A stretch of 64,000 bases of DNA from NCBI RefSeq assembly GCF_030144855.1, contig NC_082714.1:95232001-95296000 (forward strand), in the 5' to 3' direction. A program made the position numbers and the translations under genes. The notes below the pieces were generated by a model that saw nothing but the letters and a program-made list of their open reading frames with translations, was not told where the DNA came from and did no database searches. Source of the DNA: Hypanus sabinus (lineage: Eukaryota). Shown in pieces: positions 1-64,000 of this stretch; position 1 is the stretch's first letter, and each line of letters opens with the position of its first letter.

Positions 1-281
1 GGCAATAATAAATCAATTATCAATTCCTTCGGCCAACATTAGCTGAACAAGTCTACCACCCCATGCTTACTGTGTGCCATCCAGCTGCTGTATTGGTGCT
101 TATTGCAAAAACACAACATTCCAGGAGGATTCTTAGCAACACAAAGCAGACAGCAATAGCAGAGCATGCGTGGAGTTGATCTGTATGTAGACATCGCATG
201 GTTGCAGGAAAGGCAGCTAGCACTTCCACACAGCAAAGACGGGAACGGGCCTCAACCATCATAACTAGCCTGAGCTCACTG

Positions 282-484
282 ACCAGTTAAAACCCCAACC
301 CCAGGGCACAAGAGAGATGTGGTCATGGTGGGATCAAGCCAGACGGAGTCTGGACAAACAGAACTCGCTCTTCAATGTCAGATACCAACTAAACCCCAAC
401 CCCAGGGCACAGGGGAGACTTGGTTATGAGGAACACATGGTCACTGTAGATGCAGAGGACAGGGAATGTCAGATCAGTCAAAAC
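282..484. repeat. Degenerate ~101-bp tandem duplication
   Basis: aaaccccaaccccagggcaca occurs at ~290 and ~391, and both copies end in aatgtcagat. Confidence 0.6.
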
Positions 485-959
485 ACTTGGGATCTGCAGT
501 AAACACACACACACACACACCAGTGCAACTTCACTGAGCGTGGCTCTGCAGAATGCGCCAAAATTGCTGTTCAAGCTGTAAGGACAGCCTCAATATACCA
601 GGATGTCCCTTTAGAACAGTGAGAAGGAGGAATTTCTTTAACCAGAGGGTGGAATTCATTGCCAAGGATGGCTGTGGTGGCCAAGTCATTGAGTATATTT
701 ATAGTGGAGGTTGATAGGCTCTTGATTAGTCAGGGTGTCAAAGGTTACAGGGAGAAGGCAGGAGAATGGAGTTGAGAGGGATAATAGATTGGGAAAACGC
801 GATGGGCAAATGGCTGAATTCTGCTCCTATTTGTCTTATGTTCTTCAAGTCTTCAACAATCCAGAGTGGGATTCACACCCACAGCCAGGTGTCCAAAGCG
901 GGGAGAAAAGGCAGGGATTCAAACAAGGTTCAGGCAATACCATCTCACTCAGCACTCAC

Positions 960-980
960 CAATTGCAGCTCCTCCTCTGT
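960..980 (-). CDS. MEF2D: MEF2D beta microexon (21 nt, TEEELQL), probably alternatively spliced
   Basis: Minus strand reads ctcctgcttttccatgctgtcag|ACA GAG GAG GAG CTG CAA TTG|gtgagt. Same 7-aa length, phase 0/0, acidic character and position as the mammalian MEF2D beta exon TEDHLDL. Confidence 0.9.
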
Positions 981-1116
981 CTGACAGCATGGAAAAGCAG
1001 GAGAGGCACACAGTCACCGAACAGCACAGGAAATACACACCTTGAGAACACCCACAGCCCTCCAGCCCACCATGCCCTAAGCATGCTCTGTCAACATCTT
1101 AAGGAGATAGATTAAA

Positions 1117-1433
1117 GCCCCCTCCACACTGTCCCATCATACACTCCTGAAGACGGACACAAAGTGAAACTCCTTCTACACACACTCCAAGGGTCAGACA
1201 CAGAGTGAAGCTCTCTCCACACTGTCCCATCACACATTCCTGGGTCAAACAGAGTGAAGTTCCCTCTACACCATCCCATCACACACTCCTGGGATCAAAT
1301 ACAGGGTGAAGGATCCCTCTACACCATTCCATCACACACTCCTGGGATCAAATACAGGGTGAAGATCCCTCTACACCATTCCATCACACATTCCTGGGGT
1401 CAAACACAGAATGAAGTTTCCTCTACACCATCC
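1117..1433. repeat. Minisatellite, ~51-bp unit, about 6-7 copies
   Basis: Recurring unit ccctctacaccatcccatcacacactcctgggatcaaatacagggtgaag. About two reverse-complement units occur at ~41960-42080. Confidence 0.9.
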
Positions 1434-1588
1434 TGGTGCTCCATCAGGATACTCTGCAATTCCCAGAATTATGCTTTCCTCCTTTCTCACCCATCCCATT
1501 TTAAATAACTAGCACACTAACCCCCCACTCCCACTCCAGCAGCCATGGAAGGTCAGTGAGCAGCTGCCCACTGTTCGCTGGGACTTAC

Positions 1589-1764
1589 CAGGGAGCCCAT
1601 CAGTCCTTTGCTCTGCGAGGTGATGACCCGAAGGTCCGGCTTTCGGCTGTTAACAAGTGGCAGCTGTGCGACAGGGGGCGGCGGCGACTTTGGCGGCATC
1701 ACCTTGCCCAGACTAGTGGTGGTGAGCAGTCCGGGCGAGGACCTCTGGTTCACGTAACCGTTCC
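1589..1764 (-). CDS. MEF2D: MEF2D coding exon 6 (contains the SRKPDLRVIT docking-type motif)
   Basis: 176 nt encoding (G)NGYVNQRSSPGLLTTTSLGKVMPPKSPPPPVAQLPLVNSRKPDLRVITSQSKGLMGSL. Acceptor ctgttttgttgcag|, donor CTG|GTAAGT, phase 1/0. Confidence 0.95.
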
Positions 1765-1872
1765 CTGCAACAAAACAGGGCGGGGAACAATAAGTCACAA
1801 GTAGTCAACTACCCCAGGTCAGAGGAGGGTGCAGATACTGGAGGCGCTCAGGAGGCTGAGCAGCATCTGATG

Positions 1873-2217
1873 AAGTCACAACCTGCACTAGGATAGAGTG
1901 GGAAGTACAAAGGTCATGACCTTGCACCAGGATAGAGTGGGGAGTATAAAGGTCATGACCTCCACCAAGACAGCTGGGAGTTCAAAGGTCATGATCCTGC
2001 CCTTGGACAGAGTGGGGAGTATAAAGATCATGACCTCGCACCAGGACAGAGTAGAGAGTAGAAAGGTCATGACCCTGCACTCGGACAGAGCAAGGAGTAT
2101 AAAGGTCATGACCTTGCACCAGGATAGAGTGGGGAGTATAAAGGTCATGACCTCCACCAAGACAGCTGGGAGTTCAAAGGTCATGATCCTGCCCTTGGAC
2201 AGAGTGGGGAGTATAAA
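1873..2217. repeat. Minisatellite, 39/36-bp unit, about 9 copies, with 192-bp higher-order period
   Basis: AGGTCATGACCT-like cores start at 1911, 1950, 1986, 2025, 2064, 2103, 2142 and 2178. The units starting at 1911 recur 192 bp later. Confidence 0.95.
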
Positions 2218-2862
2218 GAGACAACCAGTGTAAAGAGGGGAACGGCAGGCGTGACACAGGAGAGAACTACCTCCACCCATGATTCTTCAAACACTCTTCC
2301 AACAGGGGTTAAGAAAACCTTGTCGCTTAGTGTGTTGAAGACCAGTAGATAACACAGTACACAGTATAGTACAGCACAGTACAAGCCCTTTAGCCCACGA
2401 TGTAACCTACTCCAAGATCAATCTAACCTTTCCCTCCCACACAGCTCTCCATTTTACTATCATCCATGTGTCTATCTACGGTCGCTTGGATTTCCGTTAC
2501 CATCACTCCAGCAGTATGCTCAATGCACTCACAACTCTGTTAAACAACCTACCTCTGACATCACCCCTATACTTTCCTCCAATCACCTTTCAATTATACC
2601 CTCTCATACTGGCTAGGTAACAGTTCAAAGTAAGTTCATTATCAAAGTACATACATGTCACCATATTCAACCGTGAGATTTGTTTCCCTAAAAACATACT
2701 CAGTAAATCCAAGAAACATAATAGAATTAATGAAAGACCGCACCCAATACGACAGACAAACAATGCGCAAAAGACAAACTGTGCAAATCCAAAAGAAAAT
2801 AATAATAATAAATAAATATAGAGAACATGAGATGAAGAGCCCTTGAAAGTGAGTCCATAGGT

Positions 2863-5800
2863 CAGGTTTTCTCAAACGGAGTTCTGCTTAACACTAGGTT
2901 GCTACGGGTTCCAAGGGAGATTGTGATTTTAAAAAATAAACATCGTTTTTTGAACTTCGCACAGGTCGCAATGCCAGCGCTCGCACTGGTGGGCAGTGAC
3001 TGAGCAGTCCCGTTAGCAATCTCGTTAGAGGTCTCTCAGCCTGGTATGGCAGTGCGTAATACGATGGTGTTTATTTGGCTGAGTCCACTCTCAATTTTTG
3101 AAGCAAGATATGGAAGGCCATTGATAGTTGGAGAGTGCTGTATTGCGGTGGGGGGGGAGGGAGGAGGACGGGAGGCTGATAAAGAGCATGAAGTTCCTTT
3201 TCCAAGCATTGAATGGACTCACTTGCTCAACATGGGCTCTTGATGTCAACTTCTCCCTCCTCAACTTCCCCTTATGTGCTGTCAACTAACTTATGGAAGA
3301 AAACACACTCTACCGGTTTAGTGGAAAATTGGAGGTCATCATCAATAAAATGGCCCAGGAAGCGAGTCATTTAGTAGCAGAACTTATAACCCAGAAAAGG
3401 AGAAGTCACACAGTTGGTGAGAACCTAATAATGCCAGCATGTAAAATTATAGTGGGTAAAATGCTAAGACAAGATAGAGTACAAGAAATTGACAAGGTTT
3501 CACTGTCAAACAGTACGAACAGTCGATGTGTTGATGACATGTCGCATGACGTTGAAGAGGTTTTATGTGATAAACTAAAATAACACCAACTTCTCAATCC
3601 AGGTTGATAAGTCAACAGATTTCATCAATAAATGTCATGATGTAACATTTGTAAGATTTGTAAATGATAGTGAAATTCAAGAAAACTTTTTTTGTTGGCA
3701 AGAGCTGCCTGAAACAAGCGAAGACCAAGGCATATTTAAAGTTTGGAAACAAACAGTCTGTCCTGGAGGAACTGTGTTGGCATCTGTGCTGATTGTGCCA
3801 ATCAATAGTTCATGAGAGGATTCATCTCTCTTGTAAAAAAGAAAATCATGACATTGTCACAACATACTGCTTTCTTCACAAAGAGAGGTGCTGATGTTAA
3901 AAACTCAGAGGAAATGAAAACAATTCAGGATGATGCTACAAAAAAGATTAACTTTATTAAACGACTAGTTCACTCGAGAGTGTTTAAAAACCCGTGAACC
4001 TGGACAAAGAGCACAACAATCTCCTGCTACACACAGAAATCTGGTGGCTTAGCAGGGAAAGAGTTTTCAACAGGGTGCTTGAGCTAAAAAGCGAATTGCA
4101 GGAGTACTTTCAAGAAAATAGTAGGCCAGATTTTGCTGGGTGCTTTGAAACTGAAGAAAAGCTACAGAAACTAGCCTACTTAGCAGAAATTTTTCATCAT
4201 TATGAACCAGCTGAACAAGTCTCTACAAGGCCCTGGAGAAAATACAAATACAACTACAAAAAAAAAATCAACAAAATGGAGATTTATACAGTGCAAAACA
4301 AATGTGTCTAATATATAATTCATAATAATAAGGAAAAAGCACCCAAAATAAAATCATATAAAGTTAGTATCCTCCCTACCCTCCCACTACAGGTCAACCA
4401 CTTCAATGTGTAAAAGAAAAATTAATCAGAGCATTCAACCCCAAAGAGTTGTAAATATATATTAAAAAAAAGAAAATATACCAAAACTATAATGTAATAC
4501 ATATCAATAAAATCCGTAAAACTGACAGGAAAAAAAGCTGAAAGTAAGGGATTATAGTACAAAAAAAAAGAATAAACTTAATCTAAAGAGGAGTTACGAA
4601 AGTATTCAAGAAAAGGTCCCCACACCTTATGAAACCTTATGTCCGAATTGAGAAGTGAATAATGAATCTCTTCAAGGTCTAAACAGGACATAATATCACT
4701 AAGCCATTGAGCATGAGTGGGTGGGGCAACATCTCTCCACCTGAGAAGAACCATCTAGCCAAAAGAGAGGCAAAAGATAATATTCGCCGTTTAGTCGGAC
4801 TCAAATGCATGTCTACTTCTCCTAAGGTGCCGAAAAGAGCAACCAGAGGGTTAGGTTCTATGGGGCAATTAACAACATGAGATAAAGATAAAAAAAACCT
4901 CTCTCCGGATTTTCTTCTGACAAGAACAAGCCCAGTACATATGAATAAGAGAAGCCCTGCCCCCTTTACACTTGTCACAGACTGGACTAATGTCAGGATA
5001 AAACCGCGATAATTTAGTTTTAGACATATGAGCCCTACGTATAAACTTTAAACTGCAAAATTTGCAATCTTAACTGCAAAAACTGCAAGATATTTCTTTA
5101 TCTGAATTTGGGATTCAATTCTTAAGTCAGTTAAAAAGAAACCTTGAAATGTTTTCACTGCTGCTTAGGCTTGAGAGTGAGGAAGGATCAGAAAGTCTCG
5201 AGTCTTCTTGTAAACCACCTGGAAGAACTGCAAAACAAAACTGAACAGTATTTTTCCTCCCTTTCAACAATGGGTGAAGGACCCTTTCTCTGAATCTTCT
5301 GCTCAGCCTGAGAATTTGACTTTGAGAGAAGAGGAAGCACTTTGCGAGCTGCAAACTGATCATGCACTCAAGGTAAGATTTACTGAGCTGTTGCTAGACA
5401 AGTTCTGGATTTCTGTGAAAGAAGAGTATCCTGCCATTCATCAGAAAGCAATGAATCTATTGCTGCAGTTGTCAACTTTTTACAAGTGTGAGCAAGCTTT
5501 TTCTTGTTTAATAAGCATCAAGAGAAAGGATAGAAATCGTCTCATTTCAGTTGAAGGTGAAATCCGTGTGTGCTTAACTCAAGTTCGACCCAGAATTGAG
5601 TATTTTTGCAGCAAAAATCAAGTGCAGGTTTCACAGGCTAGGCTGATATTTGAGCCTGATCACATCACTTAGTAAGAAAAAGTTTTTTCAAAATCTTGCA
5701 TAAAATTGTGTCTCAGGCTATATTTTTATTTATATTGCTTTGGCTTTTGGTTTTTAGTAACTTTACCATTCAACATTGTCAAAAATGTTCATGTTATACA

Positions 5801-6200
5801 CAGCATTAATTAAAATAAATTTACAACCTTTATTTAAATTAAATACACCAAGCCTACCTTCAGAAAAATTAAACTCCCATTTTAGCTTAAGCCTGTTCTT
5901 TAACAGAAATTTATTATTTGCCTTACGAGTTTTTAAAATTAACGAAAGGGAAAGAAAGAGATTAATTTCAAGAAAGGTAAACTAAGCTTAACTACCTGGT
6001 TTTTCAAAAAAGGTTGGTTAAAAATCATTCTCAACTCAAAAGAACATTGACAATTATTTTTGGATTCCTCTATTTACAACTTATTGATCACACTAATGCA
6101 CCATGAGCTGTAGATGTAAAAATTTTTTACATAGGGGTTCCCAGAGGTCTGAAAATTATTTCAAGGGTCCTTCCAGGGCAAAAAAGGTTGAGAAAAGTTG
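2863..6200 (+). mobile_element. hAT DNA transposon (Buster/Charlie, ZBED5/SCAND3-like transposase), decayed
   Basis: Exact 8-bp TSD CCATAGGT at 2855-2862 and 6201-6208, with central TA. Imperfect TIRs caggttttctcaaac / gttgagaaaagttg. Frameshifted transposase fragments (SHTVGENLIMPAC; LLLHTEIWWLSR; FWISVKEEYP...CEQAFS dimerisation domain). Confidence 0.93.
4243..5060 (-). mobile_element. L1/Tx1-clade LINE 3' fragment nested in the hAT transposase
   Basis: Interrupts the transposase after ...SLQGPGE. The minus strand carries L1 ORF2 C-terminal motifs (CDKC...IHMYWAC; HAQWLSDIMSCLDLE) and an AT-rich 3' UTR. Ends approximate. Confidence 0.7.
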
Positions 6201-6559
6201 CCATAGGTTATGGGAACAGTTTAGAGATGGAGCGAGTGAGGTTGAGTGAAGTTCGGTGTGGGCCCTGAGGCCCCTGTATCTTCTTCCTGATGGCAGAGGC
6301 AAGAAGAGAGCATTGCCAGGGTGGTGGAGGTCTTTAATGATGGATGCTACTTTTCCGTGACAGTGCTCCTTACAGATATGCTCAGTGGTGTTTAGCCATG
6401 ATAGACGAGCCCATATCCACTACTTAATGTAGGATGTTCTGTTCCAGGGCATTGGTTTTTGCATACTAGACCGTAATGCAACCATTCAATATACTCTCCA
6501 TCAAAGAAGATTTTTAGATGTCATGCCAAATCTTCGCCAGCTTCCAAGGAAATAGAGGT

Positions 6560-7165
6560 GCTACCATGCAATAAACCTTCAATGGTCTCTAGCTGTCCAC
6601 ACTATCGATGCCTCTTACCATTTTATACACCTCTATCAAGTCACCTCTCATACTCCTTGCTCAACCTTTCCCATAAGACAATCTCCCTAATCGTAGTAAA
6701 TCTCTTCTACTTCCTCTCTAAAGCTTCCACACCCTTCCTATATGAGGTGACCAAAACTGAATCCAAGGTGATCAAAGTGTGGGCTAAACAGAGTTTTATA
6801 GAGCTGCAACATTACCAAACTGCTCTTGAACTTATTTACCTGACTAATGAAGGCCAACACACCTTCACCACCTTATCAATTTGTGTGACAACTTTGAGGG
6901 ATCTATGTACATTCCTCCACACGGCTATGAATCCTATGAACCCTGTACTCTATCTTCAAGTTCTAACTTTCTGAAGTGAAACACTTCACACGTTTCTGTT
7001 TTGAATTCCATCTGCCACTCCTCAGCCCAACTCTGCATCCTGTCAAAGTCCCGTTGTATCCTATGACAACCATCTTGGCCATCCACAACATCACTGACCT
7101 TCGTGTCATCTACAGATTTACTAACCAACCCTTCTACTTCCTAGTCCAAGTCATTATAAAAAAAA
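6560..7165 (-). mobile_element. CR1 LINE ORF2 3' fragment
   Basis: RT C-terminal remnant (DDTKV...IQRDFDRMQSWAEEWQMEF...CEVFHF). Confidence 0.8.
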
Positions 7166-8492
7166 ATCGCAAAAGGCAGCAACATTGTGGCAAAGGGGTA
7201 CAAAATCAGTCACAACTATATTGAGTGATGGAGTGACACACTCTTGCTTCTCTTCCTCACGATCTCTGGTATCTGCAACTATCCTAGATCCTCACATCCT
7301 CCCCCATCTCTTCAACTTCTTCCAGTGAAAAAAGGAGACTGCAAATATTGGGACCTTGAGCAGCAAGCAAACTGCTGTAGGAACTCAAAAAATCAGACAG
7401 CAGCTTTGAGGGACATGGAGAGTTGGTGAGATGAAGGAAGACTCGTCATCTTGACTGTGTTGGGGAAGGTATCAGCAAAGTGGAGAGCAAGCAAAGGATT
7501 CCACACTGACCAGCAAAATACACACTCCAAGAACCACAGACCCACACACACACACTCGCACATGGAATCGCTCAGTCCTGGATCTCTCAAGTGAGCTCCC
7601 CAGCCAACTGTGAACCTCTGGCAGAATATCAAAGACAGGACAGTTCGTTTGGCAGAGCCAGCTGCACCAAAGTCTTTGCATCACTGACTGGATGGTTTGT
7701 TAGTTGGGAACAAATTCTGGCCCTATGTCAGCAGGGAGACTGGGCACACTTCAGAGTGGGCACACATCCACTGGAAGGGCACGATCCCAATACCATGGTG
7801 CCACCCCCTCCCTCATGTGTGTTTACAGACTTGATCCATCCCCAAGTGATTTATTGTCACTTGCACCAAGAAACAGTGAAAAGCTTGTCACAAAGTTACG
7901 GAGCACAGAAATTGGCCTTTTGGTCTATGCTGACCCAATTTTCTGCCAAGTCCCATCTGACTACACCCCTTCAAACTCCTCTCTCCAATGTACCTATCTA
8001 AAGTCGAGAAAGTCTGCAGTTGCTGGAAATTCAAAGCAACTCACACAAAATGCTGGAGGAACTCAGGAGCTCAAGCAGCATCTATGGAAAAGAGTGAACA
8101 GTTTGACATTTCAGGCTGAGACGCTTCTTCAGTCTTCCAGTTCCTCCAAACTTCTATTAAATGTTACAACTGAACCCACATCTAATTCCGCTGGTAGCTC
8201 AATCCACACTCTCACCACCCTCTGAGTGAAGAGGTACCCCCTCAGGTTTCCCTTAAATATTTCACCTTTCACTTTAAACCTCTGACCTATCATCCAACCT
8301 GAGAGTCCACCTTTGAGGAAGCTCACCAGGATACACCCTCCTCAGTTCTACCATCAGGGAGGAGGTACAGGAGCACACTCAACATTTTAGCAACAGCTTC
8401 TTCCCCTCTGCCATCAGATTTCTGAATGGTTCATGAACTCACAAACGCTACCTCACTATTTCGTTATCTTTTTTTATTTCTCGTTGTATTTA

Positions 8493-9026
8493 TACAGTGC
8501 TGCACAGAAGTTTTAGGTACACACACACACACACACACACCCCCACCCCCCACCCCCACCTACCTACCTACCGAGCCTAACACTTTTACACAGTACTGTA
8601 TTAATTTTGCTATTGCAACAAACAATCATGACATATGTGAGTGAGGATAAACCTGATTCTGATATGGGTCTTTACTGTAGATTAAGAGAGGGAAGGGTGA
8701 AGGGAGAGGGGAATCATATTTGGGAAGATGGGGAGGAAGAGGGGAGAGAGCGAGAAGCACCAGAGAGACATTCTGTAATGATTAATTAACCAAATGCTTG
8801 GAATCAAATGACCTTGCCTGATGTCTCAGGGCTGGGTGTGTCTGCACATGCATCCTTGGCACTCCTCTGTCACCTGCCCACATCCCCTCATGGCACTCCA
8901 CCCTTGCCATTCCCAATGTCCTTTGCTCCTGCCAGATTTACAAACTCACTCTATGCTCCAGTATTGACAATTACAGTCCTGTACGAAAGTCTTTATATAT
9001 GCTCAAGACTTTTGCGCAATACTGTA
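8493..9026. mobile_element. Composite non-autonomous Tc1/mariner-like element, copy 1
   Basis: Two short hairpin modules with TA-CAGTACTGTGCAAAAG-like ends flank a ~370-bp core. Homologous copy at 43333-43878. Confidence 0.6.
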
Positions 9027-10235
9027 ATCATTTATGTACTGGACATAAAGAAAATAATTTTTCTTGCATACTGTTCATACACAGTACATTGAAGTAGAAC
9101 AAACTAAAACGATTACAATAACATGCAAGGTCAGCATGAGGTAGATTGTGAGTCCATCTTACTGCATAGGGAAAGATTGTAAGTAATCTTTAACATGGGG
9201 TAGAAGCTGTCCTTACAGTTGGTCCCACTCCAGGAAGTCTGTGGTGGGTGGGGGAATTTAGATTATGCTTTACTGAAGCAGTGAGAAGTGTAGACAGAGT
9301 CCACAACAGGGAGGCTGGTGCTGAGCTGTGTCCACAACTCTCTTGTCCCCTATATTCCCTGCCCTGCTGTTGTTCAGAGGCTCCATTCAATATATATATT
9401 TATTTAGTGATACAGTATGGAATATCCTCTTCTGGCCCTTTGAGCTGCACTGCCAGCAACTCTCTGATTTAACCATAGCTCAATCACAGGACAATTTACA
9501 ACGACCAATTAACTTCCTAATCAGTGCGCCTAGGACTGTGGGAGGAAACTTGAGCACCCGGACGAAACACATACATTCCATGAGGAGGACGTACAAACTC
9601 CTTTTAGAGGACGGCGGGATTGAATTCCGAACTCCGACTCTCTGAGCTGTAACAGCATTGCATTAAATACTAATGTTACTGTGCTGAAGCAACAGCAGAT
9701 TTCCCCTGAGCTGCCTGTACCAGGTGTGGATTAGATGAGTCACCCAGTGATGGCAGCAGGTTCTTGCGTTACTGGATTGTCCGGATCAGAGCCATAGGGA
9801 AGAGCTTGGCACTGGCCGAGCTGCTGCTCGCTCCTGTAGGGCTGACAGCTACAGAGAGTGTTGAATGTCAGAATTGACGTCACCTGCATTCCTTGAATGT
9901 TTGAAACCGGAGTGTGAGGTAATCCAGCACTGCCAGTGGTACCTTAGCATTCTGCTGAATCTTGCTCTCCTGGTCTGGCCCCTCTTTTGTCGATATACCA
10001 TTAAAAAAAAAGATTCTGTCTGGATTCATCATGGCTTGGTAAGGTAACTGCTCCCTCCATGAATGCAAGAAATTGCCGATTTGTCAACACAGCTCAGCAC
10101 ATCACAGAAACCAGCCTGCCCTCTATCGGCTCTGTCTACAATTCTCACTGCCTCAGTAAAGCAGCCAGCAAGTTCAACAACCCTACCCATAGAACATAAG
10201 ACCATAAGATATGGTCTTAAAACCAGAAAGTAAGA

Positions 10236-10622
10236 TATGAGGGGAGATTTGACAGAGGTGTATAAAATTATGATGGGTATAGACAGAGTGAATGCAAGCA
10301 GGCTTTTTCTACTGAGGCTACGGGAGAAAAAAAAAACCAGAGGACATGGGTTAAGGGTGAAGGGAGAAAAGTTTAAAGGGAACATTGGCGGGGCAGGGGG
10401 GCTTCTTCACACTGAGAGTGGTGGGAGTGTGGAATGAGCTGCCAGATGAAGTGGTAAATGCTGGCTCACTTTTAACATCTAAGAAAAACATGGACAGGTA
10501 CATGGATAAGAGGAGGATGGCGGGAAATGGTCCAGGTGCAGGTCAGTGGGACTAGGAAGAAAAATTGGTGCGGCACAGCCAAGAAGGGCCAAAAGGCCTG
10601 TTTCTGTGCTGTAAAATTCTAT
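10236..10622 (+). mobile_element. CR1 LINE 3' end
   Basis: MRGDLTEVYKIMMGIDRV...TRGHGLRVKG plus a typical 3' UTR, tail-to-tail with the minus-strand CR1. Confidence 0.85.
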
Positions 10623-13600
10623 GATATAGGAGCAGAATTAGGCCATTAGGCCCATTTAGGATGCTCCGCCATTTTATCATGGCTGATCCAATTTTCCTCT
10701 CAGCTCCAATCTCCCCGTATCCCTTCATGCTCAAGAAGCTATCAACCTCTGCCTAAAACATACACAAAAACTTGTCCCCCACTGCTGCCTGTGGCAAAGA
10801 ATTCCAGATTCACCATGCTCTGGCTAAAGAAATTCCTCATCTTCATTGTAAAAGGGCACCCCCTCTATTCTGAAGCTGTGTCCTCTGATCTTAGGCTTTC
10901 TCATCATATGAAACATTCTCTCCACATCCACTCTATCAAGGCCTTTCACCATTTGATAGGTTTTAATGAGGTCATCCCTCATTCTTCTGAGTTCTGGTGA
11001 ATGCAGGCCCAGGGTCAAACACTCTTCATATGACAAGCCAGAATCATTTTTGTGAAGCTCCTTTGAACCCTCTCCAATGTCAGCCAGCACATCCTTTCTA
11101 AGATAAGGGGCCCAAACCTGCTCATAATACTCCAAGTGAGGTGTCACCAATGCTTTATGAAGCCTCAACTTTACATCCTTGCTTTTATACTCTAGTCCTC
11201 TTGAAATTAATGCTGACATTGCACTCGCCTTATTCACCAGAGACTCAACCTGAAAATTAACCCTTAGGGAATCCTGCACAAGGACTCCCAAGTCTCTTTT
11301 GTGCCTCGTGTTTTTGTGCATTTTCTCTCCAATTAGTAAAGAGTCAATCCTTTCATTTCTTTTACCAAAGTGCATGACAATACACTTTCCGACACCGTAT
11401 TCTATCTGCCATTTCTTTGCTATTCTCCCAAACTGTCCAAGTCCTTCTGTAGCATCTCTACTTTCTCAAAACTACCTGCCCCTCTACTTATCTTCAAATC
11501 GTCTACAAACTTTGCAAAAAAGCCATCAATTCCAACATGCAAATCATTGACATATAACATTAAAAACAAAATCAGTCCCAACACTGACCCCTGTGGAACA
11601 CCATTAGTCACTGGCAGCCAATCAGAAAAGGCTCCCTTTATTCCCTCTCTTTTGCCTCCTGCCAATCAGCCACTACTTTATCCATGCTAGAATCTTTTCT
11701 ATAATACTGTGGGCTCATAGCTTGTTAAGCAGTCTCATGAGTGGCACTGTATCAAAAGCCCTCTGAAAATCCAAGTACACAACATCAACTTTGGTATCCT
11801 GCAAAATATATTTGTTATTTCTTCAATATTTTCCCACAGATTTGACAGGCAAGATTTTCTCTTGAGCAAATCATGCTGACTATGACCTATTTTATCACAT
11901 GCTTCCAAGTACTCTGAGATCTCATCTTTAATAAACAATTCCAACATCTTTCCAGCCACTGGGGTCAGGTTAATAGGCATATAGTTTCCTTTCTTCTGCC
12001 TCTCTCCCTTCTTAAATAGTGGAGTGACATTTACAATTTTCTGGTCTTCCGTAATCATTCCAGAATCTTACAATTATTGAAAGATTATTACTAATGTCTC
12101 CGAATCTCTTCAGCCACATCTTTCAGAACCCTGGGTTCAGTACACCATCTGGTCCAGGTGACTTATCTACACTTAACTACATACAGACTTTTCAATTTCC
12201 AAAGAACCTTCATCTAGTAATGGCAACCATATACTTGATGACCCCTGACACCTGGAACTTCCACCATACTGCTAGTGTCTTCCATGGTGAAGACTGATGC
12301 AAAATATTTATTCAGTTCGTCTAACATTTCCTTGTACCCCATTAGTACCTCTCCAGCATTGTTTTCCAGCAGTCCGATATCCACTCTTGCCTCTCTTTTA
12401 CACATTGTGTATCTGAAGAAACTTTTGGTATCCTCTTTAATATTACTAGCTAGCTTATTCTTTACCTTCTTAATGACTTTTTTAGTTGCCTTCTGTTGGT
12501 TTTTAGAAGCTTCCCAATCCTCTAACTTCCCACCAACTTTGGCTCTATTATGTGCCTTTGGCTTTCATGTCGGCTTTGACTTTTCTTGTCAGCTACAGTT
12601 GTGTCATCTTGCCTTCAGAATATTTCTTCCTCTTTGGGACATATGCATCCTATGCCTTCCAAATTGCATCCAGAAAATTCAGCCATTGCTGCTTGACCAT
12701 CATTCCTGCCAGTGTTCTTTTCCAATCAATTCTGGCCAACTCCTCCTCATGCCTCTGTATTTCCCTTTACTTCACTGTAATACTGATAAACTGTCTTTAG
12801 CCTCTCCTTCTCAAATTTCAGTGTGATTTTGATCATATTATGATCACTTTACCCTTAGGGCTATTTTACCTTGAGCTCTCTTAATATATACTGGTTCATT
12901 ACACAACACCCAGTCCAGAATAGCTGATCCCTTAGTGGGCTCAACTACAAGCTGATCTAAAAAGCCATCTCATAAGCACTCTATAAATTCCCTCACCTGG
13001 AATCCAGCACCAACCTGCTTTTCCCAATTTACCTGCATATTGAAATCCCCCATGACTACTGTAGCCCTTTTGGAATGCAGTTTCTATCTCCCATTGTAAT
13101 TAATAGACCACATTGTTTGGGGGTCTGTATACAGGATCTTTTTACCCTTGCAATTCCTTAGCTCTATCTACAATGATTCAACACCTTCCAACACTATATC
13201 AGCTCTTTCTAATAATTTGATTTCATTTTTAACCAACAAAGCAATGGCGCCCCCTCTGCCTTTCTGCCTGTCCTTTCAACACAATGTGTATCCTTGGACA
13301 TTAAGCTTCCAGCTATAATCTTCTTTCAGCTATGATTCAGTGACGCCTACAACATCCACATACCCATCTGCAACACTGCTGCAAGCTCATCGACCTTATT
13401 CTGTATACTGCGCATTTTCAAATACAACACCTTCAGTGCAGTATTCACCCTTTTTGATTTTGTCTGCCTTTTACGTTGCAACTCATCCTGTTGACTGTAA
13501 TTTTGCCCATTCAATAGCCTCTCCTCACTACATATTATCTCCGTAAACCAGCTATCTCAGCTTTGGCACTGTCATCTACCTTTCCTATGATACTTCTTAC

Positions 13601-14600
13601 ACTGAAATATACGCAGCTCAGGACACCATACTCAACCTTTTGATTCCTAACTTAGTCTAAAGTCTTAACGACATCCGCCTCCATAACCTCCCCACTGACT
13701 GTTTTAGCACTCTGGTTCCCATCCCCCTGCAGTTCTAGTTTAAACACCACCATGCAGTATTAACAAACACTCCCATCTGGACAGTTCCCACCTTCTGTGA
13801 AGAGAGTCCAATGATCCAAAAATCTTGTGCCCTCTCTCCTACACTGACTCCTTAGCCATGTATTAACCTGTGCAATCTTCCTAGTTCTGGTTCTCACTGG
13901 CATGCAGCAAGGGTAGCAATCCTGAGATCACAACCCTGGAGGTCCTGCCCTTTAACTTAGCACCTGACTCCCTGAACTCCCTACACAAAACCTTGTCACT
14001 CATCCTACCCACGTCATTGGAACCTGCACGGACCACAACTTCTGGCTCCCACTTAAGTATGCTAAGGACTTGATCAGAGATATCGCAGACCCTGGCACCA
14101 GGGAGGCAATGTACCATCCAGAAATCTCATTCTCGCCTACAGAACCCCCTGTTAGTTCTCCTAACAAATCCCCTATTACCACAGTGTGCCTCTTCTCCCC
14201 CCTTCTCTTCTGAGTTGCAAAGCCAGTCTCTGTGCCAGAGACCTGACAACTGTGACTTTCCTCTGTTAGGTCAACCTCTCCCAACAGTATTCAAAGTGAC
14301 TGTGTTGAGGGGGATGGCCACAGGGGTACTCTGAACTAGCTCATTAACCCCCTTCTCCTTCCTGGCTGTCACCCAGTATCTTGAGGTCCAGCACCTTGGA
14401 TGTAACAACCTCTCTATATGTCCTATCTATCATCCCCCTCAGCCTTCCGAATGATCTGGAGTTCATCCAGTTCTACTCCAACTTCTTAACGCAGATTAAC
14501 AGAAGCTGCCAAGGACATTGGAGGTCTCCCTGCCTTCCCACATCCTGCTAGAGGAGCATTCAACTATTTTACCTGGCAGCTCTACTGTCCTAGCTGAGCA
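10623..14600 (-). mobile_element. Near full-length decayed CR1 LINE (ORF1 esterase-like, ORF2 endonuclease/RT)
   Basis: ORF1 SGNH-esterase remnants (VVIGD; VHCLPGARV; VVISGLLP) and ORF2 remnants (VTPLFKKG; GVPQGSVLG; KFVDDLKI; MHFGKRN; PHLEY), with many stops and frameshifts. Confidence 0.92.
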
Positions 14601-14849
14601 GATATAAAGAAGGGAAGATGTTAAGATGGATTCTTGGCCTCATAATGTACCTTGCTGTGATCTTCCACTGTTATCTTTTACCTGCACTGCACTTTTTAAA
14701 TAGCTTTTACAATTTATTTTTGTTATTTTACATTATTTGAGCTCAGTGCATTGTGTGTGTAATGATTTCATCTGCATGAACAGACTGCAAGACAAGCTTT
14801 CACTGGACCTTGGCACATGTGACAATAATAACCCACACCGATAGACATT

Positions 14850-15130
14850 GGCGTAGTGGTTAGCGTGACACTGTTACAGCTCGAGGCGTCGGAGTTTGGA
14901 GTTCAATTCTGACGTCATCTGTAAGGAGTTTGCACATCCTCTCCGTGAAACGAGGGTTTCCATCAGGTGCTTCGGTTTCTTCCCACAGTCCAAAGACCAG
15001 TTAGTAAGTTAATTGGTCATTGCGAATTGTCCTGTGATTAGACGAGGGTTAAATAGGTGGGTTACTGGGCAGTGTAGCTTGTTGGGCTGGAAGAGCCTGT
15101 TCCCCACTCTATCTCTAAATGAAATAAATT
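14850..15130 (+). mobile_element. tRNA-derived V-SINE/HE1-like SINE
   Basis: A-box-like gcgtagtggttagc, B-box-like gagttcaattc and the core ggtttcttcccacagtccaaagac. Related copies at ~9430-9680(-), 18810-18990(+), 22570-22830(-), 22910-23140(+), 25470-25680(-) and 42300-42580(+). Confidence 0.75.
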
Positions 15131-15724
15131 TAAACAAAAAGAGTGGTTGATACCCACGCTGCCAGAAGAGGTGGAGGAATCAGATACACCACTCTGTTTT
15201 AAGGGCACTGATACTGATTCAAATGTGCAAGGCAGAGAAGGACAAGGCAAAAGGGATGACTATAGATGACCATAGAGAGTAGCTGAGATAGTGTGCTGCA
15301 AGGCCTGTTTCTGTGCTGTGTGGTAATAACTAAGATGCTCCCTTTCTCTCTTTTAATTTGACAACGTACTGTGAAACGTCTTAGAACACAGAACAGTACA
15401 GGCCATTCAGCCCATGTTGTGTTGACTATCAGTCTAACCCTTCCCTCCCAAGTAACCTTAATTTTTTTATGTGCACCATGCATCTTCTTTTGCACATTGG
15501 TTATTTTCCAGTTTTTATTTATGCATAATTTTTCATAACTATTGTATTTTGCTATTTCCCTGTGAATGTCCAGAAGAAAATTAATCTCAGGGTAGTACAT
15601 GGTGACATACATGTACATTGACTTTGAGCTTTGTATCATCTATGTGCTAAGAGTTTCTTAAATGTCCCTAATGGGCCTCTACCACCCCAGGCAGCGTGTT
15701 CCACACACCCACCACTCTGTACAA

Positions 15725-16610
15725 GTGAAGTCTGTCTGTAACTTCCACCATCTCCAACTGGATCGCACCACCAAGCACATCTTTCCCACTTCCTGCTTTC
15801 CACAGGGACTGTTCCCTATGCGACTCCCTTGTCCATTCATCCCTCCTGGGGTCTTATCCTTACAAGTGAAACAAGTGCCACACCTGCCCCTACACCTCCT
15901 CCCTCACTACCATTCAGATCCCCAAACAGTCCTTCCAGCTGAGGCAACGCTACACCCGTGAGTCTGCTGTGGTCATCTACTGTATCCAGAGCTCCCGGAG
16001 TGGCCTCCAGTTTATCAGCGAGACCCGATGTAGATTGGGAAACTGCTTCGCTGAGCACCAGTAGCCACCCATTTCAAAATTCTACTTCCATTCCCATCCT
16101 AACATGTGAATCCATGACCTGCTCTAGCGCATGATGAGGCCACATGCAGGCTGGAGGAGCAACAACTTATATTTTGACTGGGGAGCCTCCAACCTGAAAG
16201 CATGAACATCGATTTTTCAAACTTCTGGCAATTGCCCCCACCCCCCTTCATCATTCCCATTCCCCTCTCATCTCCTTCCCTGCCCAGCACTTTCCTCTGG
16301 TACTTGTCCCCTTTCCTTTCCATCCATGGTCTTCTACCCTTTCCTATCAGGTTCCCACTTCTCCAGCCCTCTATCTCTTTCCCTAACTGCTTCACTCCCC
16401 CTCTCGCAGTTTCACTTTACAACTACCAGCTTGTATTTCTTCCTCCCCTCACCACCTTGTTCTACCTTCTCATCTTTTTCTCCCAGTCCTGCTAAAGGGT
16501 CTCAGCCTGAAACATTAACTGATTACTGTTTTCCATAGATGCTGCCTGACCTGCTGAGTTCCTCCTGTATTTTCTGTGTGTTGCTTGGATTTCCAGCATC
16601 TGCAGATTTT
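15725..16610 (+). mobile_element. Penelope-like element 3' fragment (GIY-YIG region plus terminal repeat)
   Basis: Remnants of FQ.R..TCES..VIYCI and EEQ.LIF.LG.LQP..MNIDFSNF, followed by the terminal repeat gatgctgcctgacctgctgagttcctcc. Confidence 0.8.
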
Positions 16611-16989
16611 TATCTTATGTAAAAGTTCTACCTCTGACATTCCCCCTGATACTTTCCTCCAATCACCTTAAATTATGCCCTCTCGTATAGGCCATTTCCA
16701 CCCAAGGCAAGAGTCTCTGACTCCATCTGCTCCTCTTACCATCTTGTACATCTCTATCCAGTCTCCTCTCACCTTTCCTTTCACACATCCTTTCCTCATA
16801 AAACATGTTCTCTGATCCAGGCCTAATCCTCAGCATCCTAATCATCTCTGTACCCTCTCAAAAGCTTTTACACCCTTCCTATAAAAGGCACTAGAGATGA
16901 GCATGCGAACCATATAAAGCCGTCTATTGTAGAGGCACATAGAAGGGCAACAGGCATCCACACATCCTTGGGTTCAGACCATTAAAAGT

Positions 16990-17680
16990 TATGCAGCAGA
17001 ATTAGGTCATTTCACCCACTTCATCAATCCATCATGGCTGATTTATTTTCCCTTTCAACCCCATTCTCCTGCCTTCCCCATGCCCTTACTGTCCTTACCC
17101 ATCAAACTCCATTTTAAATATACTCAAGTGACTAGGCCTCCACAGCCATCTGTGACAACGAATTCCACAGATTCACCACCCTCTGGATAAAGAAATTCCT
17201 TCTCTTCTCTGTTCTAAGCAATGTCCTAACATTTTGAGACTGTGCCTAATGGTCCTAAACTTTCCCACTACAGGAAACATCCTCTCCACATCCACATAAT
17301 CCAGGATTATACTTACAGTATTGGATAAGTTTCAGGAGACCCTGCCGCAGTGAGTACGGTCCCAGAGCCATCAGACACCCCTCACTCGTTAACCCTGGGA
17401 TCATTCTGCTGGACCCTCTTAGATATGGGACACAAAACTGCTCACAATACCTCAAATGTGGTCTGACCAATGCCTCAGCATTACATCCTCGCTTGTACAT
17501 CCAGAAATGAATGCTAACATTGCATTTACCTTCCTTACTAATGACTCAACCTGCAAGTTAACCCTTAGGGGATCCTGTACTGGGACGCCACGTCCCTTTG
17601 CACCCTATTTTCAATTTTCTCCCCGTTTAGAAAGTTGCCTACGTCTTTATTCTTTCCACATAAATGAATGACCACATATT
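16990..17680 (-). mobile_element. CR1 LINE 3' fragment
   Basis: ALVRPHLRYCEQF remnant and CR1 3' UTR. Confidence 0.75.
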
Positions 17681-17789
17681 TCAAAATTCAAAGTTCAAAG
17701 TAAATTTATTTACTACATATGCTTATTTTGAACTTTTAACTTCCCTAAATTATATTCCATTTGGTTTGTGGGATGTGGGCAGAAAATGT

Positions 17790-18160
17790 CTTAGAAACAT
17801 CCTCTTCCTGTCCTGGTAGAGATATATCTCTAACAAAGAAGGTGTAAGGCACACCTTCCCTTCGTTAGTCTGCTGGTCAACCTTGGGCAAGGTGTAGTAC
17901 CTGGTTAACCCCATGATCAGGGTCATGTGTGGCCAAGGGAGCAGGTGGTGGATGGTCGTATACCACAAGTCCTGGTTATACCACCACTGATACCAGGCAA
18001 AACAATCTCTGAAGGGTATTGATAATGGCTGGGACTGCCCACCTTGTATAGACACTACCCAGAAGAAGGAAATGGCAAACCACTTCTGTCGAAAAATTTG
18101 CCAAGAACAATCATGATCAACCATGTCATACGACATGGCACATAATGACGACGATGATGA
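17790..18160 (+). mobile_element. RTE-related SINE-like repeat
   Basis: gaaggaaatggcaaaccacttc...ttgccaaga motif resembles RTE/BovB-associated sequence, with a (gat/gac)n tail. Family assignment is inference. Confidence 0.45.
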
Positions 18161-18646
18161 CAACACTCCGCCTTCAGATTTCTGAGCTGTCCATGAATAA
18201 TACCTCACTATTTTTCTTTCTTTTGCATTACTTATTTTTTATATTTCTTATTGTGATTAATAGTAATTTTATGTCTTGCTGTACAATGCTGCTGCAAAAC
18301 AACACATCTCACTGTCATAATAAACCTGATTCTTTGACCAGGAGGAGGAGAGAGGTCAGGATCGAGCCCAGGGTGTCTGGAGCCAGGACGCAGTCACAAT
18401 GTGCCACAGCATATTGAGAACACACAGTGAGGGGTGGCACAGTAGCTTGGCAGTTGGCATATGCAATTGCCACAGACAGCTGTGGACTTGGGCCAGAATG
18501 GCCTGTCACCATGCTGTATCTGTAAATAAATAATCACCAAGGCAGCTGACCCACACTGCTCCTAGAACATCTGATCTGAACCAACCCACAGCCCTGCCCC
18601 TTACAAGGAGAACTCATGGTTCACTGCGCACAGCGGCATCACTCAC

Positions 18647-18703
18647 CTACAGGGCTTGGGCACCCTCCGTTGGACGTAGAGAGCTCTGGTCCCACCAACG
18701 AAC
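18647..18703 (-). CDS. MEF2D: MEF2D coding exon 5 (57 nt)
   Basis: Found by hand. Acceptor ccatatctgcag|, encodes (G)SLVGPELSTSNGGCPSPV(G), homologous to mammalian AMLGGDLNSANGACPSPV. Donor TAG|GTGAGT, phase 1/1. Confidence 0.93.
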   Translation of the reverse strand, partial: VRWWDQSSLRPTEGAQAL

Positions 18704-19071
18704 CTGCAGATATGGAGGGACAGAAGGTAGTGTTAGAACAAGAGGGTGAGAATGAGCAGTGGGCCCTCCCCACAACCACCCCCCACCTCTGAAACCTCCC
18801 CGCCTCAGTTGAGATGCCACAACACTCACAGCCACTGAAGTTTGTACATTCTCACTGTGACTGCGTGGGTTTGCTCTGGGAGCTGATTCTCTCCCACATT
18901 CCAAACACGTCCAGGAGAGGGTTAGTAAATTGGGTGCATTCTGTTGCTGTCGGAAGCATGGTGACACTTGCAGGCTGCCCCAGCAAATCCACAGACTATG
19001 TTGGGCATTGACACAAACGACTCATTTCATTGCACATTTCGCGACAAATAAAGCTAATCTTTAATCTTTAC

Positions 19072-19291
19072 CTGGGTTGCCGGAACTCGGCGGCCTGGAG
19101 GGAATGCCAGGAGACACGGTGTTCCTCCTCATCACGGTCTGCTGCGGGCTCAGAAGGCTGGAATCGGTGAGCGAGGTGGTCACCAGTGAGGGGCTAACCA
19201 GGGATGAGCCGGGGTCACTGTAGGGCAACACGCTCTGACTGCCGATGGAGATGGTCACCGGCACGCTGAAGTTCGTGGGCTGCATGGTTGA
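19072..19291 (-). CDS. MEF2D: MEF2D coding exon 4 (Ser/Pro-rich transactivation region)
   Basis: 220 nt encoding STMQPTNFSVPVT...LLSPQQTVMRRNTVSPGIPSRPPSSGNP(G). Strong acceptor ttccctttcccctccag|, donor CAG|GTAAAG, ends in phase 1. Confidence 0.94.
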
Positions 19292-19773
19292 CTGGAGGGG
19301 AAAGGGAATGTGAAGGAGGAGAGGTCACACGACGTGAAAAGAAGGGGCCAGACCCTGGCCCTAAGCCACACACGCAGTGATCTGGGGTGGTGAGGAGACG
19401 TCCCTCCCAGAGTCAGGGTTAAAGGCAGAACGTCAATACAGCCAGTCACTTAACTATGGCACCACAAGAAACAAATGACTACACAGATCAACGCTCGCAG
19501 GCCCTTCGGCCTGTTGATCCTGTGCCAACTTCCAAACGCGCAATTCCCCGCCCGACCCGTACAGAGAAACAGACATAACTCAAGGGGACAAAAAAGGCTT
19601 TGAACATTTCCCCAAAGGTGTTGGGCCAGGGAAGCACTTCTCCTCACCACCCCAGATCACTGTGCGTGTTGCTTGAGGCCAGGGTGTGGTCGCCATCTAG
19701 ATCGTGTCCCTCAGACACCCACCGGGAGCCACAACTATAACCCATGTTGTGAGGTTTGGCGCACAACACTTAC

Positions 19774-19911
19774 CCCATATCTCTTGAACAAGACGTCAAT
19801 GTCATCGGTGACCTTCCGAAACTTGTCCTCCATGAAAGGGCTCTGCTCGATGGCGTCGTCCACATCAGGCTCGGGGCTGTCGCACCCGTTAAACCCCTTC
19901 TTCTTCAGGGT
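19774..19911 (-). CDS. MEF2D: MEF2D coding exon 3, alpha1 type
   Basis: 138 nt encoding TLKKKGFNGCDSPEPDVDDAIEQSPFMEDKFRKVTDDIDVLFKRYG, colinear with mammalian MEF2D alpha1 (TLRKKGFNGCDSPEPD...FRRYG). Acceptor ccttcccaccacag|, donor GGG|GTAAGT, phase 0/0. Confidence 0.96.
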
Positions 19912-20365
19912 CTGTGGTGGGAAGGAGGGAATGAGTTGGGCACTGTGACCAACAGCAACACCCAACACCTTTCGGAGAACTGGACAGACCCAGCCCTTCA
20001 CACCCGGCAAGGATCAGACAGGGTCAGGAACAGGCAGATGGTAATCTAAACTGCAATCATGGTCAGCACAGACATGGGGGGTGGGGGGGGGGGCAGAATA
20101 GCTTGTTCGTTTGTCCCAACAGAGAACATCCTGTACACACTAAGATCCAATAAGGATGAATGGGATAATGTAGAACACAGAAAAGTACAGCACAGGCCCT
20201 TCAGCCCACAATGTTATGCCTACCTTTTAACCAACTCTATGATCAATCTGATCCTTTCCTGACACATATCCTCCATTTTTCTTTCATCCATGTGCCCCTC
20301 TGAGTCTCTTAAATGTCCACAATGTACCTGCCTCTACCACCATCCCTGACAGTGTTTTCCACATA

Positions 20366-20574
20366 CAAGTGTCCTCCCCATTTACAAAGGTAGAGCATTC
20401 CTATGAAACCTTTTTTAAGCCGAAATGGCATAAAGTGAAGAACCATTAATTTATATGGGAAACATTTCTGTAAAAGTGAAAATCCTCTTTGTAAAGCGAA
20501 AACAAGTTACTAACATAGGTCTTTTGTGAAAGCGAAGTGGCGTAAAGCGAACATTTGTAAAGCGGGGACACCTG
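20366..20574. mobile_element. Tigger/pogo-like MITE (209 bp)
   Basis: TA flanks at 20364-20365 and 20575-20576. Imperfect TIRs caagtgtcctccccatttacaaa / tttgtaaagcggggacacctg. Splits a CR1 tail that resumes on both sides. Confidence 0.8.
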
Positions 20575-22179
20575 TACCCACAACCTTCTGTAAAAGCCTT
20601 GACACTCCCCTACACTTTCCTCCAATCACCTTAAAATTGTGCTCCCTCATGTCAGCCATTTCCGCCCTGGGATAAAGGCACTGCCTGTCCACTCAATCTC
20701 TGCCTCTTACCACCTTGTACAACACACTTCTCATCCTCCTTCACTCCAAAAAGAAAAGCCCTCGGGATTTGGGCTATATTTGTATTTAGAAAAGATTTTT
20801 TGTAACTGTATTTTTTCTGCCATCATAGTTACATGTGCTGTATGCTGTGTGTGACTGTTGGGAATGCGTTCTCTACCTTGACCCCAGAGGAACAATGTTT
20901 CATTGGCTGTATTTCTGTGTATGGTTGAATGACAATTAAACTTGAACGTGAACTAAATGCAGTGTTAACTTACAGTGGAAGTTGAAAGAAAGTTGGACAA
21001 ACTCCCTGCTCACTTTATGTGGTGGTGGGGGGTGGGGGTCACCCACATTGCAGTGACACCCTCAAGAGCACATGGGGCAGAGGGATGGGAGAAAAGGTCT
21101 CAACTGTTTCTCTTCCCTCACACGCTGGGCACTCCCAGCATCTTCCCTGGCGTCATCCAGCCCGCATCTTAACCAGACACATTTACTTGATCTTCGTGAC
21201 ACTGCTGCTTGTGAGGACCTGTGTATGGTCTTACTATATTACAGTAGTGACTGATGGTCACTGACCAGAGATGAGGAGGAATTTCTTTAGCCCGAAAGTG
21301 GTGAATCTGTGGAATTTATTGCTGTTGACAGCTCTGGGGGCCAGTCATAAGTTATATTTAAAGCAGAGTTTGATAGGTACTTGAATCAGAATCAGGTTTA
21401 CATGTTGTGAAATTTAATTTAGCAGCAGCATTTCAATGCAATACATGATAATATAGAAATAAAAAAGTAAATCAATTACAGTAAGTTTATATAGTAGATT
21501 CGATAGATTAAAAATAATGTACAAAAAAAAGTGAGGTAATGTTCATGGGTTCAATGTCCATTTAGGAATCATACGGCAGAGCGAAAGAAGTGCCTTCAGA
21601 CTTCTGTACCTCCTTTCAGACGGTAACAATGAGAAGAGGGCATGCCCTGGATAATGTGGGTCCTTAATAACAGACATTGCCTCTCTGCGGCACCATTCCT
21701 TGGAAATGTCTTGGATTCTACAGAGGCTAGTAACCAAGAAGAAGAAGACTCATTTTAGAACTTTCTGGAGCTTCTTTTGATTCTGTGCAGCAGCTCCTCC
21801 CATGCTGACAGTGATGCAGCCTGTCAGAATGCTCTCCATGGTACATCATCAGAAGTCTTTGAGTGTTTTAGTTGATAAACCAAATCCGTTCAAATTCCTA
21901 ATGAAATACAGCTGCTGCCTTGCCTTCTTTATAGCTATATTGATTAGTCAGGACAACAAATGATACAGGGAGAATCGGGTTGAGAGGGAAAATAAATCAA
22001 CCATGTTGAATGGGCTGAATGGCCCAATTCTGCTCCTGTGTCTTATGGGTCTCGGTCTGACTGCCCATTTCAATGTAAAGTTGAAGTTTATTGTCATTCA
22101 ACCATAAACCTGTATACGCTAAACGAAAAATCATTCCTCAGTAATTTATTGTTTATTTAGTGATACAGCGTAGAGCCCT

Positions 22180-22560
22180 CCAAGGGATCACAACCTTCTC
22201 GTAGGGTTTGGAGGCTGTGTAACTCAATGACCAAGAGAGCTATGTTGGCTGCAGTCAGGGCACTATGCGTTGGCTGTTGGTTGTGTCATGCATGCCAAAC
22301 ATGACAAAAGGTGGACAGATCCTCCAGATTCGGGGCTTCGGCTCAGGGCTAACAACCCTGACTGATAAACAAAATTGTTACAGAAACAGCAGTGAAGAAT
22401 CCTTCTACAACTAAGCACGATGGAATTTATGAGTTTCCAGCTGGGACTTACACGATTGACAGCAGTGAAATTTGTGAGGAAATCTACTGACAGACCAGAC
22501 CACCAGAAAGAAAGGACCTTCATTGTTACCCTAAACACCAGTGGCTTAGTGGAGAGTGAG
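22180..22560 (+). mobile_element. RTE-like 5'-UTR-derived repeat (second copy ~25075-25460)
   Basis: Both copies share ctcagggctaacaaccctgactg...gtgaagaatccttctaca...ggaccttcattg. Each is inserted in or beside a SINE. Confidence 0.55.
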
Positions 22561-24179
22561 TAAGTATAGCGTGGAGTAGGCCCTTCCAGCTCTTTGAGCT
22601 ACTTTACCCAGGAACCCCACAACCCTGAATAACCCTAACCTAATCATGGGACAATTTACATGACCCATGAACCTACCTGGACTGTGGAAAAAAAATGGAA
22701 TACCCGGAGAAAATCCATGCCCTCTACGGGGGAGGGTATAGAGATGCCTTACACAACAGCACCAGAATTGTATTCCGCACTCTGGAACGTCATGAGCTGT
22801 GTGTCACACTAACTGATACACTACCGTGACATCTTATACATATCACATATAATACATAAAATAACAGAATAATATTAATAGATACAAAAATCTTCTGTAG
22901 ATAGGGATGTTCATAGTGGTGTAGCTATTTCAGTTATTACACTTCAATTCCGATGTTGTTTGTCAGGTGTTTGCACGTCCTTCCCATGAGCACCTGGGTT
23001 CCTCCCGCGGTCCAAAGACCTAGTTAGTAGGTTAATTGGTCACTGTAAATTGTCCTGTGAGTAGTCTAGAGTTAAAAGGTTGAGCTGCTGGATGGTGCAT
23101 CTACTTGGGCTGGAAAGATCTGTTCCACACCTTATATCTAAACAAGTTGAAAATTTCTCTGCATTGATGCTGCCTGGTTTGCTGAGTTCCTCCAACCTTA
23201 TGTAGGTTGCTCCAAATTTCTAAAGTCTCTTGTGCCTACTCTCATTGTTTACAGCATTCATTGTGTAACTGCCAGATAATTACTTCTTTCCTACATTGAA
23301 AAGTTTGCTTTGAAACTTGTTTTTCTCTCTACAGTTGCAGTGAGATCAAATGAGATTTGTAACATTTTCCTGTCTTCTTTTAGAGTCTCAGTGACCAGAA
23401 CGTGTTTCCCTTTTAGAAGCTCTCTGTCATATAGTTCTTCCTGTTTCAACCAGGCACATAAGTCAAAGGTGGGATGAATGTGGATGGGAACATATTGATC
23501 AATGTGGATGTGGTGAGTCAAATGGCCTATTTCCATGGTGTATAATTCTACAACTCACCTTCCAGTTTTTTCCCACACCTGCAGCCCTGCAGTTGTTTTC
23601 GATTTTCACCCACTATATTGAAAGTGGTGACACACATCAACAGGGTGCTGAAGGCTTTTTGGTAGCCATGTGCCACTATTATCCTCAGCAACCCGGCCCC
23701 CGACCCCAACACACACACACATGACTGTGTGGCCAGAGTCTGATCTAACTCCTATAAGTTTGCAGATGACACCACCGTAGTGGGACGTATCTCAAATAAC
23801 GATGAGTCAGAGTACAGGAAGGAGATAGAGAGCCTTATTGACATGGTGTCATGACAACAAGCTTTTCCTCAATGTCAGCAAAACAAGAGAGCTGGTTATT
23901 CACTTCAGGAGTTGGGGGTGGGGGTGGAAATTCTCTTGTTTATATCAAAAGTGCCAAAGCTGAGAGGGGCAGGAGTTTTCCTAGGTGTGAACATCATCAA
24001 TAGCCTGACCTGATTCAACCACAAAAACACCATGCCTCTACTTCCTGAGGATGTAAAAGAAAGTCGGCAAGTCCCCTTTAAGTTTCTCCAGTTTTTAATC
24101 AGTGTACACAGAAAAGCATCCTGTCAGGATGCATCATGGCTTGGTAATGCAACTATTCTGCCCAAGACCGCAAAATCAG

Positions 24180-24460
24180 CAGAGAACAAACACTAAATGC
24201 TGGTGGAACACAATAACTATAAGGAGAAGCACTGTCGATGTTTCGGGCCGAGACCCTTCGTCAGGACTAACTGAAGGGAAAGATACTAAGAGATTTGAAA
24301 GACTTTCAAATCTTTCCCTTCAGTTAGTCCTGACGAAGGGTCTTGGCCCAAAACGTCGACAGAGCTTCACCTTATAGATGCTGCCTGACCTGCTGTGTTC
24401 CACCAGCATTTTGTGTGTGTTGTTTGAATTTCCAGCATCTGCAGATTTCCTCATGTTTGC
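24180..24460. mobile_element. Palindromic Penelope-terminal-repeat-derived element
   Basis: Left and right arms are reverse complements around agatttgaaa-gac-tttcaaatct (24291-24313). Inserted into a Rex1/Babar-like LINE fragment (~23720-24900). Confidence 0.8.
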
Positions 24461-27400
24461 TCTTTAAAAAAACACCAGGGAGTTCTGGACACAGCTCAGC
24501 TCATCATGGAAACCAGCCTCCATGCTGTGGACTCTGACTACACATCCAGTTGCCTCAGTAAAGCAGCCAAGGTAATTAAAGACTCCACCCACCCCAAACT
24601 TTCTCTTCTTCCCTCTCCCATTGGACAAAAGATACAAAAGCGTAAAAGCACATACCACCAGGCTCAAGGGCAGGTTACGTTCTGTTGTTATCTGACTGCT
24701 GAATGGATGTATTGCACAACAAGGTCGACACTTGATTTCACAATCTACCTTGTTATGGCTTTGTACTTTTCTGTCTACTTGCATGCAATTTCTCTGTAAT
24801 TGTTACTGTTTTGCCTTGTCCTGCCTCATTACACTGTTGTACCTAATTGATGAACTGTATGAACTGTGAGCAAGACAACTTTCTCACTGTATCTGTATCA
24901 CTGTATAAATAAATTTGCCAATCATCTTTTTATTTTATTTGGAGATAGAATACAGGACAGGCCCTTCCGGCCTGCCAAGCCACGCAGTGCTACCCAGCAA
25001 CCCAGTGATTTTATTTTTTTAAATCTGGAGGTACAGTCTGGAATAGGCCCTTCTAGGCCACCTAGTACCCTAATCGCGGGACTACAACTTTGCCGTGGCT
25101 TGTGGGCCTCAATGATCTGGAGAGCAACACTGGCTGGAGTCAGGGCTTTATGCTTTGGCTCTTTGTAGGGTCACCCATGCCAAACAGATCAAAGAGGACA
25201 GTCTAACAGTCTATCGGTCCTCAGTTCAGGGTTTCAGCTCAGGGCTAACAACCCTGACTGGTAAAACAAGATGGTTATGGAAGCAGCTGTGAAGAATCCT
25301 TCTACATCTGAGTGCAATGGTATTCCGGAGTCTCCACCCGGGACTGGCGTGACTGACAGCAGTGAAAACCGAGGAAACTACTGATAACGAAGGAAGCCCT
25401 GAACACTGCCAGAGATGGAGGACCTTCATTGCTGCCCTAAACATAAGTGACGTAACAAGTAATAAGTAAGTAATCACAGGACAATTTACAATGCCCAATT
25501 AACCTACCAACCAGTATGTCTTAGAAGTGTGGGAGGAAATGGGAGCATCCAGAGGTAACATATGTGCACACAAGAAGAACATATAAATTTTCTTACCAGG
25601 GACGCCGGAATTAAACTCCAAACTCCAACGCCCTGAGCTGTAACAGCGTTACTCTAACCGCTATGTTACCGCGTCACCTTATTGTACTCCTAGTTGCCTC
25701 TGTTCAAGTCAGAATGGGTGGATTGTGGCTGGAAGCTCCTCCTCCCACCACACCCCATTCTCTTTGGGGAGGAACATGCATTGGACATTTCTAGTTCACA
25801 GATGGAGATACTGGGGGTCCTGCTCGAGAATGCGCAGAATCCGACAGGCAAGATCCAGTGTCTCTGGGAAAGATCCTCTGCATTGCACCCTGAACACAGA
25901 GTGAATCAGGAATCACAGCTCAAATTTTATCCCTTACTCTACAATCCCCTCCTTTAGGATACCCCTCTTTTAGACATCAGGCATTGACTTGTGACTGGAG
26001 TTGGGGAGAGGGAAGGTGGGCAGCAAGCCGGCGAGGAGGGAGGGGGTTAAAAGAATCGGAAAAGAGTGCGCAGTGAAACAAGTTGAGAAAACAAAGGTTT
26101 TCCTGCAGCTGAGGCGGATTTCGGTTAGTGTGTGGGAGCACAGTGTACGTAGGACTTGCTGTAAATGCACGATTTACAAGTTACACTCAACATCAATGGA
26201 TTCAAATCCTGTTAAGTGACTGTTCTGAAGCCTAAAATAATTACCATAAGTCTTAAAATACAAAGCCCACAAATGTTCCCCAATGTTTAAACTTTGACAG
26301 ATTTTGGAGCTGAAAATATCTCCAACATCAGTTCCTAATTGTGACCATTCATTCTAATTAATTCACAGGCTGGTAGATAAGCAAGGAACCAGTTCGGGTT
26401 ACACCGGGGAGCAGTTAAGCCACTGAACAAACTGGGGCCAGTGACAAAAAAGGAGCCCAACTGAGAAAGAGGCGGGGGGGGGGGCAGAGAGGGAAAAAAA
26501 TCATGTGGGGAGGGACAGGAGCGAGTGGAGGAGAGACGAAAATGTAGGGATGCACACAAAATGCTCCAAGAACTCAGCAGGCCAGACAGCATCTATGGAA
26601 AAGAATAAACTGTCGACATTTCAGGCTGAGACCCTTCATCGGGACAAAGAAGGGTGGGGGGGGGGGGGAGATGCCAGAATAAAAGAAGTGGGAAGAGGGG
26701 AAAGAGGCTAGCTGCAAGGTGATAGGTGAAGCTGGAGATTGGTTAGTGAGGGCAGGGATGCAGAGGGAGGTTAGATGGGAAATGGTATGGGTGTGTTAGT
26801 GAGAGATTTTTGCCAAATGAGCAGGGGTGATGGGAAGAGCAAACACCCTCCTCTCCCACTTCCCTGCCCTCCCCTACACCAACCAATTCCCAATACCTCC
26901 CTCTCTCCACTCTCTAAGGCTGAAAATACTCTACTTCCCCAGAAAACCCACTGCCTCCTGGTTTTGGGGTGTCTACAGTAAGTGGATAATTGAGGGGGAG
27001 GGGGAGGACAGCGGATTCAGATTTGGCCCCTGCAGCCTGGGTATCAGCAGTGGGTCAACACTTCAGTTATGTAGCTGCGCCTAAGTCCCACTCCTCAAAC
27101 GTAGGCATGCTGTAGTATACCTTTGAACTCTCCTGGGATCCCATACACTGGAGAAGGAACCACAACCACTGTCTCCTCCACACTCTTCTTTTCACTGAAC
27201 CCCTCTGAGAATGTCATTGCCCAAAGAGACATTTGCCTGCCTCTTAGAGGTAGTTATCAAGATCCAGGGAGGCTGGCCAAAGTTCCTTCCACAGCTAGCT
27301 AGGTCAACAACCTAGATATTCAGGTTCAAAAAATCTCAAAGTGCAGTAGGTTTCAGTGAAAATGGATAAGATACAGTGAAAAGCTTGTCTTGCATATTGT

Positions 27401-30400
27401 TCATACAGATCAGATCATTACACAGTGCACTGAGGCAGAACAAGGTAAAGCAATAACAATGCAGAATAAAATGAAAAAAGCTACTGAATAAGTGCTGTAC
27501 AGGGCAACAATAAAGTGTAAGATCATAAAGATGTAGATTGTGAGGCCAAGAGTCCATCTTCTCAGGTCCATTTAAGAGACTGATAATAATGGGATAGAAG
27601 CTGTTCTTGAGCCTGGTGGTCTACGCTTTCAGGCTTCTATATCCTCTGCCCTATGGGAGAGGGGAGGAGAGAGAATGTCTGGGTTGGTGGGGTCTTTGAT
27701 TAGGCTGGCTACTTTACTGAGGCAGTGAGAAGTGTAAACAGAGTCCATGGAAGGGAGGCTGGTTCCGGTGATGTGTCCACAACTCTCTGCAGTTCCTTGC
27801 GGCCACATGCAGAGCAGTTGCTGCACTAAGCCATGATGCATCCAGACAGAATTTCTCTGGTACTTTGGTAAAAACTGGTAAAGGGCTGATAGGGACATGC
27901 TGAATTTTTTTAGTCTCATGAGTAAGTAGAGCCATTGGTGAGCTTTCTAACCTGTGGCATCAACATGGTTGGAGCAGTGGGAAGTGTTATTCCCATTGGG
28001 ATTATGTACAGCAGGAGTGAAAAGGAATGGGGATGGCCCAGTGGGAGTAAACTGTATGCTTGATTAGGAGTGTGCATTATGGGCCATTGTTACTTCCTAA
28101 GAAATTCAGGAACTAAACCTTCCATGAAATAACCTGCAGGAATGACATATCTCCTCCCACAGGCTAATTAGTAGCATGTGTTATTTGTGTACTACAGGCA
28201 TGGCAGTCCACACAGTAGGCAATGCCCATCAGTGGCACACATTTCACTTCATTTGCAATCAATGCTCTCTGCACAAAGTTAATTTGTCAGTCTTCATCAC
28301 ACTCTCACCAAGAAGGGGATCTCCAGCTTCTTAGGTTTTCTGAAGTCACCATAAGTTTCCATCTATAGGAGAGTTGAGGATCCTCGAGCACAGCCTCAGA
28401 ATACAGGGACATCCATTTAAAACTGATATAAGGAAGGATTTCTTCAGCCAGAGAGCTCTGCATCTGTGAAATTCATTGTCACAGATGGCTGAGGAGTCCA
28501 AGTAATTGAGTGTATTAAGGCAGGGGTTGATAAGTTCTTGATTGGCAAGGGAATTACGTGGAGATGCTGGGAGAATAGGGGTAGTAAAGAACCAGCCATG
28601 ACTGAATAGGTTGCAGAGGGGCAAACAATGCACCACTCCTATATCTCAAGGACCTGAGGGCAACTTTTTCACAAAGAGGGTGGTGGTTATGTAGAATGGG
28701 CTACCCGAGAAAGTAATTGAGGCAGGTAAATAAACAATATTCAAAAGATATTTGGGTCAGTCCACGGATAGGAGGGGTTTAGAGGGAAATGGACCAAATG
28801 TGGAACAACAAGACTGGCTTGGTCGGCATGGACGAAGGGCCTGTTTATGCACTGTGTTACTCCATGACAAAATGGTGAGCAGAACTGCACCCCAGACCCA
28901 GTCCAAAGCCAACACCTAGGTCCAAAGCCAACACCTAGGTACAAAGAAGCATGGAGGGACTCACATCAGGAAGTACCTGGATCACAGTTTAAAGAGAAGT
29001 TTCAGAACTTCATCAGCAGACACACACCCAAGGTGACAACAACAAAACACTGACTCAATTACGTCAGGCACACTGTTCACTGCCTGACAAGCTCCCAAAA
29101 GAGAGGTACTGCTCTGGATTCTGCTACAAGAAGAGATTAGCATGGAGTTAGAGACACAGAACAGTCTCTTTGGTCCATGGACACTGTACCGAATAACAAA
29201 CATTCAGCTACAGGATGTGGGTCAAAGCCTCTTTGAAGAAATCCACCAAAGATAAGAGGAACCTTTGGTTCAGAGTCAATTACACAGCACAGGAACAGGG
29301 CCACTTCACCCATGCCAGCCTAAGCTTGTCCCATCTCTGCATTTAGCCCGTACCCCTCAAAACTTTTCCTGTCAATGTACCTGTCCAAACACCTTTTAAA
29401 CATTGTAATTTACCTGCTAGCTCTAATACCCATCAGACCCTTTTAAATCTTTCTCTTCCTCCTTCAGTGTAGCGTTATATTGTAGGAAGACACAGAAGCC
29501 ACTGCATCCATAACTGGAATGTGATGACAAGCAGACAGAATGGCCTAAACAGCACAGTCACCAGTAGTGGACAGCCTCCCCTGCAGCAGACAGCCTTGCA
29601 GGAGCCTATTCATATGTGTATAACCTTTTAAAGTGCCATTGGAAAGCACATGGAATCCTGGGCTTCATAAACATAAAAGCCAGGTGGTTACACTGAACCT
29701 CTGTACAACACAGGTCACATGGATAAGTCAAAATACAAGGCAACAAACAACTTGTCAGGGGAGCAGCGGGTCGAGCAGGACTGATGCATGGTCTTAGCCC
29801 AAAGACTTGACAGTTCCCTTTCCTCTCCGCAGATGCTGCTCAACCCACTGAGTTCCTCCAGCAGATTGTGTGTTACTCCAAATATCCGCATCTAAAGTCT
29901 GTTGTGTACCCAGAGTGCATAACCAACCTGTATAAAAGGCAGGCCAATGGAGAGCCTCACTCAGCGCTGGACACCAAAGTTTGGAATAGATATACCACAA
30001 TGGATCTTGGGTAAGAAAAGAGGCAGTATCCATCAAAAGGATCTCCACCACCTAGGATGTGCTTCTCATTACTACCATCAGGGAGGAGGTGCAGGAGCCT
30101 GAAGACCCACACTCAGTGTTTTAGGAACAGCTTCTACCCCTCTGCCATCAGATTTCTGAACAGTCCCACGCCTTCTATTTTAGAGGCAGAGTATAATTGA
30201 GTGGGGAAACTTATGGAGGGGTTTCCAAAGAAAGCCAAGACCACTGAAGCCAGAGCCTACAGACAGGATGAAAGCAGCATAGTGCAAGTTCAAATCCCAC
30301 AGGAGCTGAGGAATTTTAATTCAGTTAACCGAATACATCCTGAGTTTTTGCAGTTACTTATGATGTCTGTGACACTACCAGAGTTCTGTTAACATGACCT

Positions 30401-32705
30401 TATGAGCTTCATTAAGGTCCTTCAGGACAGAATAATGGACAGCTTTACCCAGTAGGGACTGGGATTCCAGATCCCAGTGATGTGATGGACTCTCCACAGT
30501 CCTCAGCTGCCCTGATCAGATAGTCGGCAGTATTCAGGGCTTAGGAGATGGGCAATTAATTTTGATCTCATCAGGGGAGCCCACAACCATGACAGGGTCA
30601 GGACAGACATGTGCAAAGCTGAATGAGGAGGCAGACGCCAGAGCTCTGAATGAGCTTAAAGTTACACAAGATGAAGACAGGATAGAAAAGGATTAACTAC
30701 TGACCTCTGGGAGAATTATCATGATGCAAGGTCAAAGAACAGCTCCAGGTCTTAAATCTGATCCAATCAGTGTCAAGCCCAGCCACTGCTGGAGTCAGCC
30801 TGAACTAGTGTGCTTGCTCTGGCATGGAAATCCACTCAGAGACCGCTGGTGGAAGGGACAAGGATCACCAAGGACATGACTTTACAAGTAATCCTGGTCC
30901 CCCAACTTTCCCCACAGAAATGCACATACAATCAGTTCAGAAGGATTAGGGACATCTAAGAGGCTCTTAGGTAGGCATGCAAATTACAGAAAAATGGAGG
31001 GCTATGTAGAAAGAAAGGGTTAGATGATCTTACAGTATGTTAAAAGGTTGGCACAACATCATGGACCAAAGGAATTGTACTGTACTGTTTTGTGATTGTG
31101 GTGGCAGGGGAGGGAAGGAGCTGATTAAACCTAACCGGATACAGAGGACCTGGATTGAGTGGATGTGGAGAGTATGCTTCCAATAGTGGGAGAATCTAGG
31201 ATTCAAGGACACAGCCTCAAAAAAAAGGATGTTCCTTTAGAACAGAGACAAGGAGGAATTTCTTCAACCAGAGAGGAGCACATCTATGGAATTTATTACC
31301 AAAGTCACTGGCTATATTTAAAGCAGAGGGCGATTGGTTCTCAACTGCTAAAGAATTAAGAGGTAAGGGCTGCAGGGAGAAGGCAAGAAAATGGGGTTTT
31401 AAAAACAGTCACCCATGATTGAATGGCAGAGCAAACTCTATGGGTTGAATGGTTTAATTTTGCTTCTATGTCTCATACTTCTAATTAAAATTACCTTTCT
31501 TTGGTGCAAGTTGATCAGTGGATAGACTCTCACCTGGGGTGGAGTGGTCAACACCAGAAACCCAAAGGGCGAGGTGAGCTAACAGGAAATCATGAGGGTG
31601 ACTAAGTCTACATTCCAAACCAAAGAGCAGAGGTTTAAAGTGATGGGGTTATACAGGATTTAAGGGGGAATATTTTCAATCTTGAAGGTGGTTGGAATCT
31701 GAAATGTAGAGACTGTCACATCCTAGAGTTACAGAGTCTTACAGCATGAAATAGGCCCTTTGGCCCATCTTGTCCATGTTGGCCTGCTCTTCAGCCTAGA
31801 CCCATCTATCTGTACCTGGATACACCTCTATACACTTCTCAACCATGCACCTATCCAAACTTCTGTTACAGCTACAGCTGAACTTACTTCTGCAACTTCA
31901 GCTGTCAGCTTGTTCCATGCTTGCACCACCCTGAGTGAAGAAATACCCCTCAGATTTATCTAGATAATCACTTGAATCACCAAGACTTAGAAAGCTGGGA
32001 CCCTAATATCAGTAAATGGGTTTAGTGTGGATAGGGAACGATAACCTGTTTCTGTACTAAGTGAGTTTGACGCTACAACTGTGTCTGCTCCCTGGCAGAT
32101 CACAAACCCTCCCTCCGCTACAAAATGTCTAGCCCACTACTGGTGAAGAACTGAGGAGATTCTGCTCCCCCAGACTGAGATGTATTTATGAAATGTACAT
32201 TGAAATATACTGTGAAATGCCTTGCTTGTGTTAACAGCCAACACAGAACATGGCCACTATGCTCATCAGAACAAAACACAACACAACAAACAACAGAACA
32301 ACAACAGCAAAGCAAGCCCCTTGACTCCATACCACACTCCTTCCCTACACTCACTCACTCTCTCTCTCTCCTCCCCTTCTCTCTCTCCCACTCCAGGCGC
32401 TGGCCACTGTGTTTTGATTTCTCAACTACCAATTGGCCTTCAGGAGCCAATCTTTGGTATTGAACCCCAGACTAGCTAATGAAGGCACCATGAACACCAC
32501 ACGAACTCTGGGTTCACCAACTGACAAGCCCTCATGCTTCCTACTGACATAGTCTTTCAATGCAGAGTGGAGGCCTGGACTGTGAACACCCTTCATCACC
32601 AGCCCATATCACTGGACTTCAAATGCAGAACGGAGGCCTGACCTCTACCTCCTCCACACCTCTGTGCCTAAATCCTAACCTGACCCCTCCCCAAAACCAT
32701 CCTTA

Positions 32706-33308
<603 letters not shown>

Positions 33309-34529
33309 CTATGGAAAACAGTACAGTTGACATTTCAGGCCAAGACCCCTGCTGCCTGGCCTGTTGAGCTCCTTCAGCATTTTGTGAGGTGATTGATTAA
33401 GTCCATAAGATACAGAGTAGAATTAGGCCTTTCAGCCCATCTAGTCTGCTCCATTATTTAACTGTGGCTGATTTGTTTTCCCCAATCTATTTTCTTACCT
33501 TCCTCCCATAACCGTCATCCCCTTACCAATCAAGAATCTCTGTCTTTAATACATGCAATGAATGAATCGGCCTCCACTGTCCTGTGTGGAAATAAATTGC
33601 ACAGATTCACTACCCTCTAGCTAAAGAAACTCCTTCTTATCTCTCTGATCCTAGACTTTCCTACTAATGGAAACATCTTCTCTATGTCTACTCTATCTGT
33701 ATTCAGTAGATTTCAATGAGATCCTCCTCCTCCTACACAGACATCAAACTCCTCATATGTTAAGCCTTACATACCTGGGATCATCCTTACGAACCTCCTC
33801 TGAACCTCATCCAGGTCCATCACTTACTTCCTTAGATACTGGGCACAAAATTGTTTTCAATAGTCCAAATACAGTCTATGCAATTATAAATCATTGGCAT
33901 TATAGCTTTGTTTGTAGGTTCTAATTCTCCTGAAATGAACAGTAAAATTGCATTTGCTTTCTTTACTATCAATTCAATCTGCAAGTTAAACTTCAGTGAA
34001 CTGCAAAGAAAGCATGACAGTGCCTCTACTTCCTCAGGAGTCTGCGGAGATTCGGCATGTCATCATAAACCTTGGCAAGCTTCCATAGATGTGCGGTAGA
34101 AAGTGTGCTGACTGGCTGCATTACAACCTGGTATGGGAACACCAATGCCTTTGAGTGGGAAGTCCTACAAAAGGTACTGGATTCAGCCCTCTCAACTATT
34201 GAGCAAATCTACATAAAACTCTGCTGTAGGAAAATAGCATCCGTTATCAAAGATCCTCACCACCCAGGCCATGCTCTTTTCTCACTGCTGCCATCAAGTA
34301 GAAGGTACAAGAGCCTCAGGACTCACACCACCAGGTTCATGAACAGTTAACACCCCTCAGCCATCAGGCTCTTGAACAAAAGGGGTAACTACTCATTTTA
34401 CTTCTCATGTTCCCACAACCGATGGTGTCACTTTAAGGACTCTTTATCTTGTTAGTTCATGGCCATTATTTATTGCTATCTATTTATATTTGTATTTGCA
34501 CGGTTTGTTGTCCATTGATCCTATTTAAT

Positions 34530-35170
34530 AGAAACATAGAAACCTATAAAACATACAGCACAAAGCTGTGGCGAACATGTCCCTACCTTAGAACTACATA
34601 GGCTTTACCCATAGTCCTCTTTCTAAGCTCCATGTACCCATCCAGGAGTCTCTTAAAAGACCCTATCGTTTCCTCCGCTGCCAGCAGCCCATTTCATGCA
34701 TTCGCTACTTTCTGCATAAAAAACTTACCCCTGACATCTCCTCTGTATCTACTTCCAAGCACCTTAAAACTATGCCTCTTGTGCTAGCCAATTCAGCCCT
34801 GAGAAAAAGCCTCTGACTATCCACACGATCAAGGCCTCTCATTATCTTGTACAGCTCTATCAAGTCACCTCTCATCCACTGTTGTTCCAAGGAGAAAAGG
34901 CCGAGCTCACTCAACCTATTCTCATATGGCATGCTCACCAATCCAGGCAACATCCTTGTAAATCTCCTCTGCACCCATTCTATGGTTTCCACGTCCTTCC
35001 TATAGTGAGGTAACTAGAACTGAGCACAGTACTCCAAGTGCGGACTGACCAGGGTCCTATATAGCAGCAACATTACCTCTTGGCGCCTAAACTCAATCCC
35101 ACAGTTGATGAAGGCCAATGCACCGTATGCCTTCTTAACCACACAGTCGACCTGTGTAGCAGCTTTGAGT
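34530..35170 (-). mobile_element. CR1 LINE 3' fragment, relatively young
   Basis: VVKKAYGALAFIN...PHLEYCAQF and VQRRFTRMLPGL...MRGDLIELYKIMRG. Confidence 0.88.
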
Positions 35171-37024
35171 AAAGAGCGAGTTTGTAAATCTAACAAGAGC
35201 AAAGGATATCGGGAATGGCGGTGGTGGTGTGTAACGGGAGGCGAGTGGGACAGGTGGCAAAGGAGTGCTGGGGTGGGAGGTGGTGCGGGGTGCAGACACA
35301 CTCAGTCTCAAAATACATAAAAATTACTATTGTACTGTGAAAAAGTTTCAGGCACCCTAGCTATATGTGCTGTTCAGATCATCCCATCCAGGAAGGATGA
35401 GGTGGTTTTGAAAAGGGCAAGAAGAGGTTCACCAGGAAGCTGCCTGGATTACACAGTTTAAGAAAGGTTAGACACACGGATTACTTCCTCTGAAGGGGAG
35501 AGCTGAGAGAAGCGAGAGGCATGAGGAGCGTTTGATGGCTATGGGCCTGTACTCGCTGAAGTTCAGCAGAATGAGGGGAATTTCACTGAAACCTATCAAG
35601 TATTGTAAGACCTTGATAGAGTGGATGGGGAGAGCTGTTTCCTACAGTGGGAATCTAGGATCTGAGAGCACAGCCTCAGAATAGACGGTCACACCTCTGT
35701 GGAGGCCAAATTACTGAGTATATCTAAAGCAGGAGTTGATCTCTTCCTGATTACTAAGGATGTCAAAGGATACAGGAAGGAGGCAAGAGAATGGGGTTTT
35801 GAGGGATAATATTAGCCAAGGTGGAATGGTGACTCGATGGGCAAGTGGCCTAATTCTGCTGCTGTGTCTCATGGAATGGAAGGAAGCAGACATTATAGGT
35901 GAAGGGGACTGTTTGTGTGTTGTGGTGTTCGAAATTGTACTGAAAAAATACATCAGCTACTTTGAACCCAGCAAGCTCCCATGCCTGCTGAATGCAGAAA
36001 TTAAAGATCACAAGGATAACATCCATGTCACCTTGTTCTGTGAACCAGTGTCCCAGGGATCGTTCACATCAGATGGCTAAATGGGTGTTGGTTTATCTGA
36101 GGTAGGACGGGTCTTTGATTATGATGACTACTGTACTGAGGCAGCAAGGTCTAGAAAGAGTTCATGGAGGGGAGGCTGGTTTCCATGATGTGCTGAGCTG
36201 TGTCCACAACTATCCATAGTTCCTTGCAGTCATGGGCAGAGCAAATGCCATTCCAAGCAATAATACAACCAGATTGGACACTTTCTACAATGAACATATA
36301 AACACTGATAAGATGCGACAGGGGCATGGATGCCAGATTTCTTTAGGAGGAATTTTTTAAGCCAGAGGGTGGTGAATCTGTGGGATTTACTGCCACAGAT
36401 GGCTGTGGGGACCAAGTTGTTAGGTATGTTTAAAGCAGAGATTAATAGCTAAATTGGTAAGGGTGTCATAGGTTATGGGGAGCAGGCAGGGGATAATAAT
36501 TGCCTAATTCTGCTCCTTATGGTCTGTGACAGATAAAACACTTTTGATGATTCAATCCTTCCCTAAAGCATCGGACTCAACCTTTATTCCACAGAAAGTA
36601 CTGAGTGCACACAACCTTCTACTCAGAATGTCACCTGTGTCAATGTTGCCACTTCCCAAGGGAATTTAGTACTACAAGGGACAAATTGCTCAATGCCTTT
36701 GCGGGGAGTGAGAATAACTGTGGAGCTGTTACCAGGAGACGGCACAGGCATGCGGGTTGCTTGGCCTCCTCACTGCTATGTGATTCTAATAAAGTTCAGA
36801 ACAAGCAAGGGGCCAACAAATCCCAACAAAGGCCTCCGGAATAAGAGCATCAAACTATCATTTACTGGGCAGGCAGCTGTTGCAATGTTGGCTCCGTACC
36901 CTGGCTGCTGTCAGCCTGTACGTGGGAATGTAACATCAAGCAGATATGTGTGATGGATGAATTCATGGCAAATCCTGTCCCCGTGCTAGGAGAGGCTGAG
37001 AGCAGGGCATAGATAAGCTTTACT

Positions 37025-37840
37025 TGTAACACTGCAGGAACTTAGTGGGTCAGGCAGCATTAATGGAGAGGAATAAGCAGTCAACATTTCAGGCCGAGAC
37101 CCTTCATCAGGTTTGGAAAGGAAAGGGAAAGAAGGTGCGGGAGGGGGAGGAGTACAAGATTGCAGATAATAGGTGAGACCAAGTGAGGGGGATGAAGTAT
37201 GAAGCTGGGAGAAGATAGGTGGATGAGGTGAAGGGTTGAAGGAGGAATCTGATAGGAGAGTGGACCATGGAAGAAAGGGGAGGAGGGTCACCAGAGGGAG
37301 GCAATGGGCAGGTGAGAAGAGAATGGGTAAGGGGGAGTCAGAATGGCAAATGGAAGGATGGAGAAAGGGGAGAGGGGAGAAATTATTGTAAGTTACAGAA
37401 ATCGATGTTCATGCCCTCAGATTGGACGCTACCCAGAGGTATCGCTCGTCCAACCTGAGTGTGGCCTTGTCGTGACAGTAGAGCTGGCCATGGACTGACA
37501 TGTCGGAGTGGGAATGGGAAGTCAAATTGAAAAAGGTGGGCATTAAGAAATCCCACCTTTTCCAGTGGATGGAGCATAAGTGCTCAATGAAGTGGTCCCC
37601 TAATCTAAATTGAGTCTCAGCAGGAGCACCGGATACAGTAGACGACCCCGACAAACTCGCAGGTGAAGCATCGCCTCACCTGGAAGGACTGTTTGCGGCC
37701 CAGAATGGTGGTGAGGGAGGAGGTGAAGGGGCACTTGCCCCAATTACAGGAATAAGCGTCAGGAGGGAGATCAGTGGGCAGGAGAGTCATGAAGAGAGCA
37801 TGCACTGTGGAAAGTGGTGAGTTGGAGGTGGGGTGGGGGG
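37025..37840 (-). mobile_element. Penelope-like element 3' fragment
   Basis: SFQVRRCFTCEFVGVVYCIRCS; ETQFRLGDHFIEHL; LGSVQSEGMNIDF; terminal repeat with a CTGATGA...GAAA motif. Confidence 0.82.
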
Positions 37841-38543
37841 TGGTTACTGTATTCCTATCCATACTGCGTCTGCCCCAGGACTGCGTAATGGGACCAGGCA
37901 GAGGGAGCTCCGTTTCTAAACTGTGCTATATGTATCGGAATGTAGTTAAAACATTATTCCGCAACTGACCCACACCTTGCTTACCTTAGATTGTGTTACA
38001 GAACTGTCTAGAGGGTGAAAAATATCGAATATTTGAGAGAATGCGGCGTGCATTGTGGCAGACTGATTACGTGATGAATCGAACAGGCCTCCTCCACGTG
38101 GGAGGACCCCTTTTTGCGCAGGGCTTTATCTCGGCAGGCCCAGTTCATTGCTCCTGCTTTGCGGCTCGTGTACTCGTGTACTGCAGCTACTGAGATTCGG
38201 TACAAACATTTAATCCTACTGACTGGTCGTCATTCATGTCCCATGCATGCATAATAGAGGGGGTAAGATACAGAGTAAAGCCCATGCTGTTCTCATTTAA
38301 CAAGCCATTCAGCCTTTGCCTCTCTACTTTCCCCTGGTGATTCAACTTTGGTGTCGATCTATATACAGAAGAATCCCAACACTGCCTGGTGTGACAGAGA
38401 AGGTGGTGGAGAAAGGGCAAGTTTCTCTCCTTCAGTTGTGTTCTGATCTCCAGGCTTAGTAGATTTGAACTGCTGCCCTGTCGTTTTCCGGTTTGAAATA
38501 TCTCATTAATTAAACAGTGATTGCTGTGTCCCTAATTAAGATT

Positions 38544-38553
38544 CTAAATTTAG
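38544..38553. promoter_or_regulatory. Candidate MEF2 binding site CTAAATTTAG
   Basis: Perfect palindromic match to CTA(A/T)4TAG in non-repetitive intron sequence, ~560 bp downstream of the ATG exon. Motif match only. Confidence 0.35.
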
Positions 38554-39112
38554 CATTATAAAGGCACTGTGCATCACACTACTGCTATATATACACACAG
38601 TCTTGCCTGACTATGCAAATTTTTTCACTCCTCAATGGATTCTGCAGCTATTCACAAGCACATAAATAACAAACGCTGCTGTACGGCACACTTCCTGTTC
38701 TGCAGGGCTGGAGATAACCTGACTTGGGGTTAGAGGACTGTATGTGCGTGGGTGAGAGAGAGGAACGGGGCTTGTTTGGCTGTTGTTTTGTTGCTTGTTG
38801 TGGTTTGTTGCTCTGCCAAGCAGCGTGAGCATGCAATGTTGGTGCTGGAATGCCTGGCAACATTTGCGGGCTGCCTTTAGGTTGTGTTGGTTGTTAACGC
38901 AAACGACGCAGCTCACTGTATGTTTCAATGTAAACACAATAAATAAACTTGAATCCCTGCAGCTCTGGAGGGCCAATTCAGAGAACCGTCTGTGTGTGAG
39001 AGTATATATGCGTGCAGACTGCTGCGATGCCACCCCTAGATGAGCTGCTCGGAGACCAAAGCAGATGATGGTGAATAGACATACTGGGGTAAAGGCTGAT
39101 CCGCTGAGTTAC

Positions 39113-39166
39113 CTGCCGGTTGCGCTCATCCACGATGCGTGTGATCTGAATCTTTTTGCGCCCCAT
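39113..39166 (-). CDS. MEF2D: MEF2D first coding exon (MADS-box N-terminus, MGRKKIQITRIVDERNRQ)
   Basis: ATG at 39166-39164, then 54 nt of MEF2 MADS N-terminus. Donor CAG|GTAACT (GT at 39112-39111), phase 0, matching the conserved MEF2 intron position. Confidence 0.97.
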
Positions 39167-39287
39167 GCTTTCTGCTGGGGCCCCTGGAGAATGGTGGTCT
39201 GAATACTGTTCTTGTTCAAGTCTGCCGTCAAACTCCTTAGATCATTGCCGGCTCTCTGCTCTCCCGGGGGCAGTCTGATGCATAAAC
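39167..39287 (-). other. MEF2D: 5' UTR portion of the ATG-containing exon
   Basis: Acceptor ggctttgccttgcag|G with AG at 39289-39288, 121 nt upstream of the ATG. Vertebrate MEF2 genes have non-coding upstream exons. No transcript evidence. Confidence 0.7.
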
Positions 39288-40154
39288 CTGCAAGGCAAAG
39301 CCATTCAGATTGACATTTCAGAACCTCACAAGTGATTCAGATCCCAGAATTACAACCACACTTGCAGCCGTACAGCATGGAACCCAGCCCTTCGACCCGA
39401 CTCCTAAATACTGACCCAGATGCCCATCCAAGCTAACCCCACTTGCCCATATCCCTTTAATATTTTCCTATCCAAATCTATTTTAACTGTTGTTACTGTA
39501 CCTACCTCAACCACTTCCTCTAGTACCTACCACCCTCTGTGTGGTAAAGTTGCCCTCAGGTCCCTCTTCAACCTCTCCCCTCTCACCTTAAACCCGTGCC
39601 CTCTAGCTATTAATTCACCAACGCTGAGGAAAAAGATAGAGTACGTTGACCCTATCTATGCATCCCCACCTCCCAGCCCCATGATTTTACACACCTTCAA
39701 CTTCCCAAATAAATTGGCCAAGAGCTACACTGAACTGAACTTGGTCAGAGTTCCCAACAGTCCATGGTGCTTACGTTCCACAAGCAATTTCGACATACAT
39801 TCTCTGTTCAAACCTAGTTGGCTAATCACCCGTGTCCGCACTGACATATCCCGTGTGTGCAGTAACATAACCCTCAATTCTCACAGTATTATCTCACTTT
39901 GATGAAGCCCTACCCCAAAGTCCTGTATGCACATCATAAGACATTGGAACAAATTAGGCCATTCTGCCCATCAAGCCTGTTCCGCCATTCAATCATGGTT
40001 GATTTATTATCACTCTCAACCACATTCTGCTGCCTTCTCCCTGTAGCATTTGAAACCCTGACTAAGTATACCCAACGACTTAGTCTCCATAGCCATTTGT
40101 GTCAATGAATTCTACAGATGCACTATCCTCTGGCTAAAGAAATTCCTCTCCATA

Positions 40155-41342
40155 TATAACCATATAACAATTACAGCACGGAAACAGGCCACCTCGGCCT
40201 TTCTAGTCCGTGCCAAATGTTTACTCTCATCTAGTCCTACTGGCCCGCACTCAGCCCATAACCCTCCATTCCTTTCCTGTCCATATACCTATCCAATTTT
40301 ACTTTAAATGACAATTCCGAACCTGTCTCTACCACTTCTACTGGAAGCTCATTCCACAGAGCTACCACTCTCTGAGTAAAGAAATTCCCTCTCGTGTTAC
40401 CCCTAAACTTTTGCCCCCAACTCTCAACTCATATCCTCTTATTTGAATCTCCCCTACTCTCAATGGAAAAAGCCTATCCACATCAACTCTATCTATCCCC
40501 CTCATAATTTTAAATACCTCTATCAAGTCCCCCCTCAACCTTCTACGCCCCAAAGAATAAAGACCTAACTTGTTCAATCTTTCCCTGTAACTTAGGTGCT
40601 GAAATCCAGGTAACATTCTCGTAAATCTTCTCTGTATTCTATTTATTTGATATCTTTCCTGTAATTTGGTGACCAGAACTGTACACAATACTCCAAATTC
40701 GGCCTTACCAATGCCTTGTATAATTTTAACATTACATCCCATCTCCTATACTCAATGCTCTGATTTATAAAGGCCAGCATACCAAAAGCTTTCTTCACCA
40801 CCCTATCCACATGAGATTCCACCTTCAGGGAACTATGCACCATTATTCCTAGATCACTCTGTTCTACTGCATTCTTCAATGCCCTACCATTTACCATGTA
40901 TGTCCTATTTGGATTATTCCTACCAAAATGTAGCACCTTACACTTATCAGCATTAAACTTCATCTGCCATCGTTCAGCCCACTCTTCTAACTGGCCTAAA
41001 TCTCTCTGCAAGCTTTGAAAGCCTACTTCATTATCCACAATGCCATCTACCTTACTACTGCGTACTTACTAATCCAATTTACCACCGCATCATCCAGATC
41101 ATTAATGTAAATGACAAACAACATTGGACCCAGTACAGATCCCTGAGGCACACCACTAGTCACCGGCCTCCAACCTGACAAACAGTTATCCACCAATACT
41201 CTCTGGCATCTCCCATCCAGCCACAGTTGAATCCATTTTACTACTTCAATATTAATACCTAACGATTGAGCCTTCCTAACTAACCTTCCATGCAGAACCT
41301 TGTCAAAGGCCTTACTGAAGTCCATATAGACAACATCCACTC
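40155..41342 (-). mobile_element. Young 5'-truncated CR1 LINE (RT domain), nested in an older CR1 tail
   Basis: Long open RT segments ([11 protein letters not shown]; [10 protein letters not shown]; QLEEWAERWQMKFN; LEYCVQFWSP; RRRLRGDLIEVFKIM). The older CR1 tail at ~39940-40150 resumes at ~41343. Confidence 0.92.
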
Positions 41343-43332
41343 TCATCTCTGTTCTAAATGGATGTCCTTCTATTCTGAGGCTATGCCCTCTAGCCCTAGA
41401 CTCCCCCAATGCAGTTAACAACCTCTCCGTCAACTCTATCTCGGCCTTTCAATTTAGGAGTTTCTGTGCTGCTGTTTGATGAGCAGCCCAATCCCCATTC
41501 CAAATACTTACTCACTCCATCAGCTGCAGGACTGAGGGATAAGGCCCTTCACTGAGACAGCACAGCCACTGACACAGTCAGCTCTAACGATAGAGCCTTC
41601 AGCAGACAACTAGCACCTCACTATCTCCTTATCCCAAATACACAACCAGCCAACCCCAGGTAAGGGTTACGAGTTAGAACAGATCAATGACTCAGGAGAG
41701 CCACAGAGTGGGATGTTAAAGACTGGGAGGCTTCTCCACAGGCACCAGAGAATCAGGCAAATGCCCACTGCAGAACCTCACGTATAGACACAGATATTAC
41801 GAACCATTCACGTTTCCAGAAAGTCAAAGCGATGAAGTCCAGGACCATGGGAATGGAAACAACGTTCAGCTCGTTGAAAATCACAGACAACCTGTAACAC
41901 AAAGAGATTCACCTTCACCGGAGAGCTCCAGATTGAAACAGACTGTGACAGTCTAGGGATTTCCACTGTGTCTAATCTGTAATATCCCTGTCCTGGAGTG
42001 TGTGATGGGATGGCATGGAGGGAGCTCCACTTTGTGTCTGACTCTGGGAGTGTGTGGTGGAACGCTGTGGAGGGATACACTAAGACCCTATGGTGCTCAG
42101 CAGATCCACAGATGGCCAGAGCACTCAGAGCTCAAGGGCATGCAGCTGATGCCCACATTGTGTGCCCTCTAAGCCTCTGAACACACACACACTGGACAGG
42201 CTGAAAAGGAATGTCCTCATCTCACCAGACAGCGACAATCCCTCTCCATCAGGTGCCCGAAGAGCTGGAGCGTGGGACTGAAGTCTGACCAGTTGACAAG
42301 TACCCCTTCAACACTATTACAGAACCAGCTATAGGATTGGATTCCACCCACCCACCCCCACCAATGTCTCCCCATGACCATGTGGGTTTCCCTCAAGTGC
42401 TCCAGTCTCCTCCCACATTCCAAAGATGTACCATTTAGGGTTAGTGAGTTGTGGACATGCCAGAACCATCGCGACACTTGCAAGGTGCCCCAGCACAAAG
42501 TTCCTTATTTTGATTTGATGCAAACAACACATTTTGCTGAATGGTCCAACGTACATGTGACAATAAAGCTAATCTCAATATCTTTTATACATAAGAACAA
42601 GTTGCAGTCTCACACATCCCAATTTTGGGACATGGACTTGAGCAGGCTCTAGAAATGGTAGGAAACTTGGCACGCTGCACCTGTTGCTTGGGAGTACTCC
42701 GTACAGAACTCTGCAGCCCAAGGTCCCACTAAGAGAGGTCAGGCTTCTCCGGATCAAAGGCAGAACAGCCACAGTGTATCTGGACAGTAACTGTGGGCAA
42801 GGAAGTAAAAGGTGTGCAGAAAGGAGGTTTCACTTCCATGCTGTGTGGAATGGCTGAGGGGGCTTTCCAAACTATGCATTGGCTCTTGAGGAAGGTTTTG
42901 GGTAAACAATTCTAGCCCGAGAAAATCAGGAGCATCTCATACGTGCATTCCCTCAATACCCAGTGATGTGGTTCTCCCTCTAGCACCCAAGACATCCCAA
43001 GGTCCATCCAACGTGACGGCACCTCTCTTCCACCAGTTGGATGGGTCACTGACTGTGGGTAAGCCCAAGAAGTCCCGATAAAAAGGCTGACAATTCCCTC
43101 AGATCATCATAGTTGATGCCTGCCACCAGAAACATTCTAAAGGTTGTGCACCGATGGAAGAATGTATTTGTTACTGTAGGAATGCTTTACAGATATCTCT
43201 GCAGTGTCCAAAGTCTGAGTCACCACTCAGGGACAGATACACAGAAATAACTGACCAACAAAAAGACTGCATCAGGAGCAGAGACCAGTGCGGACAGCTT
43301 CACTCACCTCAACGCTGAACTGATTCACAACA

Positions 43333-43878
43333 TACAGTACTATGCAAAAATCATAGGCAAATGAACATACAGTAGCTAGAGTGGCTAAGACTTTTGCACA
43401 GTACTGTAGTAATTTTATGCATAGCACTGTACCGCTGCCACACAAAAAAAAAATCATGAAATATGAGAGTGCTGATAAACCTGAATCTGATACGGGTCTC
43501 TACTGTGGACTGAGAATGGGAAGACAGCAGAGAGAGGGGAATCATAGTTGGAAAAAGGGGAAGAGAGAGGAGAAGGAACAGGAAGTATCAGAGAGACATT
43601 CTGTAATGAACAATAAACCAATTGCTTGGAATCAAATGATCTCAGGGCTGGGTGTGTCTGCACCAGTGCTAGCCCCTACCCGACACTCCTTCATTGCCAC
43701 CTGTCCCACACCCCCCGCCCACCCGGCGGTGCTCCACCCTCGACACTGCCAACATCCTTTGCTCTAGCCAGATTCACAAACTTGTTCTCCACTCCATCTT
43801 GACAAATACAGTACTGTGCAAAAGTTTTAGGAACCCTAGCTACAAATATGTGCTTAAGACTTCTGCCCAGTACTGTAT
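43333..43878. mobile_element. Composite non-autonomous Tc1/mariner-like element, copy 2
   Basis: tacagtactatgcaaaaa...cttttgcacagtactgta, then a core, then tacagtactgtgcaaaag...cccagtactgta. The core is homologous to 8600-8970. Confidence 0.65.
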
Positions 43879-45859
43879 GGATTCACTTTCAAGGACTCTA
43901 CCACTCGTGTTATTTATTTACTTATTTATCATTTTTTGTCTCTTGCACATTGATTGTGGGTAGTTTTTCACTGATTTTATTGTATTTCTTTGTTCCACTG
44001 TGAACGCCTGCAAGGAAATTAATCTCAGGGTACTATATGGTGACACATACATACTTTGATGATAACTGTACCTTGACTTTGAAATTTGAGACCCAGTGCT
44101 GCCTTCTGCCCAAAAGATACCCACCAGCTTCTTCCGGATATTGGCGAGACCAAAGTGGCAGCTACTTTTTTAATATGGCAGTCACCACCCTAGTTTAGGA
44201 TTTGGAACAGATTTGCCCCCTCCCTAGGCAAGTGGTAACTTTTGCCTCCAGCTCCTGTCAGCCTGCCAACCAGGCTTCCTGGTGAAGACTTAGGTGTGTG
44301 CTTATCTCTGGCAATGAGCCCACTTGCAACTGGCCCTCCTGGTGTCTGGAACAGCCGAACCGTGTGGTTAGAAAGGCCTACAGGCGACTCCGATGGATAG
44401 GTCATGGCATTTGGACACCTAATTCATGTCTCCCCAAACAGATCCATTACTCCCAGTTGAAGGAATGTCAGTGAGCCCCTCGTGGGCAAAGGAAACACTT
44501 CAAAGATAAACATCACAATCAGTCTGGAGAAATTCAACAATACACCTAAAATCTAGGAAGGCATTATACTCAATAGATGTACCTAGAGGAAATCTTTGCA
44601 AGAGGTACCTGCGCTACCTGACAGCGAACTCTGCTATGTCACAGAGAACAAGTTGGCAGCTGCAAAAGGAGAGAATGAACAACCAAAGGATCCAATGACT
44701 AACCAGAGCCCACACTGCACCAGAATATGTGGATCCCAGACCGGCCTCTACAGACAATCCCTTAGGAGAGTACCAGGCTCGACTCAAATGATGGCACTAC
44801 TACTAAGCACTCACACATCCTCCATGATTTGGTGGGATGTGTAACTCCAAGAAGCGCATTTGCAGAGGGGCAAACTCACCCACATGCATCAGAGGAGACA
44901 ATGGAAATGGCTCCATACAAATGGAGCACCAGTGACCAGGAATAAGGCACTCATGAGCCACATCCGCCACAACAAATAGACGTACATTGGACACAGGAAA
45001 AGAAACAAGGACCAAGTCAAACCATGTATAGAGGAGGCCCTCTGTTGTTGGGATCGACCATGGATGCTGCTTGTGTTCAATACACAAGCCAGTGGTACAA
45101 TATGCAGGGGAAGATGTTGCCCATGCAGTAGGCTGCTCTTCACCTTGCATCTGCTGAATCCAAAGGAGTAAGAGATGCAGTTCGTCACCAGCGACATTGC
45201 AGGAGCTGTCAAGTAAGCATTGAACTCATGTAGGATTGCTTTATGGATGCCAGCACTGGACTTCTCCTCTGCGTTTATTCCCGAAGCCTTCCCCATGAGT
45301 GTGTACAGCTGCAAGGCAGTGGAGGTTTGATATCAGAATTTTCCTTTTCCTAGATGAGCTGTCAACTGTAGCTGATGAGCCCCACTTGTTCAAAGCAACT
45401 GGTTTTAAGGCTTCAGTAACCCACCTTTGCCCCTTCTCCAGTCAGTAGAAACTGTTCCACTGGGCTTAGTAGCTAGGCCACACGTCATGGCCAGGCATGG
45501 TTGTCAGAGGCTATTTGAGATGCATACCAGTGGAAACATTTAATAGGCAGTTTAAGTTTATCGCCACTACCACCCCTTGCAGCTATGAAAACTTACTTGT
45601 GATGTTGGTCAGAGAAGCGACAGGCAATCAACACTTGAGTTATATGTACAAGGTGGACCAGGTCCCAGATTAGATGGGTGTTATACTAAATGGACTAGTC
45701 CAGGGCTGTGTAGGAACAGCCAGGATAGATCACGTGGGCCAGTACAGAGCCCAAGCCGAGGTCCTGTAAACTTATACAGATGAGGGATCCCCCCTCCATA
45801 CTGTATAGCCTTTTTCTCCTTGTGAGCACTGCCTGACTTGATCAGTAACTCCATTACCG

Positions 45860-46905
45860 AAGACTAGTGGTCTTCCACAGGAGTCTGTGTTGGGACCATT
45901 TCTTTTCCCATTACGTCAGTGATTTGGATGTTGGAATTGATAGCTGTGTAGTCAAATTTGCAGACAATATGAAGATAGTGGAGGGGTAGGTACTTTTGAG
46001 GAAGGAGAGAGGTCACAGAAGGACATAAAACAGATTAGGAGAATGAGCAATGAAGTGGTAGATGGAATACAGTATTGGGAAGTGCACGGTCATGCAATTT
46101 GGTAGAAGAAATAGAAGGGTAGTCTATTTTCTAAATGGAGAAAAAAATTCAAAAGTCTGAGGTGCAGAGGGACTTGGGAGTCCTCGTGCAGGATTACTAA
46201 ATGGTCAATTTGTAGGTTGAGTCAGTGGTGAGGAAGGCACATGTGATGTTAGCATTCACTTCCAGAGGACTAGGATATAAAAACAAAGATGTAAAGCTGA
46301 GGATTTATAAAGCACTGCTGAGGCCTCACTTGGAGTATTGTGAACAGTTTTGGGCCCCTCTTACTTAAGTGGGTTCAAAGGAGGTTCATGAAAATAATAC
46401 TAGGATTAAAAGTCTTGTCACATGAGGAGCATTTGATGCCACTGGACCTCTACTCAATTAAGAAGAATGAGGGGTAACCTTATTGAAACCTACCGAATGG
46501 TGAAAGGCTTCGATAGAGTGGATGTGGAGAGGATGCTTCCTATGGTGGGGGGAAGTCTAAGACCAGAGGGCATAACCTCAGAATAAAAGGATATCCTTTT
46601 AGAACTGAGGTGAGGAGGAATTACTTAGCCAGCAAGTTCACTGCCACAGGTAGTTGTGGAGGCCAGGTTATTGGGTATATTTAAGGCAGAGGTTGGTAAA
46701 TTATTGATTAGTCTGGCATGAAGGGATACAGGAAGAAGGCAGGAGACTGGGGCTGAGAAGAGAAGCTGATAGATATTTCAGGGTGGATGCTGCAAGACCC
46801 TGATCCTCACTACCACTGCTGCTACATCAACAATGATGAAATGGCATTGCAGACTTGATGGGCCAAAGGGCCTAATTCTGCTCCTGTATCTTATCATCTT
46901 ATGGC
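45860..46905 (+). mobile_element. CR1 LINE 3' portion
   Basis: Homologous to the reverse complement of 10623-11620 (PQESVLGP...tggagtattgtgaacagttttgggcccc...3' UTR). Confidence 0.85.
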
Positions 46906-47379
46906 CTTAAGACATAGGAGCAGGATTGGTCATTTTGGACTATTGAGTCTTATACATCATTCAATCATTGAACACAGAACATAACAGCACATTACATGCC
47001 CTAACTCACTCAACCTATCTCCACTTAAATCATGTCTGATTTATTATCCCTCTCAACACCATTCTGCTTTTGTTAGGAAACTGCCCTGCTCCACAAGAGA
47101 GGCATCAATCAATCACTGAACTTCTCCCCATAACCAATACATCCTCTCAAACCCCAGGACATCAACGAAAACCCTCTGGATCCATGATGTGTGGTTCGAA
47201 ATCATACAGCTCCCCAGGGGAAGAAGGCGAGGCGTGGTCCCAAGGTCTAGATCCACAAACTCACTTACATGCCTCAGCACCTGGTGTGGCCTCCAATTCT
47301 CGAAACATCTACTACAGGGTCATAACCTTGTGGCTCAACTGAAGAGACACTGTAAACTGTGTACCCTTTCCTTGAGGCA

Positions 47380-47840
47380 CAAGGGATTCTGCAGATGCTG
47401 GAAATTTTGAGTAATGCACAAACTACTGGTGGAACTCAGCAGGTCAGGCAGCATCTATGGAGGGGAATAATCAGTTGATGTTTTGAGCTGAGACCCTAAG
47501 GCAGCGGGGGAGGTGGAGGAGTACAAGATAGTAAGTGATGGGTGAGAGGGGAAAGTGGGTGGTTGGAGGAGGGGGAATGAAATAAGGAGAAATGATAGGT
47601 GGAGGCCGAAGGTGGAGGAATCTGATAGGAGAGGACATAGGACCATGGGAGAAAGGGAAGGAGGAAAAGCAAAGTAAGGTGATAGGCAGGTGAGCGCCAT
47701 TTTGTACTCCTTCCTCTCTGCACATCATCTTATTTTGGCTTCTGCCACTTTCCTTTCCAATCCTGATGAAGGGTCTTGGCTTGAAAAGTTGACTGTATTT
47801 CTCATCACAGATGCTGCCTGGCCCATTGAGTTCCTCCATC
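47380..47840. mobile_element. Two Penelope-like terminal fragments in inverted arrangement
   Basis: ggaactcagcaggtcaggcagcatct at ~47431 and its complement gatgctgcctggcccattgagttcc at ~47810. Confidence 0.65.
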
Positions 47841-48744
47841 GCTTTGTTCCAGGCGTTCTGTTTCAAACCCCCTTTTCTGAGCTGCACTCCTCTTGCCCTG
47901 GGCTGCGTGGAGGGAGCCTTCTTCTACAACTTAATTTATATTTTACCTACCTTGGAGTTGCTGGTGTCTCAGGAAGGTGGGTGGCCCTCCAGAAAGCACT
48001 GGGAGTCAGAAAGCGGATAGATATTTCAGAGTGGATGCTGCAGACCCTGATCCTCACTACCAGGGCTGCTACATCAACAATCTGCATCAGCCTTTCTCAC
48101 TGGTGGACAGGCAGAGACAGCTGGTGACAGGAACCGAGTCCACCCTTCCTCTGTAAGGCAGTTGCGACCCAAGGATCTAATTACGCTCATTAAAGCAGCA
48201 CACAGCGTAGAATCACAATCCTCCCACTGTTGAGGATTCATTTCCATCCCCGTCGAGTCCAACCAGACCCACAGTTCACGATTCAAGATTGTTTAATGTC
48301 ATTTCAAGTACACAAGTGTAAAGGAGAACAAAATGATTGTTCCTCCAGATCCAACACAGCACAAAAAAATACAATAAGATAAAGTACGCAATAATAAGAA
48401 AAAAAACACAACAAATATAAATACAGAAAATACCTTATTATCTACATTGATTCCATGTCTATAAGGTTGATGGTAGGTACACAAGGTGGATAAAGTAGTG
48501 GTGGTTAGTGGTTGTTGAGGGATACAATAGTAGGTGGAGGTGTTGATTAGCCTTACAGCTTGGACAGGCGCTCCTGGTGTGAATGCTATGCAGCCTCTTC
48601 CCTGATGGAGGTAGGGCAAGCAATCCATGAGGTGGGTGGGATCCTTCACATTACTGGCCCTTCATAACTCAGCTACCGTGTAGTGATGGGGAGGGACAAA
48701 GCTGTTGAGATGCTTCTCGTGGGGGGGAGGTGGGGGAGTGTGCT

Positions 48745-49320
48745 CAGGCACACTTAACGAAGCCTGACGAACACAGCGCCCTACACCTACTAACATCATT
48801 TACAGACTTGCAGGCATTGCTCCCCCCAGAGATCTGAAGACACACTACAACAAAAATTGAAAAAGGTAAACAGAAGTCGGATCCACGGCACCCACTATCT
48901 CATCATGTGACAGTTTCCATCCGCCTAAAATCAAGGGAACCGCACGGAACACCACCCCCACCCCCCGCCCAAACATACAGGATTGACCTCTAGCAACAAA
49001 CAGAAGCCAGAACTCTACCAAACAATACAGTGCAAGACCCCACAGAAATGCTGCCAGACCCCGGGGGCACTGCTTGTCGGACGGAAGTGGTGCACTCTCA
49101 ACAGAGCGAGAGCAGGAGTTTGTAGGATGGGAGACAATATGGTGAAGTGGGGTTTAAAGACCAGTGAATCCTGTGAGTGTGGCAAAAGGGTGCAGAACAT
49201 TGAACACGTTCTGCACAACTGCCCACTCTCACCTGATTTTGCTGACACTGACCAGCTCAACATCAACCAAACAACACTAGAGTGGCTGGCTGTCTGGTGT
49301 GACAAGCTATGATGATGACT
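48745..49320 (+). mobile_element. Non-LTR retrotransposon 3' end (Ingi/Vingi- or RTE-X-like)
   Basis: C-terminus WCTLNRARAGV...WG...CECG...IEHVLHNCPL (CCHC knuckle) ending directly in a (TGA)n tail. Confidence 0.7.
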
Positions 49321-51698
49321 GTGCTGTTCAAGCGATATTTCCCTTAGCCTAAGGGTGAGGATCAGGCAACAGGAGTGAATGAGTGACTGCAGTAAGCGAG
49401 CCGAGAAAGGGTGATGGGCGAGGCGGGCCAGTGGGTGAAGGTGCTGCCTCACAGCGCCCGTGACATTCCTGTGCCTTTACACATCTCTGCATGGGTCTCC
49501 TTCGGGTACAAGAGATGCTTAAGAATGTGCACAGAGTGGCAGGATATGAACCACATGCAGACAGAGGGGATAGATGTCATTAGCTCAATACAACAGTGCA
49601 GGTTGAAAGCAACATTCCTCCATGGTTCTAGTTTTTTCCCATAGTCTAAAGATGTTTGCTCTGGTGGATTAATGGGCCCTGTTATGTAAAGGAATGGAAG
49701 AATGTGAGGGGAATTGTTTGAAATGATGGGAGGGGGTATAATCAGTATAGGATTAATACAAAGGGTACGATGGTTGGCACACAAGTCGGGAGAATATACA
49801 CCAGTCATCGAGGGGTCAGCAGTGGAAAGGGTGCACAGCTCAGAGGATCTAAATTGGGCCCAACATACTGATGCAATTTCAAATGAAGGCACACCTAATA
49901 TTTCATTAGGAGTCTGAGGAGATTTAGTACATCACCAAAAACTAGTAAATTCTATGGGCCTATTATGGTGAGCAATCTGATTGGTTGCATCACCATCTGG
50001 AAAAAGCTGCAGAGGGTTGTAAACTCTGCCACCTCCATCATGGGCACTCACCTCCCCACCATCAAGAACATCTTTAAAGAGCAATACCTCAAGAAGGCAA
50101 CATCAATCATGAAGGACCCTCACCACCCAAGACATGGCCTCTCCTCAGTACTACTAATAGGAAGAAAGCTACAGGAGCCTACAGACCCACAATCAATAAA
50201 TAGAAACAGCTTCTTCCCATCTGCCATCAGATTTCCAAGTGGTCAATGAACACTACATCACTCTTTTACTCCCTTTTTATAGCTTCGTAGCTTGTAGTGT
50301 GTTTTTCTGTTTTGAACTGTATTACTGCCACAAAACAACAAATTTCATGACTTATGTTAGGAATAATAAACCTGATTCTGATTCTGGACCTGATGGGCTG
50401 AAGGGACTGCTTCGCTCTGGGAACAATTGAGTTAGTTCAAGACAAGCGAAGACAGAATTTGGGCAACCAGCTGTTAATTCCTCCGAATCACTTGTCTGAA
50501 CCCTTGTCACTATTTTGAAGAGCAGATGAACTCAGTGTCAGGAAGGGAGAGGAATGATTGTGAATGATATCAGACATCTATGGGAGAGAGTATATTGATG
50601 AATCATCAGACAATGCAAAGAGCCTCCCACATGCCGATGAAACAACGGTCATAACCCCTTCAGCCCAAACCAACAGTGATCCAAGAAAACACGCTCAACA
50701 CCCTCTAGGCATTTCTGCAGGGCAGATGACAGCAATAAGCAATTTGTCGTCACTGTTAACATATTGAACTCTTCCCTTGGTTTTCCACCCCACCTCCTTT
50801 GGAATTTGCCAACTCTGGTGTAAAGCCCATTTAGAGTACCACACTCAGTGTGGGCATTCCAACCTGTTCATATCCCCAATTCCTGAGCAGACACGCTAGT
50901 CCAAGCTCCATTACCAAAGAGGCAAGCCAAGCAGAGGAAACAACATAGAACACTACAGTGCAATACAGGCCCTTTGGTCAACAATGTTGTGCCAACCTTT
51001 TAATCTAGTCCAAGATCAACCTAACCCTTCCCTCCCACATAGCCCCTCCATTTTTCTATCATCCAAGAGCTTCTTAAATGTCCCTAATGTATCTGCCTCT
51101 ACCACCATCTCTGGCAGGTGCTCCACACATCTACCAGTCTCTGTTTAAAAACTCTTACCTCTCACGTACTTCCATACCATCACCTTACAATTACGCACTC
51201 TTGTATTAGCCATTTCTGCCCTGGGAAAAAGTCTTCTGCTGTTGATTTTTCACCAGAAGATGGTGAATCTGTGGAATTCATTGCCACAGACGGCTATGGA
51301 GGCCAAATCATTGGGCCTATTTAAAGCGGAGATTTACAGATTCTTGATTAGTAACGATGACAAAAGTTACAGGGAGAAAGAAGGAGAAGGGGATTGAGAG
51401 GGAAAATAAATCAGCCAATAAAGGCAGAGCAGACTTGATGGACTCAATAGCTTAATCCTGATCCTATGTATTTTAATGAACCGGATTGTGATCCTGGACT
51501 TGTTGGGCCGGTGCCTACTTCTATCTGGTGTGACCAAGAGGAGACAGGTCAGTACAATGGGTTATTTCAAGAGAAGCAAATACAGAATATGGCAACAGCA
51601 GGTAATACCTAGGAGAAGGCCACCTAGTCTCTGAAATGGTTTTGAACCACCACACTTGTCTATTCAAGTTCAAATTTATTGTCATCTGACTGTACATA

Positions 51699-52259
51699 TG
51701 CAACACTCCGCTTTATCAACTCACATTCGTCTAGGGGAAACTGCCATAGGCCCTGCCAAACTATGTACTCACGTTTGCGTAGATGCTGTGCAATGCACCC
51801 CGGTACAAGCCCACAAGGTAAAACATCAGACAGTTCACAATGTACAATTAAATAATTACACTTTAGAACTGTTATTTGGTGGTGTGGTTAGTAGAAACAA
51901 ATCAAATAAAGGCACCACTCATTAAAATTATCAGCTTTGTGCACAAAATAATTCGTTGGAGCTCATGCCTCTCATGTCCATCCTTAAAGGACCTCCGAAC
52001 CGTCGAATTCCGGTACCCACTGTACTAGGACCACCCTCCCACATTCGTCCTTCCTCTTCACTCGCCTCACCGAAAAGACAGCGAACTCTCTTGGTTCCCA
52101 CCATACAAGATAGCATAACAGGTCCCCCATTGGTTAGCTCCCTGTTATCTGTAGTTATAACCCAAACATCGCAGCTACAGAGAAACATTACCTCATCGGT
52201 TAACATTACAGAGAAGACATTTCATTAGCCTTAACAGTTAACATTACTGAGAACCTATA
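51699..52259 (-). repeat. 3' LTR of the Gypsy element (~560 bp)
   Basis: Follows the purine tract ggtgagggga, ends TGTTGCA at 51699 and contains a CCAAT at ~52130. No 5' LTR is present to confirm the ends. Confidence 0.65.
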
Positions 52260-55200
52260 TTGTCCCCTCACCGAATTTAGTCATGCCCTCATGATGTTCA
52301 GATAATTTGCCAACCCTTCCTGCAAAACACAGAGTCCAATCCAAGTGCAGAAAGCAGTGACATAACTCCCCAAAACAGTAGAGATCACACCCTGTTCCCC
52401 AGGCACTACATAGGATAACCTATCCAGGGGGTTCCTAATTTTCTGAGACCTCCTCTCTTAACTCTCGACTCAGATACTACTGGGGACACTCTGGGGCTAT
52501 GTGGCAAACCCTCCTGCGATCAGTCACTCAAACCCCCTGTCTCTTGTTCAGGCCTCACCTCCTCTCCTTCAGAGTCCTGCAGTACCCCAGGCTGCCCACT
52601 AATAGCCCCCCCTTACCTTGTCTGACTCAGTGGGAGAAGGGCCAGGAGTCTCTTCCTCCATCACAGGGGAGTTAGTGAACGGAAGTATGTACCACTCATC
52701 CCAATCATCATCCTCCGATTTGGTATTCCTCTCAGGGGCTGGGCCCGTCCCAGTCTCTTCCAGGGTGGGCTCTTCCGTCACCAGAGTCCTCGTACTAGGT
52801 GCAGACCCCAAGTTGGGCTCCCAATCTACCTGCACCTCTTGTCCCAGGGGCAATAGGTGGTTCCGATGGAGAATCTTGACAGGCCCATTCCCCTCCTCCG
52901 GTCTCACCCGGAAAACCGGTAGGTTTGGCATCTGACTCCCCACCACATAGAGTGTGGCCACCCAGCGGTCAGCCAACTTGTGTTTCTCACGTAGTCCCAA
53001 AATCCTTGAGGACTCGGTCTCCCGGCAGGAGTTGGGAGTACTGCACTTTCTAATGATACCTCCTCTTATTTCCCAGATTCTGCTTGGCGGCCGCCACCCC
53101 AGCCAATTCGTAAGCCCTTTTCAGCTCTCTCCTCATATCAGACAGATACTTCAGATGGTGGTAAGTCACCACAGATGCTTCGGTGGTAAGTCACCCAAGT
53201 CAGTTCCAAAGCAGAGGTCAATGGGCAACCTCGCCTCATGCCCAAACATCAGATAATAGGGCGAGTACCCAGTAGCTTCATTGCGTGTACAGTTGTAGCA
53301 GTGAACCAGATGCCCAATATGTTGAATCCATCTGCTGTTCTTGCTGATCTCCAGGGTCCCGAGCATGTCCAGCAAGGTTCAATTAAACCTCTCAGGCTGG
53401 GGATCGCCTTGCGGATGATACGGAGTGGTCCTCGACTTCTCAACTCCCAGCATGCCCAGTAACTCATAGATGAGTCTGTGAGAGCACATAGTGTCCCGTC
53501 CCTGGTCACTATGTATCCGCCTGGGAAGGCTATAATGCACAAAATACTTTTCCCATAGCACCTTAGTCATCCTCTGGTCCTTGATAGGAAAAGCCCGGAC
53601 ATACCTAGTGTAGTGGTCCGTGATGACTAAGACATTCGCCATGTAGCTGGCCGCGGGTTCTATGGCCTGGAAATCCAAACGCACCAGGTCCAGGGGCCCT
53701 GCACTCTGCAAGTGTGACAAAGGAGCAGCCTGCGCAGGTAGTGTCTTCCGGCGCATGCAGCGAATGCACGACAGCAGTACTCTTCAACTTCCGACTCCAT
53801 TCGGGGCCAGTAAAACCGGTCTCTGAGCAAGCCATATATTTGGCTTTTCCACCCCCAAATTTCCAGAATGATCATGCAGTGATTTCAAAACAATCTTCCG
53901 ATACTTCTCTGGCTGGACCGACTGCCAACGCCAGGGTCGGTCCGGGGGTGACATGACCCGGTATAAAATACGGCTCTTCAACTCCAACCAAGGTCATTCT
54001 CTCAGTAATGGCGGCACCGAAGCGTGTTACATTTTCTCCACTGCGCCATATCTCCCGCGCACCAAATGGTCATTATGCTGAGCAGCTGCCACTTCCCCAG
54101 AACTCAATTCTGGCAGCTGAACAGTCAGGTTACAGTAAACTGGGGAATGGCATCATCAGAAGCCCTCAATTGATCCACTGCACGAGCCAGTCTCTCCTTT
54201 TCCTCTGCCTTCACAGTGATGGCAAACTGACACATGGCCTTTACCCCAGGGGCAGGAACGCTTTCTGACTCCTCGTCCCTATCGAGTCTTTCATGCACCC
54301 ATCGGGAAAAACCGTCGGCATCAACGTTCTGGCTCCCCGGCCAGTACTTCAGGCTGAAATCATAGGCGGTCAACGCTGCCAACCACCGATGGCCTGTGGC
54401 ATCCAGTTTCGCCGAGGTCAGGATGTAAGTGAGCGTGTTGTTGTCCATCCTCACCTCAAACTTGGCCTCATAGTCACTCAGCTTATCCACCATTTCATCG
54501 CCAGGAATTCCAACTTGTGGGTAGGATAGTTTCTCTCGGAGGACAACAAACTCTGGCTTATAAACGCCACCAGCCTCAAATTAGTGCCCCGATCCTGATA
54601 CAGGACGCCCCCAACCCCTCTCGACTGGCATCAGTGTGTAATACATAGGGCAATCAGGGGTCTGTAAAAGCAAGCACTGGTGCCTGGGTCAGCAACTCCT
54701 TCAGCGACTGAAAATCTTCCTCACATTTTGCATCCCACCTCTGTCTGAAGGGCTCTGACGGACTTAACGTCCCCTTTTCCCTTTCCCTTTCTTCCCCAAG
54801 GGAGGGTAACCACGCAGAAGCTGGTTCAAAAGGTGACTCACCTTGGTGTAGCCCTTCATAAATCTCCAAATGTAACTACAGAACCACAAGAACGAGCGCA
54901 GAGCGCTCATAGTCTGGGGCCTTGCCCACGTGATCACCGCTTCTATCTTAGTCGGGTCTATAGCTACTCCATTCCGTGAGATTATGTGCCCAACATAGCG
55001 AACAGACATCTTGCAGAACTGGCACTTGTCCAGGGAAAGTCTTAACCCTTCCTCCTTCAGTAGCCTCGCTTCGTGTTCTTCCAAGGTGGATCCAAGTCAT
55101 CCAAATTCAAGCAAGTTCATATCCCTCACCATCTTCTCCATGACCCTCTGGAAGGTGGCAGGGGTTCCCGATATGCCCTGGGTCATCCTTTCAAACTGGA

Positions 55201-56640
55201 AAAATCTCAGAGTGCATATAAATGCTGCCTTCTCTTTGTCGGTCTCACTAATCGGGATCTGGTAATATCCACTCCTCAAGTCCAGCACACTAAACCACTT
55301 CGACCCACTCAGACAGGCCAGCGTGTCTTCGACCCTCAGGACTGTATGCTGGTCATGGACAGTGCTGCCTGTTCAGGGTCCTATAGTCCATACACGTGTA
55401 CCTTCCTGTTTTTCTTCTAGGCCACTACTATTGGGGATGCATAAGGGCTTCAGGATTCAGAGATGATCCCAGCTTCCTTCAACTTACACAAGTGCTGCCA
55501 CACATCTTCCAATTCTGCAGGGGTCAGTTGCCGTGACCTTTCTCTAAATGGGGTGTTCTCACTCACCCGGATGGTTTGGCGAGTGCTCTTGGAACAACCC
55601 ACATCAAACTCGCCAAGGGAGAAAAACATCTTCCAGCTTCAACATCTTCTCCACCAGCCTTCGTTTCCAACCTGGCGGCACAGGAGAGTCCCCAAATTTA
55701 AAGGCCTCAACAGTCAACGTTTCCCTGTTTTCCAATAGTTTCTCCCCAGTGGGCTTCACAGGGGTGTTAGACATTACCATCACCGGGAATAAATGCACCA
55801 GAGGCATCCCTCTCTTAAAGGTGATTTCTCTCTTCGTAGTGTTCCTGACAATCACAGCAGGGGCCTCTACAATTCTGGCCTCTACAATTCTGGCCTCACC
55901 AGCTCCCCAGCCGGAAATCGCAATTCCCCCTCGAGGTCTTCCAGGGTGTCCACTAAAAGGGCCTCACCCTCAGGCACTCCGGGAAATCTGGGGGTTCCCA
56001 TCACTCTCGCTCCCAGGCCTTATTACCTTAGGCTTCGACTGGGTGCACCACCTTGTTGAAATTCAGTATCCGGCCCAGTGCAGCCCAGACTTCCTCAAAA
56101 GCAGCTCAAAACACTGAGTGCACTGCCAGGGTCCCCATAATGTTCTCACTAACCTTCTCCTTTCAGGCCCCCATGAGCCTCCGCACCAGAGGGGTGATAG
56201 TCCCCACCAGAATTGAAACACGGCCCATATCAACCGGGTCCGGACAAACCAGCACTAACGTCTCCAGGATTTCAGACATTCCCACATTGGCTTCTGAAAA
56301 CTCCAGTCTCACTGACAAATACCTGTCATACAGATAATCACCAGCACCGAAGCCCCAAATCTCCAGTGCACTGAATGGTGTCAAGGGCAAATGCTTTAAA
56401 TACTGGTTGTAGAATGAACAGTACAGTAACATGACCTGCGACCTGGTGTCGAGTACAGATTTAGCATAGATTCCCCCTCTCCATAGTGACATGCTGGAGC
56501 AGGGTCCCACTGATCCTTCCGGAATCGGGTCTTTTGCTTTCGGGAGTCCCTTGGTACATTGCTGGGAACGTGTTCCCTTAGAGACACCAGGCCGTTCCCT
56601 CACTGGGTCTCCTCTAAGTTTCCCAACACCTCTCCCTGCT
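51699..56640 (-). mobile_element. Ty3/Gypsy LTR retrotransposon, 5'-truncated and decayed
   Basis: Order protease (LDTRSQV), RT (LDLRSGYYQI; PATFQRVME), RNase H (DNNTLTYILTSAKLDA), integrase (ITDHYTRY; HSDQGR; PYHPQGDPQPERFN), then a purine tract at ~52262-52272 and an LTR. Confidence 0.93.
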
Positions 56641-58344
56641 TGACTTCTGAGCGGCTTGTTTCTGTGGACAGGCATGTTTGGCGTGGTATTGAGAACTTTA
56701 AGGCCATGCATCGAAGTGCTCAGAAGTCTTGCGAGTACAATGGAAGACCATCTTACACATCATCCAGCTCCTGCCCCATTTGTAGAGTGGAATCAGGAGC
56801 CCTTAATCTCAAGGGACTCCTGTCCACCGTTCCCTCTAGGTTGTGCGGGTATAATTGAAATGCTCGCGCACGTAGCCTGTAAAAAAATGTTAGAGAGAAC
56901 ACTGCTCCTGTCTCATGAAAATGGCAGGAATTCACAATAATACCACCAGGCTGGCAGGAGACAGCAAGGCAAAGTGTCCACAAGGAGGTTTTGAAAAAAA
57001 TTAGTCATTTTCCCTATTTACGTGTGTGTACATACACAGTGGGGGGGGGCGGGGGGGGGTGGTGGTGGAAGAATGTGAACTTTCTTCACAGGGAGGATAG
57101 GAAGAGCAAGGTGGCAAGGAGGATATTGTGACTGGGGACGGATTAGCATGATCGTGATGGATTGATGGAGACTAAGACTAAAGGAGTGCATTTCAAAGAA
57201 AGTAAATTTAATATCAAACTATGCACATGTCACCATATACTAGCTTGATATTCATTTTCTTGCATGCATTTATGAGAAAAATAAAGAAATACAATAGAAC
57301 CTGCATGAAGACTGATAAAGATGCAAGAGAAGACAAACTGCAAATTTTAAAAATACTGAGAACATGAATTGTAAAGAGTCCTTGAAAGTGAATCTGTGAC
57401 AGTAGTGTAATTTGCGCAGAGGGATCAGGAGAGATGGAACCAGGTGGGGAAAGATGGGTTAAGATTTAAAGCACATCATCTGTCTGCATGAAAGAACAAA
57501 CTTGAGGGGATGAATGGTCTCCCGCAGGGCTCATGCCCAAACATCAGAAATTCTCAAGGCCATCTTAGCACACTGCCTACGGCTGTGCAGAATATTTCAA
57601 ATTACATTTCGGTGCATTCAGCAGCAGACTGCATTTATGTAGCCTCACTCATCCAACAACGATCTTTGGCGAGTGGAGGGGCAAACAGATTTGACAGGAA
57701 ACCGTGTAAGCAGATAGCAAGGCAGGTGACTAGAAACTAAGATACAGTGAAGAGCTTGCCTTGCATACTGTTCATACTGATCAAATCATTACATGGTGCA
57801 TTGAGATAGAACAAGGTCAAGCAATAACCTTGGTAAATGGTGAGGCAAGAGTCCATCTTATTGTACAATTGTCTATTCAATAGTCTGATAACAATGAGGT
57901 AGAAGCTGTCCTCGAGCCTGATGCTTTCAGGCTTTTGTGTCTTCTGCCTGATGGCAAAGTAATGAAGAGAGAATGTATTGGTTGGGTGGGGTCTTTGATT
58001 ATGCTGTTTGCTTTACTGAGGCAGCGAGGTATAGATGAAGTCCATGGAGGGGAGGCTAGCTCCCATGATGTGCTAAGCTATCTCCACAGCTTTCTATGGT
58101 GCATCGATAAAAATTGCCAAGAGTTAACGGGGACATGCCAAATTTCTTCAGTCTCCTGAAGAGACGTTGATAAGCCAGAACAAGCTATTGGTGATGTTCA
58201 CACATAGGAACTTGAAGCTCTCAACCTCAACACTGTTGAGCCTGAGAACAGATTCAGTACCAGATGCTCAGCACACCTTGCTCTGGCTCTTTACCTACAA
58301 CTCTAATAAATTCTTACCATCAGGTTTTGGAACCACGAGGCCAT

Positions 58345-59880
58345 AAAATATAGGAGGAGAATTTGGCCATTTGGCCCATTGAGTCTGCTCTGCCATTTCA
58401 TCACGGTTGATACAATTTTACTCTCAGCCCCAATCTCCTGCTTTCTCCCCATATCCCTTCACACCCTGACCAATCAAGAATCCATCAACCTCTGCCTTAG
58501 AGATAGATAAAGGCGAGGCAAGCACAGCTGCCCTTGGCAAAGAATTCCACAGATCACCACTTGCGGGCTAGAGAAATTCCTCCTCATTTCTGTTCTACAA
58601 GGATGTCCCTCCATTCTAAGGCTGAATCCTCTGGTCTTAGACTCTCCCATCACAGGAAACATCTTCTCCAGAAACACTCTATCAAGGCCATTCGACAGGT
58701 TTCAATGAGGTCATCCTTCATTCTTCTGAATTCTAGTGAGTACAGGCCCAGAGCTATCACACTTTTCACATGACAAGCCATTCAACCTGGAATCATTTTG
58801 GTGAACCTCTTAAGAACCCTCTCCAGCTTTAGTACATCCTTTCTAAGATAAAGTCCCCAAAACTGGTCAATACTCCAAGTGATGCCTCATCAGTTTCAAC
58901 ATTACACCCTTGCTTTTATATGAAATGAATGCTGACATTGCATTTGCCTTCCTCACCACAGACTCAACCTGCAAATTAACCTTTAGGTTAACCTGCACAA
59001 GGACTCAGAAGTCCCTTTGCACCTCAGCTTATTTTATATTTTCTCTCCATTTAGAAAGTAGTTAACCCTTTCATTTCTTCTACTAAAGTGCATGACCATA
59101 CACTTACCAACATTATATTCCATCTACCATTTCTTTGCCCATTCTCCTAATCTAAGTCCTTCTGTAGCCTCTCGACTTTCTCAAACTACCTGCCCCTCAA
59201 CCTATCTTCGTATATCTGCAAACTTTCAACAAAGTCATCAGTTCCATCATCCAAATCATTGACATAGAACATTAAAAAAAGCAGTCTCAACTCTGACCCC
59301 TGTGGAACATGGTAGGCGAGTCTACGACAAGAGGGTGCGACTTCAGGATTGAAAGATGCCCACTTAGAACAGAGATGCGAAGAAATTACTTTAGTCAGAG
59401 GGTGGCAAATCTGTGGAATTTGTTGGCTCGAGCAGCTGAGGGCAAGTCCTTGGATGCATTTAAAACAGAGATAGGTAGGTTCTTGATTAGCCAGGGCATC
59501 AAAGGGTACGGGGAGAAGGCAGGGGAGTGGGGATGACTGGAAGAATTGGATCAGCCCATGATTGAATAGTGGAGCAAACTCGATGGGCAGAATGGCCTGT
59601 TTCTGCTCCTATATCTCATGGTCTTATGGTAACACCACTAGTCACCGGCAGTCAACCAGTAAAGGCTCCCTTTATTCCCACTCTTTGCCTCCTGCCAATC
59701 AGCTACTGGCTTATCCACACTGGAATCTTTCCTGTAATACCATGGGCTCATTGCTTGTTAAGCAGCCCCATCTTGTCTAAGCCTGAAAATCCAAATGCAC
59801 GACATCAACCGATTGACCTTTGCCTATCCTACTTGTTACTTCTTCAAAGAATTCCAACAGATTTGTCAAGGCAAGATTTC
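58345..59880 (-). mobile_element. CR1 LINE 3' portion with a nested plus-strand CR1 tail (~59309-59628)
   Basis: Same subfamily as 10623-11900. The sequence ccctgtggaaca|...|ccactagtcaccggcag is split by an opposite-strand CR1 3' end. Confidence 0.85.
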
Positions 59881-60869
59881 CTTACACCACAGACTGGTAC
59901 AGAAATACCAATGCCTAGGAATGGAAAGGCTTACAGAACATGATAGATACAGCCTGGTCTATCACAGGCAAAGCCCTCCACACCACTGAGCACATTCACC
60001 AGAAACTCTGCTGCAAGAAAGCAGCATCCATTATTGAGGGCGCCCATCATCGAGGCCATGCCCTCTTCTGGCTACAATTGGGCAGGAGGTACAGAACTCC
60101 CATACCATCAGATTCAAGAATAGCTATTACCCGACAACCACAAGGATTTGAACCGACATGGATAACTTCACTCACCTCAACGTTTAACTGATTCCACAAC
60201 TATGTACTCACTTTCAGTGACCCTTTACAACTAATATTGTCAATATTATTTCATTTGCACAATTTGTCTTCTTTTGCACGTTGGTTGTTTGTCAGTCTTT
60301 ATTTATGCATACTTCTTCATAAATTGTATTGCATTTCTTTATTTTCCTGTAAATGCCTACAAGAAAATAAATCTCAAGGTAACATTTGCATTCTGAATGG
60401 TAGTTCAAAGGCACGAGCATGATCAGCATCACAATTCACAAGATCAAAACTTGCCTCAGGGAAGAATGTGTCAGACGTCAAATAATGAAAGAGGAACAGA
60501 AAATAGTGGGCATACTCAGCAGGTCAAGCAGCAGCTATGAAGAGAACAACAAGACATTTCAGACTGCTCTGACACAGTTCCACAGATTGTGCCAGAGTAT
60601 CTCCAACATTTCCTGCTTTTGTCCCACATTTCCAGCAGGTCTTTTTTGGCTTTGGCCAAGAGAAACCGACTGATAAATTGTCCCAGCACCTGTTCCAAAG
60701 TCTTGCATCCTATCCAAGTGCGAGACGCAGTATTGGACGTCACACAGTGAAACTCTGATAATTGGCCATGTCTGGGACTGCTAGTGCTACACTGGCACGT
60801 TTTCTGGACTATCACATGTTCTTCTAACACCCCAATACACTTCTCACTGACTTTCTGCTGGTACATAGT

Positions 60870-61695
60870 ATTACAATACTAACATGCCAAGCAAACTCTT
60901 CTCCAATCTCCTAGACCTGGAACATAACACCTCCCTTTGTAAATGGATCCTTGACTTCCCAACCAACAGACCACAATCAGTAAGGATAGGCAGTAACAGC
61001 TCCACCACAATTACTCTAAACACAGATTGCCCACAAGGCTGCATCCTCAACCTCCTACTCTATGAATCCTCCTCCTCCTCCTCCTCCACTAATGAATGCA
61101 TGGCCCAAGTCTGCTCCACATCTGTGGATGACACCACAGTAGGGGACAAACTGACAAATAACGATGAGCTGGTTATTGTCAACATGAAGACGGACAGTTG
61201 ACATCAATGATGCTGAGGTTGAGAGGTCTGAGAGCTTAAGTTCCAAGGAGCGAACATCACCGATAGCCTGTCCTGGTCCAGCCACACGGACACTATGGCC
61301 AGAAAAGTGCATCAGCACCTCTACTTACGCTCAGCACACTAAATAAATTCATCATGTACTCTTCAACCCCATCAAGAATTTTTACAGATCCACCATAGAA
61401 AATATTCTATCCAGATACATCACGGCTTGGAACGGCAACCACTCTGCCCAAGACAGCAAGAAATTGCAGAGAGATCTGGACTCAGCTTAGCACATCACAT
61501 AAACCAGCCTCTTCTCCATGAACTGCCTTCAATTCCTGCTGCCACGGGAAAGCCGCCAATATAGTCAAAGACGTCCTACTAGCAGGACATTCCCTCTTCT
61601 CCACCCTCCCATCAGGCAGAAGATACAAAAGCTTGAAAGCATGGACCATCAGCTCAAGGGCAGCTTCTACCACACTATTATAAGACTACAAAATT
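60870..61695 (+). mobile_element. Rex1/Babar-like LINE RT fragment
   Basis: LCKWILDF.TNRPQSVRIG...PQGCIL...DDTTVG. Related tails (IKDPHHPGHALFSLLPS) recur at ~21400-21940, 27360-27970, 34010-34520, 49790-50390 and 57740-58240. Confidence 0.7.
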
Positions 61696-62844
61696 TCCTA
61701 GTATGAAAAGGAGGGTGCAGCTTAGGAAGACATCTTTCAGCCCGCAATGTGGGTGCTGAACTAATTAAAAGAGGAATCAAATACCCAACTAATCTCTTCT
61801 TCCTAGTGTCCATACCTTTGCATATCCTGCACATTCCTGTGTCGAACAGCCTCTTGAACACTTCTATTGTAACTGCCTCCACCTCCAGCTCCAGCCCAGG
61901 CAGCACATCTCAGGCACCCGCTGCTCTCTGTAAGAAAATTTTGCTTCACACATCTCCTCTGAACTTAGCCTCTCTAACCTTAAAAACAAACTAAGTCTGG
62001 GAGAAAGAATCTGGCCGTCTACTCCATCTATGATTCTCAAATTTATTAACTTCTATCAGTCTCCCCTCAGCTTTCACTACTCCAGAGAAAACAACCCAAG
62101 TTTGTCCAACCTCTCCCTAAAGCACAAGACTTCTAATCCAGGCAACATCCTGGTAAACCTCTTCTGTACCCTCCCCAATGGTTCCAATCCCTTCTGTAAT
62201 GAAGTGACCCGAACTGTATACATTACATGAAATTTGGCCTAAAAAGAGTTTTATAAAGCTGCCACATAACTTCCTAACTCTTGAATTCATCCCATTGACT
62301 AAAGGCAAAATACAACATAATTTCGTGAGAACTTATCAGCGCTGCTGAGAGGCTACATAAGGACAGATTCTTGACCTCAGTCTACCTCATTATGGCTTTG
62401 CACCTTGTTGTCTGCCTGCACTGCACTTTCTCTAACTGTAACACTTCATTCTGCATTCTGTTAGTGTTATCTCTTGCACTACTTCAATGTACTGATATGA
62501 TGACATGACACGTGTAGGTGGCATGTAAAATAAGTACACTTGATTCCCTCTGAACACTATCACCTCCCACTATTTAAAAATACTCCACCTTGCTGTATTT
62601 TCTAAGTAATCATGGGTTGGTTTGGCAACTGGTCTGCCTGTTGTCACAAGGTACTACAGAGAGTGGTAGACACTGCTCCCTACATGACAGAAACCAGCCT
62701 CTTTTCTGTGGACTCTGTTCATATTTCCCGCTGCCTTGATAAAGCAGCCTGTGTAATGAAAGATCGTTCCCACCCCAGCTATTTTCTCTTCTTCTCCTCC
62801 CCCTCCCATTTGGAAGAAGATATAAAAACCTGAAAGCACACAGT

Positions 62845-64000
62845 ATAAGACATAGGAGCAGCATTAGGCCATTAGGTCCATCAAATCAGCTCTTCTAGTT
62901 CATTATGGCTGATCTATTTCCTTCTCAACATCATTTTCCTGCCTTATTTGCACCCCAACTAATCAAGAAACTACCATCCTCCACCTTAAATACACCCAAT
63001 GACTTGGCCTCAACAGCCACCTGGGGCAACAAATTCCACAGATTCTCTGATGAAATTCCTCCTCATCTCCATTCTAAGTGCATGACCCTATATTCTCAGG
63101 CTGTGCCCTCTGGTCCTAGGCTCCCCCATCATAGGAAAGATTCTCTCTGCATCAGCTCTAATTCTGCCTCTCAACATTTGACAGGTTTCAATGAGTTTCC
63201 TTATTCTTCTAACTTGCAGTGAGTAAAGGCACAGAGACATCAATTGTACCTCATACTCCTGGAAAGAAAGGTGTATTGTAACTATAGTGAAAGTGCTCTG
63301 AACCCTCACCAATGTCAGTACATCCTTTCTTAAATAAGAGGCCCAAAACAGCTCACAATACTCCAAGTGAGGCCTCACTAGTGCCTTCTAAACCCTCAGC
63401 ATTACGTCCTTACTTTTATATTCTAGTTCGCTTGAAATGAATTCTAACACTGCATTCACCTTCCTTATCACCAGCTCAACTTGCAAATTACCCTTTTTAG
63501 GGAATCCTGCACAAGGACTCCCAAGTCCCTTTGCACCTCGATTTTCGAATTTTCTCCCTGTTTAGAAAATAATCCATGCTTTTATTCTTTTTATCAAAGT
63601 ACATGACCATACACATCCCGACACTGCATTCCATTTGCCACTTTTTTGCCCATTCTCTTCATCTGTCTAAGCCTTTCTACAGCTTCCCTGCTTCCTCAAA
63701 ACTACCTGCTCTTCCACTATATTTGAATCATTCACAAACAAAGCCATCAATTCATCATTCAAATCATTGACAAACAATGTAAAAAGAAGTGATCCAACAC
63801 CGGCCTCTGTGGAACTAGTCACTGGCAGCCAATGAAAGAAGGCTCACTTTATTCCAAGTCTTTCTACCTGCCAAACAGCCAATACTCTATCCATACTAGG
63901 ATCTTTCCTGTAATAACACCATGGGCTCTTGTTAAACAGCTCGTGCAGCATCTTGTCAAAGGCCTTCTTAAAATCCAAGTACACAACATCCACTAATTCT
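62845..64000 (-). mobile_element. CR1 LINE 3' portion (runs off window)
   Basis: RPHLEYCELFWASYLRKDVL...RTRGHSLRI, homologous to 10623-11790. Confidence 0.87.

What the first reader, a model, noticed from the sequence alone, without database searches (positions are those of the whole stretch)
1873..2217. Intronic minisatellite that is a dense array of nuclear-receptor response elements
Seen: a 39/36-bp tandem repeat ~110-450 bp from the acceptor of coding exon 6. It holds four perfect AGGTCATGACCT (1911, 1950, 2103, 2142), four near-perfect variants, seven AAAGGTCA (1909, 1948, 1984, 2062, 2101, 2140, 2176) and two AGTTCA-A-AGGTCA (1979, 2171). Known: AGGTCATGACCT is the idealised IR0/TREpal bound by TR, RAR/RXR and COUP-TF; AAAGGTCA is the NR4A NBRE; the 13-mer is a DR1; and NR4A1 is a classic MEF2D target gene. 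Inference: the array resembles a natural multimerised hormone-response reporter. It could be a copy-number-tunable enhancer giving thyroid/retinoid input or NR4A feedback onto MEF2D.
Basis: partly seen in the sequence, partly recalled or inferred. Interest (0 to 1): 0.72.

Follow-up and report, generated by a model that had tools for sequence, protein, structure and literature searches.

The report
Intronic minisatellite carrying nuclear-receptor motifs
A 39-base tandem repeat in an intron of a stingray MEF2D-like gene really does carry textbook hormone-receptor binding motifs, but they all descend from one repeated unit and show no clear sign of being preserved, so it is most likely an ordinary repeat.

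Summary

The motif counts are not independent. Segment 1908-2026 is repeated exactly at 2100-2218. There are only five full independent units: two perfect palindromes, four AAAGGTCA and one DR1.

The array is not a dispersed satellite. It has no other copy in the window. In assembled contigs of four ray sequencing runs it is covered by one or two contigs at single-copy depth, while a transposon 110 bp away reaches 10^4-10^5.

One run matches with no mismatch, so it is the same species. Three related species carry an orthologous array with different internal joints. It is 9-10% diverged, no less than the flanking intron at 4-8%.

Within the array, AAAGGTCATGA varies little (p about 0.03-0.05). 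The second half-site varies as much as the spacer. Half-site density outside the array is at chance.

Most likely this is a neutral, locus-specific minisatellite. It would probably bind receptors in vitro, but enhancer function is untested and not suggested by conservation. The scan has described two other minisatellites in this genome, one of them intronic. Interest is low.

The parts
1881..2218 (.). Minisatellite array: about 8.8 units of 39 bp (two of 36 bp), consensus CCTGCACCAGGACAGAGTGGGGAGTATAAAGGTCATGAC
   Evidence: Tandem Repeats Finder; unit table
1872..1910 (.). Degenerate first unit (AAGTCACAACCT in place of AGGTCATGACCT), the faded left edge of the array
   Evidence: Read directly from the sequence
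1908..2026 (.). First copy of an exactly duplicated 119-bp segment (three units). With 2027-2099 it forms a 192-bp higher-order period
   Evidence: Offset-192 identity; blastn self-match. A 222-base contig in run X5 traverses the 192-bp higher-order period and overlaps itself by 30 bases
2100..2218 (.). Second copy of the exact 119-bp duplication. It holds the palindromes at 2103 and 2142 and the DR1 at 2171
1911..1922 (.). Perfect IR0 palindrome AGGTCATGACCT (independent copy; 2103-2114 is its duplicate)
1950..1961 (.). Perfect IR0 palindrome AGGTCATGACCT (independent copy; 2142-2153 is its duplicate)
1979..1991 (+). DR1-like AGTTCAAAGGTCA in the 36-bp variant unit, made from AGTATA by two substitutions (2171-2183 is its duplicate)
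1589..1764 (-). Sixth coding exon of the MEF2D-like gene; acceptor AG at 1765-1766, donor GT at 1587-1588
   Evidence: Translation; tblastn exon map
2219..2329 (.). Single-copy intron flank between the array and the transposon. Its depth is the yardstick for single copy
   Evidence: depth 10.1 / 13.5 / 5.5 in X2 / X14 / X28
2330..2870 (.). Very high-copy dispersed element (SINE- or LINE-like) that is not part of the array
   Evidence: summed depth 10^4 to 6x10^5 and over 100 contigs; other copies in the window

Best explanation
This is a locus-specific, neutrally evolving intronic minisatellite (a VNTR-type array). One 39-bp unit that happened to contain AAAGGTCATGACC was amplified in place by replication slippage or unequal exchange. 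It has since decayed to about 80% identity between units, with fading edges. In this species it recently gained an exact 119-bp (three-unit) duplication at a 192-bp higher-order period.

The density of nuclear-receptor motifs follows automatically from repeating that one unit. The self-complementary GGTCATGACC core lets neighbouring units pair with each other in single-stranded DNA, which may favour slippage and so the array's own instability. The array would very probably bind receptor DNA-binding domains in vitro, but no dedicated regulatory role is indicated.

Shown: the array anatomy, the duplication, single-locus status, and presence with a different structure in related species. Inferred: the slippage mechanism and neutrality.
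For: - Array and unit structure.
- Exact duplication 1908-2026 = 2100-2218. It is supported by independent reads: the 222-base contig in run X5 reads 2023-2100 then 1909-2052 with no mismatch, traversing the 192-bp higher-order period and overlapping itself by 30 bases. I read that as a closed 192-bp cycle, assuming k = 31.
- Single-copy depth over the array in four runs: 3.7, 10.1, 13.5-14.5 and 5.5, equal to the unique flank, against 10^4-10^5 for the neighbouring transposon.
- No other copy or proto-unit in the 64 kb. No relatives of the array's open reading frames.
- Orthologous arrays in organisms B, H and L have different joints and diverge by 10/106 and 15/155. The flank diverges by 8/221, 14/174 and 14/207.
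- Position 1995, which breaks one palindrome, is T here and in L and G in B, so that site is imperfect in all three.
- Variation within the array: right half-site p = 0.42, whole palindrome p = 0.069.
- AGGTCA in the window: 56 against 49.9 +/- 6.8 expected.
- Single-strand fold pairs adjacent palindromes, z = -3.7.
- Earlier reports of this scan describe other minisatellites in this genome, one of them intronic.
Against: - The AAAGGTCATGA block has 1 variant cell in 55, against 25 in 140 elsewhere (a-priori AAAGGTCA window p = 0.026, scan p = 0.053). Some constraint on the extended left half-site is therefore possible.
- The array has persisted at the same place in at least four ray species.
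- Perfect consensus sites in an intron of a transcription-factor gene may be occupied in vivo whatever their origin.
- No chromatin, binding or reporter data exist to show inactivity.
- The cross-species comparison rests on contig summaries, not on base-by-base alignments.
Confidence: 0.65

Rival explanations
1. The array is a working cis-regulatory element of MEF2D, either enhancer or silencer. It would be occupied by nuclear receptors: monomeric NR4A, ERR or ROR on TAAAGGTCA; RXR-containing dimers or COUP-TF on the IR0 palindrome and the DR1. Its strength would depend on unit number.
For: - Perfect consensus motifs at the stated places.
- AGGTCATGACCT is the IR0 used in reporters and responds to RXR with 9-cis-retinoic acid. 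AAAGGTCA is the NBRE.
- The array is locus-specific, not a dispersed satellite, and is retained in four species with differing structure.
- The AAAGGTCATGA block is the least variable part of the unit.
- There is precedent that repeats can seed receptor elements that are bound in vivo: Alu-DR2.
Against: - Only two perfect palindromes, four NBRE-like sites and one DR1 are independent of the recent duplication.
- The right half-site is as variable as the spacer.
- The array is at least as diverged between species as the flanks. An imperfect palindrome has stayed imperfect in three species.
- IR0 elements are described as rare in nature, and the reporter was not induced by T3 alone.
- Consensus-like receptor sites far outnumber occupied ones (abstract of PMC9249314).
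- There are no functional data of any kind.
Confidence: 0.2
2. The array acts at the RNA level. In the gene's sense strand each unit reads UCAUGACCUUUAUACUCCCCACUCUAUCCUGGUGCAAGG. That puts nine pyrimidine-rich tracts 108-452 nt upstream of the 3' splice site. They could bind pyrimidine- or C-rich-tract proteins (PTB or PCBP type) and modulate use of exon 6.
For: Position relative to the acceptor. Pyrimidine-rich sense-strand unit read directly from the sequence. Inference only.
Against: No canonical UCUU or CUCUCU clusters. By my count the exon is 176 nt, so skipping it would shift the frame, and it encodes a conserved MEF2 segment. No RNA run holding the region was found. An earlier report on another intronic minisatellite of this genome found normal splicing.
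Confidence: 0.05
3. The array is a fragment of a transposable element or of a genome-wide satellite family, so its motifs reflect that element's sequence rather than this locus.
For: Transposons abut it: a high-copy element at 2330-2870 and a low-copy repeat of about 10 contigs overlapping about 1800-1897. Another minisatellite in this genome grew from a Penelope-like element. Low-coverage runs of organism A held 35-69% of the array's words but little of the flanks.
Against: One or two contigs per run at single-copy depth over the array at 85% identity or more. No other copy in the window. The over-representation in low-coverage runs is explained by the twofold multiplicity of the duplicated 119 bp. 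A metagenome scan gave one chance hit without tandem structure.
Confidence: 0.04

Closest known systems
Intronic minisatellites / VNTRs, including those whose units bind transcription factors (from my own knowledge: HRAS1 and insulin VNTRs, the SLC6A4 intron-2 VNTR)
   Same: A tandem array of 10-100-bp units at a single locus, in an intron, with variant units, decayed edges, a higher-order duplication and differences in structure between related species. The unit contains a recognisable transcription-factor motif.
   Different: No polymorphism data, binding data or expression association exist here. The motif is a nuclear-receptor palindrome rather than the G-rich cores typical of classical minisatellites.
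Synthetic multimerised hormone-response reporters (TREpal / IR0 constructs, NBRE multimers)
   Same: The identical 12-mer AGGTCATGACCT used as the IR0 element (PMC4074170), and AAAGGTCA as the NBRE (PMC12313389), repeated head to tail at short spacing.
   Different: Only 4 of 9 junctions are perfect, and 2 of those are recent copies. The element is natural, intronic and untested. In the cited reporter study IR0 was not induced by T3 alone.
Repeat-borne nuclear-receptor elements: Alu-DR2 retinoic acid response elements (PMC1785376)
   Same: A repetitive sequence multiplies consensus RGKTCA half-site arrangements near genes. Some such sites are bound in vivo.
   Different: Alu elements spread sites across the genome by transposition. 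Here one locus multiplied a site in tandem, and there is no ChIP evidence.
GGAA-microsatellite response elements of EWS-FLI, and short tandem repeats that tune transcription-factor binding (from my own knowledge)
   Same: The concept of a tandem array whose unit number sets regulatory strength.
   Different: Those are microsatellites with demonstrated length-dependent binding. Here the unit is 39 bp and nothing has been demonstrated.

Membership tests
Minisatellite (VNTR-type tandem repeat) | Head-to-tail copies of a unit of about 10-100 bp | tested here: met
   Period 39, 8.8 copies, score 373; unit alignment
Minisatellite (VNTR-type tandem repeat) | Confined to a locus rather than a dispersed or megabase satellite | tested here: met
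   No other copy in the window; single-copy depth and one or two contigs per run in four runs
Minisatellite (VNTR-type tandem repeat) | Variable unit number between individuals | tested here: inconclusive
   Array joints differ between related species. Within the species only contigs were available, and the 192-bp cycle contig does not give a copy number
Nuclear-receptor response element (IR0 / NBRE / DR1) | Sequence matches the consensus half-site arrangement | tested here: met
   definitions from PMC4074170, PMC12313389 and PMC1785376
Nuclear-receptor response element (IR0 / NBRE / DR1) | Motif conserved beyond the neutral rate, within the array and between species | tested here: inconclusive
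   Palindrome p = 0.069, AAAGGTCA p = 0.026, right half p = 0.42. The whole array is at least as diverged as the flank between species. Base-level orthologous alignment was not obtainable
Nuclear-receptor response element (IR0 / NBRE / DR1) | Receptor binding, and ligand- or receptor-dependent transcriptional response | not testable with these tools
   Needs EMSA, ChIP and reporter assays
Intronic enhancer | Open chromatin or active histone marks in expressing tissue | not testable with these tools
   No epigenomic data accessible
Transposon-derived satellite | The unit is present in dispersed copies of a mobile element | tested here: not met

The most novel reading that the evidence does not exclude
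The array is a lineage-specific, unit-number-dependent nuclear-receptor input into MEF2D. Monomeric orphan receptors (NR4A, ERR, ROR) on the well-kept TAAAGGTCA block, or RXR-type dimers on the palindromes, would occupy it in muscle, heart or neurons. Expansions such as the recent 119-bp duplication would change MEF2D output between stingray species or individuals. That would make it a natural counterpart of a multimerised hormone-response reporter.
Probability: 0.12. Interest if true: 0.5.

Novelty: new member of a known kind. Interest (0 to 1): 0.2.

Why it matters
If the array were shown to be receptor-bound and dependent on unit number, it would be a clear natural example of a minisatellite acting as a tunable hormone-response element in a developmental transcription-factor gene. 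It would also be a rare natural IR0 site. As the evidence stands, it mainly illustrates that a tandem repeat multiplies whatever motif its founding unit contained. Motif density inside a repeat should therefore not be read as evidence of function without conservation or binding data.

Tried and rejected
- Dispersed-satellite or transposon origin. Rejected by single-copy contig depth in four runs and by the absence of further copies in the window.
- Fetching orthologous or paralogous DNA through the array's open reading frames. The minus-frame 130-aa and 52-aa translations gave no relatives, so no base-level cross-species alignment could be made. The third protein search was not spent on the plus frame.
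- Metagenome scan for a 20-mer of the unit. It gave one unrelated contig with a single chance match and no tandem repeat.
- Earlier findings by place, words, sequence and relatives. Nothing like this unit turned up elsewhere in the genome. The operators note that blanks by sequence or relatives mean nothing.
- Rfam on the whole window. No RNA family matched.
- Reading the over-representation of the array in low-coverage runs of organism A as high copy number. Rejected. The duplicated 119 bp has twofold word multiplicity, the laid contig has depth 3.7, and listed runs are selected for holding the query.
- Relatedness of this array to the 52-bp array at 1179-1433. They share only a short ACAGAGTG stretch, and no blastn match links them.
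- Literature search for a described minisatellite made of nuclear-receptor elements. None was found in the held library.

Full report
**1. What is there**

Reading 1500-2700 and running Tandem Repeats Finder shows a tandem array at 1882-2218 with period 39, 8.8 copies, 76% matches and score 373.
- AGGTCATGACCT at 1911, 1950, 2103 and 2142.
- AAAGGTCA at 1909, 1948, 1984, 2062, 2101, 2140 and 2176.
- AGTTCAAAGGTCA at 1979 and 2171.

None of these three patterns occurs elsewhere in the 64 kb. A 20-mer of the unit with up to three mismatches hits eight times, all in the array, against 0.00 expected.

The minus strand of 1589-1764 translates to NGYVNQRSSPGLL...SRKPDLRVITSQSKGLMGSL. It places six coding blocks at 39166-39107, 33014-32805, 19914-19765, 19273-19079, 18710-18645 and 1765-1586.

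The array therefore lies in a 16.9-kb intron, 108-452 bp upstream of the acceptor (AG at 1765-1766) of the sixth coding exon. The RVITSQ.KGLM stretch is what I recall as typical of MEF2D rather than MEF2A or MEF2C. That assignment rests on my memory and was not tested.

**2. The sites are not independent**

Self-comparison at offset 192 shows that 1908-2026 is identical to 2100-2218, 119 bp without a mismatch. The array is thus five full distinct units (starting at 1911, 1950, 1986, 2025 and 2064), a degenerate first unit at 1872, and a recent exact copy of three units.

Independent of that duplication there are two perfect palindromes, four AAAGGTCA and one DR1. The DR1 arises in the 36-bp variant unit, where AGTATA became AGTTCA. 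The edges of the array fade into degenerate copies: AAGTCACAACCT on the left and AAAGAGACAACCAG on the right.

All sites ultimately descend from one founding unit. Outside the array the half-site is at chance frequency, with 56 AGGTCA on both strands of the window against 49.9 +/- 6.8 in shuffles.

**3. Is it a dispersed satellite?**

No. The unit has no other copy or recognisable proto-unit in the window.

Two searches of public runs and one laying of contigs from four runs on 1790-3400 at 85% identity or more gave these results:
- The array is covered by one or two contigs per run. Depths are 3.7 (X5), 10.1 (X2), 13.5-14.5 (X14) and 5.5 (X28).
- This equals the unique flank at 2222-2329, which has depth 10.1, 13.5 and 5.5 in X2, X14 and X28.
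- The element at 2330-2870, only about 110 bp away, sums to 10^4 to 6x10^5 with more than 100 contigs.
- A collapsed high-copy satellite would have shown up as high depth. It did not.

The X5 contig (organism A) matches with no mismatch. It reads 2023-2100 followed by 1909-2052. Its length is 222 = 192 + 30, which I read as a closed 192-bp cycle in the assembly graph, assuming k = 31. Reads of that run therefore support the duplication structure of the window. Whether the run comes from a different individual than the assembly cannot be told, and the contig does not give a copy number.

The high share of array words in the small runs of organism A (0.35-0.69), against 0.18 or less for the 1.6-kb stretch, is explained by the twofold multiplicity of the duplicated part. 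The listed runs are also selected for holding the query. I do not read it as high copy number.

**4. Related species**

Organisms B, H and L each carry one contig joining array-like sequence to the orthologous right flank:
- B: 1950-2055 joined to 2170-2390.
- L: 1989-2143, nine other bases, then 2226-2399.
- H: the same 2143-to-2226 joint, with AGATGACCA between.

About four units (155 bp) are alignable in each, and the joints differ from the window. The array is therefore older than these species splits, and its internal structure has changed.

Divergence in the array is 10/106 (B) and 15/155 (L). In the flank it is 8/221 (B), 14/174 (L) and 14/207 (H). The array as a whole is therefore not more conserved than the neighbouring intron.

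Only a few differing positions were printed: 1930, 2015 and 2016 in the spacer, and 1995. Position 1995 is the base that spoils the palindrome at 1986. It is T here and in L and G in B, so that palindrome is imperfect in all three. A full base-by-base comparison was not possible because the tool lists only part of the differences and its cap is one call.

**5. Variation within the array**

Across the five full independent units, the 12 palindrome columns carry 4 variant cells of 60, against 22 of 135 in the spacer. Column-permutation tests gave:

| Window tested | p |
|---|---|
| Whole palindrome (a priori) | 0.069 |
| AAAGGTCA (a priori) | 0.026 |
| Right half-site TGACCT | 0.42 |
| Best 11-column window, AAAGGTCATGA (scan) | 0.053 |

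This is a weak hint that the left extended half-site and the central TCATGA are kept. There is none that the palindrome as such is kept.

With five units that share ancestry, this does not separate three possibilities: selection for binding, a mutational or conversion bias, and chance. Conserved cores are a familiar feature of minisatellites.

**6. A mechanistic note on the repeat itself**

Folded as single-stranded DNA, the array pairs the palindromes of neighbouring units into 12-bp stems with 27-nt loops. The free energy is -52.5 kcal/mol, with z = -3.7 against shuffles.

It is an inference that such inter-unit pairing favours slippage. It could help explain both the array's growth and the retention of the self-complementary core.

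**7. What the motifs mean**

- AGGTCATGACCT is exactly the IR0 element used in reporters. The same paper calls IR0 the least characterised thyroid-response arrangement, with very few natural examples. Its IR0 reporter responded to RXR with 9-cis-retinoic acid but not to T3 alone (PMC4074170).
- AAAGGTCA is the NBRE, and a MEF2D-Nur77 link is in the literature (PMC12313389).
- From my own knowledge, TAAAGGTCA also fits the ERR element TNAAGGTCA and the A/T-rich extension of ROR sites.
- Read from the unit table, TATAAAG occurs in five units and is TATA-like.

The unit therefore supports several readings. Repeats can seed receptor elements that are bound in vivo, as with Alu-DR2 (PMC1785376). 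Consensus-like sites nevertheless greatly outnumber occupied ones (abstract of PMC9249314).

I found no described minisatellite built of nuclear-receptor elements in the held library.

**8. Verdict**

The best explanation (about 0.65) is a neutral, locus-specific intronic minisatellite whose founding unit happened to contain a receptor palindrome.

An RNA-level role (about 0.05) and a transposon or satellite origin (about 0.04) are minor or rejected.

Earlier reports of this scan describe other minisatellites in the same stingray genome. One is an intronic 38-bp array judged harmless, and one grew from a Penelope-like element. This kind of feature is therefore common here. That did not set my score.

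The decisive tests are a base-level alignment of orthologous arrays across batoids, chromatin and ChIP data, and reporter assays with half-site mutants and graded unit numbers.

Noticed in passing
window 1179-1433 (extending to about 1109): A second minisatellite with a 52-bp unit, 4.9 copies and 85% matches. It lies in the intron on the other side of exon 6, about 155-410 bp past its donor. A single related unit lies at 41992-42076 on the opposite strand, so this unit probably comes from a dispersed element.
   Followed up: partly
window 2330-2870: Very high-copy dispersed element present in all four ray read sets (summed contig depth 10^4 to 6x10^5, over 100 contigs). Partial copies lie at about 16628, 20164, 20600, 44076 and 51001 in the window. 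It begins about 110 bp from the array but is not part of it.
   Followed up: partly
window 581-840: Another dispersed repeat with at least a dozen 70-88% copies across the window on both strands, for example at 51271, 17217, 46576, 58603 and 63077.
   Followed up: no
window about 1800-1897: The stretch between the exon 6 acceptor and the array matches about 10 contigs per run in three related species, most with A instead of C at 1845. It is therefore a low-copy repeat. The 54-bp bins cannot show whether it reaches into the first, degenerate unit of the array and so could have supplied the founding unit.
   Followed up: no
window 1881-2218: By direct reading of the unit table, five units carry TATAAAG, a TATA-box-like heptamer, directly upstream of the receptor half-site. 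From my own knowledge, TAAAGGTCA also fits ERR and ROR extended half-sites. The motif reading of the unit is not unique.
   Followed up: partly
L001:931-953 (metagenome contig Ga0210040_10046648): A single 23-base identity to the unit (GGAGTATAAAGGTCATGACCTGC) in an unrelated contig without any tandem repeat. I take it as a chance match.
   Followed up: yes
window 1888-2280 (-) and 1898-2233 (+): Most units are 39 bp, a multiple of three, and the two 36-bp units also keep the frame. One frame on each strand therefore stays open through the whole array (130 and 111 codons). The minus frame was searched, as 130-aa and 52-aa queries, and found no protein relatives. These are not genes.
   Followed up: yes
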